Virus record (IMG/VR): IMGVR_UViG_3300045988_125232
Coordinates: 1-28,227 of that record
Direction: 5' to 3' (one strand)
Source: a virus
Taxonomy: Duplodnaviria > Heunggongvirae > Uroviricota > Caudoviricetes
Length of the DNA stretch: 28,227 nt
This document shows positions 1 through 28,227 of the stretch, in pieces. The notes beneath the pieces are model-generated. The model did not search any database. It was not told the origin of the DNA and saw only the letters and a list, made by a program, of their open reading frames with translations. The translations under genes and the position numbers were made by a program. Within the stretch, counting starts at the first letter, position 1. Every line of letters starts with the position of its first letter.

Positions 1-242
1 GGTATCTGATTCGCCCCAGTCCCCACATTCCTTTTCGCCGCTTCTCCCAAACCAACCTTTGATGGAATGGGCGCGTGCAGTCATATTGGTTGTATTAGCT
101 CGGCCCCCTGATTTTTCACATTCCCGACGGCACGCGTCACGGCGTGCCATATAAATTTATCAGCCAATAGAATTTGGTTAGAGAGATAAAAGCGGGATGC
201 ACAAAACTCTGCATTAGTTCGCAGAGGGGTGGGGAGTAATCC

Positions 243-272
243 TGATGTGATGTGATGGGATGGGATGGGATG
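243..272. repeat. Tandem pentanucleotide tract, (TGATG)x3 followed by (GGATG)x3
   Basis: Six consecutive 5-nt units read directly in the sequence, in non-coding DNA upstream of the tRNA-derived segment. Confidence 0.5.
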
Positions 273-396
273 TGTGCCAGTTTTGTGTCGCACGAGGATT
301 GTTACGATACTTCATCTTCATGCATGTGCCATTAACTTGAGGCGTGTGAATGCGGTAATGGCTATATAAAACAGTTAGTTAAATGTGGTTCTACTA

Positions 397-442
397 ATTC
401 GTAATGCGAAGGTCGTAGGTTCGACTCCTATTATCGGCACCA
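397..442 (+). other. Partial tRNA-Thr gene (3' 46 nt, anticodon loop to CCA); prophage attachment-site core
   Basis: Matches the 3' portion of an enterobacterial tRNA-Thr (thrW-type, anticodon CGU) as I recall it, ending in ...GGTTCGACTCCTATTATCGGCACCA. The upstream bases cannot form the complementary acceptor stem (GCCGATA is absent), so this is a fragment. It lies 14 nt from the integrase stop codon. Confidence 0.7.
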
Positions 443-456
443 TTTAAATCAATAAG

Positions 457-1620
457 TTACACATCATTAGTACCTTCCTTATTTCTTGACTGGGACAAAT
501 TTGGGACCGATGGGTTCAGAATCGAGTCTATTTGCCGTGCGTGTTCGGTAAGGTGATTAGGTGCGAGGTGAGCATATCGACGAACCATTTCGATAGACTC
601 CCAGCCTCCCATTTCCTGTAACACTGATAACGGGACTCCGGCTTGAACCAGCCAACTTGCCCAGGTGTGTCTCAAGTCGTGAAATCTGAAATCATCAATA
701 CCTGCTCGTCTCAGCGCCGCTTTCCAGGCTATGTTTGCGTCATACCGCATCTTCCTGACTGTTGGCGCTTTCGTTCCGTCTGGTTTGGTACAGCTTTCCT
801 TATACACAAATACCCAACGGTGATGATTCCCGATTTGTTTTTTCAATACGCGACATGCAGTATCATTCAGCGCAACGCCAATTGCGCGGTTTGATTTACT
901 CTCTTCCGGGTTTATCCATGCCACCCGGCGCTGCATGTCTATTTGTTGCCATTCAAGGTTGATGATGTTCGAGCGTCTTAAGCCTGTTGCAAGTGCAAAT
1001 TCAACAACAGACTTTAATGGCTCCGGACATTCATCAATCAGCCTTTGTGCTTCATGAGGCTCCAGCCAGCGGATCCGTTTATTCTTTGGTTGAGGCACTT
1101 TAATAATTGGTGCCTTATCCAGCATTTTCCATTCACGCTCTGCGGCTCTTAGCAGGGCCTTTATAAATGAAAGATGCGTAGCCTTCGTTGCAACGGACGC
1201 TGGTTTTGGCGTGTATTCTGGAACAGGTTTCCCTTTTTTTCTGCATGCTTCTGCCCTGAGTTTCCAGTTTTCCTCATGACGCCGGTTCGTCATTTTCTGC
1301 ATTGCTGAATAAATTTTTGATTCAGTAATGTCTCTTAGTTGCATTCCTGCGAAATGTTGAAGCCAGAATCCGATCCGGCTTTTGTCATCGTCCAGTGATT
1401 TTTTATGTGCTTTCTCTTCAAGCCACCTGACACACGCTTCCTCGAACGTTATATCAGGAATTTCACCAAGTTTGCTGACCCGCCATGCTTCAGCCTTTAG
1501 CTTGTCATGGAGTTCTGTCGCCTGCCTTTTGTCCTTTGTTCCAAGAGACTGTTTAAATCTTTTACCGTTCGGCAATGTGAAACTGGCGTACCATATTTCA
1601 CCTCTGCGGAAGAGTGACAT
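457..1620 (-). CDS. int: Tyrosine-type site-specific integrase (P22/Sf6-like)
   Basis: 387-aa ORF. The C-terminal region carries tyrosine-recombinase signatures ([10 protein letters not shown] and RRYAHL with the catalytic Tyr). The N-terminus [14 protein letters not shown] resembles P22-family Int as I recall it. Its 3' end abuts the tRNA-derived att core. Confidence 0.95.
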
Positions 1621-1847
1621 TTTCTTTCCTCTGTTATGCCATCACCCGCGCTCACCTGGACAGTATGCAGCGGAGACTGAAGCGCCGCAATGCAGGCTTG
1701 TCGTGTTGTGAGGTAAGGAGATTTATTCTTAGTGGGATCTTTGCGTGTTGCCTGCAGACGCCCTGTGCGTATCCAGTTAATGGCAGTCGGTCTGGATATC
1801 TTGAGAAAATGACAGGCCTCATCTAGCGTGAGGCTGTATGGTTCCAT
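1497..1847 (-). CDS. xis: Excisionase (Xis, P22-type)
   Basis: Internal Met of the 144-aa ORF gives a 116-aa product beginning [29 protein letters not shown], a winged-helix excisionase-like N-terminus. It has a GAGGTG Shine-Dalgarno, sits directly upstream of int and overlaps the int start, the usual xis-int arrangement. Confidence 0.75.
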
Positions 1848-2152
1848 TATTTCACCTCTTGCTGTGATATTGTTGAAAAATGAATGCCAGCTCGTTGTTG
1901 CCAGACGATCCAACCGAGAGTCATATCCCATGCCATGTATTCGTTATCGCCGTTTTTTGCTCTCCGACTATCTACTAAGCCACCGAAACGTTTTTCCATA
2001 AATAATTCATAGGATTCGCGTTCATCTGGCTCTACTTCCAGAGATAGGAGTGCGATTTCATAAGCACGGCGCTCAATATCGTCTCGCACGTCAAGGCTGC
2101 TGATACGCTCTTTGATTTCTTTAATCAGTTCTTTGTCGGTAAAAGTGGTCAT
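1847..2152 (-). CDS. Hypothetical early-left operon protein (101 aa, acidic)
   Basis: ORF translationally coupled at both ends by overlapping stop/start codons in the leftward operon; no recognisable motif. Confidence 0.55.
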   Translation of the reverse strand: MTTFTDKELIKEIKERISSLDVRDDIERRAYEIALLSLEVEPDERESYELFMEKRFGGLVDSRRAKNGDNEYMAWDMTLGWIVWQQRAGIHFSTISQQEVK

Positions 2153-2514
2153 TATGCTCCAGCCTCCGGTGCTTTTGGCATTACTGCCCAGTGAGTGATA
2201 TTGACGTTTTCAAGGTCCCCGACCTGAAATGTCCACTGCCAGTCTCCGGTTTCTTTTTGTCCCCAGGTGTACCAGAGAGAACGCCAGCCAATTAGCCAGC
2301 CTTCTCCGTTAGCATCGAATAACAAAACACTTTCATTTGCTGGTGGCAGTTCAGTTGACACTGGTATTACTTTGTTTTCCAGTGCCGCACATTTAGCTTC
2401 AAGCGCATCGAATTTACGCACCAGGTATTCAGCATCCGTTTCATTCACTTTCAGATCTCGCGGTACACATTTCCCGCGAAGAAACCCTTCCATTTCGAAA
2501 ACATTCATGCGCAT
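2152..2514 (-). CDS. Hypothetical early-left operon protein (120 aa, Trp-rich C-terminal half)
   Basis: ORF coupled to its neighbours; resembles small conserved prophage proteins of unknown function; no catalytic motif. Confidence 0.55.
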   Translation of the reverse strand: MRMNVFEMEGFLRGKCVPRDLKVNETDAEYLVRKFDALEAKCAALENKVIPVSTELPPANESVLLFDANGEGWLIGWRSLWYTWGQKETGDWQWTFQVGDLENVNITHWAVMPKAPEAGA

Positions 2515-3041
2515 TTGCGTAACTCCGATAACTCGTTAAAACGTTCCATAAACATCCCGTAGGCATGGCCTGGCGACAGTGGAATAACTTTGAACATCTC
2601 TGTTGCTGGGATACCTTCCAGTAGAGGCCAGAAAGAGCCATCATCAAGCCCGAGATCGCGGCGTTCGGTTGCCAGCATGATGAGATCGGCATATTTCACG
2701 GGCGTGCTCATAACCGGGGGTAACCCGTATTTCTCACGGATTACGGCGTCTATTTTTTCTTCCATCCGTTTATAGTCAGGAAGAAGGCGTTTCAGTTGCG
2801 CGGGGATGTCCTGACAATACGCTTCTGTTGCATCATGCATTAACGCTTCAAAGGCGAACTCTGGCGCCACAAGTTGACTGCACAGAACGGAATGCTGCGC
2901 CACGCTGTAAAAATCCGGCAAGTGTCCCGCGAAGCGGCAGATATTTGAAAGCGCACCGGCGATATCCTCGATATAAATATCGTCAATGGTGGAGTTGATA
3001 TAATTGAACTTCTTACCGGTAAGAGTCTGGATAAAACTCAT
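2505..3041 (-). CDS. HD-domain phosphohydrolase (YfbR-like 5'-deoxynucleotidase family)
   Basis: 178-aa ORF with a His...His-Asp metal-binding signature (VAQHSV ... LMHDATEAY); AAGGAG ribosome-binding site upstream of the ATG. Confidence 0.75.
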   Translation of the reverse strand: MSFIQTLTGKKFNYINSTIDDIYIEDIAGALSNICRFAGHLPDFYSVAQHSVLCSQLVAPEFAFEALMHDATEAYCQDIPAQLKRLLPDYKRMEEKIDAVIREKYGLPPVMSTPVKYADLIMLATERRDLGLDDGSFWPLLEGIPATEMFKVIPLSPGHAYGMFMERFNELSELRKCA

Positions 3042-3198
3042 CGTTAGTTCTCCTTAATTGGTGCGCTGCACCGCACGATTTTTGGTTGCACGAATCCCTC
3101 GCCATAAGGCGATTAAAAGTTTTGGTTTCGTTTCAGTAAATGCCCCATCCAGAGGCACTTAGTGCAACGGGCGGCTGCCATCGCCAGTTATTTTCCCC

Positions 3199-3283
3199 AC
3201 TCAATTGAAAGCGCGTTCCGGAGGTTTTGGACTTAACGAACTGGCACTTAATGACAAGGGACAGAACGCGCTTTCAGTTGAGT
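3199..3283. repeat. Long imperfect inverted repeat (20-bp arms, about 45-bp spacer)
   Basis: ACTCAATTGAAAGCGCGTTC and GAACGCGCTTTCAGTTGAGT are reverse complements with one mismatch, in the non-coding gap between the HD gene and the moron. Confidence 0.5.
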
Positions 3284-3424
3284 AAAAAGGTGGCTATTCA
3301 TCAGAACATTGTCGCCTTCATTAGGTTTATCTGTTGAAGATCTGTAAGCCGCTTATAAATAAGTAGATATAAGATATTAGGAAAAGAAGAAGGACGTTAT
3401 AGTTTTATTTGTGATGTGCAAAGT

Positions 3425-3455
3425 ATATTTGAATAAAACCCGCCCAGCGGGTTCT
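3425..3455 (-). terminator. Rho-independent terminator downstream of the 198-aa moron gene
   Basis: GC-rich hairpin (AACCCGC...GCGGGTT) followed on the minus strand by a U-rich tract, just past the stop codon at 3464. Confidence 0.5.
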
Positions 3456-3463
3456 AAAGTGTT

Positions 3464-4060
3464 TTAATGATTGTCGTAATAATTAATTGGCTCATCATTT
3501 TTTTGGTCTGGCATAGTTATGGACCACTTTATATTCTTTAGGCTGTTATGTTTTTTATTGACCTTAAGCTCTCTCTTTGCTTCAGAGATAATATCGTCTA
3601 GTAATACTTTTAATTTATCAAGTCTTGACTTGTGGGCATCTATCAACTCTATACTATCAAACTCCCATTGTATAAATAGATTTTCTTCATTTTCAATGAA
3701 TGAACGGATTTTATCCCCACACTCTTCTGTTAAGAATAATGAAGATAGCTCACCTATTCTACTGAGTTTTTCAAGCTCATTAGAGAAAGATTTGCTAAGG
3801 ATTTCATTTTCTTCTTTTGATTTGTAACTAAAGTAGGTTGGGAATTGTGAAGCGTGATGTAACTCATGTTTATACCAATAGTCAGCTGTGTTTTTTAGAA
3901 GATAAACACAGTCAACTAATTGCGTATACAAATCTATTCTTTTGTCCCACCATTTTTCTTTATAATAACGGCCGAGTGCATATCGCGCAGTTAAGTAAGC
4001 TGCGATTGAGCCTGTAACAAGTCCGATAATTACCTTTGATATAAGGTCATGCCAATCCAT
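3464..4060 (-). CDS. Membrane-anchored protein of unknown function (moron; candidate lysogen-expressed exclusion or abortive-infection factor)
   Basis: 198-aa ORF with one N-terminal hydrophobic helix (VIIGLVTGSIAAYLTA), then a charged, Lys/Glu-rich helical body. Visibly AT-rich compared with flanking phage genes, with its own AT-rich upstream region and its own terminator. Confidence 0.7.
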   Translation of the reverse strand: MDWHDLISKVIIGLVTGSIAAYLTARYALGRYYKEKWWDKRIDLYTQLVDCVYLLKNTADYWYKHELHHASQFPTYFSYKSKEENEILSKSFSNELEKLSRIGELSSLFLTEECGDKIRSFIENEENLFIQWEFDSIELIDAHKSRLDKLKVLLDDIISEAKRELKVNKKHNSLKNIKWSITMPDQKNDEPINYYDNH

Positions 4061-4511
4061 TTTTATTTTTCCTACATTATGTTATATAATTGTTCATATC
4101 ATACAATTGTTGAGTATAGATGTCTCGTTATTCATCAACATTTACTCCTGTTAAATTAGGGGGAGTATGTATTAAAAATATTCATCTGGGTCGTCTAAAT
4201 ATTTTTGATAAACTAATAGCAATAACACTATCAATATTGCCTGCCCTCACGTCGTTCTTGCTCTCGCGCGATTTTTAACTAAACACTAGCAGGATTTATC
4301 ATGGTGCTACGCTACATTTACTTGTAGGGAGCTAAACAGATCATTGACGCTGAAAATATTCAAATTGTTAAAGAGCGAAGCGTCCTATGGGCGTTTTGTT
4401 GCTAACGAATCATCTTGGACTTCATATGCCCCAGGCGGCTACTTCGTGGACGTCCTGCCTGTTTGTTGTTTCTCTTGGGTACATTATGTATCTCAAAGGT
4501 ACATTGTCAAG

Positions 4512-4538
4512 TATAAAAAAACCTGCCGAAGCAGGTTC
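4512..4538 (-). terminator. Rho-independent terminator after the repressor gene
   Basis: Hairpin AACCTGC-CGAA-GCAGGTT followed on the minus strand by a run of U residues, immediately downstream of the repressor stop (4550). Confidence 0.55.
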
Positions 4539-4549
4539 ATAAACATTGA

Positions 4550-5224
4550 TTAGGCTTTGATTTTGTATCTTCTTGGTTTTCCTGAGAAAATCACTGTACC
4601 AATTATAGAGCAATTACCGTTGATCTTAATGTAAGGCTCAGGCCAGTTTGGGTTTAACGCTTTGAGATAACGCTGTGTCCCATCTTCTATCAACCTTTTG
4701 AAGGTGGTTTCACCTGTATCGTGCATCAATGCAATAACGTCGTCACCGTGGCAGGCAGGTACTTCAGGATCGACAAAAATCATGTCTCCCGGGCGGTACT
4801 CATCAATCATTGAATCACCTATCACCCGCAAGATATAAGTCATTTCCCCACAGGGGACAGGGCAGGGATACGTTTCTGCTGTGCTCAAATCAACCTCAGA
4901 ATATCCAACTTCTTTCCATGCTCCGGCCTGTACCCATGATATGACAGGGACTAATGTGATTTGTTTATTAGTGATTGAAACATCAGGTTTTTTTGTGATG
5001 TTCGTTGTCTGGTGTTCTTGATCGAGCCATCCGACAGGCAGGTCGAAACATTTTTCGATGTGTCGTGCCATGCTGTCACCGATATTTTTAGTAGCACCAT
5101 CTCCCATAAACCTGCTGGTCTGGGTTGGCTCGCGATCAATCATAGTGGCAAAGGAAGAATTCCCGCCAACACCATCTCTCAGTTTTCTGGCGTTAGACCG
5201 CCGGATGTCATGGATTGTTTTCAT
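4550..5224 (-). CDS. cI: CI-type prophage repressor (HTH plus S24 LexA-like autopeptidase domain)
   Basis: 224-aa ORF. The C-terminal domain carries the Ser/Lys dyad context (VIGDSM ... FKRL) and its end (LNPNWPEPYIKINGNCSIIGTVI) resembles P22 C2 / lambda CI. Divergently arranged against the cro-like gene. Confidence 0.9.
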   Translation of the reverse strand: MKTIHDIRRSNARKLRDGVGGNSSFATMIDREPTQTSRFMGDGATKNIGDSMARHIEKCFDLPVGWLDQEHQTTNITKKPDVSITNKQITLVPVISWVQAGAWKEVGYSEVDLSTAETYPCPVPCGEMTYILRVIGDSMIDEYRPGDMIFVDPEVPACHGDDVIALMHDTGETTFKRLIEDGTQRYLKALNPNWPEPYIKINGNCSIIGTVIFSGKPRRYKIKA

Positions 5225-5239
5225 AACGAAATTAAAACC

Positions 5240-5311
5240 CTTGTACCGTTAAGGTACAAGTATCTTGAAGGTTCATTTCAATCATGTAATATGTACATCG
5301 GAGGTACATAT
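5240..5311. promoter_or_regulatory. Operator/promoter region between the repressor and cro (three dyad-symmetric sites)
   Basis: Dyads read in sequence: CTTGTACC-N5-GGTACAAG, TTGAA-N7-TTCAA and ATATGTAC-N7-GTACATAT. A TAATAT -10-like hexamer and GGAGGT ribosome-binding site precede the cro ATG. Confidence 0.6.
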
Positions 5312-5314
5312 TGT

Positions 5315-5515
5315 ATGAAAGCGTATTGGGACTCTTTAACCAAAGAACAGCAGGGCGAGTTGGCCGGAAAAGTTGGCTCAACACCTGGCTACTTACGGCT
5401 GGTTTTCAATGGCTATAAAAAAGCCAGTTTTGTGCTGGCTAAAAAACTTGAGCAATGCACGTCAGGTGCAATTACGAAATCTGACTTAAGACCGGATATC
5501 TATCCGAAAGATTAG
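5315..5515 (+). CDS. cro: Cro-like HTH regulator (YdaS/Cro family)
   Basis: 66-aa product from an internal ATG with a GGAGGT Shine-Dalgarno; HTH-like segment and conserved LRPD motif typical of YdaS-type Cro analogues. The 167-aa ORF in the track is an upstream extension through the operator region. Confidence 0.7.
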   Translation: MKAYWDSLTKEQQGELAGKVGSTPGYLRLVFNGYKKASFVLAKKLEQCTSGAITKSDLRPDIYPKD

Positions 5516-5546
5516 CAGAACACTTTCAATTTTTAACCACAGAACG

Positions 5547-6116
5547 ATGAGGCTAATCGTGGGTAAGCATCACTGGAAAATAGAAAAACAGCCTGAGTGG
5601 TACGTGAAAGCTGTCAGAAAAACTATCGCGGCGTTGCCGGGTGGTTACGCTGAAGCGGCTGACTGGCTCGATGTAACAGAAAACGCTTTATTCAACCGCC
5701 TTCGTGCAGATGGCGATCAGATTTTCCCGCTGGGATGGGCAATGGTTTTACAGCGTGCTGGTGGCACTCACTTCATTGCTGATGCTGTGGCGCAGTCTGC
5801 AAATGGCGTCTTTGTGTCTCTTCCTGACGTCGAGGATGTGGACAACGCCGATATTAACCAGCGTCTGCTGGAAGTCATTGAACAGATCGGCAGTTATTCA
5901 AAACAGATTCGTTCAGCAATCGAAGACGGTGTAGTGGAACCGCATGAGAAGACAGCAATTAACGACGAGCTGTATCTCTCAATTTCGAAGCTGCAGGAGC
6001 ATGCAGCACTTGTCTACAAAATTTTTTGCATTTCAGAAAGTAATGACGCCCGCGAGTGTGCAGCTCCGGGCGTCGTGGCGTCGATTGCTTCTGGTTGTGG
6101 AGAAACTAACGCATGA
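5547..6116 (+). CDS. Putative CII-like / YdaT-like early regulatory protein (189 aa)
   Basis: Position immediately downstream of cro, same strand; assignment by synteny only. Confidence 0.5.
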
Positions 6117-6291
6117 ACAGTTTAACAACACACTACCGTCGCTCGCAACTGATTGCGCTTCCTGTACCGGGTGGAAAAGCGAAGGTGGAATATTGCTATG
6201 CAGTGAATGTACCAGGTGACAGGGAAATTGTAACCCACAGCTTTGCAGAGTGGGCTGTGGGTGATTTCAACCGGCAGAAGGAGACAGTCCT

Positions 6292-6471
6292 TTGCGACAA
6301 GTTAACCGCTGGTTCAAAGATCACTACGGAGTACCCGTCAGAGTCATTCGTTGGGAGCCGGAAACACAACGGGTTATCTACCTCCGCGAAGACTATGAGC
6401 ATGAGTGCTTCAGCCCGCTCGAACAGTTTCGTCGTAAATTCAGGGAAATAGAGGTCGGTCATGAGCACTAA
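6292..6471 (+). CDS. Small protein (59 aa, TTG start) translationally coupled to the replication gene
   Basis: AAGGAG ribosome-binding site 8 nt upstream of TTG; its stop overlaps the ATG of the next gene. The product (…[35 protein letters not shown]…) is more protein-like than the serine-rich tail of the overlapping 112-aa ORF. Confidence 0.35.
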
Positions 6472-7402
6472 ATTAACCGGCTATGTATGGGATGGTTGCG
6501 CTGCGTCAGGCATGAAATTATCCAGCGTGGCAATTATGGCCCGCCTGGCTGATTTCAGTAATGACGAAGGTGTGTGCTGGCCATCAATTGAAACCATTGC
6601 CCGTCAGATTGGCGCGGGGATGAGTACCGTCAGAACGGCTATCGCACGGCTGGAAGCAGAAGGCTGGTTAACGCGTAAGGCGCGTCGCCAGGGTAACCGC
6701 AATGCGTCGAATGTTTATCAGCTTAACGTTGCGAAGCTTCAGGCAGCGGCATTTTCTCAACTGTCAGATTCTGACCCGTCAAAATCTGACGCATCAAAAT
6801 CTGACCCGTCAAAATTTGATGCGTCGAAATCTGGCAAAAAAGCGGGTTTTCACCCGTCAGAATCTGGCGGGGATCCGTCAGTAAAATCAAAACATGATCC
6901 GTCAGATAAAAAAACTTCTCGTCCGGACGCTTCGCAACCGGACACGCAGACGGCTGAACAGGAGTTTTTAACTCGCCATCCTGATGCGGTTGTATTCAGC
7001 CCTAAAAAGCGCCAGTGGGGAACGCAGGATGATTTGACCTGCGCACAGTGGCTCTGGAAAAAAATCATCGCCCTGTACGAGCAGGCCGCCGAATGTGACG
7101 GCGAGGTGGTTCGTCCCAAAGAACCGAACTGGACAGCCTGGGCAAACGAAATTCGCCTGATGTGTGTGCAGGATGGTCGTACTCACAAACAAATCTGCGA
7201 GATGTACAGCCGCGTCAGCCGCGATCCGTTCTGGTGCCGTAACGTGCTCAGCCCGTCGAAGCTGCGGGAAAAATGGGATGAGCTTTCCCTGCGCTTATCG
7301 CCGTCCGTCAGCACGTACACCGAAAAACGCGAAGACCCGTACTTCAAAGCCAGTTACGACAACGTGGACTACAGCCAGATCCCGGCAGGATTCAGGGGGT
7401 GA
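6461..7402 (+). CDS. Replication initiator (O-like, N-terminal winged-helix DNA-binding domain)
   Basis: 313-aa ORF with an N-terminal HTH typical of phage/plasmid replication initiators (…WPSIETIARQIGAGMSTVRTAIARLEAEGWL…); a repeat-encoded low-complexity linker (DPSKSDASKSDPSKFDASKS) overlies DNA iterons. Confidence 0.8.
   Translation: MSTKLTGYVWDGCAASGMKLSSVAIMARLADFSNDEGVCWPSIETIARQIGAGMSTVRTAIARLEAEGWLTRKARRQGNRNASNVYQLNVAKLQAAAFSQLSDSDPSKSDASKSDPSKFDASKSGKKAGFHPSESGGDPSVKSKHDPSDKKTSRPDASQPDTQTAEQEFLTRHPDAVVFSPKKRQWGTQDDLTCAQWLWKKIIALYEQAAECDGEVVRPKEPNWTAWANEIRLMCVQDGRTHKQICEMYSRVSRDPFWCRNVLSPSKLREKWDELSLRLSPSVSTYTEKREDPYFKASYDNVDYSQIPAGFRG
6761..6845. repeat. Iteron array inside the replication gene (putative origin)
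   Basis: At least four tandem 15-bp units (TCTGACCCGTCAAAA, TCTGACGCATCAAAA, TCTGACCCGTCAAAA, TTTGATGCGTCGAAA), with further CCGTCAG repeats and A-rich tracts out to about 6905. Confidence 0.6.
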
Positions 7403-7404
7403 TC

Positions 7405-7893
7405 ATGAGTCTTTTGAATGAAGTTCAGAAATACATTGAAGCCCATCCGGGGTGTACTTCCGGAGACATTGCGGATGCTTTTGCAGGTTACTCACGGCAG
7501 CGCGTTCTGCAGTCAGCAAGCAAGTTACGTCAGAGTGGTCGTGTGGCTCACCGTTGTGAAGGGGATACACGCAGACATTTCCCGCGCCTGACTGAGAGAG
7601 CGCAGGAGGCGGAACCGCAACCAGTTCGTGAAACCAGACCTGTGCGCAATTTCTATGTCGGCACTAACGACCCGCGGGAGATTTTGTGCCTGACCCGCCA
7701 GGCGGAAGAACTGGAGTCCAGGGGCTTATACCGTCGTGCTGCAACGGTGTGGATGGCGGCATTCCGTGAAAGCCACTCCCAGCCAGAACGAAACAATTTT
7801 CTGGCGCGTCGTGAGCGGTGCTTACGGAAAAGCAGCAAGCGCGCTGCATCGGGTGAAGAGTGGTATCTGTCAGGGAATTACGTGGGGGCTTAA
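7405..7893 (+). CDS. Regulatory protein with a PerC-like C-terminal domain
   Basis: The C-terminal segment AEELESRGLYRRAATVWMAAF matches the conserved PerC/Pch core as I recall it; the N-terminal 60 aa look like a small HTH. AGGGGG ribosome-binding site 5 nt before the ATG (an alternative GTG start lies at 7399). Confidence 0.6.
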   Translation: MSLLNEVQKYIEAHPGCTSGDIADAFAGYSRQRVLQSASKLRQSGRVAHRCEGDTRRHFPRLTERAQEAEPQPVRETRPVRNFYVGTNDPREILCLTRQAEELESRGLYRRAATVWMAAFRESHSQPERNNFLARRERCLRKSSKRAASGEEWYLSGNYVGA

Positions 7894-8546
7894 TGAGTAA
7901 TAAATATTGCCAGGCGCTGGTGGAACTGCGGAACAAACCAGCCCATGAACTGAAGGAAGTGGGCGATCAGTGGCGCACGCCGGACAACATTTTCTGGGGA
8001 ATTAACACCCTGTTTGGCCCGTTTGTTCTGGATCTGTTCACTGACGGTGATAACGCCAAATGTGCCGCGTATTACACGGCGGAAGACAACGCGCTGGCGC
8101 ATGACTGGTCAGAACGTCTTGCGGAGCTTAAAGGTGCTGCCTTTGGTAATCCCCCATACAGCCGCGCCAGTCAGCATGAGGGGCAATACATCACCGGCAT
8201 GCGTTACATCATGAAGCATGCCAGTGCCATGCGTGATAAAGGCGGGCGCTATGTTTTCCTGATCAAAGCTGCCACCAGCGAAGTGTGGTGGCCGGAAAAT
8301 GCAGATCATATTGCTTTTATTCGCGGGCGTATTGGTTTTGAACTGCCTGTCTGGTTTATCCCGAAAGACGAGAAGCAGGTACCGACAGGCGCTTTCTTCG
8401 CTGGTGCTATTGCTGTTTTCGACAAGACCTGGAAGGGACCGGCAATCAGCTACATCGGGCGCGATGAACTTGAGGCATGTGGTGAGGCCTTTCTGGCGCA
8501 GGTTCGCCAGCAGGCGGAAAAACTGGTCAGGGAGATGGCGGCATGA
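7893..8546 (+). CDS. Phage DNA N6-adenine methyltransferase (Dam-type)
   Basis: Catalytic NPPY motif (FGNPPYS) with size and context typical of lambdoid orphan methyltransferases. ATG overlaps the upstream stop (TAATG); an alternative GTG start lies at 7860. Confidence 0.85.
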   Translation: MSNKYCQALVELRNKPAHELKEVGDQWRTPDNIFWGINTLFGPFVLDLFTDGDNAKCAAYYTAEDNALAHDWSERLAELKGAAFGNPPYSRASQHEGQYITGMRYIMKHASAMRDKGGRYVFLIKAATSEVWWPENADHIAFIRGRIGFELPVWFIPKDEKQVPTGAFFAGAIAVFDKTWKGPAISYIGRDELEACGEAFLAQVRQQAEKLVREMAA

Positions 8547-8869
8547 CGACGTTAACTCAATGCCAGCAGCAGGTGCTGGATATGCTGATTTCTTACCAGA
8601 AAGAGCGTGGCTTTCCGCCAACCAATCAGGAGGTGGCAACCATGCTGGGATATCGTTCAGTGAATGCAGCGGTGGAGCATCTTCGCGCACTGGAGAAAAA
8701 AGGCGTCATCACGATAAAGCGTGGTGTGGCCCGGGGGATAACGCTTCATACCGCGGTGAAGGACGACGACAGCGAGGCGGTCGGGATTATCCGCTCACTG
8801 CTTGCCGGTGAGGAAAACGCCAGGCTGCGTGCAGCCCACTGGTTACATGAGAGGGGTCTGAAAGTATGA
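8543..8869 (+). CDS. LexA-like DNA-binding-domain protein lacking the autopeptidase domain
   Basis: Residues 1-70 align well with the LexA N-terminal winged helix (QQQVLDMLISYQKERGFPPTNQEVATMLGYRSVNAAVEHLRALEKKGVI...RGI-L). There is no S24 domain; a short helical tail follows. Confidence 0.75.
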   Translation: MTTLTQCQQQVLDMLISYQKERGFPPTNQEVATMLGYRSVNAAVEHLRALEKKGVITIKRGVARGITLHTAVKDDDSEAVGIIRSLLAGEENARLRAAHWLHERGLKV

Positions 8870-9255
8870 AGCTGATTCTGCCTTTCCCGCCCAGCGTGAA
8901 CACGTACTGGCGACACCCCAACAAAGGGGCGTTTGCAGGTAAGAGCCTGATAAGCGCGGCGGGGCGCAAATTCCAGAGCGCGGCGTGTGCAGCAATAGTT
9001 GAGCAGTTACGTCGTCTGCCAAAACCAACGTCGGCACCTGCTTCAGTGGAGATCGTGTTGTTTCCTCCGGATAACCGGATCCGCGATCTGGACAACTATA
9101 ACAAGGCGCTGTTTGACGCCCTGACCCACGCGGGTGTGTGGGAAGACGACAGTCAGGTGAAAAGAATGCTGGTGGAGTGGGGACCGGTTATCCCGGAAGG
9201 GAAGGTCGAGATCACTATCAGTAAGTACGAGAAAACGGCGGGTGCAGCCGCCTGA
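8866..9255 (+). CDS. rusA: Holliday-junction resolvase RusA
   Basis: 129-aa ORF with RusA signatures (LPFPPSVNTYWRH ... RDLDNYNKALFDALT...W.DD), at the usual nin-region position. Confidence 0.9.
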   Translation: MKLILPFPPSVNTYWRHPNKGAFAGKSLISAAGRKFQSAACAAIVEQLRRLPKPTSAPASVEIVLFPPDNRIRDLDNYNKALFDALTHAGVWEDDSQVKRMLVEWGPVIPEGKVEITISKYEKTAGAAA

Positions 9256-9274
9256 TTAAGAGGAGAAACGAAGT

Positions 9275-10072
9275 ATGAATAATCTGATGGTCATTGATGG
9301 TATTGAAGTTCGTCGTGATGCTTATGGGCGTTACAGCCTGAACGATCTGCACAGGGCTGCCGGTTCTCTGGATAAGCATAAGCCTGCATTCTGGCTCCGC
9401 AATGAGCAAACTGAGCGTTTAATAAGCGAGTTGCAGATTTGCAACTCGGTCAATATAGAGCCAGTTAACGTTATTCGTGGCGGAAATAACCAGGGGACGT
9501 ATGTCTGCAAAGAACTGGTGTATGCCTATGCAATGTGGATCAGCCCGTCATTCCATCTGAAGGTGATCCGTACTTTCGACATGGTAACCAGCGCACCGGA
9601 AAAATTATCCGGACAGGCTGCTGACAAGATGCAGGCTGGTGTGATTCTGCTGGACTTTATGCGCCGGGAGTTAAATCTGTCTAACTCTTCAGTGCTTGGA
9701 GCCTGTCAGAAACTTCAGGAGGCTGTTGGCTTACCGAATCTGGCACCGCGCTATGCCATTGATGCTCCTGCTGACGCGCCTGATGGCTCAAGCCGCCCCA
9801 CGCTGTCACTGAGTGCACTGCTGAAGCAGTATGGTATCCGCCTTACGGCTAATCAGGCATATCACCAGATGGCGAAGCTGGGGATCGTCGAACAGCGCGA
9901 ACGATACAGCCGTACAGCGATTAACAACATCAAAAAATTCTGGTCGCTGACAGCGAAAGGCTGCATGTTCGGCAAGAATATCACCAGTCCCGCAAATCCG
10001 CGTGAGACGCAGCCGCATTTCTTCGAATCCCGATTCCCTGAGCTGTTAAAGCTGCTCGATACCGTTCATTGA
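9275..10072 (+). CDS. KilA-N domain protein (antirepressor-like, probable KilAC-type C-terminus)
   Basis: N-terminal KilA-N signature (GRYSLNDLHRAAG...KHKP..WLR...GGNNQGTYVCKELVYAYAMWISP.F); strong ribosome-binding site AGAGGAGA. Confidence 0.8.
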   Translation: MNNLMVIDGIEVRRDAYGRYSLNDLHRAAGSLDKHKPAFWLRNEQTERLISELQICNSVNIEPVNVIRGGNNQGTYVCKELVYAYAMWISPSFHLKVIRTFDMVTSAPEKLSGQAADKMQAGVILLDFMRRELNLSNSSVLGACQKLQEAVGLPNLAPRYAIDAPADAPDGSSRPTLSLSALLKQYGIRLTANQAYHQMAKLGIVEQRERYSRTAINNIKKFWSLTAKGCMFGKNITSPANPRETQPHFFESRFPELLKLLDTVH

Positions 10073-10073
10073 G

Positions 10074-11069
10074 GTGACCGTGAGAGCACTACTGACCCCT
10101 GAAATTGCCCCGCGTATGGGGATCGTATTGTTCAGACCAGGTTCAGAGCTGATGCCCCTGTTTATGCAGGGGCGTGTCCTGCTGGAGCCTGAGCCGGAAC
10201 GTTATTCATCTTTCGCCAGTGGTGCTGTTCCGGCGGCATCACAACCGCTGGCGGATGATCCTGACGTTCGGGCCGTGTTCCGCAATGAGGCAGTGATCCG
10301 TCGTGCTGGTGGCGTGGAATGTCTTGAAAGCTGGTTACTTCGTGAAAAAGGCTGCCAGTGGCCTCATTCCGACTGGCACAGCGAGAACATGACAACAATG
10401 CGACACGCGCCGGGCGCAATCCGTCTGTGCTGGCACTGCGATAAACAGCTGCGCGATCAGTTCACGGAACGGCTGGAATCAATGGCAACGGATAACTGTG
10501 CCCGCTGGGTGTTGTCTGTTGTGCGTCGGGATCTCGGTTTTGATGATAGTCACGTTGTGACAATGCCGGAACTGTGCTGGTGGCTGATTCGTAATGACCT
10601 GGCGGATGCCTTACCGGAAAGTGCAGCCCGTAAGGCACTGAGATTACCGAAGCCTGTTGTGCCGTCTGTCACCCGGGAAAGTGACCTTGTGCCTTCGGTT
10701 CCTGCCACCAGCATCATCCAGGATAAGGTGAAAAAGGTGCTGGCGCTGAAAGTGGATCCGGAGTCGCCGGAGTCTTTTATGTTACGCCCAAAACGTCGCC
10801 GCTGGGTTAATGAAAAGTACACACGCTGGGTTAAGACACAGCCGTGTGCATGTTGTGGAAAGCCTGCTGATGATCCCCACCACCTGATAGGCCACGGTCA
10901 GGGGGGAATGGGTACAAAAGCGCATGACCTCTTTGTGTTGCCTTTGTGCAGAAAGCATCACGACGAGCTGCATGCGGATACCGTGGCATTTGAAGAGAAG
11001 TATGGTTCCCAGCTGGAGCTGATATTTCGTTTTATCGATCGTGCGCTGGCAATAGGCGTACTGGCGTAA
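10074..11069 (+). CDS. DUF968-family prophage protein with C-terminal HNH/zinc-finger-like motif (YdfU-like)
   Basis: 331-aa ORF (GTG start) with C-terminal CACCGKP...HHLIGHG...LCRKHHDELH, located immediately upstream of Q as ydfU is in Qin-type prophages. Confidence 0.75.
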   Translation: MTVRALLTPEIAPRMGIVLFRPGSELMPLFMQGRVLLEPEPERYSSFASGAVPAASQPLADDPDVRAVFRNEAVIRRAGGVECLESWLLREKGCQWPHSDWHSENMTTMRHAPGAIRLCWHCDKQLRDQFTERLESMATDNCARWVLSVVRRDLGFDDSHVVTMPELCWWLIRNDLADALPESAARKALRLPKPVVPSVTRESDLVPSVPATSIIQDKVKKVLALKVDPESPESFMLRPKRRRWVNEKYTRWVKTQPCACCGKPADDPHHLIGHGQGGMGTKAHDLFVLPLCRKHHDELHADTVAFEEKYGSQLELIFRFIDRALAIGVLA

Positions 11070-11082
11070 GTGGAGAACGAGC

Positions 11083-11835
11083 ATGAACCTTGAAGCCTTA
11101 CCGAAATATTACTCCCCGAAATCTCCAAAACTGAGCGATGACGCACCGGCGACAGGCTCTGGTGGTTTAACGATTACGGATGTGATGGCTGCGCAGGGGA
11201 TGGTGCAGTCGAAAGCACCGCTTGGGTTTGCCTTATTCCTGGCAAAAGTTGGTGTTCAGGATCCTCAGTTTGCGATTGAAGGTCTGCTCAATTACGCGAT
11301 GGCACTGGATAACCCGACATTGAATAAATTGAGTGAAGAAACCCGGCTACAGATCATTCCTTACCTTGTGAATTTTGCCTTTGCTGATTATTCCAGGTCT
11401 GCGGCAAGTAAGGCTCGCTGTGAGCATTGTGCTGGTACTGGATTTCATAATGTATTGCGCGAGGTGGTGAAACACTCCAGAAGCGGGGAATCTGTTATCA
11501 AGGAAGAGTGGGTGAAGGAACTATGTCAGCATTGTCATGGTAAGGGAGAAGTCAGCACAGCGTGCAGAGGGTGTAAGGGTAAAGGTATTGTCCTGGATGA
11601 AAAAAGGACCCGGCTTCATGGCACGCCTGTTTATAAGATTTGTGGGCGTTGCAATGGAAACCGGTTTAGCCGTTTACCAACTACACTGGCACGACGTCAT
11701 GTCCAGAAGCTGGTTCCAGACCTGACTGATTATCAGTGGTACAAAGGATATGCAGACGTAATTGATAAACTAGTAACAAAGTGCTGGCAGGAAGAAGCAT
11801 ATGCTGAAACGCAATTGAGAAAGGTGACGAGATAA
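11083..11835 (+). CDS. Q: Late-gene antitermination protein Q
   Basis: 250-aa ORF with cysteine clusters (CEHCAGTG, CQHCHGKG, CRGCKGKG, CGRCNG) typical of Q-family zinc-binding antiterminators; followed by a promoter and terminator, then the lysis genes. Confidence 0.8.
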   Translation: MNLEALPKYYSPKSPKLSDDAPATGSGGLTITDVMAAQGMVQSKAPLGFALFLAKVGVQDPQFAIEGLLNYAMALDNPTLNKLSEETRLQIIPYLVNFAFADYSRSAASKARCEHCAGTGFHNVLREVVKHSRSGESVIKEEWVKELCQHCHGKGEVSTACRGCKGKGIVLDEKRTRLHGTPVYKICGRCNGNRFSRLPTTLARRHVQKLVPDLTDYQWYKGYADVIDKLVTKCWQEEAYAETQLRKVTR

Positions 11836-11866
11836 GTGATTTTCGCCGAAGATGGCGACATGAAGC

Positions 11867-11895
11867 TTGCATTTTTCAAAAAATATGGATAAGAT
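11867..11895 (+). promoter_or_regulatory. Candidate late promoter (pR'-like)
   Basis: TTGCAT, 17-bp spacer, TAAGAT, located between Q and the downstream terminator. Confidence 0.3.
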
Positions 11896-11941
11896 TTTCT
11901 CAACGATGGGCTTTGTATGTCTGCCGTTGATAATTTTCACG

Positions 11942-11968
11942 AACCCGCTGTTGAGCGGGTTTTTATTT
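11942..11968 (+). terminator. Rho-independent terminator (tR'-like)
   Basis: Hairpin ACCCGC-TGTTGA-GCGGGT followed by TTTTTATTT, downstream of the candidate late promoter. Confidence 0.6.
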
Positions 11969-12020
11969 ACTTGTACTGAAACACATTATATAACCTCATA
12001 TCAGTTAAAAAGGAGGTTGT

Positions 12021-12356
12021 ATGATTAATGCCGTTGAGTACAGATTACCGTTAGGAAATATCTCTCCAGAGAATCTTGACGCGTTGTCAGAGCTTATCGT
12101 TAAGCATTCCGATAAATTTAATAACTATGTACTTAGTTCTATTTCTGATGATGATATTCGATATTCTTACGATTACTACAATTTTGAAATCACAGAGATA
12201 GATGAATATGGGTTTCACTTTATAGCACCATATAGCTATTATGAAGGATGCGTTGACAATAACTTCTCAGGAGAGGTTGAAGGTTATGCAGAATACGAAA
12301 TCATTGATAATGAATTAGTCTTCTCTCTTGAGGAACTACCTTGGGATGTAAAATAA
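12021..12356 (+). CDS. Highly acidic small protein of unknown function (moron downstream of Q)
   Basis: 111-aa ORF with a strong AAGGAGG ribosome-binding site. AT-rich, bracketed by the upstream terminator and its own downstream terminator; Asp/Glu residues far outnumber basic ones. Confidence 0.7.
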   Translation: MINAVEYRLPLGNISPENLDALSELIVKHSDKFNNYVLSSISDDDIRYSYDYYNFEITEIDEYGFHFIAPYSYYEGCVDNNFSGEVEGYAEYEIIDNELVFSLEELPWDVK

Positions 12357-12367
12357 ATATCAATAAT

Positions 12368-12398
12368 AAAGGCCGTAACGAACGGCCTTTATTATTAT
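12368..12398. terminator. Bidirectional-looking rho-independent terminator
   Basis: Hairpin AAAGGCCGT-AACGA-ACGGCCTTT flanked by A-run and T-run. Confidence 0.6.
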
Positions 12399-12507
12399 AA
12401 AATCATCAATGCCTGATGAATTAGAATGTAATTTTCGAATTAATAATAAATCAACATATCATTTCACGCTCCGATTTTCTGTCGGAGGCGAAACTGCGGC
12501 TATTCAT

Positions 12508-12813
12508 ATGCACGAAAAAGAGAATCTTGCTGGAGCGTTCTGGCTCGTTTTGCTGATCATCGCAGGTTGGGGCGGTCTGGTCCGCTACCTGATAGATGTG
12601 AAGCAGAGTAAAGCAACGTGGAGTTGGATAAATGCTCTGGCTCAGATAGTGGTATCAGGATTCACCGGTGTTATTGGTGGCCTGATCAGCATCGAAAGTG
12701 GATTCAGTATTTACATGATTCTCGCGACAGCGGGGATTAGTGGTGCGATGGGTTCGGTTGCACTGACGTACTTCTGGGAACGACTGACAGGGGTGAAAAA
12801 TGCAAAATCTTAA
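12508..12813 (+). CDS. Holin (three predicted transmembrane segments)
   Basis: Hydrophobic about 100-aa product immediately upstream of, and overlapping, the endolysin. The start is uncertain: the ORF extends up to an ATG at 12409, and a GGAGG lies 19 nt before the 12508 ATG. Confidence 0.6.
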   Translation: MHEKENLAGAFWLVLLIIAGWGGLVRYLIDVKQSKATWSWINALAQIVVSGFTGVIGGLISIESGFSIYMILATAGISGAMGSVALTYFWERLTGVKNAKS

Positions 12814-13276
12814 TCCTCAGCGTAAAGCTTTCCTCGATATGGTGGCATGGTCAGAAGGAACGGATAACGGGCGACAACCGACACGTAACCACGGTTATGA
12901 TATTATTGTCGGTGGTGAACTCTTCACTGATTACTCCGATCACCCTCGCAAACTTGTCACGCTAAACCCCAAACTCAAATCAACAGCTGCAGGCCGTTAT
13001 CAACTTCTTTCACGCTGGTGGGATGCTTACCGCAAGCAGCTTGGGCTGAAAGACTTCTCTCCAAAAAGCCAGGATGCTGTGGCATTGCAGCAGATTAAAG
13101 AGCGTGGCGCTTTACCGATGATTGATCGCGGCGATATTCGTCAGGCTATCGATCGTTGCAGCAATATCTGGGCTTCACTGCCGGGCGCTGGTTACGGTCA
13201 GTATGAACATAAAATCGGTGACCTGATTGCCCGATTCAAAGAGGCTGGCGGGGTGGTAAATGAAGTTGAGCTATAA
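12800..13276 (+). CDS. R: Endolysin, lambda R-type lytic transglycosylase
   Basis: 158 aa, near-collinear with lambda R as I recall it (...QRKAFLDMVAWSEGTDNGRQ...GYDIIVGGELFTDYSDHPRKLVTLNPKLKSTAAGRYQLLSRWWDAYRKQLGLKDFSPKSQDAVALQQIKERGALPMIDRGDIRQAIDRCSNIWASLPGAGYGQ...). Confidence 0.95.
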   Translation: MQNLNPQRKAFLDMVAWSEGTDNGRQPTRNHGYDIIVGGELFTDYSDHPRKLVTLNPKLKSTAAGRYQLLSRWWDAYRKQLGLKDFSPKSQDAVALQQIKERGALPMIDRGDIRQAIDRCSNIWASLPGAGYGQYEHKIGDLIARFKEAGGVVNEVEL

Positions 13277-13721
13277 GCTGGTTATCGCTGCATTCTTCGT
13301 TACTGTCATTGGTTCTTTTATCTGTTCAGCAAATTATTACCACAGCAAAGCCATCGAATACAAAAAGCAGCGTGATGAGAATGCTATGGCATTAGATTCG
13401 GCTATGGCGACTATCTCTGATATGCAGAAGCGTCAACGTGACGTAGCAGAACTTGACGCCAGATACACAAAGGAGCTTGCTGATGCTAACGCGACTATCG
13501 AAAGTCTCCGTGCTGATGTTTCTTCTGGGCGTAAGCGCCTGCAAGTCGCCGCCACCTGTGCAAAATCAACGACCAGAGCCAGCGGCATGGGCGATGGAGA
13601 AAGCCCAGGACTTACAGCAGATGCTGAACTCAATTATTACCGTCTCCGAAGTGGAATCGACAGGATAACCGCACAGGTTAACTACCTGCAGGAGTACATC
13701 AGGACGCAATGCCTTCGATGA
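13260..13721 (+). CDS. Rz: Spanin inner-membrane subunit Rz
   Basis: 153 aa with an N-terminal TM helix and coiled-coil body, similar to lambda Rz (…YKKQRDENA…DMQKRQRDVAELDARYTKELADA…); overlaps the endolysin stop. Confidence 0.9.
   Translation: MKLSYKLVIAAFFVTVIGSFICSANYYHSKAIEYKKQRDENAMALDSAMATISDMQKRQRDVAELDARYTKELADANATIESLRADVSSGRKRLQVAATCAKSTTRASGMGDGESPGLTADAELNYYRLRSGIDRITAQVNYLQEYIRTQCLR
13483..13668 (+). CDS. Rz1: Spanin outer-membrane lipoprotein Rz1 (embedded in Rz, +1 frame)
   Basis: ORF nested within Rz with a lipobox (LLGVSAC) and a proline-rich mature part (KSPPPVQNQRPEPAAW), as in lambda Rz1; the start Met is uncertain. Confidence 0.7.
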   Translation: MLTRLSKVSVLMFLLGVSACKSPPPVQNQRPEPAAWAMEKAQDLQQMLNSIITVSEVESTG

Positions 13722-13988
13722 TAGCGATAATTTTACTCATCATCCTTCACATCAGGCCCTGTAGACAGAGTGGTGATTACTTCTGGAGTGGATTCAGATT
13801 AAACATCTCATTGCTAATGTTTGAGGTTAAGCATCTGGCGCGCGGTAAGTGGTTGCGTTGAAATAAGAGCCAGTCCATTACAAATTTCATCAAGCGTTAT
13901 TGGTAAGGGTGATAATTATGAGATACCTCTTCACTAAGAGTAATCTTAAGGGTAATGTGTAACCTCACTTTTTAATACGGAGGTTGTA

Positions 13989-14213
13989 ATGTTAGAGAAT
14001 TATTTCCCTTCAGGAATAGGTGCTCAGCCTGTAACTCAAGCTCAAAAACAGAGGGTTATAGCTGTTCAAGCTGCCCTTGAATTAGTTAAGGCCTCACTTT
14101 CTTCTGCAGGTGGTCAGGCTACAAGTGCAAAATTTGAACAGGAATTAAAAGCAGCTATTGGCTTAATTGAACCATTAGCCGATGCCATTCAGAAAGCAAT
14201 CAGCAAAGAATAA
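13989..14213 (+). CDS. Small helical protein of unknown function (74 aa)
   Basis: Strong ribosome-binding site (ACGGAGGTTGTAATG) and AT-rich flanks, between the lysis cassette and the HNH/terminase genes. Confidence 0.6.
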   Translation: MLENYFPSGIGAQPVTQAQKQRVIAVQAALELVKASLSSAGGQATSAKFEQELKAAIGLIEPLADAIQKAISKE

Positions 14214-14318
14214 ATAAACCACCTGCATTTTGTTTTATTTCCCAACTAACGGGTGTAATAATCTTAATGTTTCCCGTGGATAGATAAGACAATAAGTATT
14301 CACCTTCAAGATATAAAC

Positions 14319-14345
14319 GAGCCTCGCTAATGCGAGGCTTTTTTA
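14319..14345 (+). terminator. Rho-independent terminator
   Basis: Hairpin GCCTCGC-TAAT-GCGAGGC followed by TTTTTTACG. Confidence 0.55.
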
Positions 14346-14379
14346 CGCATTGTAAGCGTGCACCAAAGAGGGGATATAA

Positions 14380-14730
14380 ATGCCACCACGAACCCCAAAA
14401 GCCTGCCGTTTTCGCGGTTGCCGCAATACCACGACTGATCCGTCAGGCTATTGCGAAAGCCACAAAAGCGAGGGCTGGAAGCAATACAAGCCAGGACAAT
14501 CCCGTCATCAGCGCGGTTATGGTTCGAAGTGGGACAGTATCCGCGCGGGTGTCCTGAAGCGTGACAAAGGCCTGTGTCAGTTATGTCTGCGTGCTGGTGT
14601 GGTGCGTGAGGCGAAAACCGTTGACCACATCATCCCTAAAGCGCATGGCGGCACTGATGCCGACTGTAATCTGCAGAGTCTGTGCTGGCCGTGTCATAAG
14701 GCGAAGACGGCCCGTGAACGACTTAAGTGA
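14380..14730 (+). CDS. HNH endonuclease (terminase-associated)
   Basis: 116 aa with an N-terminal Cys cluster and HNH core (DHIIPKAHGGTDADCNLQSLCWPCHKAK); located directly upstream of the terminase genes as in HK97-like cos phages. Confidence 0.9.
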   Translation: MPPRTPKACRFRGCRNTTTDPSGYCESHKSEGWKQYKPGQSRHQRGYGSKWDSIRAGVLKRDKGLCQLCLRAGVVREAKTVDHIIPKAHGGTDADCNLQSLCWPCHKAKTARERLK

Positions 14731-14750
14731 TAATAATTCTCAACTGTCTG

Positions 14751-14810
14751 AGGGGAGGGGCGGGTCAAATCTCTGTGACCTGACGTCTTCCGGACTGCCC
14801 GCCCCATCGT
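14751..14810. other. G-rich dyad element between HNH and terminase genes (candidate cos/packaging region)
   Basis: GAGGGGAGGGGCGGG ... CCCGCCCC inverted repeat followed by a T-run; the position matches where cos sits in HK97-like phages. The function is inferred from position only. Confidence 0.3.
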
Positions 14811-14855
14811 TTTTTTATACCCGCGAAAAATGAAATTTAACCAGGAGTGCCGCAT

Positions 14856-15350
14856 ATGGCTGGAACGGCGGGGCGTTCCGGGCGTCGCCCCAAGCCAACG
14901 GCGCGCAAGGCGCTGGCCGGAAACCCCGGCAAGCGAGCCCTGAATAAAGATGAACCTGTTTTTACGCCCATCAAAGGTGTTGAGCCACCGGAGTGGTTCG
15001 CTGAAGAAGATCTCCCTCTCGCTACGATCATGTGGCAACTGACAACTAAAGAACTCTGCGGTCAGGGCCTGCTGTGCGTGACTGACCTTGCGGTGCTTGA
15101 GCGGTGGTGCGTGGCCTACGAGTTCTGGCGACGTGCCGTGAAAAATATTGCCAGACAGGGCAACACCATCACCGGTGCAATGGGCGGTATGGTCAAAAAT
15201 CCGGAGCTGACTGCCAAAAAAGAACAGGAGTCCGAGATGAGCAGTACGGGGGCAATGCTCGGACTCGACCCCAGCAGCCGCCAGCGTCTGATTGGCCTGG
15301 CGGGGAAGAAGAAAGCCACTAACCCGTTTCTGAAAATCATCGAATCATGA
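14856..15350 (+). CDS. Terminase small subunit (P27 family)
   Basis: Basic N-terminus ([13 protein letters not shown]), size, and position immediately upstream of and overlapping the large terminase. AGGAG lies 8 nt before the ATG at 14856 (the track ORF begins at a GTG at 14847). Confidence 0.85.
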
Positions 15351-17080
15351 GCCGGAAATCTTACCCCAACGTAAATGCTGCAAATCAGTATGCCCGGGAT
15401 GTCGTGCGCGGAAAGATTGTTGCCTGCCAGTTTGTGATTCAGGCCTGCCAGCGCCATCTTGATGACCTGATGGCGGAAAAAAGTAAGTCGTTTCGTTACC
15501 GCTTCGACAAGGACCTGGCTGAACGGGCCGCGAAATTTATTCAGCTGTTGCCGCACACCAAGGGGGAGTGGGCATTCAAACGGATGCCCATCACGCTGGA
15601 GCCGTGGCAGCTATTTGTGATCTGCTGTGCGTTTGGCTGGGTCAATAAAGGCACCCGGTTGCGCCGCTTCCGGGAGGTGTACACCGAAATCCCCCGTAAG
15701 AACGGCAAATCAGCAATCTCTGCCGGTGTTGCCCTGTATTGTTTTGCCTGTGATAACGAGTTTGGCGCGGAAGTGTATTCCGGTGCCACGACAGAGAAAC
15801 AGGCGTGGGAAGTCTTTCGCCCGGCGCGACTGATGTGTAAACGCACACCCATGCTGACGGAAGCGTTCGGGATTGAGGTTAACGCCTCAAACATGAACCG
15901 TCCGGAGGATGGCGCGCGGTTTGAACCGCTGATCGGCAACCCAGGTGATGGTTCATCACCCCACTGTGCCGTGGTTGATGAATATCACGAGCATGCCACC
16001 GATGCGCTTTATACCACAATGCTTACCGGGATGGGGGCGCGACGTCAGCCACTGATGTGGGCCATCACCACCGCCGGGTACAACATTGAGGGGCCGTGCT
16101 ACGACAAGCGGCGGGAAGTCATCGAGATGCTCAACGGCTCGGTGCCTAACGATGAACTGTTCGGGATCATCTATACCGTTGATGAAGGTGACGACTGGAC
16201 CGACCCGCAGGTGCTGGAAAAAGCCAATCCAAATATTGGCGTGTCGGTTTATCGCGAATTTTTGTTAAGTCAGCAGCAGCGTGCGAAAAATAACGCCCGT
16301 CTGGCAAACGTCTTTAAAACAAAACACCTCAATATCTGGGTGTCGGCGCGTTCGGCGTATTTCAACCTGGTGAGCTGGCAGAGCTGCGAGGATAAATCAC
16401 TGACTCTTGAGCAGTTCGAGGGGCAGCCGTGCATTCTGGCCTTTGACCTGGCGCGTAAGCTGGATATGAACAGCATGGCGCGACTTTATACCCGCGAGAT
16501 TGACGGTAAAACGCATTACTACAGTGTGGCCCCGCGTTTCTGGGTACCGTATGACACGGTGTACAGCGTCGAGAAAAATGAAGATCGCCGGACAGCCGAA
16601 CGCTTTCAGAAATGGGTGGAAATGGGCGTTCTGACCGTTACCGATGGTGCAGAGGTGGATTATCGCTACATCCTCGAAGAGGCCAAAGCGGCGAACAAAA
16701 TCAGCCCGGTCAGTGAGTCACCCATCGACCCTTTCGGAGCGACCGGGCTGTCACATGACCTTGCTGATGAAGACCTGAATCCCGTTACTATCGTCCAGAA
16801 CTTCGCCAATATGTCCGACCCGATGAAAGAGCTGGAGGCAGCGATTGAATCGGGACGCTTTCATCATGACGGCAATCCCATCATGACCTGGTGTATCGGC
16901 AATGTGGTCGGCAAAACCATTCCGGGTAACGATGATTTAGTGAAGCCCGTCAAAGAGCAGGCGGAAAACAAAATCGATGGTGCAGTTGCGCTGATTATGG
17001 CGGTTGGCAGAGCCATGCTGTACGAGAAAGAAGACACGCTGTCTGACCACATTGAGTCCTATGGGATCCGCTCGCTTTAA
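15347..17080 (+). CDS. Terminase large subunit
   Basis: 577 aa with a P-loop-like ATPase segment ([10 protein letters not shown]) and C-terminal nuclease-like region; overlaps the small subunit stop. Confidence 0.95.
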
Positions 17081-17091
17081 CTGAGGTAATT

Positions 17092-17274
17092 ATGATCATG
17101 CTGATTCTCGCGCCTCTGGTGGGCGTGCTGGGGGCGCTTTTGCTGGCGTATGGTGCCTGGCTGATTTATCCCCCGGCGGGGTTTGTTGTTGCCGGGGCGT
17201 TGTGTCTGTTCTGGTCGTGGCTGGTGGCGCGATATCTCGACCGTACACAGTCGTCTGTCGGCGGAGGTAAATAG
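17092..17274 (+). CDS. Small two-helix membrane protein (60 aa)
   Basis: GAGGT ribosome-binding site 7 nt before the ATG; two hydrophobic helices. Sits between terminase and portal. Confidence 0.4.
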
Positions 17275-18515
17275 TGTTCTTTTCGGGATTATTTCAACGA
17301 AAAAGTGACGCACCGGTGACCACGCCAGCAGAGCTGGCGGATGCTATCGGGTTGTCCTACGACACCTATACCGGAAAGCAGATCAGCAGCCAGCGGGCCA
17401 TGCGACTGACGGCGGTTTTTTCCTGTGTCAGGGTGCTGGCGGAGTCGGTCGGGATGTTGCCCTGCAACCTGTATCACCTGAACGGCAGTCTGAAGCAGAG
17501 AGCCGCTGGCGAACGTCTGCATAAGCTGATCTCCACGCATCCCAATGGCTATATGACGCCGCAGGAGTTCTGGGAGCTGGTGGTCACCTGTCTGTGCCTG
17601 CGGGGAAACTTTTACGCCTACAAAGTGAAAGCATTTGGCGAAGTGGCTGAACTGCTGCCCGTCGATCCCGGCTGTGTGGTACCGAAGCTTAACAGTAGCT
17701 GGGAGCCGGTCTATCAGGTCACATTCCCGGATGGCTCCACGGATGTACTGAGCCAGAAGGATATCTGGCATGTGCGCACGCTGACGCTGGACGGACTGGT
17801 GGGGCTGAATCCCATCGCCTATGCCCGCGAGGCAATATCGCTGGCGGCAGCGACCGAAGAGCACGGGGCCAGACTGTTCAGCAATGGCGCGGTGACGTCG
17901 GGTGTGTTGCGTACAGAGCAGACGCTGTCAGATCAGGCTTATGAGCGCCTGAAGAAAGATTTTGAGGAGCGTCACACCGGGCTTGGCAATGCTCACCGCC
18001 CGATGATCCTTGAGATGGGGCTGGACTGGAAGTCGATGGCGCTGAACGCCGAGGACAGCCAGTTCCTGGAAACCCGCAAGTTTCAGCTTGAAGAAATCTG
18101 TCGTCTGTTCCGGGTGCCGTTGCACATGGTGCAGAACACCGATCGCGCCACCTTCAACAATATCGAAGAGCTGGGGCTGGGATTTATCAACTATTCACTG
18201 GTGCCGTATCTGACCCGCATCGAACAGCGGATCAACACCGGACTGGTACGAAAAAGTAAGCAGGGCGTTTATTACGCCAAATTTAACGCCGGGGCGTTAC
18301 TGCGCGGGGATATGAAGTCCCGTTTTGAAGCCTACGCCACCGGGATCAACTGGGGAATTTACTCTCCCAATGACTGCCGCGACCTGGAAGATATGAATCC
18401 ACGACCCGGTGGTGATGTCTATCTCACACCGATGAACATGACCACGAAACCCTCCGATGGCAGTAAAGCCGGTAAGCAGAAGGATAACGCCAATGCAGAC
18501 GAAACAACGTCTTGA
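17274..18515 (+). CDS. Portal protein (HK97 family)
   Basis: 413 aa, GTG start after GGAGG; size and position between terminase and prohead protease. Confidence 0.9.
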   Translation: MFFSGLFQRKSDAPVTTPAELADAIGLSYDTYTGKQISSQRAMRLTAVFSCVRVLAESVGMLPCNLYHLNGSLKQRAAGERLHKLISTHPNGYMTPQEFWELVVTCLCLRGNFYAYKVKAFGEVAELLPVDPGCVVPKLNSSWEPVYQVTFPDGSTDVLSQKDIWHVRTLTLDGLVGLNPIAYAREAISLAAATEEHGARLFSNGAVTSGVLRTEQTLSDQAYERLKKDFEERHTGLGNAHRPMILEMGLDWKSMALNAEDSQFLETRKFQLEEICRLFRVPLHMVQNTDRATFNNIEELGLGFINYSLVPYLTRIEQRINTGLVRKSKQGVYYAKFNAGALLRGDMKSRFEAYATGINWGIYSPNDCRDLEDMNPRPGGDVYLTPMNMTTKPSDGSKAGKQKDNANADETTS

Positions 18516-19143
18516 TGTACCGCTGAGTCTGAAATCTGTCAGTGACTCCGGTGAGTTTGAAGGGTATGGCTCCGTCTTTGGTGTAAAGGACAGCCACGAT
18601 GATGTGGTGATGTCCGGGGCATTTGCTGCTTCCCTGCGGGCGTGGAGTGACAGAAAAGCGTTACCTGCGCTGCTCTGGCAGCACCGCATGGATGAACCCA
18701 TCGGTGTTTACACCGAAATGAAGGAAGACGATGTCGGGCTTTACGTCAGGGGACGGTTGCTTATTGATGATGATCCCCTCGCAAAACGCGCACATGCACA
18801 CATGAAGGCCGGTTCGTTAACCGGCCTTTCTATTGGGTACGTCCTGAAAGACTGGGAATACGACCGGAGCAAAGAAGCCTTTCTGCTGAAAGAAATCGAC
18901 CTCTGGGAAGTCAGCCTGGTGACGTTCCCGTCTAACGACGAGGCGCGGATCAGCGACGTCAAGAACGCACTGGCCCGCGGGGAAATCCCCGAACAGAAAA
19001 AAATCGAAAGAGTCCTGCGTGATGTCGGACTCTCCCGTACCCAGGCCAAAGCATTCATGGCCGGGGGCTATGGCGCACTGTCCCTGCGCGACGCTGAGGA
19101 TGTGGGCTCTGCACTGAATGCACTGAAAAATCTGAACTTCTAA
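18493..19143 (+). CDS. Prohead maturation protease (HK97 family)
   Basis: AGGA ribosome-binding site before the internal ATG, which overlaps the portal 3' end; followed directly by the capsid gene. Confidence 0.85.
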   Translation: MQTKQRLDVPLSLKSVSDSGEFEGYGSVFGVKDSHDDVVMSGAFAASLRAWSDRKALPALLWQHRMDEPIGVYTEMKEDDVGLYVRGRLLIDDDPLAKRAHAHMKAGSLTGLSIGYVLKDWEYDRSKEAFLLKEIDLWEVSLVTFPSNDEARISDVKNALARGEIPEQKKIERVLRDVGLSRTQAKAFMAGGYGALSLRDAEDVGSALNALKNLNF

Positions 19144-19157
19144 TCAGGAGAAATACG

Positions 19158-20363
19158 ATGGCGGTTGATATTAAAGATGTCGAACAGGTCGCGCAGGAGC
19201 TGCAGCAGAAGTTTGACGACTTCAAAGCAAAGAACGACAAGCGCGTTGAGGCGATTGAGCAGGAAAAAGGCAAACTTGCCGGGCAGGTGGAAACCCTGAA
19301 CGGAAAACTCAGCGAGCTGGAAAATCTCAAAAGCGATCTTGAAAAAGAGCTGCTTGAGCTGAAACGTCCGGCAGGTGGTGCGCAAAATAAACTGACCACC
19401 GAGCATAAAGAAGCGTTTGTGGGCTTCCTGCGTAAAGGCCGTGAAGATGGTCTGCGCGATCTGGAGCGCAAGGCATTACAGGTGGGCACCGATGAAGACG
19501 GCGGCTATGCCGTGCCGGAAGCGCTGGATCGCAACATTCTGACCTTGCTGAAAGATGAAGTGGTGATGCGTCAGGAAGCCACGGTGATCACCATTGGTGG
19601 TTCCGACTACAAAAAACTGGTGAATCTGGGCGGCACGGCTTCCGGATGGGTTGGCGAGACTGACGCGCGCTCCCAGACTGCCACCTCAAAACTGGGCCTG
19701 ATTGAACCTTTCATGGGGGAAATCTACGGTAACCCGCAGGCCACCCAGAAAATGCTGGATGATGCCTTTTTCAACGTGGAAGCATGGATCAACAGCGAGC
19801 TGGCAACCGAATTTGCCGAACAGGAAGAAATTGCCTTTACCTCAGGCGATGGCACCAAGAAGCCGAAAGGGTTCCTGGCGTATGAATCCACTGATGAAAC
19901 CGATAAGGTCCGGGCGTTCGGCAAACTTCAGCATATTGTATCCGGCGAAGCGACTGCGGTGACCGCAGACGCCATTATCAAACTGATTTACACGCTGCGT
20001 AAGGCACACCGCACTGGCGCGAAGTTCATGATGAACAACAACAGCCTGTTTGCCATTCGTCTGTTGAAAGACAACGAGGGTAACTATCTGTGGCGTCCGG
20101 GGCTGGAACTGGGGCAGCCTTCTTCTCTGCTGGGGTACGGTATTGCTGAAAACGAACAGATGCCGGATATTGCTGCGGATGCGAAAGCCATCGCATTTGG
20201 TAACTTCAAACGGGGTTACACCATCGTTGACCGTATCGGCACCCGCATTCTGCGTGACCCGTACACCAATAAACCGTTTGTCGGTTTTTATACCACCAAG
20301 CGCACCGGCGGAATGCTGGTCGATTCGCAGGCCATCAAACTGCTGAAGATTGCAGAGAAGTAA
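19158..20363 (+). CDS. Major capsid protein (HK97 fold) with N-terminal scaffolding/delta domain
   Basis: 401 aa; N-terminal coiled-coil region (…LQQKFDDFKAKNDKRVEAIEQEKGKLAGQVETLNGKLSELENLKSDLEKELLELK) followed by the capsid body; AGGAG ribosome-binding site. Confidence 0.9.
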   Translation: MAVDIKDVEQVAQELQQKFDDFKAKNDKRVEAIEQEKGKLAGQVETLNGKLSELENLKSDLEKELLELKRPAGGAQNKLTTEHKEAFVGFLRKGREDGLRDLERKALQVGTDEDGGYAVPEALDRNILTLLKDEVVMRQEATVITIGGSDYKKLVNLGGTASGWVGETDARSQTATSKLGLIEPFMGEIYGNPQATQKMLDDAFFNVEAWINSELATEFAEQEEIAFTSGDGTKKPKGFLAYESTDETDKVRAFGKLQHIVSGEATAVTADAIIKLIYTLRKAHRTGAKFMMNNNSLFAIRLLKDNEGNYLWRPGLELGQPSSLLGYGIAENEQMPDIAADAKAIAFGNFKRGYTIVDRIGTRILRDPYTNKPFVGFYTTKRTGGMLVDSQAIKLLKIAEK

Positions 20364-20412
20364 TCGCTCATGGGCGCGGTTCCGCGCCCCCTGTTCTGAA
20401 GGGTGAAGAATC

Positions 20413-20640
20413 ATGATCCTGAAACAAGATCTTAAATGGTCACCGGACGGTATGCGTGTTGAGGTCATTCGGGCCGGTGAGTATGACGACGGGGCGCTTC
20501 CTGCCCGGGTGCAGGAGATTGCACTTCAGGCCGGGTTAGCAGAGCGCGGAACCAGTGCAAAAAGCAGTAAAGCGGCAAAAGAGAAAAAGCCACGGCCAGT
20601 AAAGAGGGATGAGAATGCTTCTGACACTGGAAGAGATTAA
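20413..20640 (+). CDS. Possible small head-associated protein (75 aa)
   Basis: ORF with ATG after GAAG, between capsid and connector genes; weak support. Confidence 0.3.
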   Translation: MILKQDLKWSPDGMRVEVIRAGEYDDGALPARVQEIALQAGLAERGTSAKSSKAAKEKKPRPVKRDENASDTGRD

Positions 20641-20938
20641 AGCCCAACTCCGGCTGGATGAGGATTTCGATGCCGATGACCGCCATCTGCAACTGCTGGC
20701 CTGTGCGGCGCAAAAGCGGACGGAAACGTATCTGAACCGGAAGCTCTATGCACCGGATGAATCCATTCCGGACAGCGATCCGGACGGGCTGCACCTGCCG
20801 GATGATATTCGTCTTGGGATGCTGATGCTTATCAGCCACTTTTACGAAAACCGCTCGTCGGTTACGGAAGTGGAGAAACTCGACATGCCGCAGAGTTTTG
20901 GCTGGCTTGTCAGCCCGTACAGGTACTTTCCGCAATGA
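20609..20938 (+). CDS. Head-tail connector protein (gp6-like)
   Basis: 109 aa; the N-terminal LTLEEIKAQLRLD segment is characteristic of gp6-like connector/DNA-packaging proteins; position after the capsid gene. Confidence 0.7.
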   Translation: MRMLLTLEEIKAQLRLDEDFDADDRHLQLLACAAQKRTETYLNRKLYAPDESIPDSDPDGLHLPDDIRLGMLMLISHFYENRSSVTEVEKLDMPQSFGWLVSPYRYFPQ

Positions 20939-21345
20939 AAATTAGCCAGGCACAGACCAGCGCAACCTACATTCTGCCGGACCCCGGTGAACTGAATAAA
21001 CGCGTCCTGATCCGCCAGCGGGTGGATATGCCCGCAGATAACTTTGGCGTGGAGCCTCAATACCCGGTTGCGTTCAGTACATGGGCGAAGGTTATCCAGA
21101 CCAGTGCCACCACCTGGCAGGAAACCGCGCAGACCGGAGACGCCATCACCCATTACATCACCATTCGTTACCGCCGGGGGATCACCTCTGATTATGAGGT
21201 GGTCTGCGGTGACAGTGTGTACCGGGTGAAACGTCAGCGCGATCTGAACGGAGCGCGGCGCTTTCTGCTGCTAGAGTGTACGGAGCTGGGCGAATGTAGG
21301 CAGAGTCACGGAGGCAGCAATGGCGACTTCCTTTTTGCACGTTGA
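20935..21345 (+). CDS. Head-tail joining (head closure) protein
   Basis: 136 aa, translationally coupled in the head-completion block; assignment by position and size. Confidence 0.65.
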   Translation: MKISQAQTSATYILPDPGELNKRVLIRQRVDMPADNFGVEPQYPVAFSTWAKVIQTSATTWQETAQTGDAITHYITIRYRRGITSDYEVVCGDSVYRVKRQRDLNGARRFLLLECTELGECRQSHGGSNGDFLFAR

Positions 21346-21826
21346 TTTTCAGCAGCCCACGGAGATGCGCTTTAACCGCGCCCGTGTCCGGCGGGCGTTT
21401 GTCACGATTGGTCAGCGTCATATGCGTGATGCCCGTCGGCTGGTGATGCGCCGTGCGCGGTCGGCACCGGGTGAAAACCCCGGTTATCAGACCGGACGCC
21501 TGGCTCGTTCGATTGGTTACATGGTACCCAGAGCCAGTAAACATCGCCCTGGTTTTATGGCACGTATAGCCCCTAACCAGCGTAATGGAGAGGGAAACCG
21601 CCGTATCACTGGTGATTTTTATCCGGCTTTTTTGTTCTATGGCGTGAGGCGAGGGGCAAAGCGTCGTCGCAGCCATCATCGTGGTGCATCCGGTGGCAGC
21701 GGCTGGCGACTGGCTCCACGTAATAACTTCATGATGGAAACGCTTGAAAAGAACCGCAGCTGGACACGCTATTTTCTGGCGCGGGAATTGCGTAAATCAC
21801 TGAAGCCGGAGCGACGACACAGATGA
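21320..21826 (+). CDS. HK97 gp10-family virion protein
   Basis: 168 aa, basic, in the head-tail completion block; contains a GENPG...TG.L..SI segment typical of the gp10 family. Confidence 0.65.
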   Translation: MATSFLHVDFQQPTEMRFNRARVRRAFVTIGQRHMRDARRLVMRRARSAPGENPGYQTGRLARSIGYMVPRASKHRPGFMARIAPNQRNGEGNRRITGDFYPAFLFYGVRRGAKRRRSHHRGASGGSGWRLAPRNNFMMETLEKNRSWTRYFLARELRKSLKPERRHR

Positions 21827-22383
21827 AACTGACGCCTGTTATTGCTGCACTGCGTGCCCGCTGTCCGTATTTTGAAAACCGGGTTGCAGGTGCGGCCCAG
21901 TTCAAAAATCTGCCGGAGGTCGGAAAGCTGAAACTCCCGGCGGCATATGTTGTACCGGGTGATGATTCTCCGGGAGAAAACAAAAGCCAGACCGACTACT
22001 GGCAGGCGCTGAAAGAGGGTTTCTCCGTGGTTGTCATACTGAGTAACGGGCGTGATGAGCGCGGTCAGTTTGCCTCGTATGATGTGGTGGACGATGTCCG
22101 GCAGATGCTCTTTAAGGCTCTGCTGGGCTGGAACCCGGAGGCGTGCGGTAACCCGATTACCTATGACGGCGGCACGCTGCTGGATCTGAATCGTCATGAG
22201 CTGATTTATCAGTTCGATTTTTCGGTCATCAGCGAGCTGACTGAAGACGATACCCGCCAGCAGGATGATCTGAACAGTCTGGATGAACTGCAAACGCTGG
22301 CGATTGATGTTGATTATCTCGATCCAGGTAACGGGCCTGACGGCGATATCGAACATCACACAGAAATAACCATTCCTTCCTGA
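21823..22383 (+). CDS. Tail completion/terminator-like protein (Mu gp37 position)
   Basis: 186 aa, immediately upstream of a small ORF and the sheath gene; assignment by synteny. Confidence 0.55.
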   Translation: MKLTPVIAALRARCPYFENRVAGAAQFKNLPEVGKLKLPAAYVVPGDDSPGENKSQTDYWQALKEGFSVVVILSNGRDERGQFASYDVVDDVRQMLFKALLGWNPEACGNPITYDGGTLLDLNRHELIYQFDFSVISELTEDDTRQQDDLNSLDELQTLAIDVDYLDPGNGPDGDIEHHTEITIPS

Positions 22384-22391
22384 GGATCCTC

Positions 22392-22562
22392 ATGTTTGTG
22401 AAACCTGTTAAAGGGCGGTCAGTGCCTGACCCTGCCCGCAGCGACCTTTTGCCCGCCGAAGGGCGAAATGTTGACGAGAACAACTACTGGCTGCGCCGTG
22501 AAGCAGCGGGTGATATCCGGCGCGTGAATAAAAAGGTGAACACCGATGACGATAAGCTTTAA
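22392..22562 (+). CDS. Small conserved Mu-like tail-module protein (DUF2635-like, 56 aa)
   Basis: ATG at 22392; the product (MFVKPVKGRSVPDPARSDLLPAEGRNVDENNYWLRREAAGDIRRV…) resembles the small protein that precedes the sheath gene in Mu-type tails; overlaps the sheath start. Below the 60-aa cutoff of the ORF track. Confidence 0.45.
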   Translation: MFVKPVKGRSVPDPARSDLLPAEGRNVDENNYWLRREAAGDIRRVNKKVNTDDDKL

Positions 22563-24042
22563 CACCATTCCGTCGAATACGCTGGTTCCGCTGTTTTATG
22601 CGGAAATGGATAACCAGGCGGCGAATACTGCACAGGACAGCGGAGCATCGCTGCTGATTGGTCATGCCAGTAACGGTGCAGAGATTGTTGCCAACAGTCT
22701 GGTGCTGATGCCGTCGGCAGACTATGCACGCCAGATTTGTGGTGCGGGAAGTCAGCTGGCGCGTATGGTCGAGGCTTATCGCCAGACCGACCCGTTTGGT
22801 GAGCTGTATGTGATTGCCGTTCCGGAAGCCACAGGCGCGGCGGCAACGGTTACGCTGACGGTGACCGGGGAAGCAACCGAAAGCGGCACGGTGAATGTCT
22901 ATGTGGGACGTACCCGCGTGCAGGCTCCGGTGACCAACGGCGATAACGTCACGACGATTGCCAGCAGTATCAAAGATGCCATCAATGCCGTTCCGGCCCT
23001 GCCGTTTACGGCTTCATCTTCGGCAGGTGTGGTCACACTGACCGCGCGTCATAAGGGGCTTTGCGGGAATGAAATTCCTGTCAGCCTCAATTACTACGGC
23101 TTTGGTGGGGGCGAAGTGCTGCCAGCGGGCGTACAGATTGCCGTGGCGACGGGTACCGCCGGAACGGGTGCTCCGGTTCTCACCGGCGCGGTGGCTGCAA
23201 TGGCGGATGAGCCGTTTGATTATATCGGCCTGCCGTTCAACGACACGGCCTCCGTTAACACGCTGGTGACCGAGATGAACGATACCAGCGGTCGCTGGAG
23301 CTATGCGCGTCAGCTGTATGGTCATGTGTATACGGCAAAGATCGGCACGCTGTCAGAACTGGTGACCGCAGGTGACCAGTTTAACCAGCAGCACATTACC
23401 CTGGCGGGGTACGAAAAAGAGACCCAGACGCCTGCCGACGAACTGGCGGCAAGCCGTACCGCCCGCGCAGCGGTGTTTATTCGCAACGATCCGGCACGTC
23501 CCACGCAGACCGGTGAGCTGGTGGGTATGCTGCCTGCGCCGAAGGGGAAACGGTTCACGATGACCGAACAACAGACCCTGCTGTCTCATGGCGTGGCAAC
23601 GGCGTATGTCGAAAGCGGGGTACTGCGCATTCAGCGTGATGTCACCACGTACAGGAAAAACGCTTACGGGGTTGCGGATAACAGCTACCTCGACAGTGAG
23701 ACACTGCATACCAGCGCGTATGTACTGCGCAAACTGAAATCCGTCATTACCAGTAAGTACGGGCGTCACAAGCTTGCCAGTGACGGTACCCGCTTTGGTC
23801 CCGGTCAGGCGATTGTCACCCCGGCGGTGATCAAAGGGGAACTGCTGGCAACCTACCGTCAGCTTGAGCGTGCGGGGATCGTGGAAAACTACGAACTGTT
23901 TAAGCAGTACCTGGTTGTGGAGCGTGATGCCAGCGATCCGAACCGCCTGAACACGCTGTTCCCGCCTGACTATGTTAACCAGTTGCGTGTCTTTGCCGTG
24001 GTTAACCAGTTCCGTCTTCAGTATTCAGAGGAGTCTGCATAA
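22546..24042 (+). CDS. Contractile tail sheath protein (Mu-type)
   Basis: 498 aa, followed by tube, frameshifted chaperone and tape-measure genes in canonical myovirus order. Confidence 0.9.
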   Translation: MTISFNTIPSNTLVPLFYAEMDNQAANTAQDSGASLLIGHASNGAEIVANSLVLMPSADYARQICGAGSQLARMVEAYRQTDPFGELYVIAVPEATGAAATVTLTVTGEATESGTVNVYVGRTRVQAPVTNGDNVTTIASSIKDAINAVPALPFTASSSAGVVTLTARHKGLCGNEIPVSLNYYGFGGGEVLPAGVQIAVATGTAGTGAPVLTGAVAAMADEPFDYIGLPFNDTASVNTLVTEMNDTSGRWSYARQLYGHVYTAKIGTLSELVTAGDQFNQQHITLAGYEKETQTPADELAASRTARAAVFIRNDPARPTQTGELVGMLPAPKGKRFTMTEQQTLLSHGVATAYVESGVLRIQRDVTTYRKNAYGVADNSYLDSETLHTSAYVLRKLKSVITSKYGRHKLASDGTRFGPGQAIVTPAVIKGELLATYRQLERAGIVENYELFKQYLVVERDASDPNRLNTLFPPDYVNQLRVFAVVNQFRLQYSEESA

Positions 24043-24398
24043 TGGCCCGTATCGGGGGAACCTGTTATTTCAAAATTGACGGTCAGCAGCTATCGCTGAC
24101 CGGCGGCATTGAGGTGCCCATGAACAGGACGGTCAATGATGACATCATCGGCCTGGACGGTTCAGTGGACCGCAAGGAAACTCACCGTGCGCCCTATGTC
24201 AAAGGGACCTTCAAGGTGCCGAAGAATTTTCCGGTGAGCAAAATCACCTCGTCTGATGAGATGACCATCACTGCCGAGCTGGCGAACGGTCAGGTCTATG
24301 TACTGTCGTCTGCCTGGCTGCACGGCGAAGCGAACCATAATGCCGAAGAAGGCACGGTTGATCTTGAGTTCCACGGTGAAGAAGGGGATTACCAGTAA
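24042..24398 (+). CDS. Tail tube protein
   Basis: 118 aa, coupled to the sheath gene (stop/start overlap). Confidence 0.85.
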   Translation: MARIGGTCYFKIDGQQLSLTGGIEVPMNRTVNDDIIGLDGSVDRKETHRAPYVKGTFKVPKNFPVSKITSSDEMTITAELANGQVYVLSSAWLHGEANHNAEEGTVDLEFHGEEGDYQ

Positions 24399-24667
24399 TG
24401 AAAGAGCTTGAGTTAAAGAAACCGATTACTGCTCATGGCGAGACACTCTCCGTACTTGAGTTTGATGAGCCCACCGGGAAAGATGTCCGCGAGCTGGGGT
24501 ATCCCTACCAGATGAATCAGGATGAGTCAGTCAGACTTCTGGCGCATGTGGTATCGAAATACATTGTGCGGCTGGCGAAAGTGCCGCAAAACTCTGTCGA
24601 CCAGATGTCTCCGGCAGACCTGAATGCAGCGGCGTGGCTTGTGGCCGGTTTTTTCCTCCAGGCCTGA
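24398..24667 (+). CDS. Tail assembly chaperone (upstream frame)
   Basis: 89 aa, coupled to the tube gene; ends just after a T TTT TTC heptamer. Confidence 0.65.
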   Translation: MKELELKKPITAHGETLSVLEFDEPTGKDVRELGYPYQMNQDESVRLLAHVVSKYIVRLAKVPQNSVDQMSPADLNAAAWLVAGFFLQA

Positions 24668-24816
24668 CGGCTGAATACCTCACTGATCGCTTCTTTGACT
24701 GCGCCAGTTACTGGCGCATTAATCCTTTCGAATTGCTGAATATGCCGATCAGTGAAATTCCCTTGCTGGTCAGTCAGGCAAACAGGATAGAGCAGGAGAA
24801 ACGCACACATGGCTGA
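24634..24816 (+). CDS. Tail assembly chaperone, -1 frameshift extension
   Basis: Overlapping ORF in the -1 frame running from the slippery heptamer (about 24649-24655) to just inside the tape-measure start, matching the conserved programmed frameshift between tube and tape-measure genes. Confidence 0.55.
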   Translation: MACGRFFPPGLTAEYLTDRFFDCASYWRINPFELLNMPISEIPLLVSQANRIEQEKRTHG

Positions 24817-26641
24817 ATTTGAGCTTAAGGCGTTGATCACCGGTGTCGACAGACTTTCTCCCGCGCTGTCGAAAATGCAAAAGAAAATCCGGGGATTTAA
24901 ACGCCAGGCGGAAGAAGCATCACAGGGTGGGCTGGCGCTTGGTGGCGGACTGGCAGCGGGTCTGACGCTTTCCCTGAAATCTTATGCCGATCAGGAAAAC
25001 GCCGCCACCGGGCTGAAAGTCGCCATGATGGATGCGAACGGCGAGGTCGGAAAGAGCTTTCAGGACATCAATAAACTGGCTATTGGCCTGGGTAACCAGC
25101 TACCCGGTACAACGGCTGATTTCCAGAACATGATGCAGATGCTGGTGCGTCAGGGGATCCCGGCAGAAAATATTCTTGGCGGTGTGGGTAAAGCGACAGC
25201 TTATCTTGCGGTACAACTGAAAAAAACACCGGAAGCGGCTGCTGAGTTTGCTGCAAAGATGCAGGATGCTACCGGAACGGCGTCAGAAGACATGATGGGG
25301 CTGTTCGACACTATCCAGAAGGCGTTTTATCTGGGCGTTGACGATACCAACATGTTGTCCTTCTTCACTAAAACCAGTTCTGTTCTGAAGATGGTGAACA
25401 AGGACGGTCTTCAGGCTGCACAGAGCCTTGCCCCCATCAGCGTCATGATGGATCAGATGGGGATGAACGGGGAGTCGGCAGGTAATGCCCTGCGAAAAGT
25501 TATCCAGTCCGGATTAAGCGTTAAGAAAATCAGGGACGTTAATAAAGTTATGGCCCGCCAGAAACTCGGGGTACAGCTCGATTTTACTGACGGCAAAGGG
25601 AGTTTTGGCGGTCTTGATAACATGTTCAGGCAACTGGCAAAGCTGCGAAAACTGACCGACGTTAAGCGAACCGGTGTACTTAAGGCAATATTTGGTGATG
25701 ATGCCGAAACCCTTCAGGTGGTCAATGCTCTGATCGATAAAGGAAAGGATGGTTACGATCAGATCCAGCAGAAGATGAATAAACAGGCCAGCCTGAATAA
25801 ACGTGTTCAGGCCCAGCTTGGTACGCTGTCCAACCTGTGGGAGGCAATGACGGGGACCGCAACTAACGGCCTTGCGGCTATTGGCGGCGCATTTTCTGGT
25901 GACGTCAAAAATATCACGCAATGGCTGGGGGAGTTAGGGGAAAAATTCACGAAGTTTGCGGATGAAAATCCCCGGGTTATTCGCGGCGTCGTCGGGCTTG
26001 CTGCCGGTCTTGCGATTCTGAAACTGGGATTGATGGGCGTGGGCAGTGCCATCAGTATCGTCAGCAGGATCATGTCGATGACGCCGATTGGCATGATTGC
26101 GACGGCGATTGCCCTGGCTGCGGGATTAATTATCACTAACTGGGATGTTGTCGGACCTTATTTTAAGAAGCTCTGGGAAACCATTAGTCCTTATTTTGAG
26201 GCTGGCTGGGAACTTCTGAAGAAGGTTTTTGCCTGGTCGCCGCTGGGGATGGTGATCAATAACTGGGGACCGGTTGTTAAGTGGTTTCAGGATATGTGGG
26301 ATAAGCTGAAGCCGATTATTGAATGGTTTACCGACAGTTCCGGTGACACGGTCGATGCCATTAACTCGGCGCAGTGGGGCGCGGGTGCTTATGATGCTTA
26401 TGGGACGGGAATACCGCCACGGGGATACACTCCTTATCCGGAGGTGGATCCGGCTCAGGCAAACAACGCCTCCGGTGCCACAGGTCCGAATCCCTTCATG
26501 ATTAATAAAGCTACCGCGCCAAAAGTTGATGGTGAGATCAAGGTATCATTTATAAATATGCCACCAGGTATGCGGGTTACGGAAACACGCTCCAGTGGCA
26601 TTGATATAAATCACGATGTTGGCTATACCCGATTTTGGTAG
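24809..26641 (+). CDS. Tail tape measure protein
   Basis: 610 aa, helical, with Gly/Ala-rich hydrophobic segments in the C-terminal third; position after the chaperone pair. Confidence 0.9.
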   Translation: MAEFELKALITGVDRLSPALSKMQKKIRGFKRQAEEASQGGLALGGGLAAGLTLSLKSYADQENAATGLKVAMMDANGEVGKSFQDINKLAIGLGNQLPGTTADFQNMMQMLVRQGIPAENILGGVGKATAYLAVQLKKTPEAAAEFAAKMQDATGTASEDMMGLFDTIQKAFYLGVDDTNMLSFFTKTSSVLKMVNKDGLQAAQSLAPISVMMDQMGMNGESAGNALRKVIQSGLSVKKIRDVNKVMARQKLGVQLDFTDGKGSFGGLDNMFRQLAKLRKLTDVKRTGVLKAIFGDDAETLQVVNALIDKGKDGYDQIQQKMNKQASLNKRVQAQLGTLSNLWEAMTGTATNGLAAIGGAFSGDVKNITQWLGELGEKFTKFADENPRVIRGVVGLAAGLAILKLGLMGVGSAISIVSRIMSMTPIGMIATAIALAAGLIITNWDVVGPYFKKLWETISPYFEAGWELLKKVFAWSPLGMVINNWGPVVKWFQDMWDKLKPIIEWFTDSSGDTVDAINSAQWGAGAYDAYGTGIPPRGYTPYPEVDPAQANNASGATGPNPFMINKATAPKVDGEIKVSFINMPPGMRVTETRSSGIDINHDVGYTRFW

Positions 26642-26669
26642 CCAGGATTCCCCTCACAGGTATTGCTGG

Positions 26670-26697
26670 TTGTAAGTCATAAATAGAGTGATAGAAT
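26670..26697 (+). promoter_or_regulatory. Candidate sigma70 promoter for the tail-region moron
   Basis: TTGTAA, 16-bp spacer, TAGAAT in the AT-rich gap after the tape-measure stop. Confidence 0.35.
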
Positions 26698-26732
26698 TAA
26701 TGCACATTTAGAAAAATGTTAATAGGCGAAAA

Positions 26733-27263
26733 ATGAAAGGCTATATCACAGCAAGTGTAATTCTTGGAGCAGCGGCTATTTTTTCATCTCTCATAATCTC
26801 TGGCAACATCTCCTTTAAAGATGAACATATTATTCAGTTATCTGGAGGAGCCATAAAACTTGGTGATGTTTATAAAGAAAATAAATTGATAAGTGCAAAG
26901 ATTATTTTTCCAGATAATCAGGGTGAACAGATTCTTGTTGTCGACGGCAATCCTGAAAACTTTAAGGAGGATTTTCAGGAGAAATTAAATAAAGTAATAA
27001 AAACTTTAAATGCGTCAAAGAAAAAAGATGAAGAGAAAGTTAGCCTGGATAATTTAAGTGTTATTGAAGAGTCTAAACTAGAGCTCGTTTCTGCGGTGCG
27101 TTACTCTGCTCAGTATGTTCCTATGTTTACTCTGACGCTGGACAAAAAAGAAATTACCATGCCTAAAAATACGGTAATATTTCCATTTGCCAGCGATGAA
27201 ACAGCTAAGTATTTAAATGAACAACAGCAAAAGTATAAAGATTCGTTGTTTCTGACTCGCTAA
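26733..27263 (+). CDS. Signal-anchored/exported protein of unknown function (moron inside the tail gene cluster)
   Basis: 176-aa ORF with an N-terminal hydrophobic signal or anchor (ITASVILGAAAIFSSLIISG) and a Lys/Glu-rich body. Strongly AT-rich against GC-rich tail genes, with its own promoter-like elements and terminator. Confidence 0.75.
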   Translation: MKGYITASVILGAAAIFSSLIISGNISFKDEHIIQLSGGAIKLGDVYKENKLISAKIIFPDNQGEQILVVDGNPENFKEDFQEKLNKVIKTLNASKKKDEEKVSLDNLSVIEESKLELVSAVRYSAQYVPMFTLTLDKKEITMPKNTVIFPFASDETAKYLNEQQQKYKDSLFLTR

Positions 27264-27281
27264 TTAATAAAATTCATTACA

Positions 27282-27312
27282 AGGCCACCTTCTAATAGGT
27301 GGCTTTTTAATT
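27282..27312 (+). terminator. Rho-independent terminator after the tail-region moron
   Basis: Hairpin GGCCACCT-TCTAAT-AGGTGGC followed by TTTTTAATTTT. Confidence 0.6.
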
Positions 27313-27324
27313 TTCGGAGTATAT

Positions 27325-28227
27325 ATGACGTGGAAAGACAGGCTTCAGGACGCGTCATTTCGCGGCGTGCCGTTTAAGGTTGAAGAAGAAAGTGCGGGAA
27401 CCGGTCGCCGTGTGGAAACACATGAATACCCGAACCGCGACAAACCCTATACCGAAGACCTGGGGAAAATCACTTTTCGCCCGTCCATCACGGATTATGT
27501 GGTGGGAGATGACTGCTTTGACCAGCGCGATCGCCTGATTGAAGCGCTGAATAAACCAGGTCCCGGCACGCTTGTCCACCCGACATATGGTGAGCTGAAA
27601 GTCTGTGTTGACGGGGAAGTTCGGGTCAGCACATCGAAAAGTGAAGGGCGTATTGTCCGCTTTGACCTGAAGTTTGTCGAAGCAGGAGAACTCTCTTACC
27701 CCACATCAGGTGCGGCGACGGCGCAGACGCTGATGTCATCCTGTTCTGCACTGGATGACTGCATCAGTGACAGCTTCAGCGGTTTCAGTATCGATGGTGT
27801 GGCGGATTTCGTGCAGAACGACGTTATCGGTAATGCCAGCATAATGCTGGGGTATGTTTCTGATGCGATGAAAGTGGTGGATTCTGCCGTATCGGATGCC
27901 GCCAGGCTGTTGCAGGGGGATATCTCGGTACTTCTGCCGCCGCCATCGTCAGGCAAAAATTTCGTTGAGCAGGTGCAGAAAATGTGGCGTACCGGGAAAC
28001 GCCTTTATGGTAACGCCAGCGACCTGGTCACCATGATCAAAACGCTTTCTGGTGTCAGCCTCGGCAGCGATTTGCAACCGCGCGGCGTCTGGAAAACGGA
28101 CAGTAAAACCACCGCCACGGCGACGCAGCAGCGTAACGTGGTTGCCAGCACCCTTCGTGCGACCGCAATCAGCGAAGCGGCGTATGCCGTTACCCGATTG
28201 CCTGCGCCAACAACTTCCGCGGTGATG
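27325..28227 (+). CDS. DNA circulation protein (Mu gpN-like), N-terminal part; continues beyond the window
   Basis: ATG at 27325 after a GGAG ribosome-binding site; open to the window end. N-terminus MTWKDRLQDASFRGVPFKVEEESAGTGRRVETHEYPNRDKPYTEDLG matches the conserved N-domain of Mu-type DNA circulation proteins as I recall it. Not in the ORF track because no stop is reached. Confidence 0.8.
   Translation, partial: MTWKDRLQDASFRGVPFKVEEESAGTGRRVETHEYPNRDKPYTEDLGKITFRPSITDYVVGDDCFDQRDRLIEALNKPGPGTLVHPTYGELKVCVDGEVRVSTSKSEGRIVRFDLKFVEAGELSYPTSGAATAQTLMSSCSALDDCISDSFSGFSIDGVADFVQNDVIGNASIMLGYVSDAMKVVDSAVSDAARLLQGDISVLLPPPSSGKNFVEQVQKMWRTGKRLYGNASDLVTMIKTLSGVSLGSDLQPRGVWKTDSKTTATATQQRNVVASTLRATAISEAAYAVTRLPAPTTSAVM

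Follow-up and report, generated by a model that had tools for sequence, protein, structure and literature searches.

A portable leader predicted to mask the ribosome-binding site, overlapping or adjoining promoter-like elements, precedes two cargo genes in the late region of an Escherichia coli lambdoid prophage

Morons sit in lytic operons that are massively transcribed, yet many are thought to be active in the lysogen, and the uncoupling of their expression from that of the operon has been discussed almost solely as a matter of transcription (own promoter, own terminator). Here, we ask what this uncoupling might look like for two small cargo genes, M1 and M2, whose leaders carry an upstream segment complementary to their own ribosome-binding site. 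The window, meaning the whole stretch of DNA analyzed (28,227 nucleotides, to which all coordinates refer), corresponds to the late region of a lambdoid prophage of E. coli, with genes in the order Q, pR'/tR', M1, holin/endolysin/Rz, M2, HNH, small terminase, and large terminase. The Q antiterminator gene (11083 to 11835, plus strand; Pfam PF03589) is followed at its 3' side by a putative pR'-like late promoter read from the sequence (TTGCAT-17-TAAGAT; 11867 to 11895, plus strand) and by a tR'-like intrinsic terminator called by a terminator scan (11941 to 11968, plus strand; stem at 11941 to 11962 plus a T tract). The stretch from Q to tR' has 90 to 93% identity with SfV, mEp460, Ayreon, and Stx2c phages, and the annotations of SfV and Ayreon have a terminator at the corresponding site. 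The holin, endolysin, and Rz genes occupy 12409 to 13721, and M2 sits between Rz and the HNH/terminase genes, which lie 3' of it on the same strand. At the level of genome architecture, this gene order, which is syntenic in homologs, would place M1 and M2 on longer transcripts started upstream.

Homology to SfV, mEp460, and HK620-like phages breaks at 11964, just past the tR' stem, and at 13885; the tR'-like terminator is taken as the left junction of cassette M1, since lambdoid-phage homology stops there. Both cassettes are flanked by terminators inside the late operon (M1 between Q/tR' and the holin gene, M2 between Rz and terminase), with a GC content of 0.32 to 0.42 versus 0.47 to 0.58 in the flanks. 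Cassette M1 is closed by a terminator-like hairpin with a 16-bp stem (12361 to 12397, no strand assigned), found by the terminator scan in a GC-poor island (0.32 to 0.34). Cassette M2 is closed by a terminator-like hairpin, GAGCCTCGC-TAAT-GCGAGGCT plus a T run (14320 to 14345, no single strand assigned), which the scanner called at 14320 to 14339 on the minus strand and whose plus-strand T run was read from the sequence. Neither cassette was present among 50,697 GenBank phage records. As GC-poor islands that are missing from phage records and have homology breaks at their edges, M1 and M2 are regarded as morons; an extra gene absent from close relatives, a deviant composition, and an own terminator were found in both. 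The definition of a moron is reportedly that of Juhala and Hendrix, with bor and lom of phage lambda said to be lambdoid examples. Among 5,426 complete E. coli genomes, M1 was found in 132 and M2 in 38 (carriers include ExPEC strains), and these differing counts indicate independent cassettes. Both are nearly invariant in these genomes, so the E. coli copies, save one 70% homolog, are of no use for covariation. Strain ECONIH4 (NZ_CP026399), for example, carries both cassettes and matches the window at 100% identity over 11960 to 12420 and over 13880 to 14350.

M1 (12021 to 12356, plus strand, from the open reading frame [ORF] list) encodes an acidic protein of 111 amino acids that matches PHROG 13663 (function unknown). 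It had no match in Pfam, PADLOC, or NCBIfam, and its AF2 model (pLDDT, 74) had no significant fold match in PDB or BFVD. Translational coupling of M1 through an ORF at 11867 to 12028, which ends just inside M1, was considered and set aside because that ORF crosses the tR' terminator and begins at about the pR'-like −35 element. M2 (13989 to 14213, plus strand, from the ORF list) encodes a helical protein of 74 amino acids, for which a search of Pfam, PADLOC, and NCBIfam returned nothing and the PHROG match (PHROG 5901) is to a family of unknown function; its AF2 model consists of two helices at low confidence (pLDDT, 66).

The two leaders have in common the hexamer AACCTC (11992 to 11997 in M1, 13961 to 13966 in M2) and the ribosome-binding site GGAGGTTGT (12012 to 12020 and 13979 to 13987, respectively). 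A first-pass annotation had described the hexamer as the complement of the GAGGTT of this identical site, which we confirm for both leaders. It had also quoted the leader strings, both of which are present, with slightly corrected coordinates, TATAACCTCATATCAGTTAAAAAGGAGGTTGTATG at 11989 to 12023 and TGTAACCTCACTTTTTAATACGGAGGTTGTAATG at 13958 to 13991; the start that it gave for M1, 11985, is the base of the predicted 13-bp stem and not the start of the string. The pattern AACCTC-N(8-22)-GAGGTT has exactly two matches on both strands of the 28,227 bases, namely, the two leaders (expected, 0.00), and none of 100 dinucleotide-preserving shuffles contained any match. Among the prophage loci collected here, 207 further genes have a strong SD, and for 2 of these (1%) an exact 6-mer anti-Shine-Dalgarno (anti-SD) segment was found within 45 nt upstream; it was found in 12% of the M2 family and in 2 of the 4 M1 variants.

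In the M1 leader, folding gave 13 contiguous pairs, including 2 G.U pairs, between 11985 to 11997 and 12013 to 12025 (−13.2 kcal/mol; z = −3.26; 1 of 200 shuffles equally stable). The 5' arm AUUAUAUAACCUC (11985 to 11997, plus strand; present in both the MFE and the centroid structure) is the anti-SD arm and is followed by a 15-nt loop that varies in homologs (11998 to 12012, plus strand; folding and alignment). The 3' arm GAGGUUGUAUGAU (12013 to 12025, plus strand; folding) takes in the SD GGAGG (12012 to 12016), the AUG (12021 to 12023), and codon 2 as far as its second base, and the stem accordingly buries all but one of the five GGAGG bases along with the spacer, the start codon, and two coding bases.

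The M2 leader, whose elements were placed by folding and alignment, forms a 7-bp core (13960 to 13966 with 13980 to 13986) and a 5-bp outer stem (13954 to 13958 with 13989 to 13993). Its 5' arm UGUAACCUC (13958 to 13966, plus strand) begins on the last base of a −10-like hexamer, and the outer stem extends it to 13954. The loop has 13 nt (13967 to 13979, plus strand; 8 to 13 nt in homologs), and the 3' arm (13980 to 13993, plus strand) covers the SD GGAGG (13979 to 13983), the spacer, and the AUG (13989 to 13991). This stem is weaker (−7.5 kcal/mol, with several G.U pairs) and is not significant by thermodynamics alone (z = −0.62; 49 of 200 shuffles equally stable), so that its support comes from comparative data. 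The expectation of an 8- to 9-bp stem in each leader thus holds in part: the SD can be buried in both, and the stem is kept in each gene family, but the M1 stem is longer, the M2 stem is divided into core and outer stem, and folding favors the structure in M1 while doing no better than shuffles in M2. The thermodynamics of M2 taken alone would fit an origin by chance, in which an AT-rich leader with a strong SD happened to carry its complement in two genes. Chance is effectively refuted by the rarity of the pattern (not even one match in 100 shuffles against two real ones), by the 1% background among comparable genes, and by the keeping of the stem in diverged homologs, and we regard it as the least probable reading of all.

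The M1 protein family is tiny and comprises three diverged relatives (66 to 72% identity) in E. coli, Salmonella, and Citrobacter. The position of the gene is constant, with an antiterminator gene and a holin gene as its two neighbors, and these neighbors come from differing families. All four distinct leaders form stems of 13 to 16 bp over the SD and AUG (−13.7, −15.3, −17.0, and −21.7 kcal/mol), and 94% of cells in the alignment of the four variants are paired, versus 36 to 52% in slid controls. One pair, 11986/12024, at the first base of codon 2, is compensatory (U-A in the window, C-G in L001 and L007, U.G in L003); with four sequences, the covariation of M1 is without statistical power (259 of 500 shuffles as good).

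The M2 family is a large one, found widely in prophages of the Enterobacterales and almost always in the lysis/terminase interval, and it has several leader types. Group A, which contains the leader of the window, was defined blind to pairing (by hexamer type, an upstream TT block, and a GGAG SD) and holds 25 distinct sequences. Across these, 90.4% of the cells of the anti-SD/SD helix are paired, versus 39 to 49% with slid partners, and RNAalifold independently recovered a 6-bp core. Double-sided changes occur at three pairs, namely, columns 36/59 (A-U, G.U, and G-C), 35/60 (G-C), and 37/58 (U-A), the first of which passes from A-U to G-C via a G.U intermediate; many one-sided changes remain G.U compatible. 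Two variants are uncompensated (C x C in L014 and A x C in L186), and the covariation amounts to about three independent events, which is a weakness of this evidence. In group A folding, the probability that the SD is unpaired was 0.11 in the native long leader, 0.33 with the upstream segment shuffled, and 0.57 in RNA from the predicted start; in 26 of 27 group A leaders, the SD was more sequestered than in the mean of its own shuffles. A second, smaller inverted repeat, TAAGA-GTAA-TCTTA (helix 1; 13935 to 13948, plus strand), lies in the promoter-like spacer and may be an RNA hairpin or an operator; in group A, 76% of its cells are paired, with double-sided changes at 3 pairs.

The frequent G.U pairs indicate a structure on plus-strand RNA and not on DNA. 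An inverted repeat beside a promoter-like element, with a second small palindrome in the spacer, would also suit an operator at the DNA level, bound by a dimeric regulator and overlapping both promoter and ribosome-binding site. Three properties of the leaders make such an operator very unlikely: their common G.U and U.G stem pairs are A x C mismatches on DNA or the other strand, the spacing of the arms varies from 8 to 15 nt, and the arms change in sequence yet stay complementary, unlike a protein-recognition site.

The first-pass annotation had proposed a common origin or a common control for the two leaders and a search for the same leader on other cargo genes of related prophages. The former idea is right in one particular sense, that of a cassette put to use on differing cargo. 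A covariance model, R1, was trained solely on group A M2 leaders; within the window, its second-best match was the M1 leader (11963 to 12023), end to end (25.6 bits; E, ∼7e-4). Viral contigs were scanned for TAACCTC-N8-20-GGAGGTTGT, and the full module was found in a post-lysis position in front of an unrelated 176-amino-acid gene in contig L228 (77.5 bits with R1, the top score overall) and of an unrelated 59-amino-acid gene in L215/L242 (52.3 bits). An unrelated, independent example came from the same scan: in L261/L289, a perfect consensus TTGACA-17-TACAAT directly adjoins AACCTC...GGAGGTTGTATG, and the cargo is a free-standing Endonuclease_7-domain gene 3' of a capsid-like gene. The parts carried before unrelated cargo are the promoter-like block, the anti-SD segment, and the strong ribosome-binding site. 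The shared motif is therefore a common portable leader cassette and not a coincidence.

Portability of this kind could mean that the leader is chiefly a recombination linker or an inherited cassette end for cargo swapping, like the PeSL cassettes, and that the SD-complementary segment is hitchhiking or tolerated. At a single genomic position, one module does precede cargo of three unrelated families (M2, the 176-amino-acid gene, and the 59-amino-acid gene), homology breakpoints coincide with its edges, and the PeSL cassettes of T4-type phages show that promoter-plus-stem-loop modules mediate shuffling (PMC2839356). As the chief function, this is improbable: the pairing survives sequence change, with compensatory changes, the native upstream segment beats shuffles at sequestering the SD (26 of 27 leaders), and the M1 pairing reaches into the coding sequence, with a compensatory change there. 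A linker role is compatible with the gating of translation proposed below and does not exclude it.

Where the 5' arm lies relative to the promoter-like elements bears on what the pairing would do. In M1, a −35-like hexamer, TTTACT (11966 to 11971, plus strand; TTTACA in three homologs), has TTTAC invariant in the four distinct leaders, and a −10-like hexamer, TATAAC (11989 to 11994, plus strand), stands 17 nt past it, inside the 5' arm, where TATATAACC is invariant in all four variants. The arrangement TTTAC(A/T)-17-TATAAC is thus invariant around a diverged spacer, whose 17 nt are only about one-third invariant across the four leaders; judged by hexamer position, transcription would start near 12000 to 12003. 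In M2, a −35-like hexamer, TTCACT (13930 to 13935, plus strand), was recognized by conservation across the 25 distinct group A leaders, and the −10-like hexamer TAATGT (13953 to 13958, plus strand) has the form TAnnnT, invariant in all 25; its position predicts a start near 13965 to 13967. The −35-like element varies in group A (TTCACT, TTTATT, TTGAGA, and TTTGAT) at a constant spacing of 16 to 17 nt, and the −10-like element (TAATGT, TAATCT, TATTGT, and TAGTCT) is always TAnnnT, varying at positions 3 to 5.

Positions 1, 2, and 6 are the most conserved of sigma-70 −10 elements. These three positions, the second T of the −35-like TT (column 5), and the SD are invariant in the 25 group A leaders. 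The final T of the hexamer stays constant even where the base opposite it in the stem changes, so that a promoter accounts better than RNA structure for the invariant TAnnnT with a −35 TT at fixed spacing. In M1 and M2 alike, the anti-SD arm is situated between the −10-like hexamer, which it overlaps or adjoins, and the predicted +1. A consensus promoter scan called neither nested promoter, and the −10-like hexamers are weak (TATAAC is without the near-universal final T, and TAATGT matches at three of six positions); the TATAAC of M1 could be a by-product of complementarity to the AU-rich spacer GTTRTA.

Leaders of other types in the M2 family have a bearing on the same spot. A sigma-32-type motif, TTGAAA-N13-14-CCCCAT, occurs at the same leader position in 38 of 132 other M2-family leaders (expected, 0.14), and a promoter at this equivalent spot argues that a promoter module belongs there. 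A promoter-embedded anti-SD segment was rejected as a general rule for the sigma-32 subgroup (probability of an unpaired SD, 0.34 native versus 0.37 shuffled), which implies that not every member of the M2 family needs its read-through RNA silenced. Separately, some sigma-32 members (e.g., L133 and L157) pair the CCCC of the −10 element with G-rich SDs.

The overlapping or adjoining of the 5' arm with a promoter-like element, which the first-pass annotation had not noted, suggests a different mechanism, in which only read-through transcripts would be silenced. What is observed is a rare complementarity, a stem that is conserved and covaries, a module that is portable, and promoter-like hexamers that are conserved; that the promoters are active, where they start, that RNA reads through, and that translation is affected are what we infer from them. 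On this basis, we favor transcript-specific gating, by which the late read-through RNA would be silent and the own-promoter RNA translated, as in T4, and we rate it at slightly below an even chance. The module would be composed of a sigma-70-like promoter, an anti-SD segment, a variable loop, the very strong SD GGAGGTTGT, and a start codon. On RNA begun upstream, which here would be the Q-antiterminated late transcript reading through both cassettes, the anti-SD arm would pair with the SD, spacer, and AUG and block 30S binding. If transcription began about 7 to 9 nt past the M2 hexamer, little or none of the 5' arm would be left in the RNA, and the own-promoter transcript, being without that arm, would have its strong SD free. 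The cargo protein would then come from RNA of its own promoter, in the lysogen for instance, and the read-through RNA that abounds in lytic growth would yield none. By the rules of de Smit and van Duin, initiation should reportedly be almost abolished by stems of such stability; with M1 stems of −14 to −22 kcal/mol, expression would need some form of transcript without the 5' arm.

A conserved upstream GATAAT(G) (13912 to 13917, plus strand), seen on inspection of most M2-family leaders and not counted, is a possible alternative promoter −10 element. Together with helix 1, it means that M2 transcripts might start upstream, in which case the hairpin would lie within the gene's own mRNA. It would then be, much as the first-pass annotation had it, a cis riboregulator in the moron's own 5' untranslated region, started upstream of the 5' arm (for M2, possibly from GATAAT) and working as a constitutive attenuator, as a thermometer, or as a structure opened in trans by a small RNA, a protein, or RNase processing. 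We consider this unlikely on balance, though the most probable of the alternatives to gating. The M2 stem is modest (−7.5 kcal/mol, several G.U pairs) and within the range of known thermometers, the sigma-32 heat-shock-type promoters in 38 of 132 other family members tie the family to heat, helix 1 covaries as though the region were transcribed and structured, and GATAAT is conserved upstream of M2. Prophage thermometers also exist, such as the fourU element reported for SPbeta blyA (PMC10586365).

The M1 stems speak against such a riboregulator. At −13.7 to −21.7 kcal/mol, they are too stable for a simple thermometer; the predicted accessibility of their SD and AUG is flat from 20 to 45°C, and they are still predicted at −11 kcal/mol or stronger at 45°C. 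Folding over 20 to 45°C, although by crude predictions, showed no opening of either M1 or M2. No fourU or ROSE motif was found, and a search of 11800 to 14400 against Rfam, even at an E value of ≤1, returned no thermometer family and only subthreshold chance matches, among them a mir-374 match (11973 to 12038) that was rejected as merely reflecting hairpin shape. The invariant TAnnnT with a −35 TT at fixed spacing fits a promoter better, and no candidate trans factor was identified. An RNA thermometer, one of the controls suggested at first pass, is thus unlikely for M1, whose stems are not predicted to melt over 20 to 45°C and which matches neither fourU nor ROSE; it may hold for the weaker M2 stem, where the sigma-32 link makes a connection to heat not unreasonable.

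Transcript-specific gating has its closest precedent in phage T4 and its relatives. In T4 genes e, soc, 49, I-TevI/II/III, and segB and in mobE of Aeh1, a hairpin hides the SD or AUG on long transcripts, and a promoter located within or at the hairpin's 5' strand gives rise to an own transcript that is without that strand and is translated (PMC3014915, PMC2988022). The M1 and M2 leaders resemble these in having a stable hairpin that pairs the SD and start codon, and their geometry, as predicted from sequence alone, is equal, the 5' arm being set between a −10-like hexamer and a putative +1. Unlike the nested T4 promoter, which is a gp55-dependent late one (TATAAATA), the putative ones here look like host sigma-70 promoters and belong to a lambdoid prophage. 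T4 silences early and middle RNAs, whereas here the late Q-antiterminated RNA would be silenced, so that the temporal logic would be reversed (lysogen on, lytic off). The leaders have no sequence homology to the T4-type hairpins, and the module here is portable between unrelated cargo.

The PeSL cassettes of RB49 and phi1 measure ∼60 to 100 bp and comprise a sigma-70-like promoter, a stem-loop between or overlapping its boxes, an SD, and an ATG; they serve as recombination linkers before ORFans (PMC2839356). Like these, the present module precedes unrelated cargo, and its promoter spacer contains a small stem-loop. PeSL stem-loops, however, are G/C-rich terminators or attenuators for which SD pairing is not reported (PMC2839356), whereas the stems here are AU rich, are without a U tract, were uncalled by the terminator scan, and pair the SD and AUG; the hosts are lambdoid prophages and not T4-type phages. 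RNA thermometers (fourU and ROSE, including the fourU reported for SPbeta blyA; PMC10586365) likewise have a stem in the 5' leader that occludes the SD. In contrast to them, the leaders have no UUUU or U(U/C)GCU, the arm is AACCUC(C), which is nearly the anti-SD sequence of 16S rRNA, and the M1 stems are far too stable and have no predicted melting. With lambdoid morons the cassettes share a single extra GC-deviant gene placed between late-operon genes with its own promoter-like element and terminator; the classical definition includes neither a translational insulation element nor a conserved flanking linker (contrast PMC2839356). In the literature searched, no description of SD-masking leaders on lambdoid morons surfaced. 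The design appears to be known from phage T4 but to be undescribed for the cargo genes of prophages. In its proposed action the element resembles the nested-promoter hairpins of T4, and in its mobility it resembles PeSL, yet it is without a defining feature of PeSL (the G/C-rich terminator stem) and one of fourU or ROSE elements.

As a generalization, we tentatively suggest, as possible rather than probable, that morons carry a portable "translation insulator," in which an anti-SD segment set in the discriminator of the gene's own promoter would restrict translation to the lysogen and a module of ∼65 nt would be swapped between cargo, doubling as a recombination linker. Uncoupling of translation by such an RNA element, conserved and portable, would supply a missing layer in the control of morons and, if true, would amount to a general design rule for placing a lysogeny gene in a lytic operon. 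The element is short, has a clear mutational test, and is present in ∼130 (M1) and ∼40 (M2) complete E. coli genomes, which makes the hypothesis directly testable. It would offer synthetic biology a compact natural insulator and would help to forecast the expression of prophage cargo, since defense, antidefense, and virulence genes share these hot spots.

A terminator lies upstream of M1, the 111-aa cargo gene between Q/tR' and the holin gene (window 11941–11968), and is also found in the compared prophage loci L001 (2983–3010), L003 and L007. Its stem differs between them (CCCGCTGTTGAGCGGG versus CCCGCCACCGTGCGGG) yet stays paired, and it is common to prophages with different antiterminators (Q versus DUF1133) and different holins. 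Together with its T tract, the terminator looks like a recombination junction by which the M1 cassette moves.

Leaders with an anti-Shine-Dalgarno arm (anti-SD; the 5' arm of the hairpin, complementary to the Shine-Dalgarno) were also identified on unrelated genes. Loci L261 and L289 (also L195 and L270) carry a free-standing 286-aa Endonuclease_7-domain gene, inserted directly after a capsid-like gene. In its leader (L261, ~2575–2645; also L289), a consensus TTGACA-17-TACAAT directly abuts an AACCTC anti-SD arm, which pairs with CGGAGGTTGTATG. The design is the same as that of I-TevI and mobE; unlike those, the L261/L289 leader has a sigma-70 consensus promoter. A 9-bp anti-SD stem resembling the M1 motif (TATAACCTTC...GGAGGTTATTAATG; L094, ~2435–2495) belongs to an unrelated 136-aa gene of a Raoultella prophage.

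Leaders of the M2 family, represented in the window by the 74-aa cargo gene M2 between Rz and the HNH/terminase genes, contained further conserved elements. Inside the 17-nt spacer from the −35-like to the −10-like hexamer of the M2 leader is a small inverted repeat, TAAGA-GTAA-TCTTA (window 13935–13948; columns 9–22 of A5, the alignment of M2-family leaders), represented in relatives by GGATTAATCC, CAGATAAATCTG and TAAGAACATTCTTA. Symmetry is kept despite sequence change (76% paired, with double-sided change at 3 pairs), and the repeat could either fold as a hairpin in RNA or serve as an operator. Inspection of the leaders also revealed a "(hairpin)-GATAAT(G)" motif ~70 to 75 nt upstream of the start codon (window 13912–13917 and the matching position in most M2-family loci), conserved in nearly all members irrespective of the type of promoter that follows; this motif may act as a second promoter or mark the end of the cassette. 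At the other end of the gene, a sub-threshold Rfam Leu_leader match (window 14203–14345; E = 0.0085; 27 bits, gathering score 50) extends across the 3' end of M2 and its terminator, and most likely reflects the terminator hairpin only.

In two pairs of loci, a gene encoding the Acb2/Tad1 hairpin domain (PF24729; anti-CBASS/anti-Thoeris sponges) precedes the M2 homolog at a short distance (L018/L019, 1263–1538; L020/L021, 1648–1884), and in L020/L021 the two genes are direct neighbours. The gap between lysis and terminase genes therefore resembles a hot spot for cargo of the anti-defence type. The Pantoea-type loci L014 to L016 have a divergent 171-aa HTH gene (HTH_3/HTH_31; L014, 1710–2225, minus strand) next to the M2 homolog on its upstream side, and this gene might be a dedicated regulator of the homolog's cassette.

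Among 132 distinct M2-family leaders, 38 (0.14 expected from shuffles) contain TTGAAA-N13-14-CCCCAT(n)T, a motif resembling a sigma-32 (RpoH) heat-shock promoter, ~75 to 50 nt before the start codon; examples are L133, L138, L145, L157, L174, L184, L020, L147 and L171. A short 5' hairpin comes after this motif. On the strength of this enrichment in leader sequences, the M2 family, small prophage proteins of unknown function, appears to be under heat-shock regulation in many Enterobacterales.

Follow-up and report, generated by a model that had tools for sequence, protein, structure and literature searches.

What does a small gene lodged between the lysis and packaging genes of a lambdoid prophage do, and how is it expressed? 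The question is raised by a 28,227-nt stretch of DNA (the window), an E. coli lambdoid prophage in which a 74-codon open reading frame, ORF74, lies a short distance downstream of Rz. A preliminary description, made from the sequence alone, had treated the entire gap after Rz as a self-contained moron cassette of unknown function at a known variable site.

An optional cassette in a variable slot downstream of the spanin gene

The region is 100% identical to that of strain ECONIH4 and of about 30 other genomes. A LydA-type holin gene lies between ORF111 and the endolysin gene, and the HNH gene is followed by a P27-family small terminase and then by the large terminase. The remaining features are as follows.

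11083–11835: Q antiterminator
11941–11962: tR′-like terminator
12021–12356: ORF111, AT-rich, 111 aa, starting at 12021
12800–13276: GH24 endolysin
13260–13721: Rz (Pfam Phage_lysis, E=9e-38), with an embedded Rz1-like lipoprotein frame
13709–13861: annotated 50-aa ORF50, in the post-Rz block
13722–13885, plus strand: post-Rz block, outside the variable cassette
13886–14379, plus strand: variable accessory cassette, delimited by comparison with other prophages
13989–14213, plus strand: ORF74, 74 aa (WP_000892817, phrog_5901 family), recognized as an open reading frame and by profile match, purifying selection and an AF2 model
14380–14730: HNH endonuclease (Pfam HNH, E=5e-15)

The segment from Rz to terS was used as a megablast query against 5,426 complete E. 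coli genomes. Related sequence was found in 3,484 of these, and the whole stretch with the ORF74 cassette in 38 of the 3,484. Homology on the left ends at 13885 and on the right resumes exactly at the ATG of the HNH gene (14380), so the cassette is placed at 13886–14379. The ribosome-binding site of the HNH gene varies too among the slot variants. The 164 nt that directly follow Rz are a different entity, a block retained with ∼92% identity in ∼1,900 E. coli genomes and in the P22-like phages HK620, CUS-3, Sf101, and epsilon34, at whose end (13885) homology stops. The earlier view of the gap as a single unit starting at 13722 was therefore right about the presence of a variable cassette but wrong about its start. 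ORF50, annotated within the shared block, is a doubtful gene: the differences from its HK620 counterpart fall 7/3/3 over the three codon positions, and because there is no third-position bias, the frame is probably non-coding.

Between the same Rz and HNH-terS flanks, other genomes have an empty slot (Rz1 and HNH lying 26 nt apart), a KilA-N gene, an unrelated 74-aa ORF, or a DUF6979 gene together with a 67-aa hydrophobic small membrane protein. The site between lysis and terminase genes is indeed variable, as had been proposed, and since other genomes hold a different gene or nothing there, the ORF74 cassette is optional cargo, and its product is no core lysis protein. The identical cassette was found in prophages with GH19 as well as with GH24 endolysins; among the cultured E. 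coli phages of INPHARED, no copy of it was found. The GC content is 38.5% in the cassette, 48.1% in Rz, 56.1% in the HNH gene, and 50.5% in the window; for the region after Rz that had been described as AT-rich (13722–14345), it is 38.9%. Segment 13886–14379 is an optional accessory insert of the moron type, flanked by the spanin gene on one side and HNH/terminase on the other. Near the left end of the window, positions ∼400–445 resemble a tRNA 3′ end, but ARAGORN found no complete tRNA there.

The ORF74 protein and its family

ORF74 matches the phrog_5901 profile over its full length (residues 1–74, E=8.1e-29). Comparison with its closest diverged relative, L027 (89% identical), gave 6/5/23 differences at the three codon positions, with 18 synonymous against 8 non-synonymous codons. 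In pooled close pairs of the family, the corresponding values were 201/171/704 and 579 against 284. Judged by these substitution patterns, ORF74 is a genuine coding gene under purifying selection. The preliminary description had allowed for an untranslated reading frame; what was found instead is a frame that evolves as a protein.

A profile search of 1.84 billion representatives (E≤1e-3) recovered at least 136 clusters at 50% identity. Nearly all members are 60–80 aa in length, with a few shorter or longer outliers, and no fusion or added domain is evident. In a word-indexed search, 14 clusters were obtained, every one from Enterobacterales, and the family is limited almost entirely to this order. 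The family alignments (A1 and A2) are marked by the motifs MLxxY, RxxAVQAAL, and LADAIQxA. Y5 is invariant, M1, L2, R22, A28, A29, A64, D65, I67, and Q68 are nearly so, and the inter-helix loop is variable and rich in Ser, Ala, and Gly. ORF74 has a pI of 6.2, a net charge of 0, a GRAVY of 0.07, and no cysteine, and its sequence shows no membrane segment, hydrophobic segment, or lipobox. An AlphaFold (AF2) model built from an 88-sequence alignment has a pLDDT of 87.6 and a pTM of 0.71. In this model, an extended N-terminal segment (residues 1–16) is packed on two helices (residues 17–39 and 46–73), and ORF74 is thus predicted to be a soluble two-helix hairpin protein.

No assignment emerged from the searches made with the protein. 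Pfam and NCBIfam scans of ORF74 and 88 family members returned no family, PADLOC models gave only scattered single matches to the 88 members (E≥0.0014), and a sequence-profile search of the PDB reached a best E value of 0.23, which is noise. Fold searches with the model returned generic helical hairpins only, and ORF74 has no enzymatic or nucleic-acid-binding features. A full-text literature search on the accession, the PHROG identifier, and the N-terminal motif found no match.

Two aspects of the surroundings of the gene were examined. Related loci were scanned with alignment A1. At all 10 homologue loci that were inspected (Serratia phage OS31, Pantoea, Klebsiella, Dickeya, Pectobacterium, and metagenomes), the gene lies 3′ of the holin-endolysin-spanin genes, independent of the type of lysis gene or terminase. 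With iterated profiles, an endolysin and/or spanin was found upstream on the same strand in 57 of 67 non-redundant phage loci, and the spanin often ends just 80–270 nt 5′ of the ORF74-family gene. The immediate neighbors include Acb2/Tad1-hairpin, Rha/ANT, DUF2560, and colicin-immunity genes, which are typical accessory-region cargo. In the Klebsiella loci, the Acb2/Tad1-hairpin gene is the immediate upstream neighbor. Kinship of ORF74 with this neighboring protein was considered and rejected (hhalign probability 0.4%); PF24729 (Acb2_Tad1_hairpin) had 0 matches among the 88 family members.

The second aspect concerns copies outside prophages. In species-representative genomes, 70 of 80 family matches are more than 1.5 kb from any lysis gene. 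At the loci inspected in Serratia, Hafnia, Kluyvera, and Mangrovibacter, the homologue is a stand-alone chromosomal ORF beside housekeeping genes, and further matches are distributed across many Serratia, Kluyvera, and Scandinavium species. The chromosomal neighbors are diverse: rhaM/GFA/pentapeptide genes; PnuC and a porin; a TetR regulator; a T6SS IcmF gene and a GST; an RTX protein and a diguanylate cyclase. No conserved partner gene was found beside the inspected chromosomal homologues. These non-prophage copies go beyond the simple label of a moron of unknown function.

Owing to the family-wide position after lysis cassettes, the main rival explanation is that ORF74 is a lysis-timing accessory factor, a cytoplasmic regulator of the holin, endolysin, or spanin in the manner of the soluble antiholin cofactor RIII of phage T4. 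Such a gene would be co-transcribed late with the lysis genes, of which it is often the very next one, and the position observed in those 57 phage loci could reflect a lysis-related role beyond a shared insertion hotspot. However, ORF74 is missing from 99% of the E. coli prophages whose Rz is the same or nearly so and from cultured P22-like and lambdoid phages that have the post-Rz block. Since the holin, endolysin, and spanin families adjoining ORF74 genes are unrelated to one another, the protein has no constant lysis partner. The absence of a membrane segment, the many unrelated cargo genes that occupy the same slot, and the chromosomal orphan copies with no lysis genes nearby also speak against such a factor, and we regard it as unlikely. 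A conserved accessory lysis protein, which the preliminary description had set against its own proposal, would be present in most related phages, and ORF74 is missing from most of them.

The gene lies just 5′ of HNH/terS in the window and in Serratia phage OS31, and a packaging helper that aids the adjacent HNH endonuclease and P27-type terminase in cos cleavage could be imagined on these grounds. Against this, a large terminase is located downstream in only 28 of the 67 phage loci, the terminase types found 3′ of family members differ (Terminase_2/Terminase_6, Terminase_4/TerL, or none), and E. coli prophages with near-identical HNH-terS-terL genes are without ORF74. A role in packaging is extremely improbable.

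Leader, terminator, and boundary hairpin

The signals around ORF74 in the window are listed below, all on the plus strand.

13875–13918, plus strand: degenerate boundary hairpin (CCATTACAAAT ... GATAATTATG), with the junction to the shared post-Rz block inside it
13911–13916, plus strand: GATAAT, a −10-like hexamer that doubles as the 3′ arm of the boundary hairpin
13918–13962, plus strand: mini-ORF of 14 codons (MRYLFTKSNLKGNV), whose stop codon (13960–13962) lies inside the 5′ arm of the anti-SD helix
13935–13948, plus strand: small leader hairpin TAAGA-GTAA-TCTTA, seen in MFE folds of the leader
13958–13988, plus strand: anti-SD/SD helix, in which the 5′ arm TGTAACCTC (13958–13966) pairs with the 3′ arm GAGGTTGTA (13980–13988)
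14319–14345, plus strand: intrinsic terminator with an 8–9 bp GC-rich stem, loop TAAT, and T6

The preliminary description had noticed a shared leader, and this leader is present. The pattern GGAGGTTGT(N0-2)ATG occurs exactly twice in the 28-kb window, 5′ of ORF111 and of ORF74, and AACCTCA-N-GGAGGTT likewise occurs exactly twice, 5′ of ORF111 (12021) and of ORF74. The numbers of matches expected by chance in the window are ∼0.01 and 0.00, respectively; the shared leader is no chance match. The SD of ORF74 is GGAGG (13979–13983), and the start codon is likewise paired in the MFE fold. The predicted probability that the SD is unpaired is 0.11 at 37°C. Over 61 distinct leaders, this probability has a mean of 0.22, compared to 0.37 with shuffled upstream sequence (Wilcoxon p 6e-6, the leaders being mutually related). 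Across 27 leaders, that of ORF111 included, the 10-bp SD helix is 88.9% paired, as against 43%–52% in slid controls. Covariation in the helix of these 27 leaders is weak to modest (25 of 500 shuffles), and most changes affect one side only and are compatible with wobble pairing. A conserved anti-SD arm located upstream sequesters both the SD and the start codon of ORF74. Other leader classes also show a small hairpin comparable to that at 13935–13948.

Several known kinds of leader were considered for this structure. An RNA thermometer is unlikely because the predicted pairing of the SD hardly changes with temperature (probability unpaired 0.09–0.12 from 20 to 45°C). A conserved leader peptide was also rejected: a peptide like that of the mini-ORF MRYLFTKSNLKGNV recurs in two others (L027 and L089) among 64 distinct leaders, and the ORFs that start from the equivalent ATG in other leaders have 3–26 codons and are unrelated. 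A short MCNLTF-type ORF, as a candidate leader peptide, has no usable SD. In an Rfam scan of 11800–14900, nothing reached threshold.

The hairpin terminator that had been placed ahead of the HNH gene is present and strong, with stems at 14320–14327 and 14332–14339, a T-run to 14344, and a local fold of −18.5 kcal/mol. A GC-rich hairpin with a T-run lies within 140 nt 3′ of 60 of 63 family genes, compared to 0 of 63 control windows. The distance from gene to terminator has a family median of 18 nt; the 106 nt in the window are the family maximum. At the other end of the cassette, a sigma-70 consensus scan between Rz and ORF74 (13722–13988) found no promoter. Thus, of the self-contained moron architecture proposed earlier, the terminator, the deviant GC content, and the optional presence hold up, whereas no promoter of its own is evident; because no sigma-70 consensus was found, the term self-contained applies to the terminator and not demonstrably to the promoter.

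The hexamer GATAAT deserves attention here. It is kept in most ORF74-family leaders and in the hairpin alignment (A5), and family-wide it occurs, sometimes as TGnGATAAT, ∼60–80 nt 5′ of most family genes. On the classical moron model, ORF74 would be a lysogenic-conversion or host-physiology gene, expressed in the lysogen from a weak promoter of its own at GATAAT (13911–13916), stopped by the terminator, and would do for the host what its homologues do when encoded on the chromosome of Serratia, Kluyvera, and other genera. The near-universal terminators of the family fit this model, and the retention of chromosomal copies in many species of Serratia, Kluyvera, and Scandinavium speaks for an advantage to the cell. 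The conserved GATAAT ∼70 nt upstream could, in addition, be an unrecognized promoter. In the window, however, no −35 element or TGn accompanies GATAAT 13911–13916, and the consensus scan made no call; the hexamer is explained equally well as the invariant 3′ arm of an RNA hairpin, and the sequestered SD fits tightly limited expression. A lysogenic-conversion gene is, in our view, a possible but doubtful explanation.

A separate observation concerns the hairpin to which GATAAT belongs. It is found ∼100–115 nt 5′ of many family genes, usually straight after the stop codon of the preceding gene, and follows the pattern (G/C)CATTACA(G/A), a 9–10 bp stem, a loop, and then (C/U)GATAATG(C/G). Across 29 distinct copies, the fraction of paired cells is 94.7%, compared to 78.2% in shuffles (0 of 500); the selection of these copies for foldability is a source of bias. 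In the same 29 foldability-selected copies, double changes occur in 10 of 17 pairs, amounting to 76 such cells where 24.6 are expected (0 of 500). One U.G pair is kept in 27 of the 29 copies. The hairpin folds much better on the plus strand, for example −17.2 kcal/mol compared to −7.0 kcal/mol for the complement, which points to an RNA or single-stranded structure in the sense orientation. A covariance model gave 44 plus-strand and 3 minus-strand matches in 455 kb of related loci, 29 of the 44 being the model's own training copies. The matches include two in HK620 and one in another E. coli prophage, and 24 are directly upstream of family genes. One copy is present in P22 (40309–40349), between rha and orf80 and overlapping the annotated orf25. 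Rfam had no match at the hairpin positions in 10 related loci.

Intact boundary hairpins are found at the same relative position in 24 relatives. The copy in the window is degenerate, scoring 8.8 bits (E=3.3) with the covariance model (R1) at 13877–13916, and it folds weakly (−4 to −7 kcal/mol). Sequence sharing also ends with this CATTACA in HK620, in which a terminator comes directly after it, and in L044, which has an intact hairpin. The degenerate hairpin, together with the lack of the usual terminator right after the stop codon and its replacement by one at the family's greatest distance, might indicate that the cassette is a decaying hitch-hiker, a functionless remnant in this prophage. 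On the other side, ORF74 is intact and 100% identical in some 30 or more genomes of different strains and prophage backgrounds, the comparison with L027 shows the synonymous excess noted above, and the SD, the anti-SD helix, and the strong terminator are all intact. Decay is therefore very unlikely.

Proposed function and comparison with known systems

The reading that best accommodates these results, held with modest confidence, is that of an optional, late-transcribed, and translationally throttled accessory gene whose product binds another protein. Because ORF74 has no recognizable promoter of its own, we infer that it would be transcribed mainly within the Q-antiterminated late transcript, which would run from downstream of Q through the lysis genes and past the terminator into HNH/terminase. 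The late-operon reading combines the gene layout (Q, tR′-like terminator, holin to terL) with established lambdoid phage biology. Any weak transcript driven by GATAAT in the lysogen would halt at the terminator. The SD helix would throttle translation of ORF74. The 14-codon mini-ORF, which the preliminary description had reported, may relieve this throttling since its stop codon sits inside the anti-SD arm: in this lineage, ribosomes that finish the mini-ORF may free the SD by translational coupling. Such coupling would be lineage-specific at best, because the mini-ORF is not conserved in most leaders. The product is most likely a stoichiometric binder of another protein, a host-modulating or counter-defense/exclusion factor that acts outside the lysis and packaging machinery. 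Stand-alone chromosomal copies beside housekeeping genes would be unusual for a counter-defense gene.

A broader reading, which we offer tentatively, is that ORF74-type genes are one cargo class of an undescribed modular late-operon system of enterobacterial temperate phages. Its cassettes would be punctuated by the conserved, strand-specific, covarying hairpin (CAUUACA(G/A), a 9–10 bp variable stem, (C/U)GAUAAUG), which would serve as an RNA processing or stabilizing site or as a preferred joint for cassette exchange, and every cargo gene would have a structured, SD-masking leader. ORF74 itself would be a new small binder of a conserved enterobacterial protein; a target of this kind would explain why both phage and domesticated chromosomal copies exist.

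The significance of the locus differs between its parts. By itself, the cassette adds one more small accessory gene to the well-known variable region of lambdoid prophages. The ORF74 family is large, compact, confidently folded by prediction, and wholly unannotated, and because it occurs both as phage cargo and as a retained chromosomal gene, it is a tractable candidate for a new function in host interaction or counter-defense. The masked start with its upstream mini-ORF is a readily testable candidate regulatory device, and the boundary hairpin, found in P22 and HK620 too, could help explain cargo exchange or processing in late operons.

Comparison with characterized systems places ORF74 near several of them. 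Acb2/Tad1 hairpin domains, Tsi2, and Aqs1-type proteins are small phage or immunity proteins with a helical-hairpin fold, and they work by binding a target. ORF74 resembles them in being an all-helical hairpin of ∼70 aa with no catalytic motifs, encoded in a fast-changing accessory region, but it has no sequence or profile similarity to them. For Tsi2, the Foldseek match to the ORF74 model has an E value of about 2 and a TM of 0.38. The relationship is one of analogy of action and not of membership. T4 RIII is a small, soluble, helical cytoplasmic antiholin cofactor expressed with lysis functions. ORF74 is also small, soluble, helical, and phage-encoded; it differs from RIII, to which no evidence of homology links it, in that nearly all phages with the same lysis genes do without it and that it has homologues on chromosomes far from lysis genes.

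For the leader, the closest parallels are SD-sequestering leaders coupled to an upstream ORF, such as erm-type leader peptides and translationally coupled phage genes. As in these, the SD and start codon of ORF74 pair with upstream sequence and a short ORF ends inside that arm. The ORF74 leader differs in having no conserved peptide or stalling motif, in the absence of the mini-ORF from most family leaders, in having no Rfam match, and in a helix that is predicted not to be thermolabile.

By the definition quoted in PMC2629481, a classical moron (the concept of Hendrix and Juhala) is an independently expressed insert in a phage operon, with its own promoter and expressed from the prophage. Like the lambdoid morons, the ORF74 cassette is present in some and absent from other, otherwise collinear relatives, lies within the late operon at a site with changing cargo, and has a low GC content and its own intrinsic terminator. 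Unlike them, it has no detectable consensus promoter, and its translation start is masked by RNA structure. By its full-length profile match, ORF74 belongs to phrog_5901, where WP_000892817 is listed as a hypothetical protein. The catalogue entry gives no function, structure, or context, to which the helical hairpin, the post-lysis position, the orphan copies, and the structured leader are added here. For coding, boundaries, and leader structure, the evidence is unusually clean. Set against these systems, the cassette is an ordinary moron in a known variable slot and ORF74 a member of a catalogued, uncharacterized PHROG, and the covarying boundary hairpin may be more novel than the cassette it precedes.

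A conserved, strand-specific boundary hairpin

A hairpin of the form (G/C)CATTACA(G/A), a variable stem of 9–10 bp and (C/U)GATAATG is conserved and strand-specific among the related loci compared here (L-numbers). It usually lies directly 3′ of a stop codon, in the accessory region between the lysis and terminase genes. Copies are located as follows:

Window 13877–13916, degenerate copy
L008 3901–3941, one copy
L046 3383–3423, one copy
L096 2646–2686 and 3405–3444, two copies
HK620 (L002) 3616–3655 and 3869–3909, two copies
P22 (L178) 40309–40349, one copy

Covariation is strong: among 29 distinct copies, chosen for foldability, 94.7% pairing was observed, with 76 double-change cells against 24.6 expected (0 of 500 shuffles), and one U·G pair is kept. 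When 455 kb of related loci was scanned with R1, a covariance model of the hairpin, 44 matches (including the 29 training copies) fell on the plus strand and 3 on the minus strand. No Rfam match to the hairpin was found. It could act as an RNase III site or stabiliser, as part of a promoter, or as a favoured recombination joint.

Beyond their terminator, many ORF74-family genes have a hairpin of another type, GCCATCACCATGGG-NNNN-CCCATCGTAATGGC (L027 1795–1826, L041 3371–3402, L046 3759–3790, L072 3733–3764 and others); here the opposite strand folds better (e.g., −14.3 versus −21.1 kcal/mol). A related element, GCCATTA-N21-TAATGGC, occurs in the window at 328–362, just beyond the 3′ end of a 387-aa minus-strand ORF (457–1620) that we take to be possibly an integrase gene.

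Genomic contexts of the ORF74 family

In Klebsiella prophages, a gene of the Acb2/Tad1-hairpin family, which comprises anti-CBASS/Thoeris sponges, lies (at 3648–3884 in both L012 and L013) immediately 5′ of the homologue of ORF74, the 74-aa helical protein. Of 59 viral loci, 3 have a member of this family as an upstream neighbour. Rfam matches above the gathering score place an int-alpA RNA directly 3′ of the ORF74-family cassette in L041 (3484–3548), and sRNA-like elements upstream of the lysis genes in related loci: isrJ (L084 1842–1915, L046 1218–1294, L041 893–972) and STnc100 (L066 1050–1235).

Homologues also occur as stand-alone chromosomal genes in Serratia (>20 species, in two or more distinct contexts), Hafnia, Kluyvera, Scandinavium and Mangrovibacter, the last directly 3′ of the T6SS gene tssM/icmF. 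No phage lysis genes were found near these stand-alone homologues (genome contigs L098–L113, L116, L119–L124, L142–L147 and L158–L177).

Other window features and the HK620 arrangement

Two further features border the lysis genes:

11963–12400, second AT-rich cassette, with the 111-aa ORF111 (12021–12356), between Q/tR′ and holin
13709–13861, 50-aa ORF annotated in RefSeq (WP_032146275; phrog_11822), overlapping the end of Rz

The ORF111 cassette (32.6% GC; phrog_13663, unknown function) is flanked by terminator-like hairpins (11941–11962 and 12361–12397) and shares its anti-SD/SD leader with ORF74; its predicted P(SD unpaired) is 0.19.

Elsewhere, the 313-aa ORF at 6461–7402 contains six tandem TCAAAATCTGAC-like repeats at 15-nt spacing (6749–6871), which look like origin iterons inside a replication initiator gene.

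Because its differences from HK620 fall 7/3/3 by codon position, the 50-aa ORF is probably not a gene; the underlying 164-nt block is still conserved in ∼1,900 E. coli genomes and P22-like phages. Terminators of the post-lysis slot share a near-identical stem, AGCCTCGC-NNNN-GCG(A/G)GGCTTTTT (window 14320–14344; HK620 ∼2697–2722; L008 ∼4250; L006 ∼1285). Since this terminator directly follows CATTACAAAT in HK620, the short similarity hints that the window may represent the HK620 arrangement with ∼430 bp, the leader plus ORF74, inserted between CATTACAAAT and the terminator.

What the first reader, a model, noticed from the sequence alone, without database searches (positions are those of the whole stretch)
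26642..27320. Promoter-gene-terminator moron between tape measure and baseplate genes encoding an exported/anchored protein
Between the tape-measure stop (26641) and the DNA-circulation gene (27325) sits a strongly AT-rich cassette with a sigma70-like promoter, a 176-aa ORF with an N-terminal signal or anchor, and a hairpin terminator. Mu-type tail modules normally have these genes adjacent, so this is an insertion. A known precedent for membrane proteins inserted among tail genes is the HK97 gp15 superinfection-exclusion moron, which blocks DNA entry. The protein is Lys/Glu-rich with no motif I recognise, so it could equally be a host-interaction or fitness factor.
Basis: partly seen in the sequence, partly recalled or inferred. 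Interest (0 to 1): 0.7.

Follow-up and report, generated by a model that had tools for sequence, protein, structure and literature searches.

The report
Membrane-protein moron in prophage tail operon
An optional, AT-rich add-on gene sits between two tail genes of an SfV-type E. coli prophage and encodes an uncharacterised inner-membrane protein that faces the periplasm; it is most likely a barrier against incoming phages, but no function has been shown.

Summary
A 673-bp cassette (26642-27314, about 34% GC against about 53% in the flanks) lies between the tape-measure stop and the DNA-circulation gene. It carries a 176-aa ORF (26733-27263) and a hairpin terminator (27281-27306). The sigma-70-like promoter (26670-26697) exists but is not above chance.

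Related phages (SfV, SfI, SfII, UTI89 prophage) have only a 45-63-nt spacer here. The slot is a polymorphic cargo hotspot. Across 5426 E. coli genomes this cassette occurs in 179, and three unrelated AT-rich cargos occur in 85, 79 and 28.

The protein is a type II bitopic membrane protein: a TM helix (residues 2-23) and an alpha/beta periplasmic domain (AF2 pLDDT 91.5). It has no relative in the PDB and no Pfam, NCBIfam or PADLOC match; it matches PHROG 5485 (unknown function). It evolves under purifying selection (dN/dS 0.08-0.24).

Homologues occupy the same slot in four other named genera. They also occur in another phage's baseplate module, in integrative islands and as chromosomal orphans, so it is not a tail component. 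It is unrelated to HK97 gp15.

The best guess, superinfection exclusion at the inner membrane, is inferred only. Verdict: an ordinary kind of element (tail-operon moron) carrying an uncharacterised protein family.

The parts
24809..26641 (+). Tail tape measure gene (left flank of the slot)
   Evidence: 610-aa ORF; PF10145 PhageMin_Tail, E 1e-26. Homology between slot states ends at its stop codon.
26642..27314 (+). The cassette: 673 bp that replace the 45-63-nt spacer of empty-site relatives
   Evidence: Alignments with SfV, SfII, the UTI89 prophage and other slot states. GC 0.32-0.37. At least 99% identical in 180 of 181 E. coli records. No flanking repeats.
26670..26697 (+). Sigma-70-like promoter candidate: TTGTAA (26670-26675), 16-nt spacer, TAGAAT (26692-26697), TG at 26689-26690
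   Evidence: 9 of 12 matches with TG. The count is not above the shuffled expectation. An above-threshold equivalent occurs only in L009 among three orthologous loci scanned. -10-like hexamers fall in the same alignment columns in some orthologues. Activity is inferred, not shown.
26724..26726 (+). Weak Shine-Dalgarno (AGG) 6 nt upstream of the ATG
   Evidence: Read directly from the sequence.
26733..27263 (+). 176-aa ORF (WP_000679479.1; PHROG 5485), an uncharacterised bitopic membrane protein
   Evidence: dN/dS among orthologues 0.08-0.24. 78 family representatives at 50% clustering.
26736..26801 (+). Codons 2-23: N-terminal transmembrane anchor (N-in)
   Evidence: AF2 helix 2-23. Across the family the uncharged stretch has median 23 aa, and the N-flank averages +2.0 charge against -0.5 for the C-flank in 51 of 58 sequences. 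The window protein has no Cys, so no lipobox.
26805..27260 (+). Codons 25-176: periplasmic alpha/beta domain. Conserved residues include G39, L43, G44, Y47, E49, N93, Y124 and L134
27281..27306 (+). Intrinsic-terminator-like hairpin followed by a T-run
   Evidence: A hairpin with a different stem sequence sits at the same position in the Leclercia, Leclercia-like and Edwardsiella loci. The empty site also has one.
27325..28227 (+). DNA circulation (Mu N/gp43-like) gene, right flank; it runs off the window
   Evidence: PF07157 DNA_circ_N, E 7e-33. Homology between slot states resumes at CGGAGT (27315), its ribosome-binding region.

Best explanation
Shown: this is a horizontally mobile cargo cassette (moron) in a polymorphic slot between the tape-measure and DNA-circulation genes of an SfV-type, e14-site prophage. 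It encodes a 176-aa type II bitopic inner-membrane protein. The N-terminus is in the cytoplasm, there is one TM helix (residues 2-23), and a roughly 150-aa alpha/beta domain sits in the periplasm. The protein belongs to a small gammaproteobacterial family of unknown function.

Inferred mechanism: in the lysogen the gene is transcribed from its own weak sigma-70 promoter, and the downstream hairpin stops read-through into the baseplate genes. During lytic growth the Q-antiterminated late transcript reads through both. The membrane-tethered periplasmic domain most likely acts as a superinfection-exclusion factor. It would interfere, just above the inner membrane, with the tail-tip, tape-measure or ejected-protein conduit of an incoming phage, so that DNA does not cross the membrane and outer-membrane receptors are left untouched.

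The anatomy, topology, mobility and non-structural status are shown. Lysogenic expression and the exclusion function are inferred.
For: Cassette and slot:
- Empty site in SfV, SfI, SfII and the UTI89 prophage.
- Four unrelated AT-rich cargos share the slot in E. coli: 179, 85, 79 and 28 of 5426 genomes.
- Three of the four cargos carry an N-terminal signal or anchor. One lies on the opposite strand, so it needs its own promoter.

Mobility:
- The cassette has median 99.6% identity (minimum 99.1%), against flank medians of 97.0-98.5% (minimum 94.8%), in 55 IMG/VR loci.

Real protein:
- dN/dS 0.08-0.24.
- Confident AF2 model, pLDDT 91.5.

Topology:
-.

Not structural:
- Absent from most related prophages. 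About 65% of a systematic sample of the slot is empty.
- Homologues occur in Pseudomonas integrative islands next to an Mrr-type nuclease and recombinases, and as chromosomal orphans.

Consistent with a conflict or exclusion role:
- It recurs in tail or baseplate modules of different phage types.
- It evolves faster than neighbouring structural genes: 53-55% against 75-88% aa identity.
- Distribution is sporadic.
- Known precedents exist for inner-membrane proteins that block injection: HK97 gp15 beside the tape measure, and P22 SieA (PMC3594210; PMC10883804).
- A Q antiterminator is present at 11083-11835, which would explain how terminators are tolerated inside the late operon.
Against: - The promoter is not above chance and not clearly conserved. 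The gene is co-oriented with the tail operon, so late co-transcription alone cannot be excluded.
- Chromosomal orphan copies in Enterobacter and Kluyvera-like genomes, with no phage nearby, hint at a host function.
- Some cassette-bearing genomes hold a second SfV-like prophage (places_in_record = 2). This argues weakly against strict exclusion of its own kind.
- There are no expression or phenotype data, and no paper mentions the protein.
Confidence: 0.4

Rival explanations
1. Host-envelope fitness or lysogenic-conversion factor unrelated to phage exclusion. Examples would be a periplasmic stress, adhesion, colonisation or envelope-remodelling protein, as Lom and Bor are for lambda.
For: Chromosomal orphan homologues occur beside copCD-yebY and in Enterobacter asburiae with no phage genes nearby. 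The Enterobacter cluster has 102 member sequences. Purifying selection is seen across genera. There is no similarity to any defence protein. Morons are known to encode such factors (PMC3594210).
Against: The gene recurs specifically inside tail or baseplate modules of several phage types, and on small integrative islands next to a nuclease. It is inner-membrane anchored, not surface exposed. No domain suggests an enzymatic or adhesive role.
Confidence: 0.25
2. Lytic-cycle accessory made from the late tail transcript. Examples would be a protein that modifies the infected cell envelope, prevents progeny from re-injecting into infected cells or debris, or tunes lysis.
For: The gene has the same orientation as the tail operon in every phage context seen. 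There is no terminator between the tape-measure gene and this gene. The promoter evidence is weak.
Against: Most related phages lack it and are presumably viable, including the isolated phages SfV, SfI, SfII and SKA5. Homologues occur outside phages. The phage has a separate lysis cassette. The fold is an alpha/beta domain, not the coiled coil of an i-spanin, and there is no lipoprotein partner.
Confidence: 0.12
3. Periplasmic immunity or protection factor against envelope-acting toxins (colicins, T6SS or CDI effectors), carried as mobile-element cargo.
For: Small membrane-tethered periplasmic proteins are typical immunity proteins (general knowledge). The gene has a mobile, sporadic distribution. 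In one Pseudomonas island a secreted 180-aa protein is encoded immediately upstream.
Against: There is no conserved toxin partner. The upstream neighbour differs between islands (a 180-aa secreted protein in one, a 66-aa membrane peptide in the other), and in the prophage slot the cassette holds no second gene. No immunity-family match was found.
Confidence: 0.08
4. Structural or assembly component of the tail, or a non-functional spurious ORF in AT-rich junk DNA.
For: Its position is inside the tail module. It has no known domain.
Against: The slot is empty in SfV, SfI, SfII and the UTI89 prophage, and in about two thirds of a systematic sample. Alternative unrelated cargos occupy the same slot. 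Homologues occur outside phages. Against junk: dN/dS 0.08-0.24, a confident fold, and 78 family representatives.
Confidence: 0.03

Closest known systems
HK97 gp15 moron (YebO family), a superinfection-exclusion protein
   Same: Both are a gene plus terminator wedged between two tail genes next to the tape-measure gene of a temperate E. coli phage. Both are inner-membrane proteins and compositionally foreign cargo. Both have bacterial chromosomal homologues outside prophages (PMC3594210; here).
   Different: gp15 is 62 aa, with a TM helix plus a short tail, and belongs to the YebO family. This protein is 176 aa with a folded periplasmic domain of about 150 aa. There is no Pfam hit, and hhalign gives probability 0.2%. 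The slots differ (chaperone|TMP in HK97, TMP|DNA-circulation here) and so do the tail types (non-contractile in HK97, contractile Mu-like here). The function here is untested.
P22 SieA, an inner-membrane blocker of DNA injection
   Same: It is a prophage-encoded inner-membrane protein of similar size (162-164 aa). It blocks the trans-periplasmic DNA conduit rather than the receptor (PMC10883804). This is the mechanism proposed here.
   Different: SieA is predicted to have three TM helices and little periplasmic mass. This protein has one TM helix and a globular periplasmic domain. The genomic location is different. Sequence similarity was not tested directly.
Type II-anchored exclusion proteins: T4 Sp and lactococcal Sie2009-type proteins (recalled from general knowledge, not tested here)
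   Same: The architecture is the same: an N-terminal membrane anchor with the functional domain outside the cytoplasm, acting on the incoming tail or injection machinery.
   Different: No Pfam family of any kind matches this protein. The hosts and phage types differ.
PHROG 5485, and the 'Lipoprotein' of Pseudomonas phage ventosus (A0A2H4P829)
   Same: The protein matches PHROG 5485 over its full length, E 4e-108. The ventosus protein is the only significant viral fold match: Foldseek E 2.8e-6, TM 0.55/0.65. Both are phage-encoded and envelope-tethered.
   Different: Both are functionally uncharacterised. The ventosus protein is annotated as lipid-anchored, whereas this one has a TM helix and no Cys. 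They share 13% identity.
Rz-type i-spanin
   Same: It has type II topology: an N-terminal TM helix and a periplasmic C-terminal domain of about 150 aa.
   Different: i-Spanins are coiled-coil proteins, are paired with an o-spanin lipoprotein, and sit in the lysis cassette (general knowledge). Here the fold is beta-rich alpha/beta, there is no partner, the gene lies in the tail module, and it is optional. The prophage has a separate lysis cassette.

Membership tests
Moron (Juhala/Hendrix sense) | Inserted between two genes that are adjacent in related phage genomes | tested here: met
   SfV, SfI, SfII and the UTI89 prophage have a 45-63-nt spacer between the tape-measure and DNA-circulation genes.
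Moron (Juhala/Hendrix sense) | Base composition distinct from the surrounding phage genes | tested here: met
   0.343 GC against 0.529 in the flanks. The same contrast holds in every enterobacterial homologue context.
Moron (Juhala/Hendrix sense) | Own terminator downstream | tested here: met
   Hairpin plus T-run at 27281-27306. Structurally equivalent hairpins with different stems occur in three orthologous loci. Caveat: the empty slot also carries a hairpin.
Moron (Juhala/Hendrix sense) | Own promoter upstream | tested here: inconclusive
   TTGTAA-16-TGaTAGAAT at 26670-26697. However, the count equals the shuffled expectation, and an above-threshold equivalent is found only in L009 among three orthologous loci scanned.
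Moron (Juhala/Hendrix sense) | Expressed from the repressed prophage | not testable with these tools
   This needs lysogen RNA-seq, 5' RACE or a reporter fusion.
HK97 gp15 / YebO family | Sequence membership (YebO-like N-terminal region) | tested here: not met
   No Pfam family at E up to 1. hhalign of the family profile against gp15 gives probability 0.2%. The sizes are 62 aa and 176 aa.
P22 SieA | Polytopic inner-membrane protein with three TM helices | tested here: not met
   A single N-terminal TM helix, against three in SieA (PMC10883804).
Lipoprotein exclusion factors (Cor, Llp, Ltp type) | Lipobox with an invariant Cys after the signal sequence | tested here: not met
   The window protein has no Cys at all.
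Rz-type i-spanin | Periplasmic coiled-coil domain, an o-spanin partner, and a location in the lysis cassette | tested here: not met
   The fold is alpha/beta with six strands. There is no conserved neighbour. The lysis cassette is elsewhere in the prophage.
Tail structural or assembly protein of SfV/Mu-like tails | Conserved presence in related tail modules, and restriction to phages | tested here: not met
   The slot is empty in about 65% of a systematic sample, and alternative cargos occur there. Homologues occur in non-phage islands and as chromosomal orphans.
Known anti-phage defence systems (PADLOC-DB v2) | Match to a defence-protein model | tested here: not met
   No hit at E up to 1. 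The alternative slot cargos also gave none.
PHROG 5485 | Full-length profile match | tested here: met
   E 3.8e-108, residues 1-176 of 176. The family is annotated 'unknown function'.
Superinfection-exclusion protein (functional class) | Blocks infection after adsorption when expressed alone | not testable with these tools
   This requires plaquing-efficiency, adsorption and DNA-entry assays.

The most novel reading that the evidence does not exclude
The family is a previously unrecognised class of membrane-tethered periplasmic injection blockers directed at contractile-tail (Mu/SfV-like) phages. The slot between the tape-measure and DNA-circulation genes would then be a dedicated hotspot where these prophages exchange envelope-level exclusion genes: this family, the SKA5-type secreted protein and the anchored OB-fold protein. 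That would give several new exclusion proteins from one locus, with a fold that has no solved relative.
Probability: 0.25. Interest if true: 0.65.

Novelty: new member of a known kind. Interest (0 to 1): 0.45.

Why it matters
Tail-operon morons are a known way for temperate phages to carry lysogen-benefit genes, so the element type is ordinary. Three things are useful here.

1. A defined, polymorphic cargo slot exists in a very common group of E. coli prophages (matched in 1093 of 5426 complete genomes). It has at least four interchangeable cassettes, three of them envelope-directed.

2. An uncharacterised family of about 175-aa bitopic membrane proteins has a confident predicted fold that matches nothing in the PDB. 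It recurs in the tail or baseplate modules of different phage types, in integrative islands and as chromosomal orphans.

3. Few exclusion proteins are known for contractile-tail temperate phages of enterobacteria. If this protein blocks injection, escape mutants could identify which tail-tip protein forms the inner-membrane conduit in Mu-like tails.

The experiments are simple: express one gene and plaque a phage panel.

Tried and rejected
- **Sequence families.** Pfam, NCBIfam and PADLOC gave nothing. The PDB sequence search gave only noise, E at least 0.5.
- **HK97 gp15 homology.** Rejected.
- **i-Spanin reading.** Rejected on fold, lack of a partner and location.
- **Lipoprotein reading.** Rejected because the protein has no Cys.
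- **Paralog or partner in the Pseudomonas islands.** Rejected: the upstream genes are unrelated to the family and differ between islands.
- **Transposon or site-specific insertion signature.** No meaningful flanking repeats.
- **RNA element in the cassette or window.** No Rfam match.
- **Sequenced phages with a homologue.** None among 50,697 records by tblastn.
- **Literature.** Nothing on the accession or on this slot.
- **The search for related loci.** It failed with the broad alignments for lack of a conserved stretch. The single genome-collection scan returned only one Edwardsiella locus.
- **First allele tally.** It was contaminated by a frameshifted copy and was redone.

Full report
**1. 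The observation**

The window's right end carries a Mu-like contractile-tail module. It runs sheath (22546-24042), tube, chaperone, tape measure (24809-26641, PF10145), then a DNA-circulation gene starting at 27325 (PF07157, E 7e-33). Between the last two lies a 176-aa ATG ORF at 26733-27263.

GC falls to 0.32-0.37 across the interval, against 0.50-0.57 on either side. The pattern scan finds TTGTAA-16-TAGAAT preceded by TG at 26670-26697, and a 10-bp-stem hairpin with a T-run at 27281-27306. The numbers of such sites equal those in shuffled sequence, so on their own they are not evidence.

**2. It is an insertion into a polymorphic slot**

The region belongs to an SfV/SfI/SfII-type prophage integrated at the icd (e14) site. 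In SfV, SfI, SfII and the UTI89 prophage the tape-measure and DNA-circulation genes are separated by only 45-63 nt, and that spacer already contains a terminator hairpin. Homology between genomes stops at the tape-measure stop codon and resumes at CGGAGT (27315), the ribosome-binding region of the next gene. So 673 bp (26642-27314) replace the short spacer. No flanking repeats suggest transposition or site-specific insertion.

A flank-only query matched both flanks in 845 of 5426 complete E. coli genomes. A systematic sample of 46 such places broke down as follows:

| Slot state | Places in sample |
|---|---|
| Empty | 30 |
| This cassette | 9 |
| Secreted 164/170-aa protein, as in phage SKA5 | 2 |
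| Membrane-anchored OB-fold protein (PF12869) on the opposite strand | 3 |
| Cytoplasmic bPH_1 protein (PF08000) | 1 |
| 5'-deleted remnant of this cassette | 1 |

Direct counts across the 5426 genomes are 179 (this cassette), 85 (SKA5 type), 79 (OB-fold) and 28 (PH). All the cargos are AT-rich, 0.31-0.39 GC.

**3. The cassette moves between phage backbones**

In 55 IMG/VR loci that carry it, the cassette has median 99.6% identity to the window (minimum 99.1%). The adjacent sheath, tape-measure and circulation segments have medians of 97.0-98.5% (minimum 94.8%). In E. coli genomes it is at least 99% identical in 180 of 181 records. The simplest reading is recent spread by homologous recombination in the conserved flanks.

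**4. The protein**

It is WP_000679479.1, annotated 'hypothetical'. It matches PHROG 5485 (unknown function) over its full length. It matches nothing in Pfam, NCBIfam, PADLOC or PDB sequences.

A profile search of 1.84 billion cluster representatives found 78 relatives, nearly all 165-195 aa and aligned end to end. With a 58-sequence alignment, AlphaFold2 gives pLDDT 91.5 and pTM 0.76. The model has a helix at 2-23, a short linker, a beta-hairpin (33-42), strands 46-58 and 66-72, a helix at 74-93, strands 114-126 and 132-143, and a helix at 149-171.

Across the family the N-terminal uncharged stretch has a median of 23 residues, too long for a typical cleaved signal peptide. The N-flank averages +2.0 charge and the C-flank -0.5, in 51 of 58 sequences. 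The window protein has no Cys. This indicates an N-in/C-out bitopic inner-membrane protein with a periplasmic domain.

**5. Where the family lives**

- **Same slot.** Homologues of 38-55% identity occupy exactly the same slot (tape measure | gene | DNA_circ_N) in SfV-like prophages of Leclercia, Citrobacter, Mangrovibacter and Edwardsiella.
- **Faster evolution.** They are more diverged (53-55%) than the neighbouring sheath, tube and circulation proteins (75-88%).
- **Persistent AT-richness.** They remain AT-rich, 0.33-0.42 GC against 0.51-0.55 in the flanks.
- **Other phage settings.** One more distant member lies in a different contractile-tail prophage, between baseplate/hub-side genes and the spike (L108). 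Another lies in a Yersinia prophage (L103).
- **Non-phage settings.** Others lie in small Pseudomonas integrative islands beside a serine recombinase, an Mrr-type nuclease and a DUF5906 primase-like gene. Still others are chromosomal orphans next to copCD-yebY or in Enterobacter asburiae.
- **No partner.** No conserved partner gene exists.
- **Not in isolated phages.** No isolated, sequenced phage in the 50,697-record collection encodes a homologue.

This distribution rules out a tail structural role.

**6. Expression signals**

A hairpin terminator follows the gene in all four orthologous loci examined, each with a different stem sequence. The empty slot also has one, so the terminator may belong to the slot as much as to the cargo.

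The upstream spacers are 65-110 nt, AT-rich and poorly conserved. An above-threshold promoter match occurs only in the window and in L009, although -10-like hexamers fall in the same alignment columns in some other orthologues. The opposite-strand OB-fold cargo shows that cargo in this slot can be transcribed independently of the tail operon.

A Q-type antiterminator is encoded at 11083-11835. That would let late transcription read through the internal terminators. This last point is inference.

**7. Most likely mechanism**

I take the protein to be a lysogen-expressed, inner-membrane-tethered periplasmic factor that blocks genome delivery by incoming phages (confidence about 0.4). The reasons are:

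- its topology;
- its repeated placement next to tape-measure or baseplate genes in different phages;
- its co-location with other envelope-directed cargos;
- its presence on integrative islands beside a nuclease;
- its faster divergence and sporadic, horizontally spreading distribution;
- the precedents of HK97 gp15 and P22 SieA, inner-membrane proteins that block the DNA conduit rather than the receptor (PMC3594210; PMC10883804).

Against this, there is no homology to any known exclusion protein. Chromosomal orphans exist with no phage nearby. The promoter is unproven. Some cassette-bearing genomes hold a second SfV-like prophage.

The rivals are a host-envelope fitness factor (0.25), a late-expressed lytic accessory (0.12), toxin immunity (0.08), and a structural or junk reading (0.03).

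**8. Comparison with known systems**

In anatomy and position the cassette closely parallels the HK97 gp15 moron: a gene plus terminator beside the tape measure. It is not a member of that family. gp15 is 62 aa and YebO-like, and hhalign gives probability 0.2%. It is not SieA-like (one TM helix, not three), not a lipoprotein exclusion factor (no Cys), and not an i-spanin (alpha/beta fold, no partner, wrong location). Its architecture resembles type II-anchored exclusion proteins such as T4 Sp or lactococcal Sie2009. That resemblance is from my own knowledge and was not tested here.

**9. Verdict**

It is a new member of a known kind of element, a tail-operon moron. It carries an uncharacterised protein family with a fold not matched by any solved structure, and it sits in a well-defined cargo hotspot of a very common E. 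coli prophage group. Interest is moderate (0.45). The element type is ordinary, but the slot and the family are cheap, well-posed targets for exclusion assays.

Noticed in passing
window 3464-4060 (- strand); AT-rich block about 3200-4400: This is a second AT-rich island (GC 0.33-0.36). It holds a 198-aa ORF with an N-terminal hydrophobic segment (VIIGLVTGSIAAYLTARYAL). It lies between the integrase/early-left genes and the S24-type repressor (4550-5224), a classic position for lysogen-expressed exclusion or defence genes. There is no Pfam or PADLOC match.
   Followed up: partly
window 12021-12356 (+); AT-rich block 12001-12400: A 111-aa ORF in a 0.335-GC block lies just downstream of the Q antiterminator gene (11083-11835) and ahead of the region that corresponds to the lysis genes in strain AMSHJX01. 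There is no Pfam or PADLOC match.
   Followed up: partly
L001 (SfV) about 1846-1890; L003 (SfII) 1858-1896; L015 (UTI89) 604-663: The empty tape-measure/DNA-circulation spacer still contains an intrinsic-terminator hairpin (annotated as such in SfII) in the middle of the tail operon. Late transcription presumably depends on Q antitermination to pass it.
   Followed up: partly
L011 632-1078 (-), L010 632-1018 (-); L014 700-1194; L002 1922-2434; L012 656-1033: Three unrelated alternative cargos occupy the same slot. One is a TM-anchored tRNA_anti-like OB-fold protein on the opposite strand (79 genomes), with a truncated variant. One is a secreted 164/170-aa protein, also in phage SKA5 (85 genomes; PHROG 8976). 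One is a cytoplasmic bPH_1 protein (28 genomes). None matches PADLOC.
   Followed up: partly
L013 594-833; L085 6001-6529: Decayed alleles of the cassette exist. One is a deletion that removes the promoter region and about the first 100 codons, leaving a 79-aa remnant. Another is a copy one base longer that goes out of register with the window ORF, consistent with a frameshift. Several truncated protein clusters also turned up in the database.
   Followed up: partly
L005 8013-9808; L009 8012-9819: The Leclercia-type prophages carry two extra genes (503-507 aa and 94 aa, no Pfam hit) between the DNA-circulation gene and the baseplate hub gene. The annotated E. coli, Citrobacter and Mangrovibacter loci lack them. 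This may be a second cargo slot one gene downstream.
   Followed up: no
L005 4147-5931 compared with window 24809-26641: The Leclercia L005 tape-measure protein is only 36% identical to the window's, whereas sheath, tube and circulation proteins are 75-86% identical. L009's tape measure is 77% identical. This indicates mosaic replacement of the tape-measure gene right next to the cargo slot.
   Followed up: no
L096 1963-13541; L100 5935-14462: Distant family members ride on small Pseudomonas integrative islands. In L096 the island seems to split an FKBP-type gene: FKBP_C fragments lie at both ends, with a large serine recombinase inside. It also carries an Mrr-type nuclease and a small resolvase/invertase divergent from the cargo gene. 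L100 has a tyrosine integrase and a DUF5906 primase-like gene, which is satellite-like.
   Followed up: no
L104 5001-5540; L109 5001-5534: Chromosomal orphan homologues sit in the variable region just after copC-copD-yebY in Kluyvera and in a related metagenomic enterobacterium. They are again strongly AT-rich (0.32-0.39 GC).
   Followed up: no
and tables (e.g. NZ_CP030939.1, CX-series strains): Several genomes that carry the cassette show two places matching the slot flanks, meaning a second SfV-like prophage in the same cell. This bears on whether the cargo excludes its own phage type, but only a partial sample was visible.
   Followed up: no
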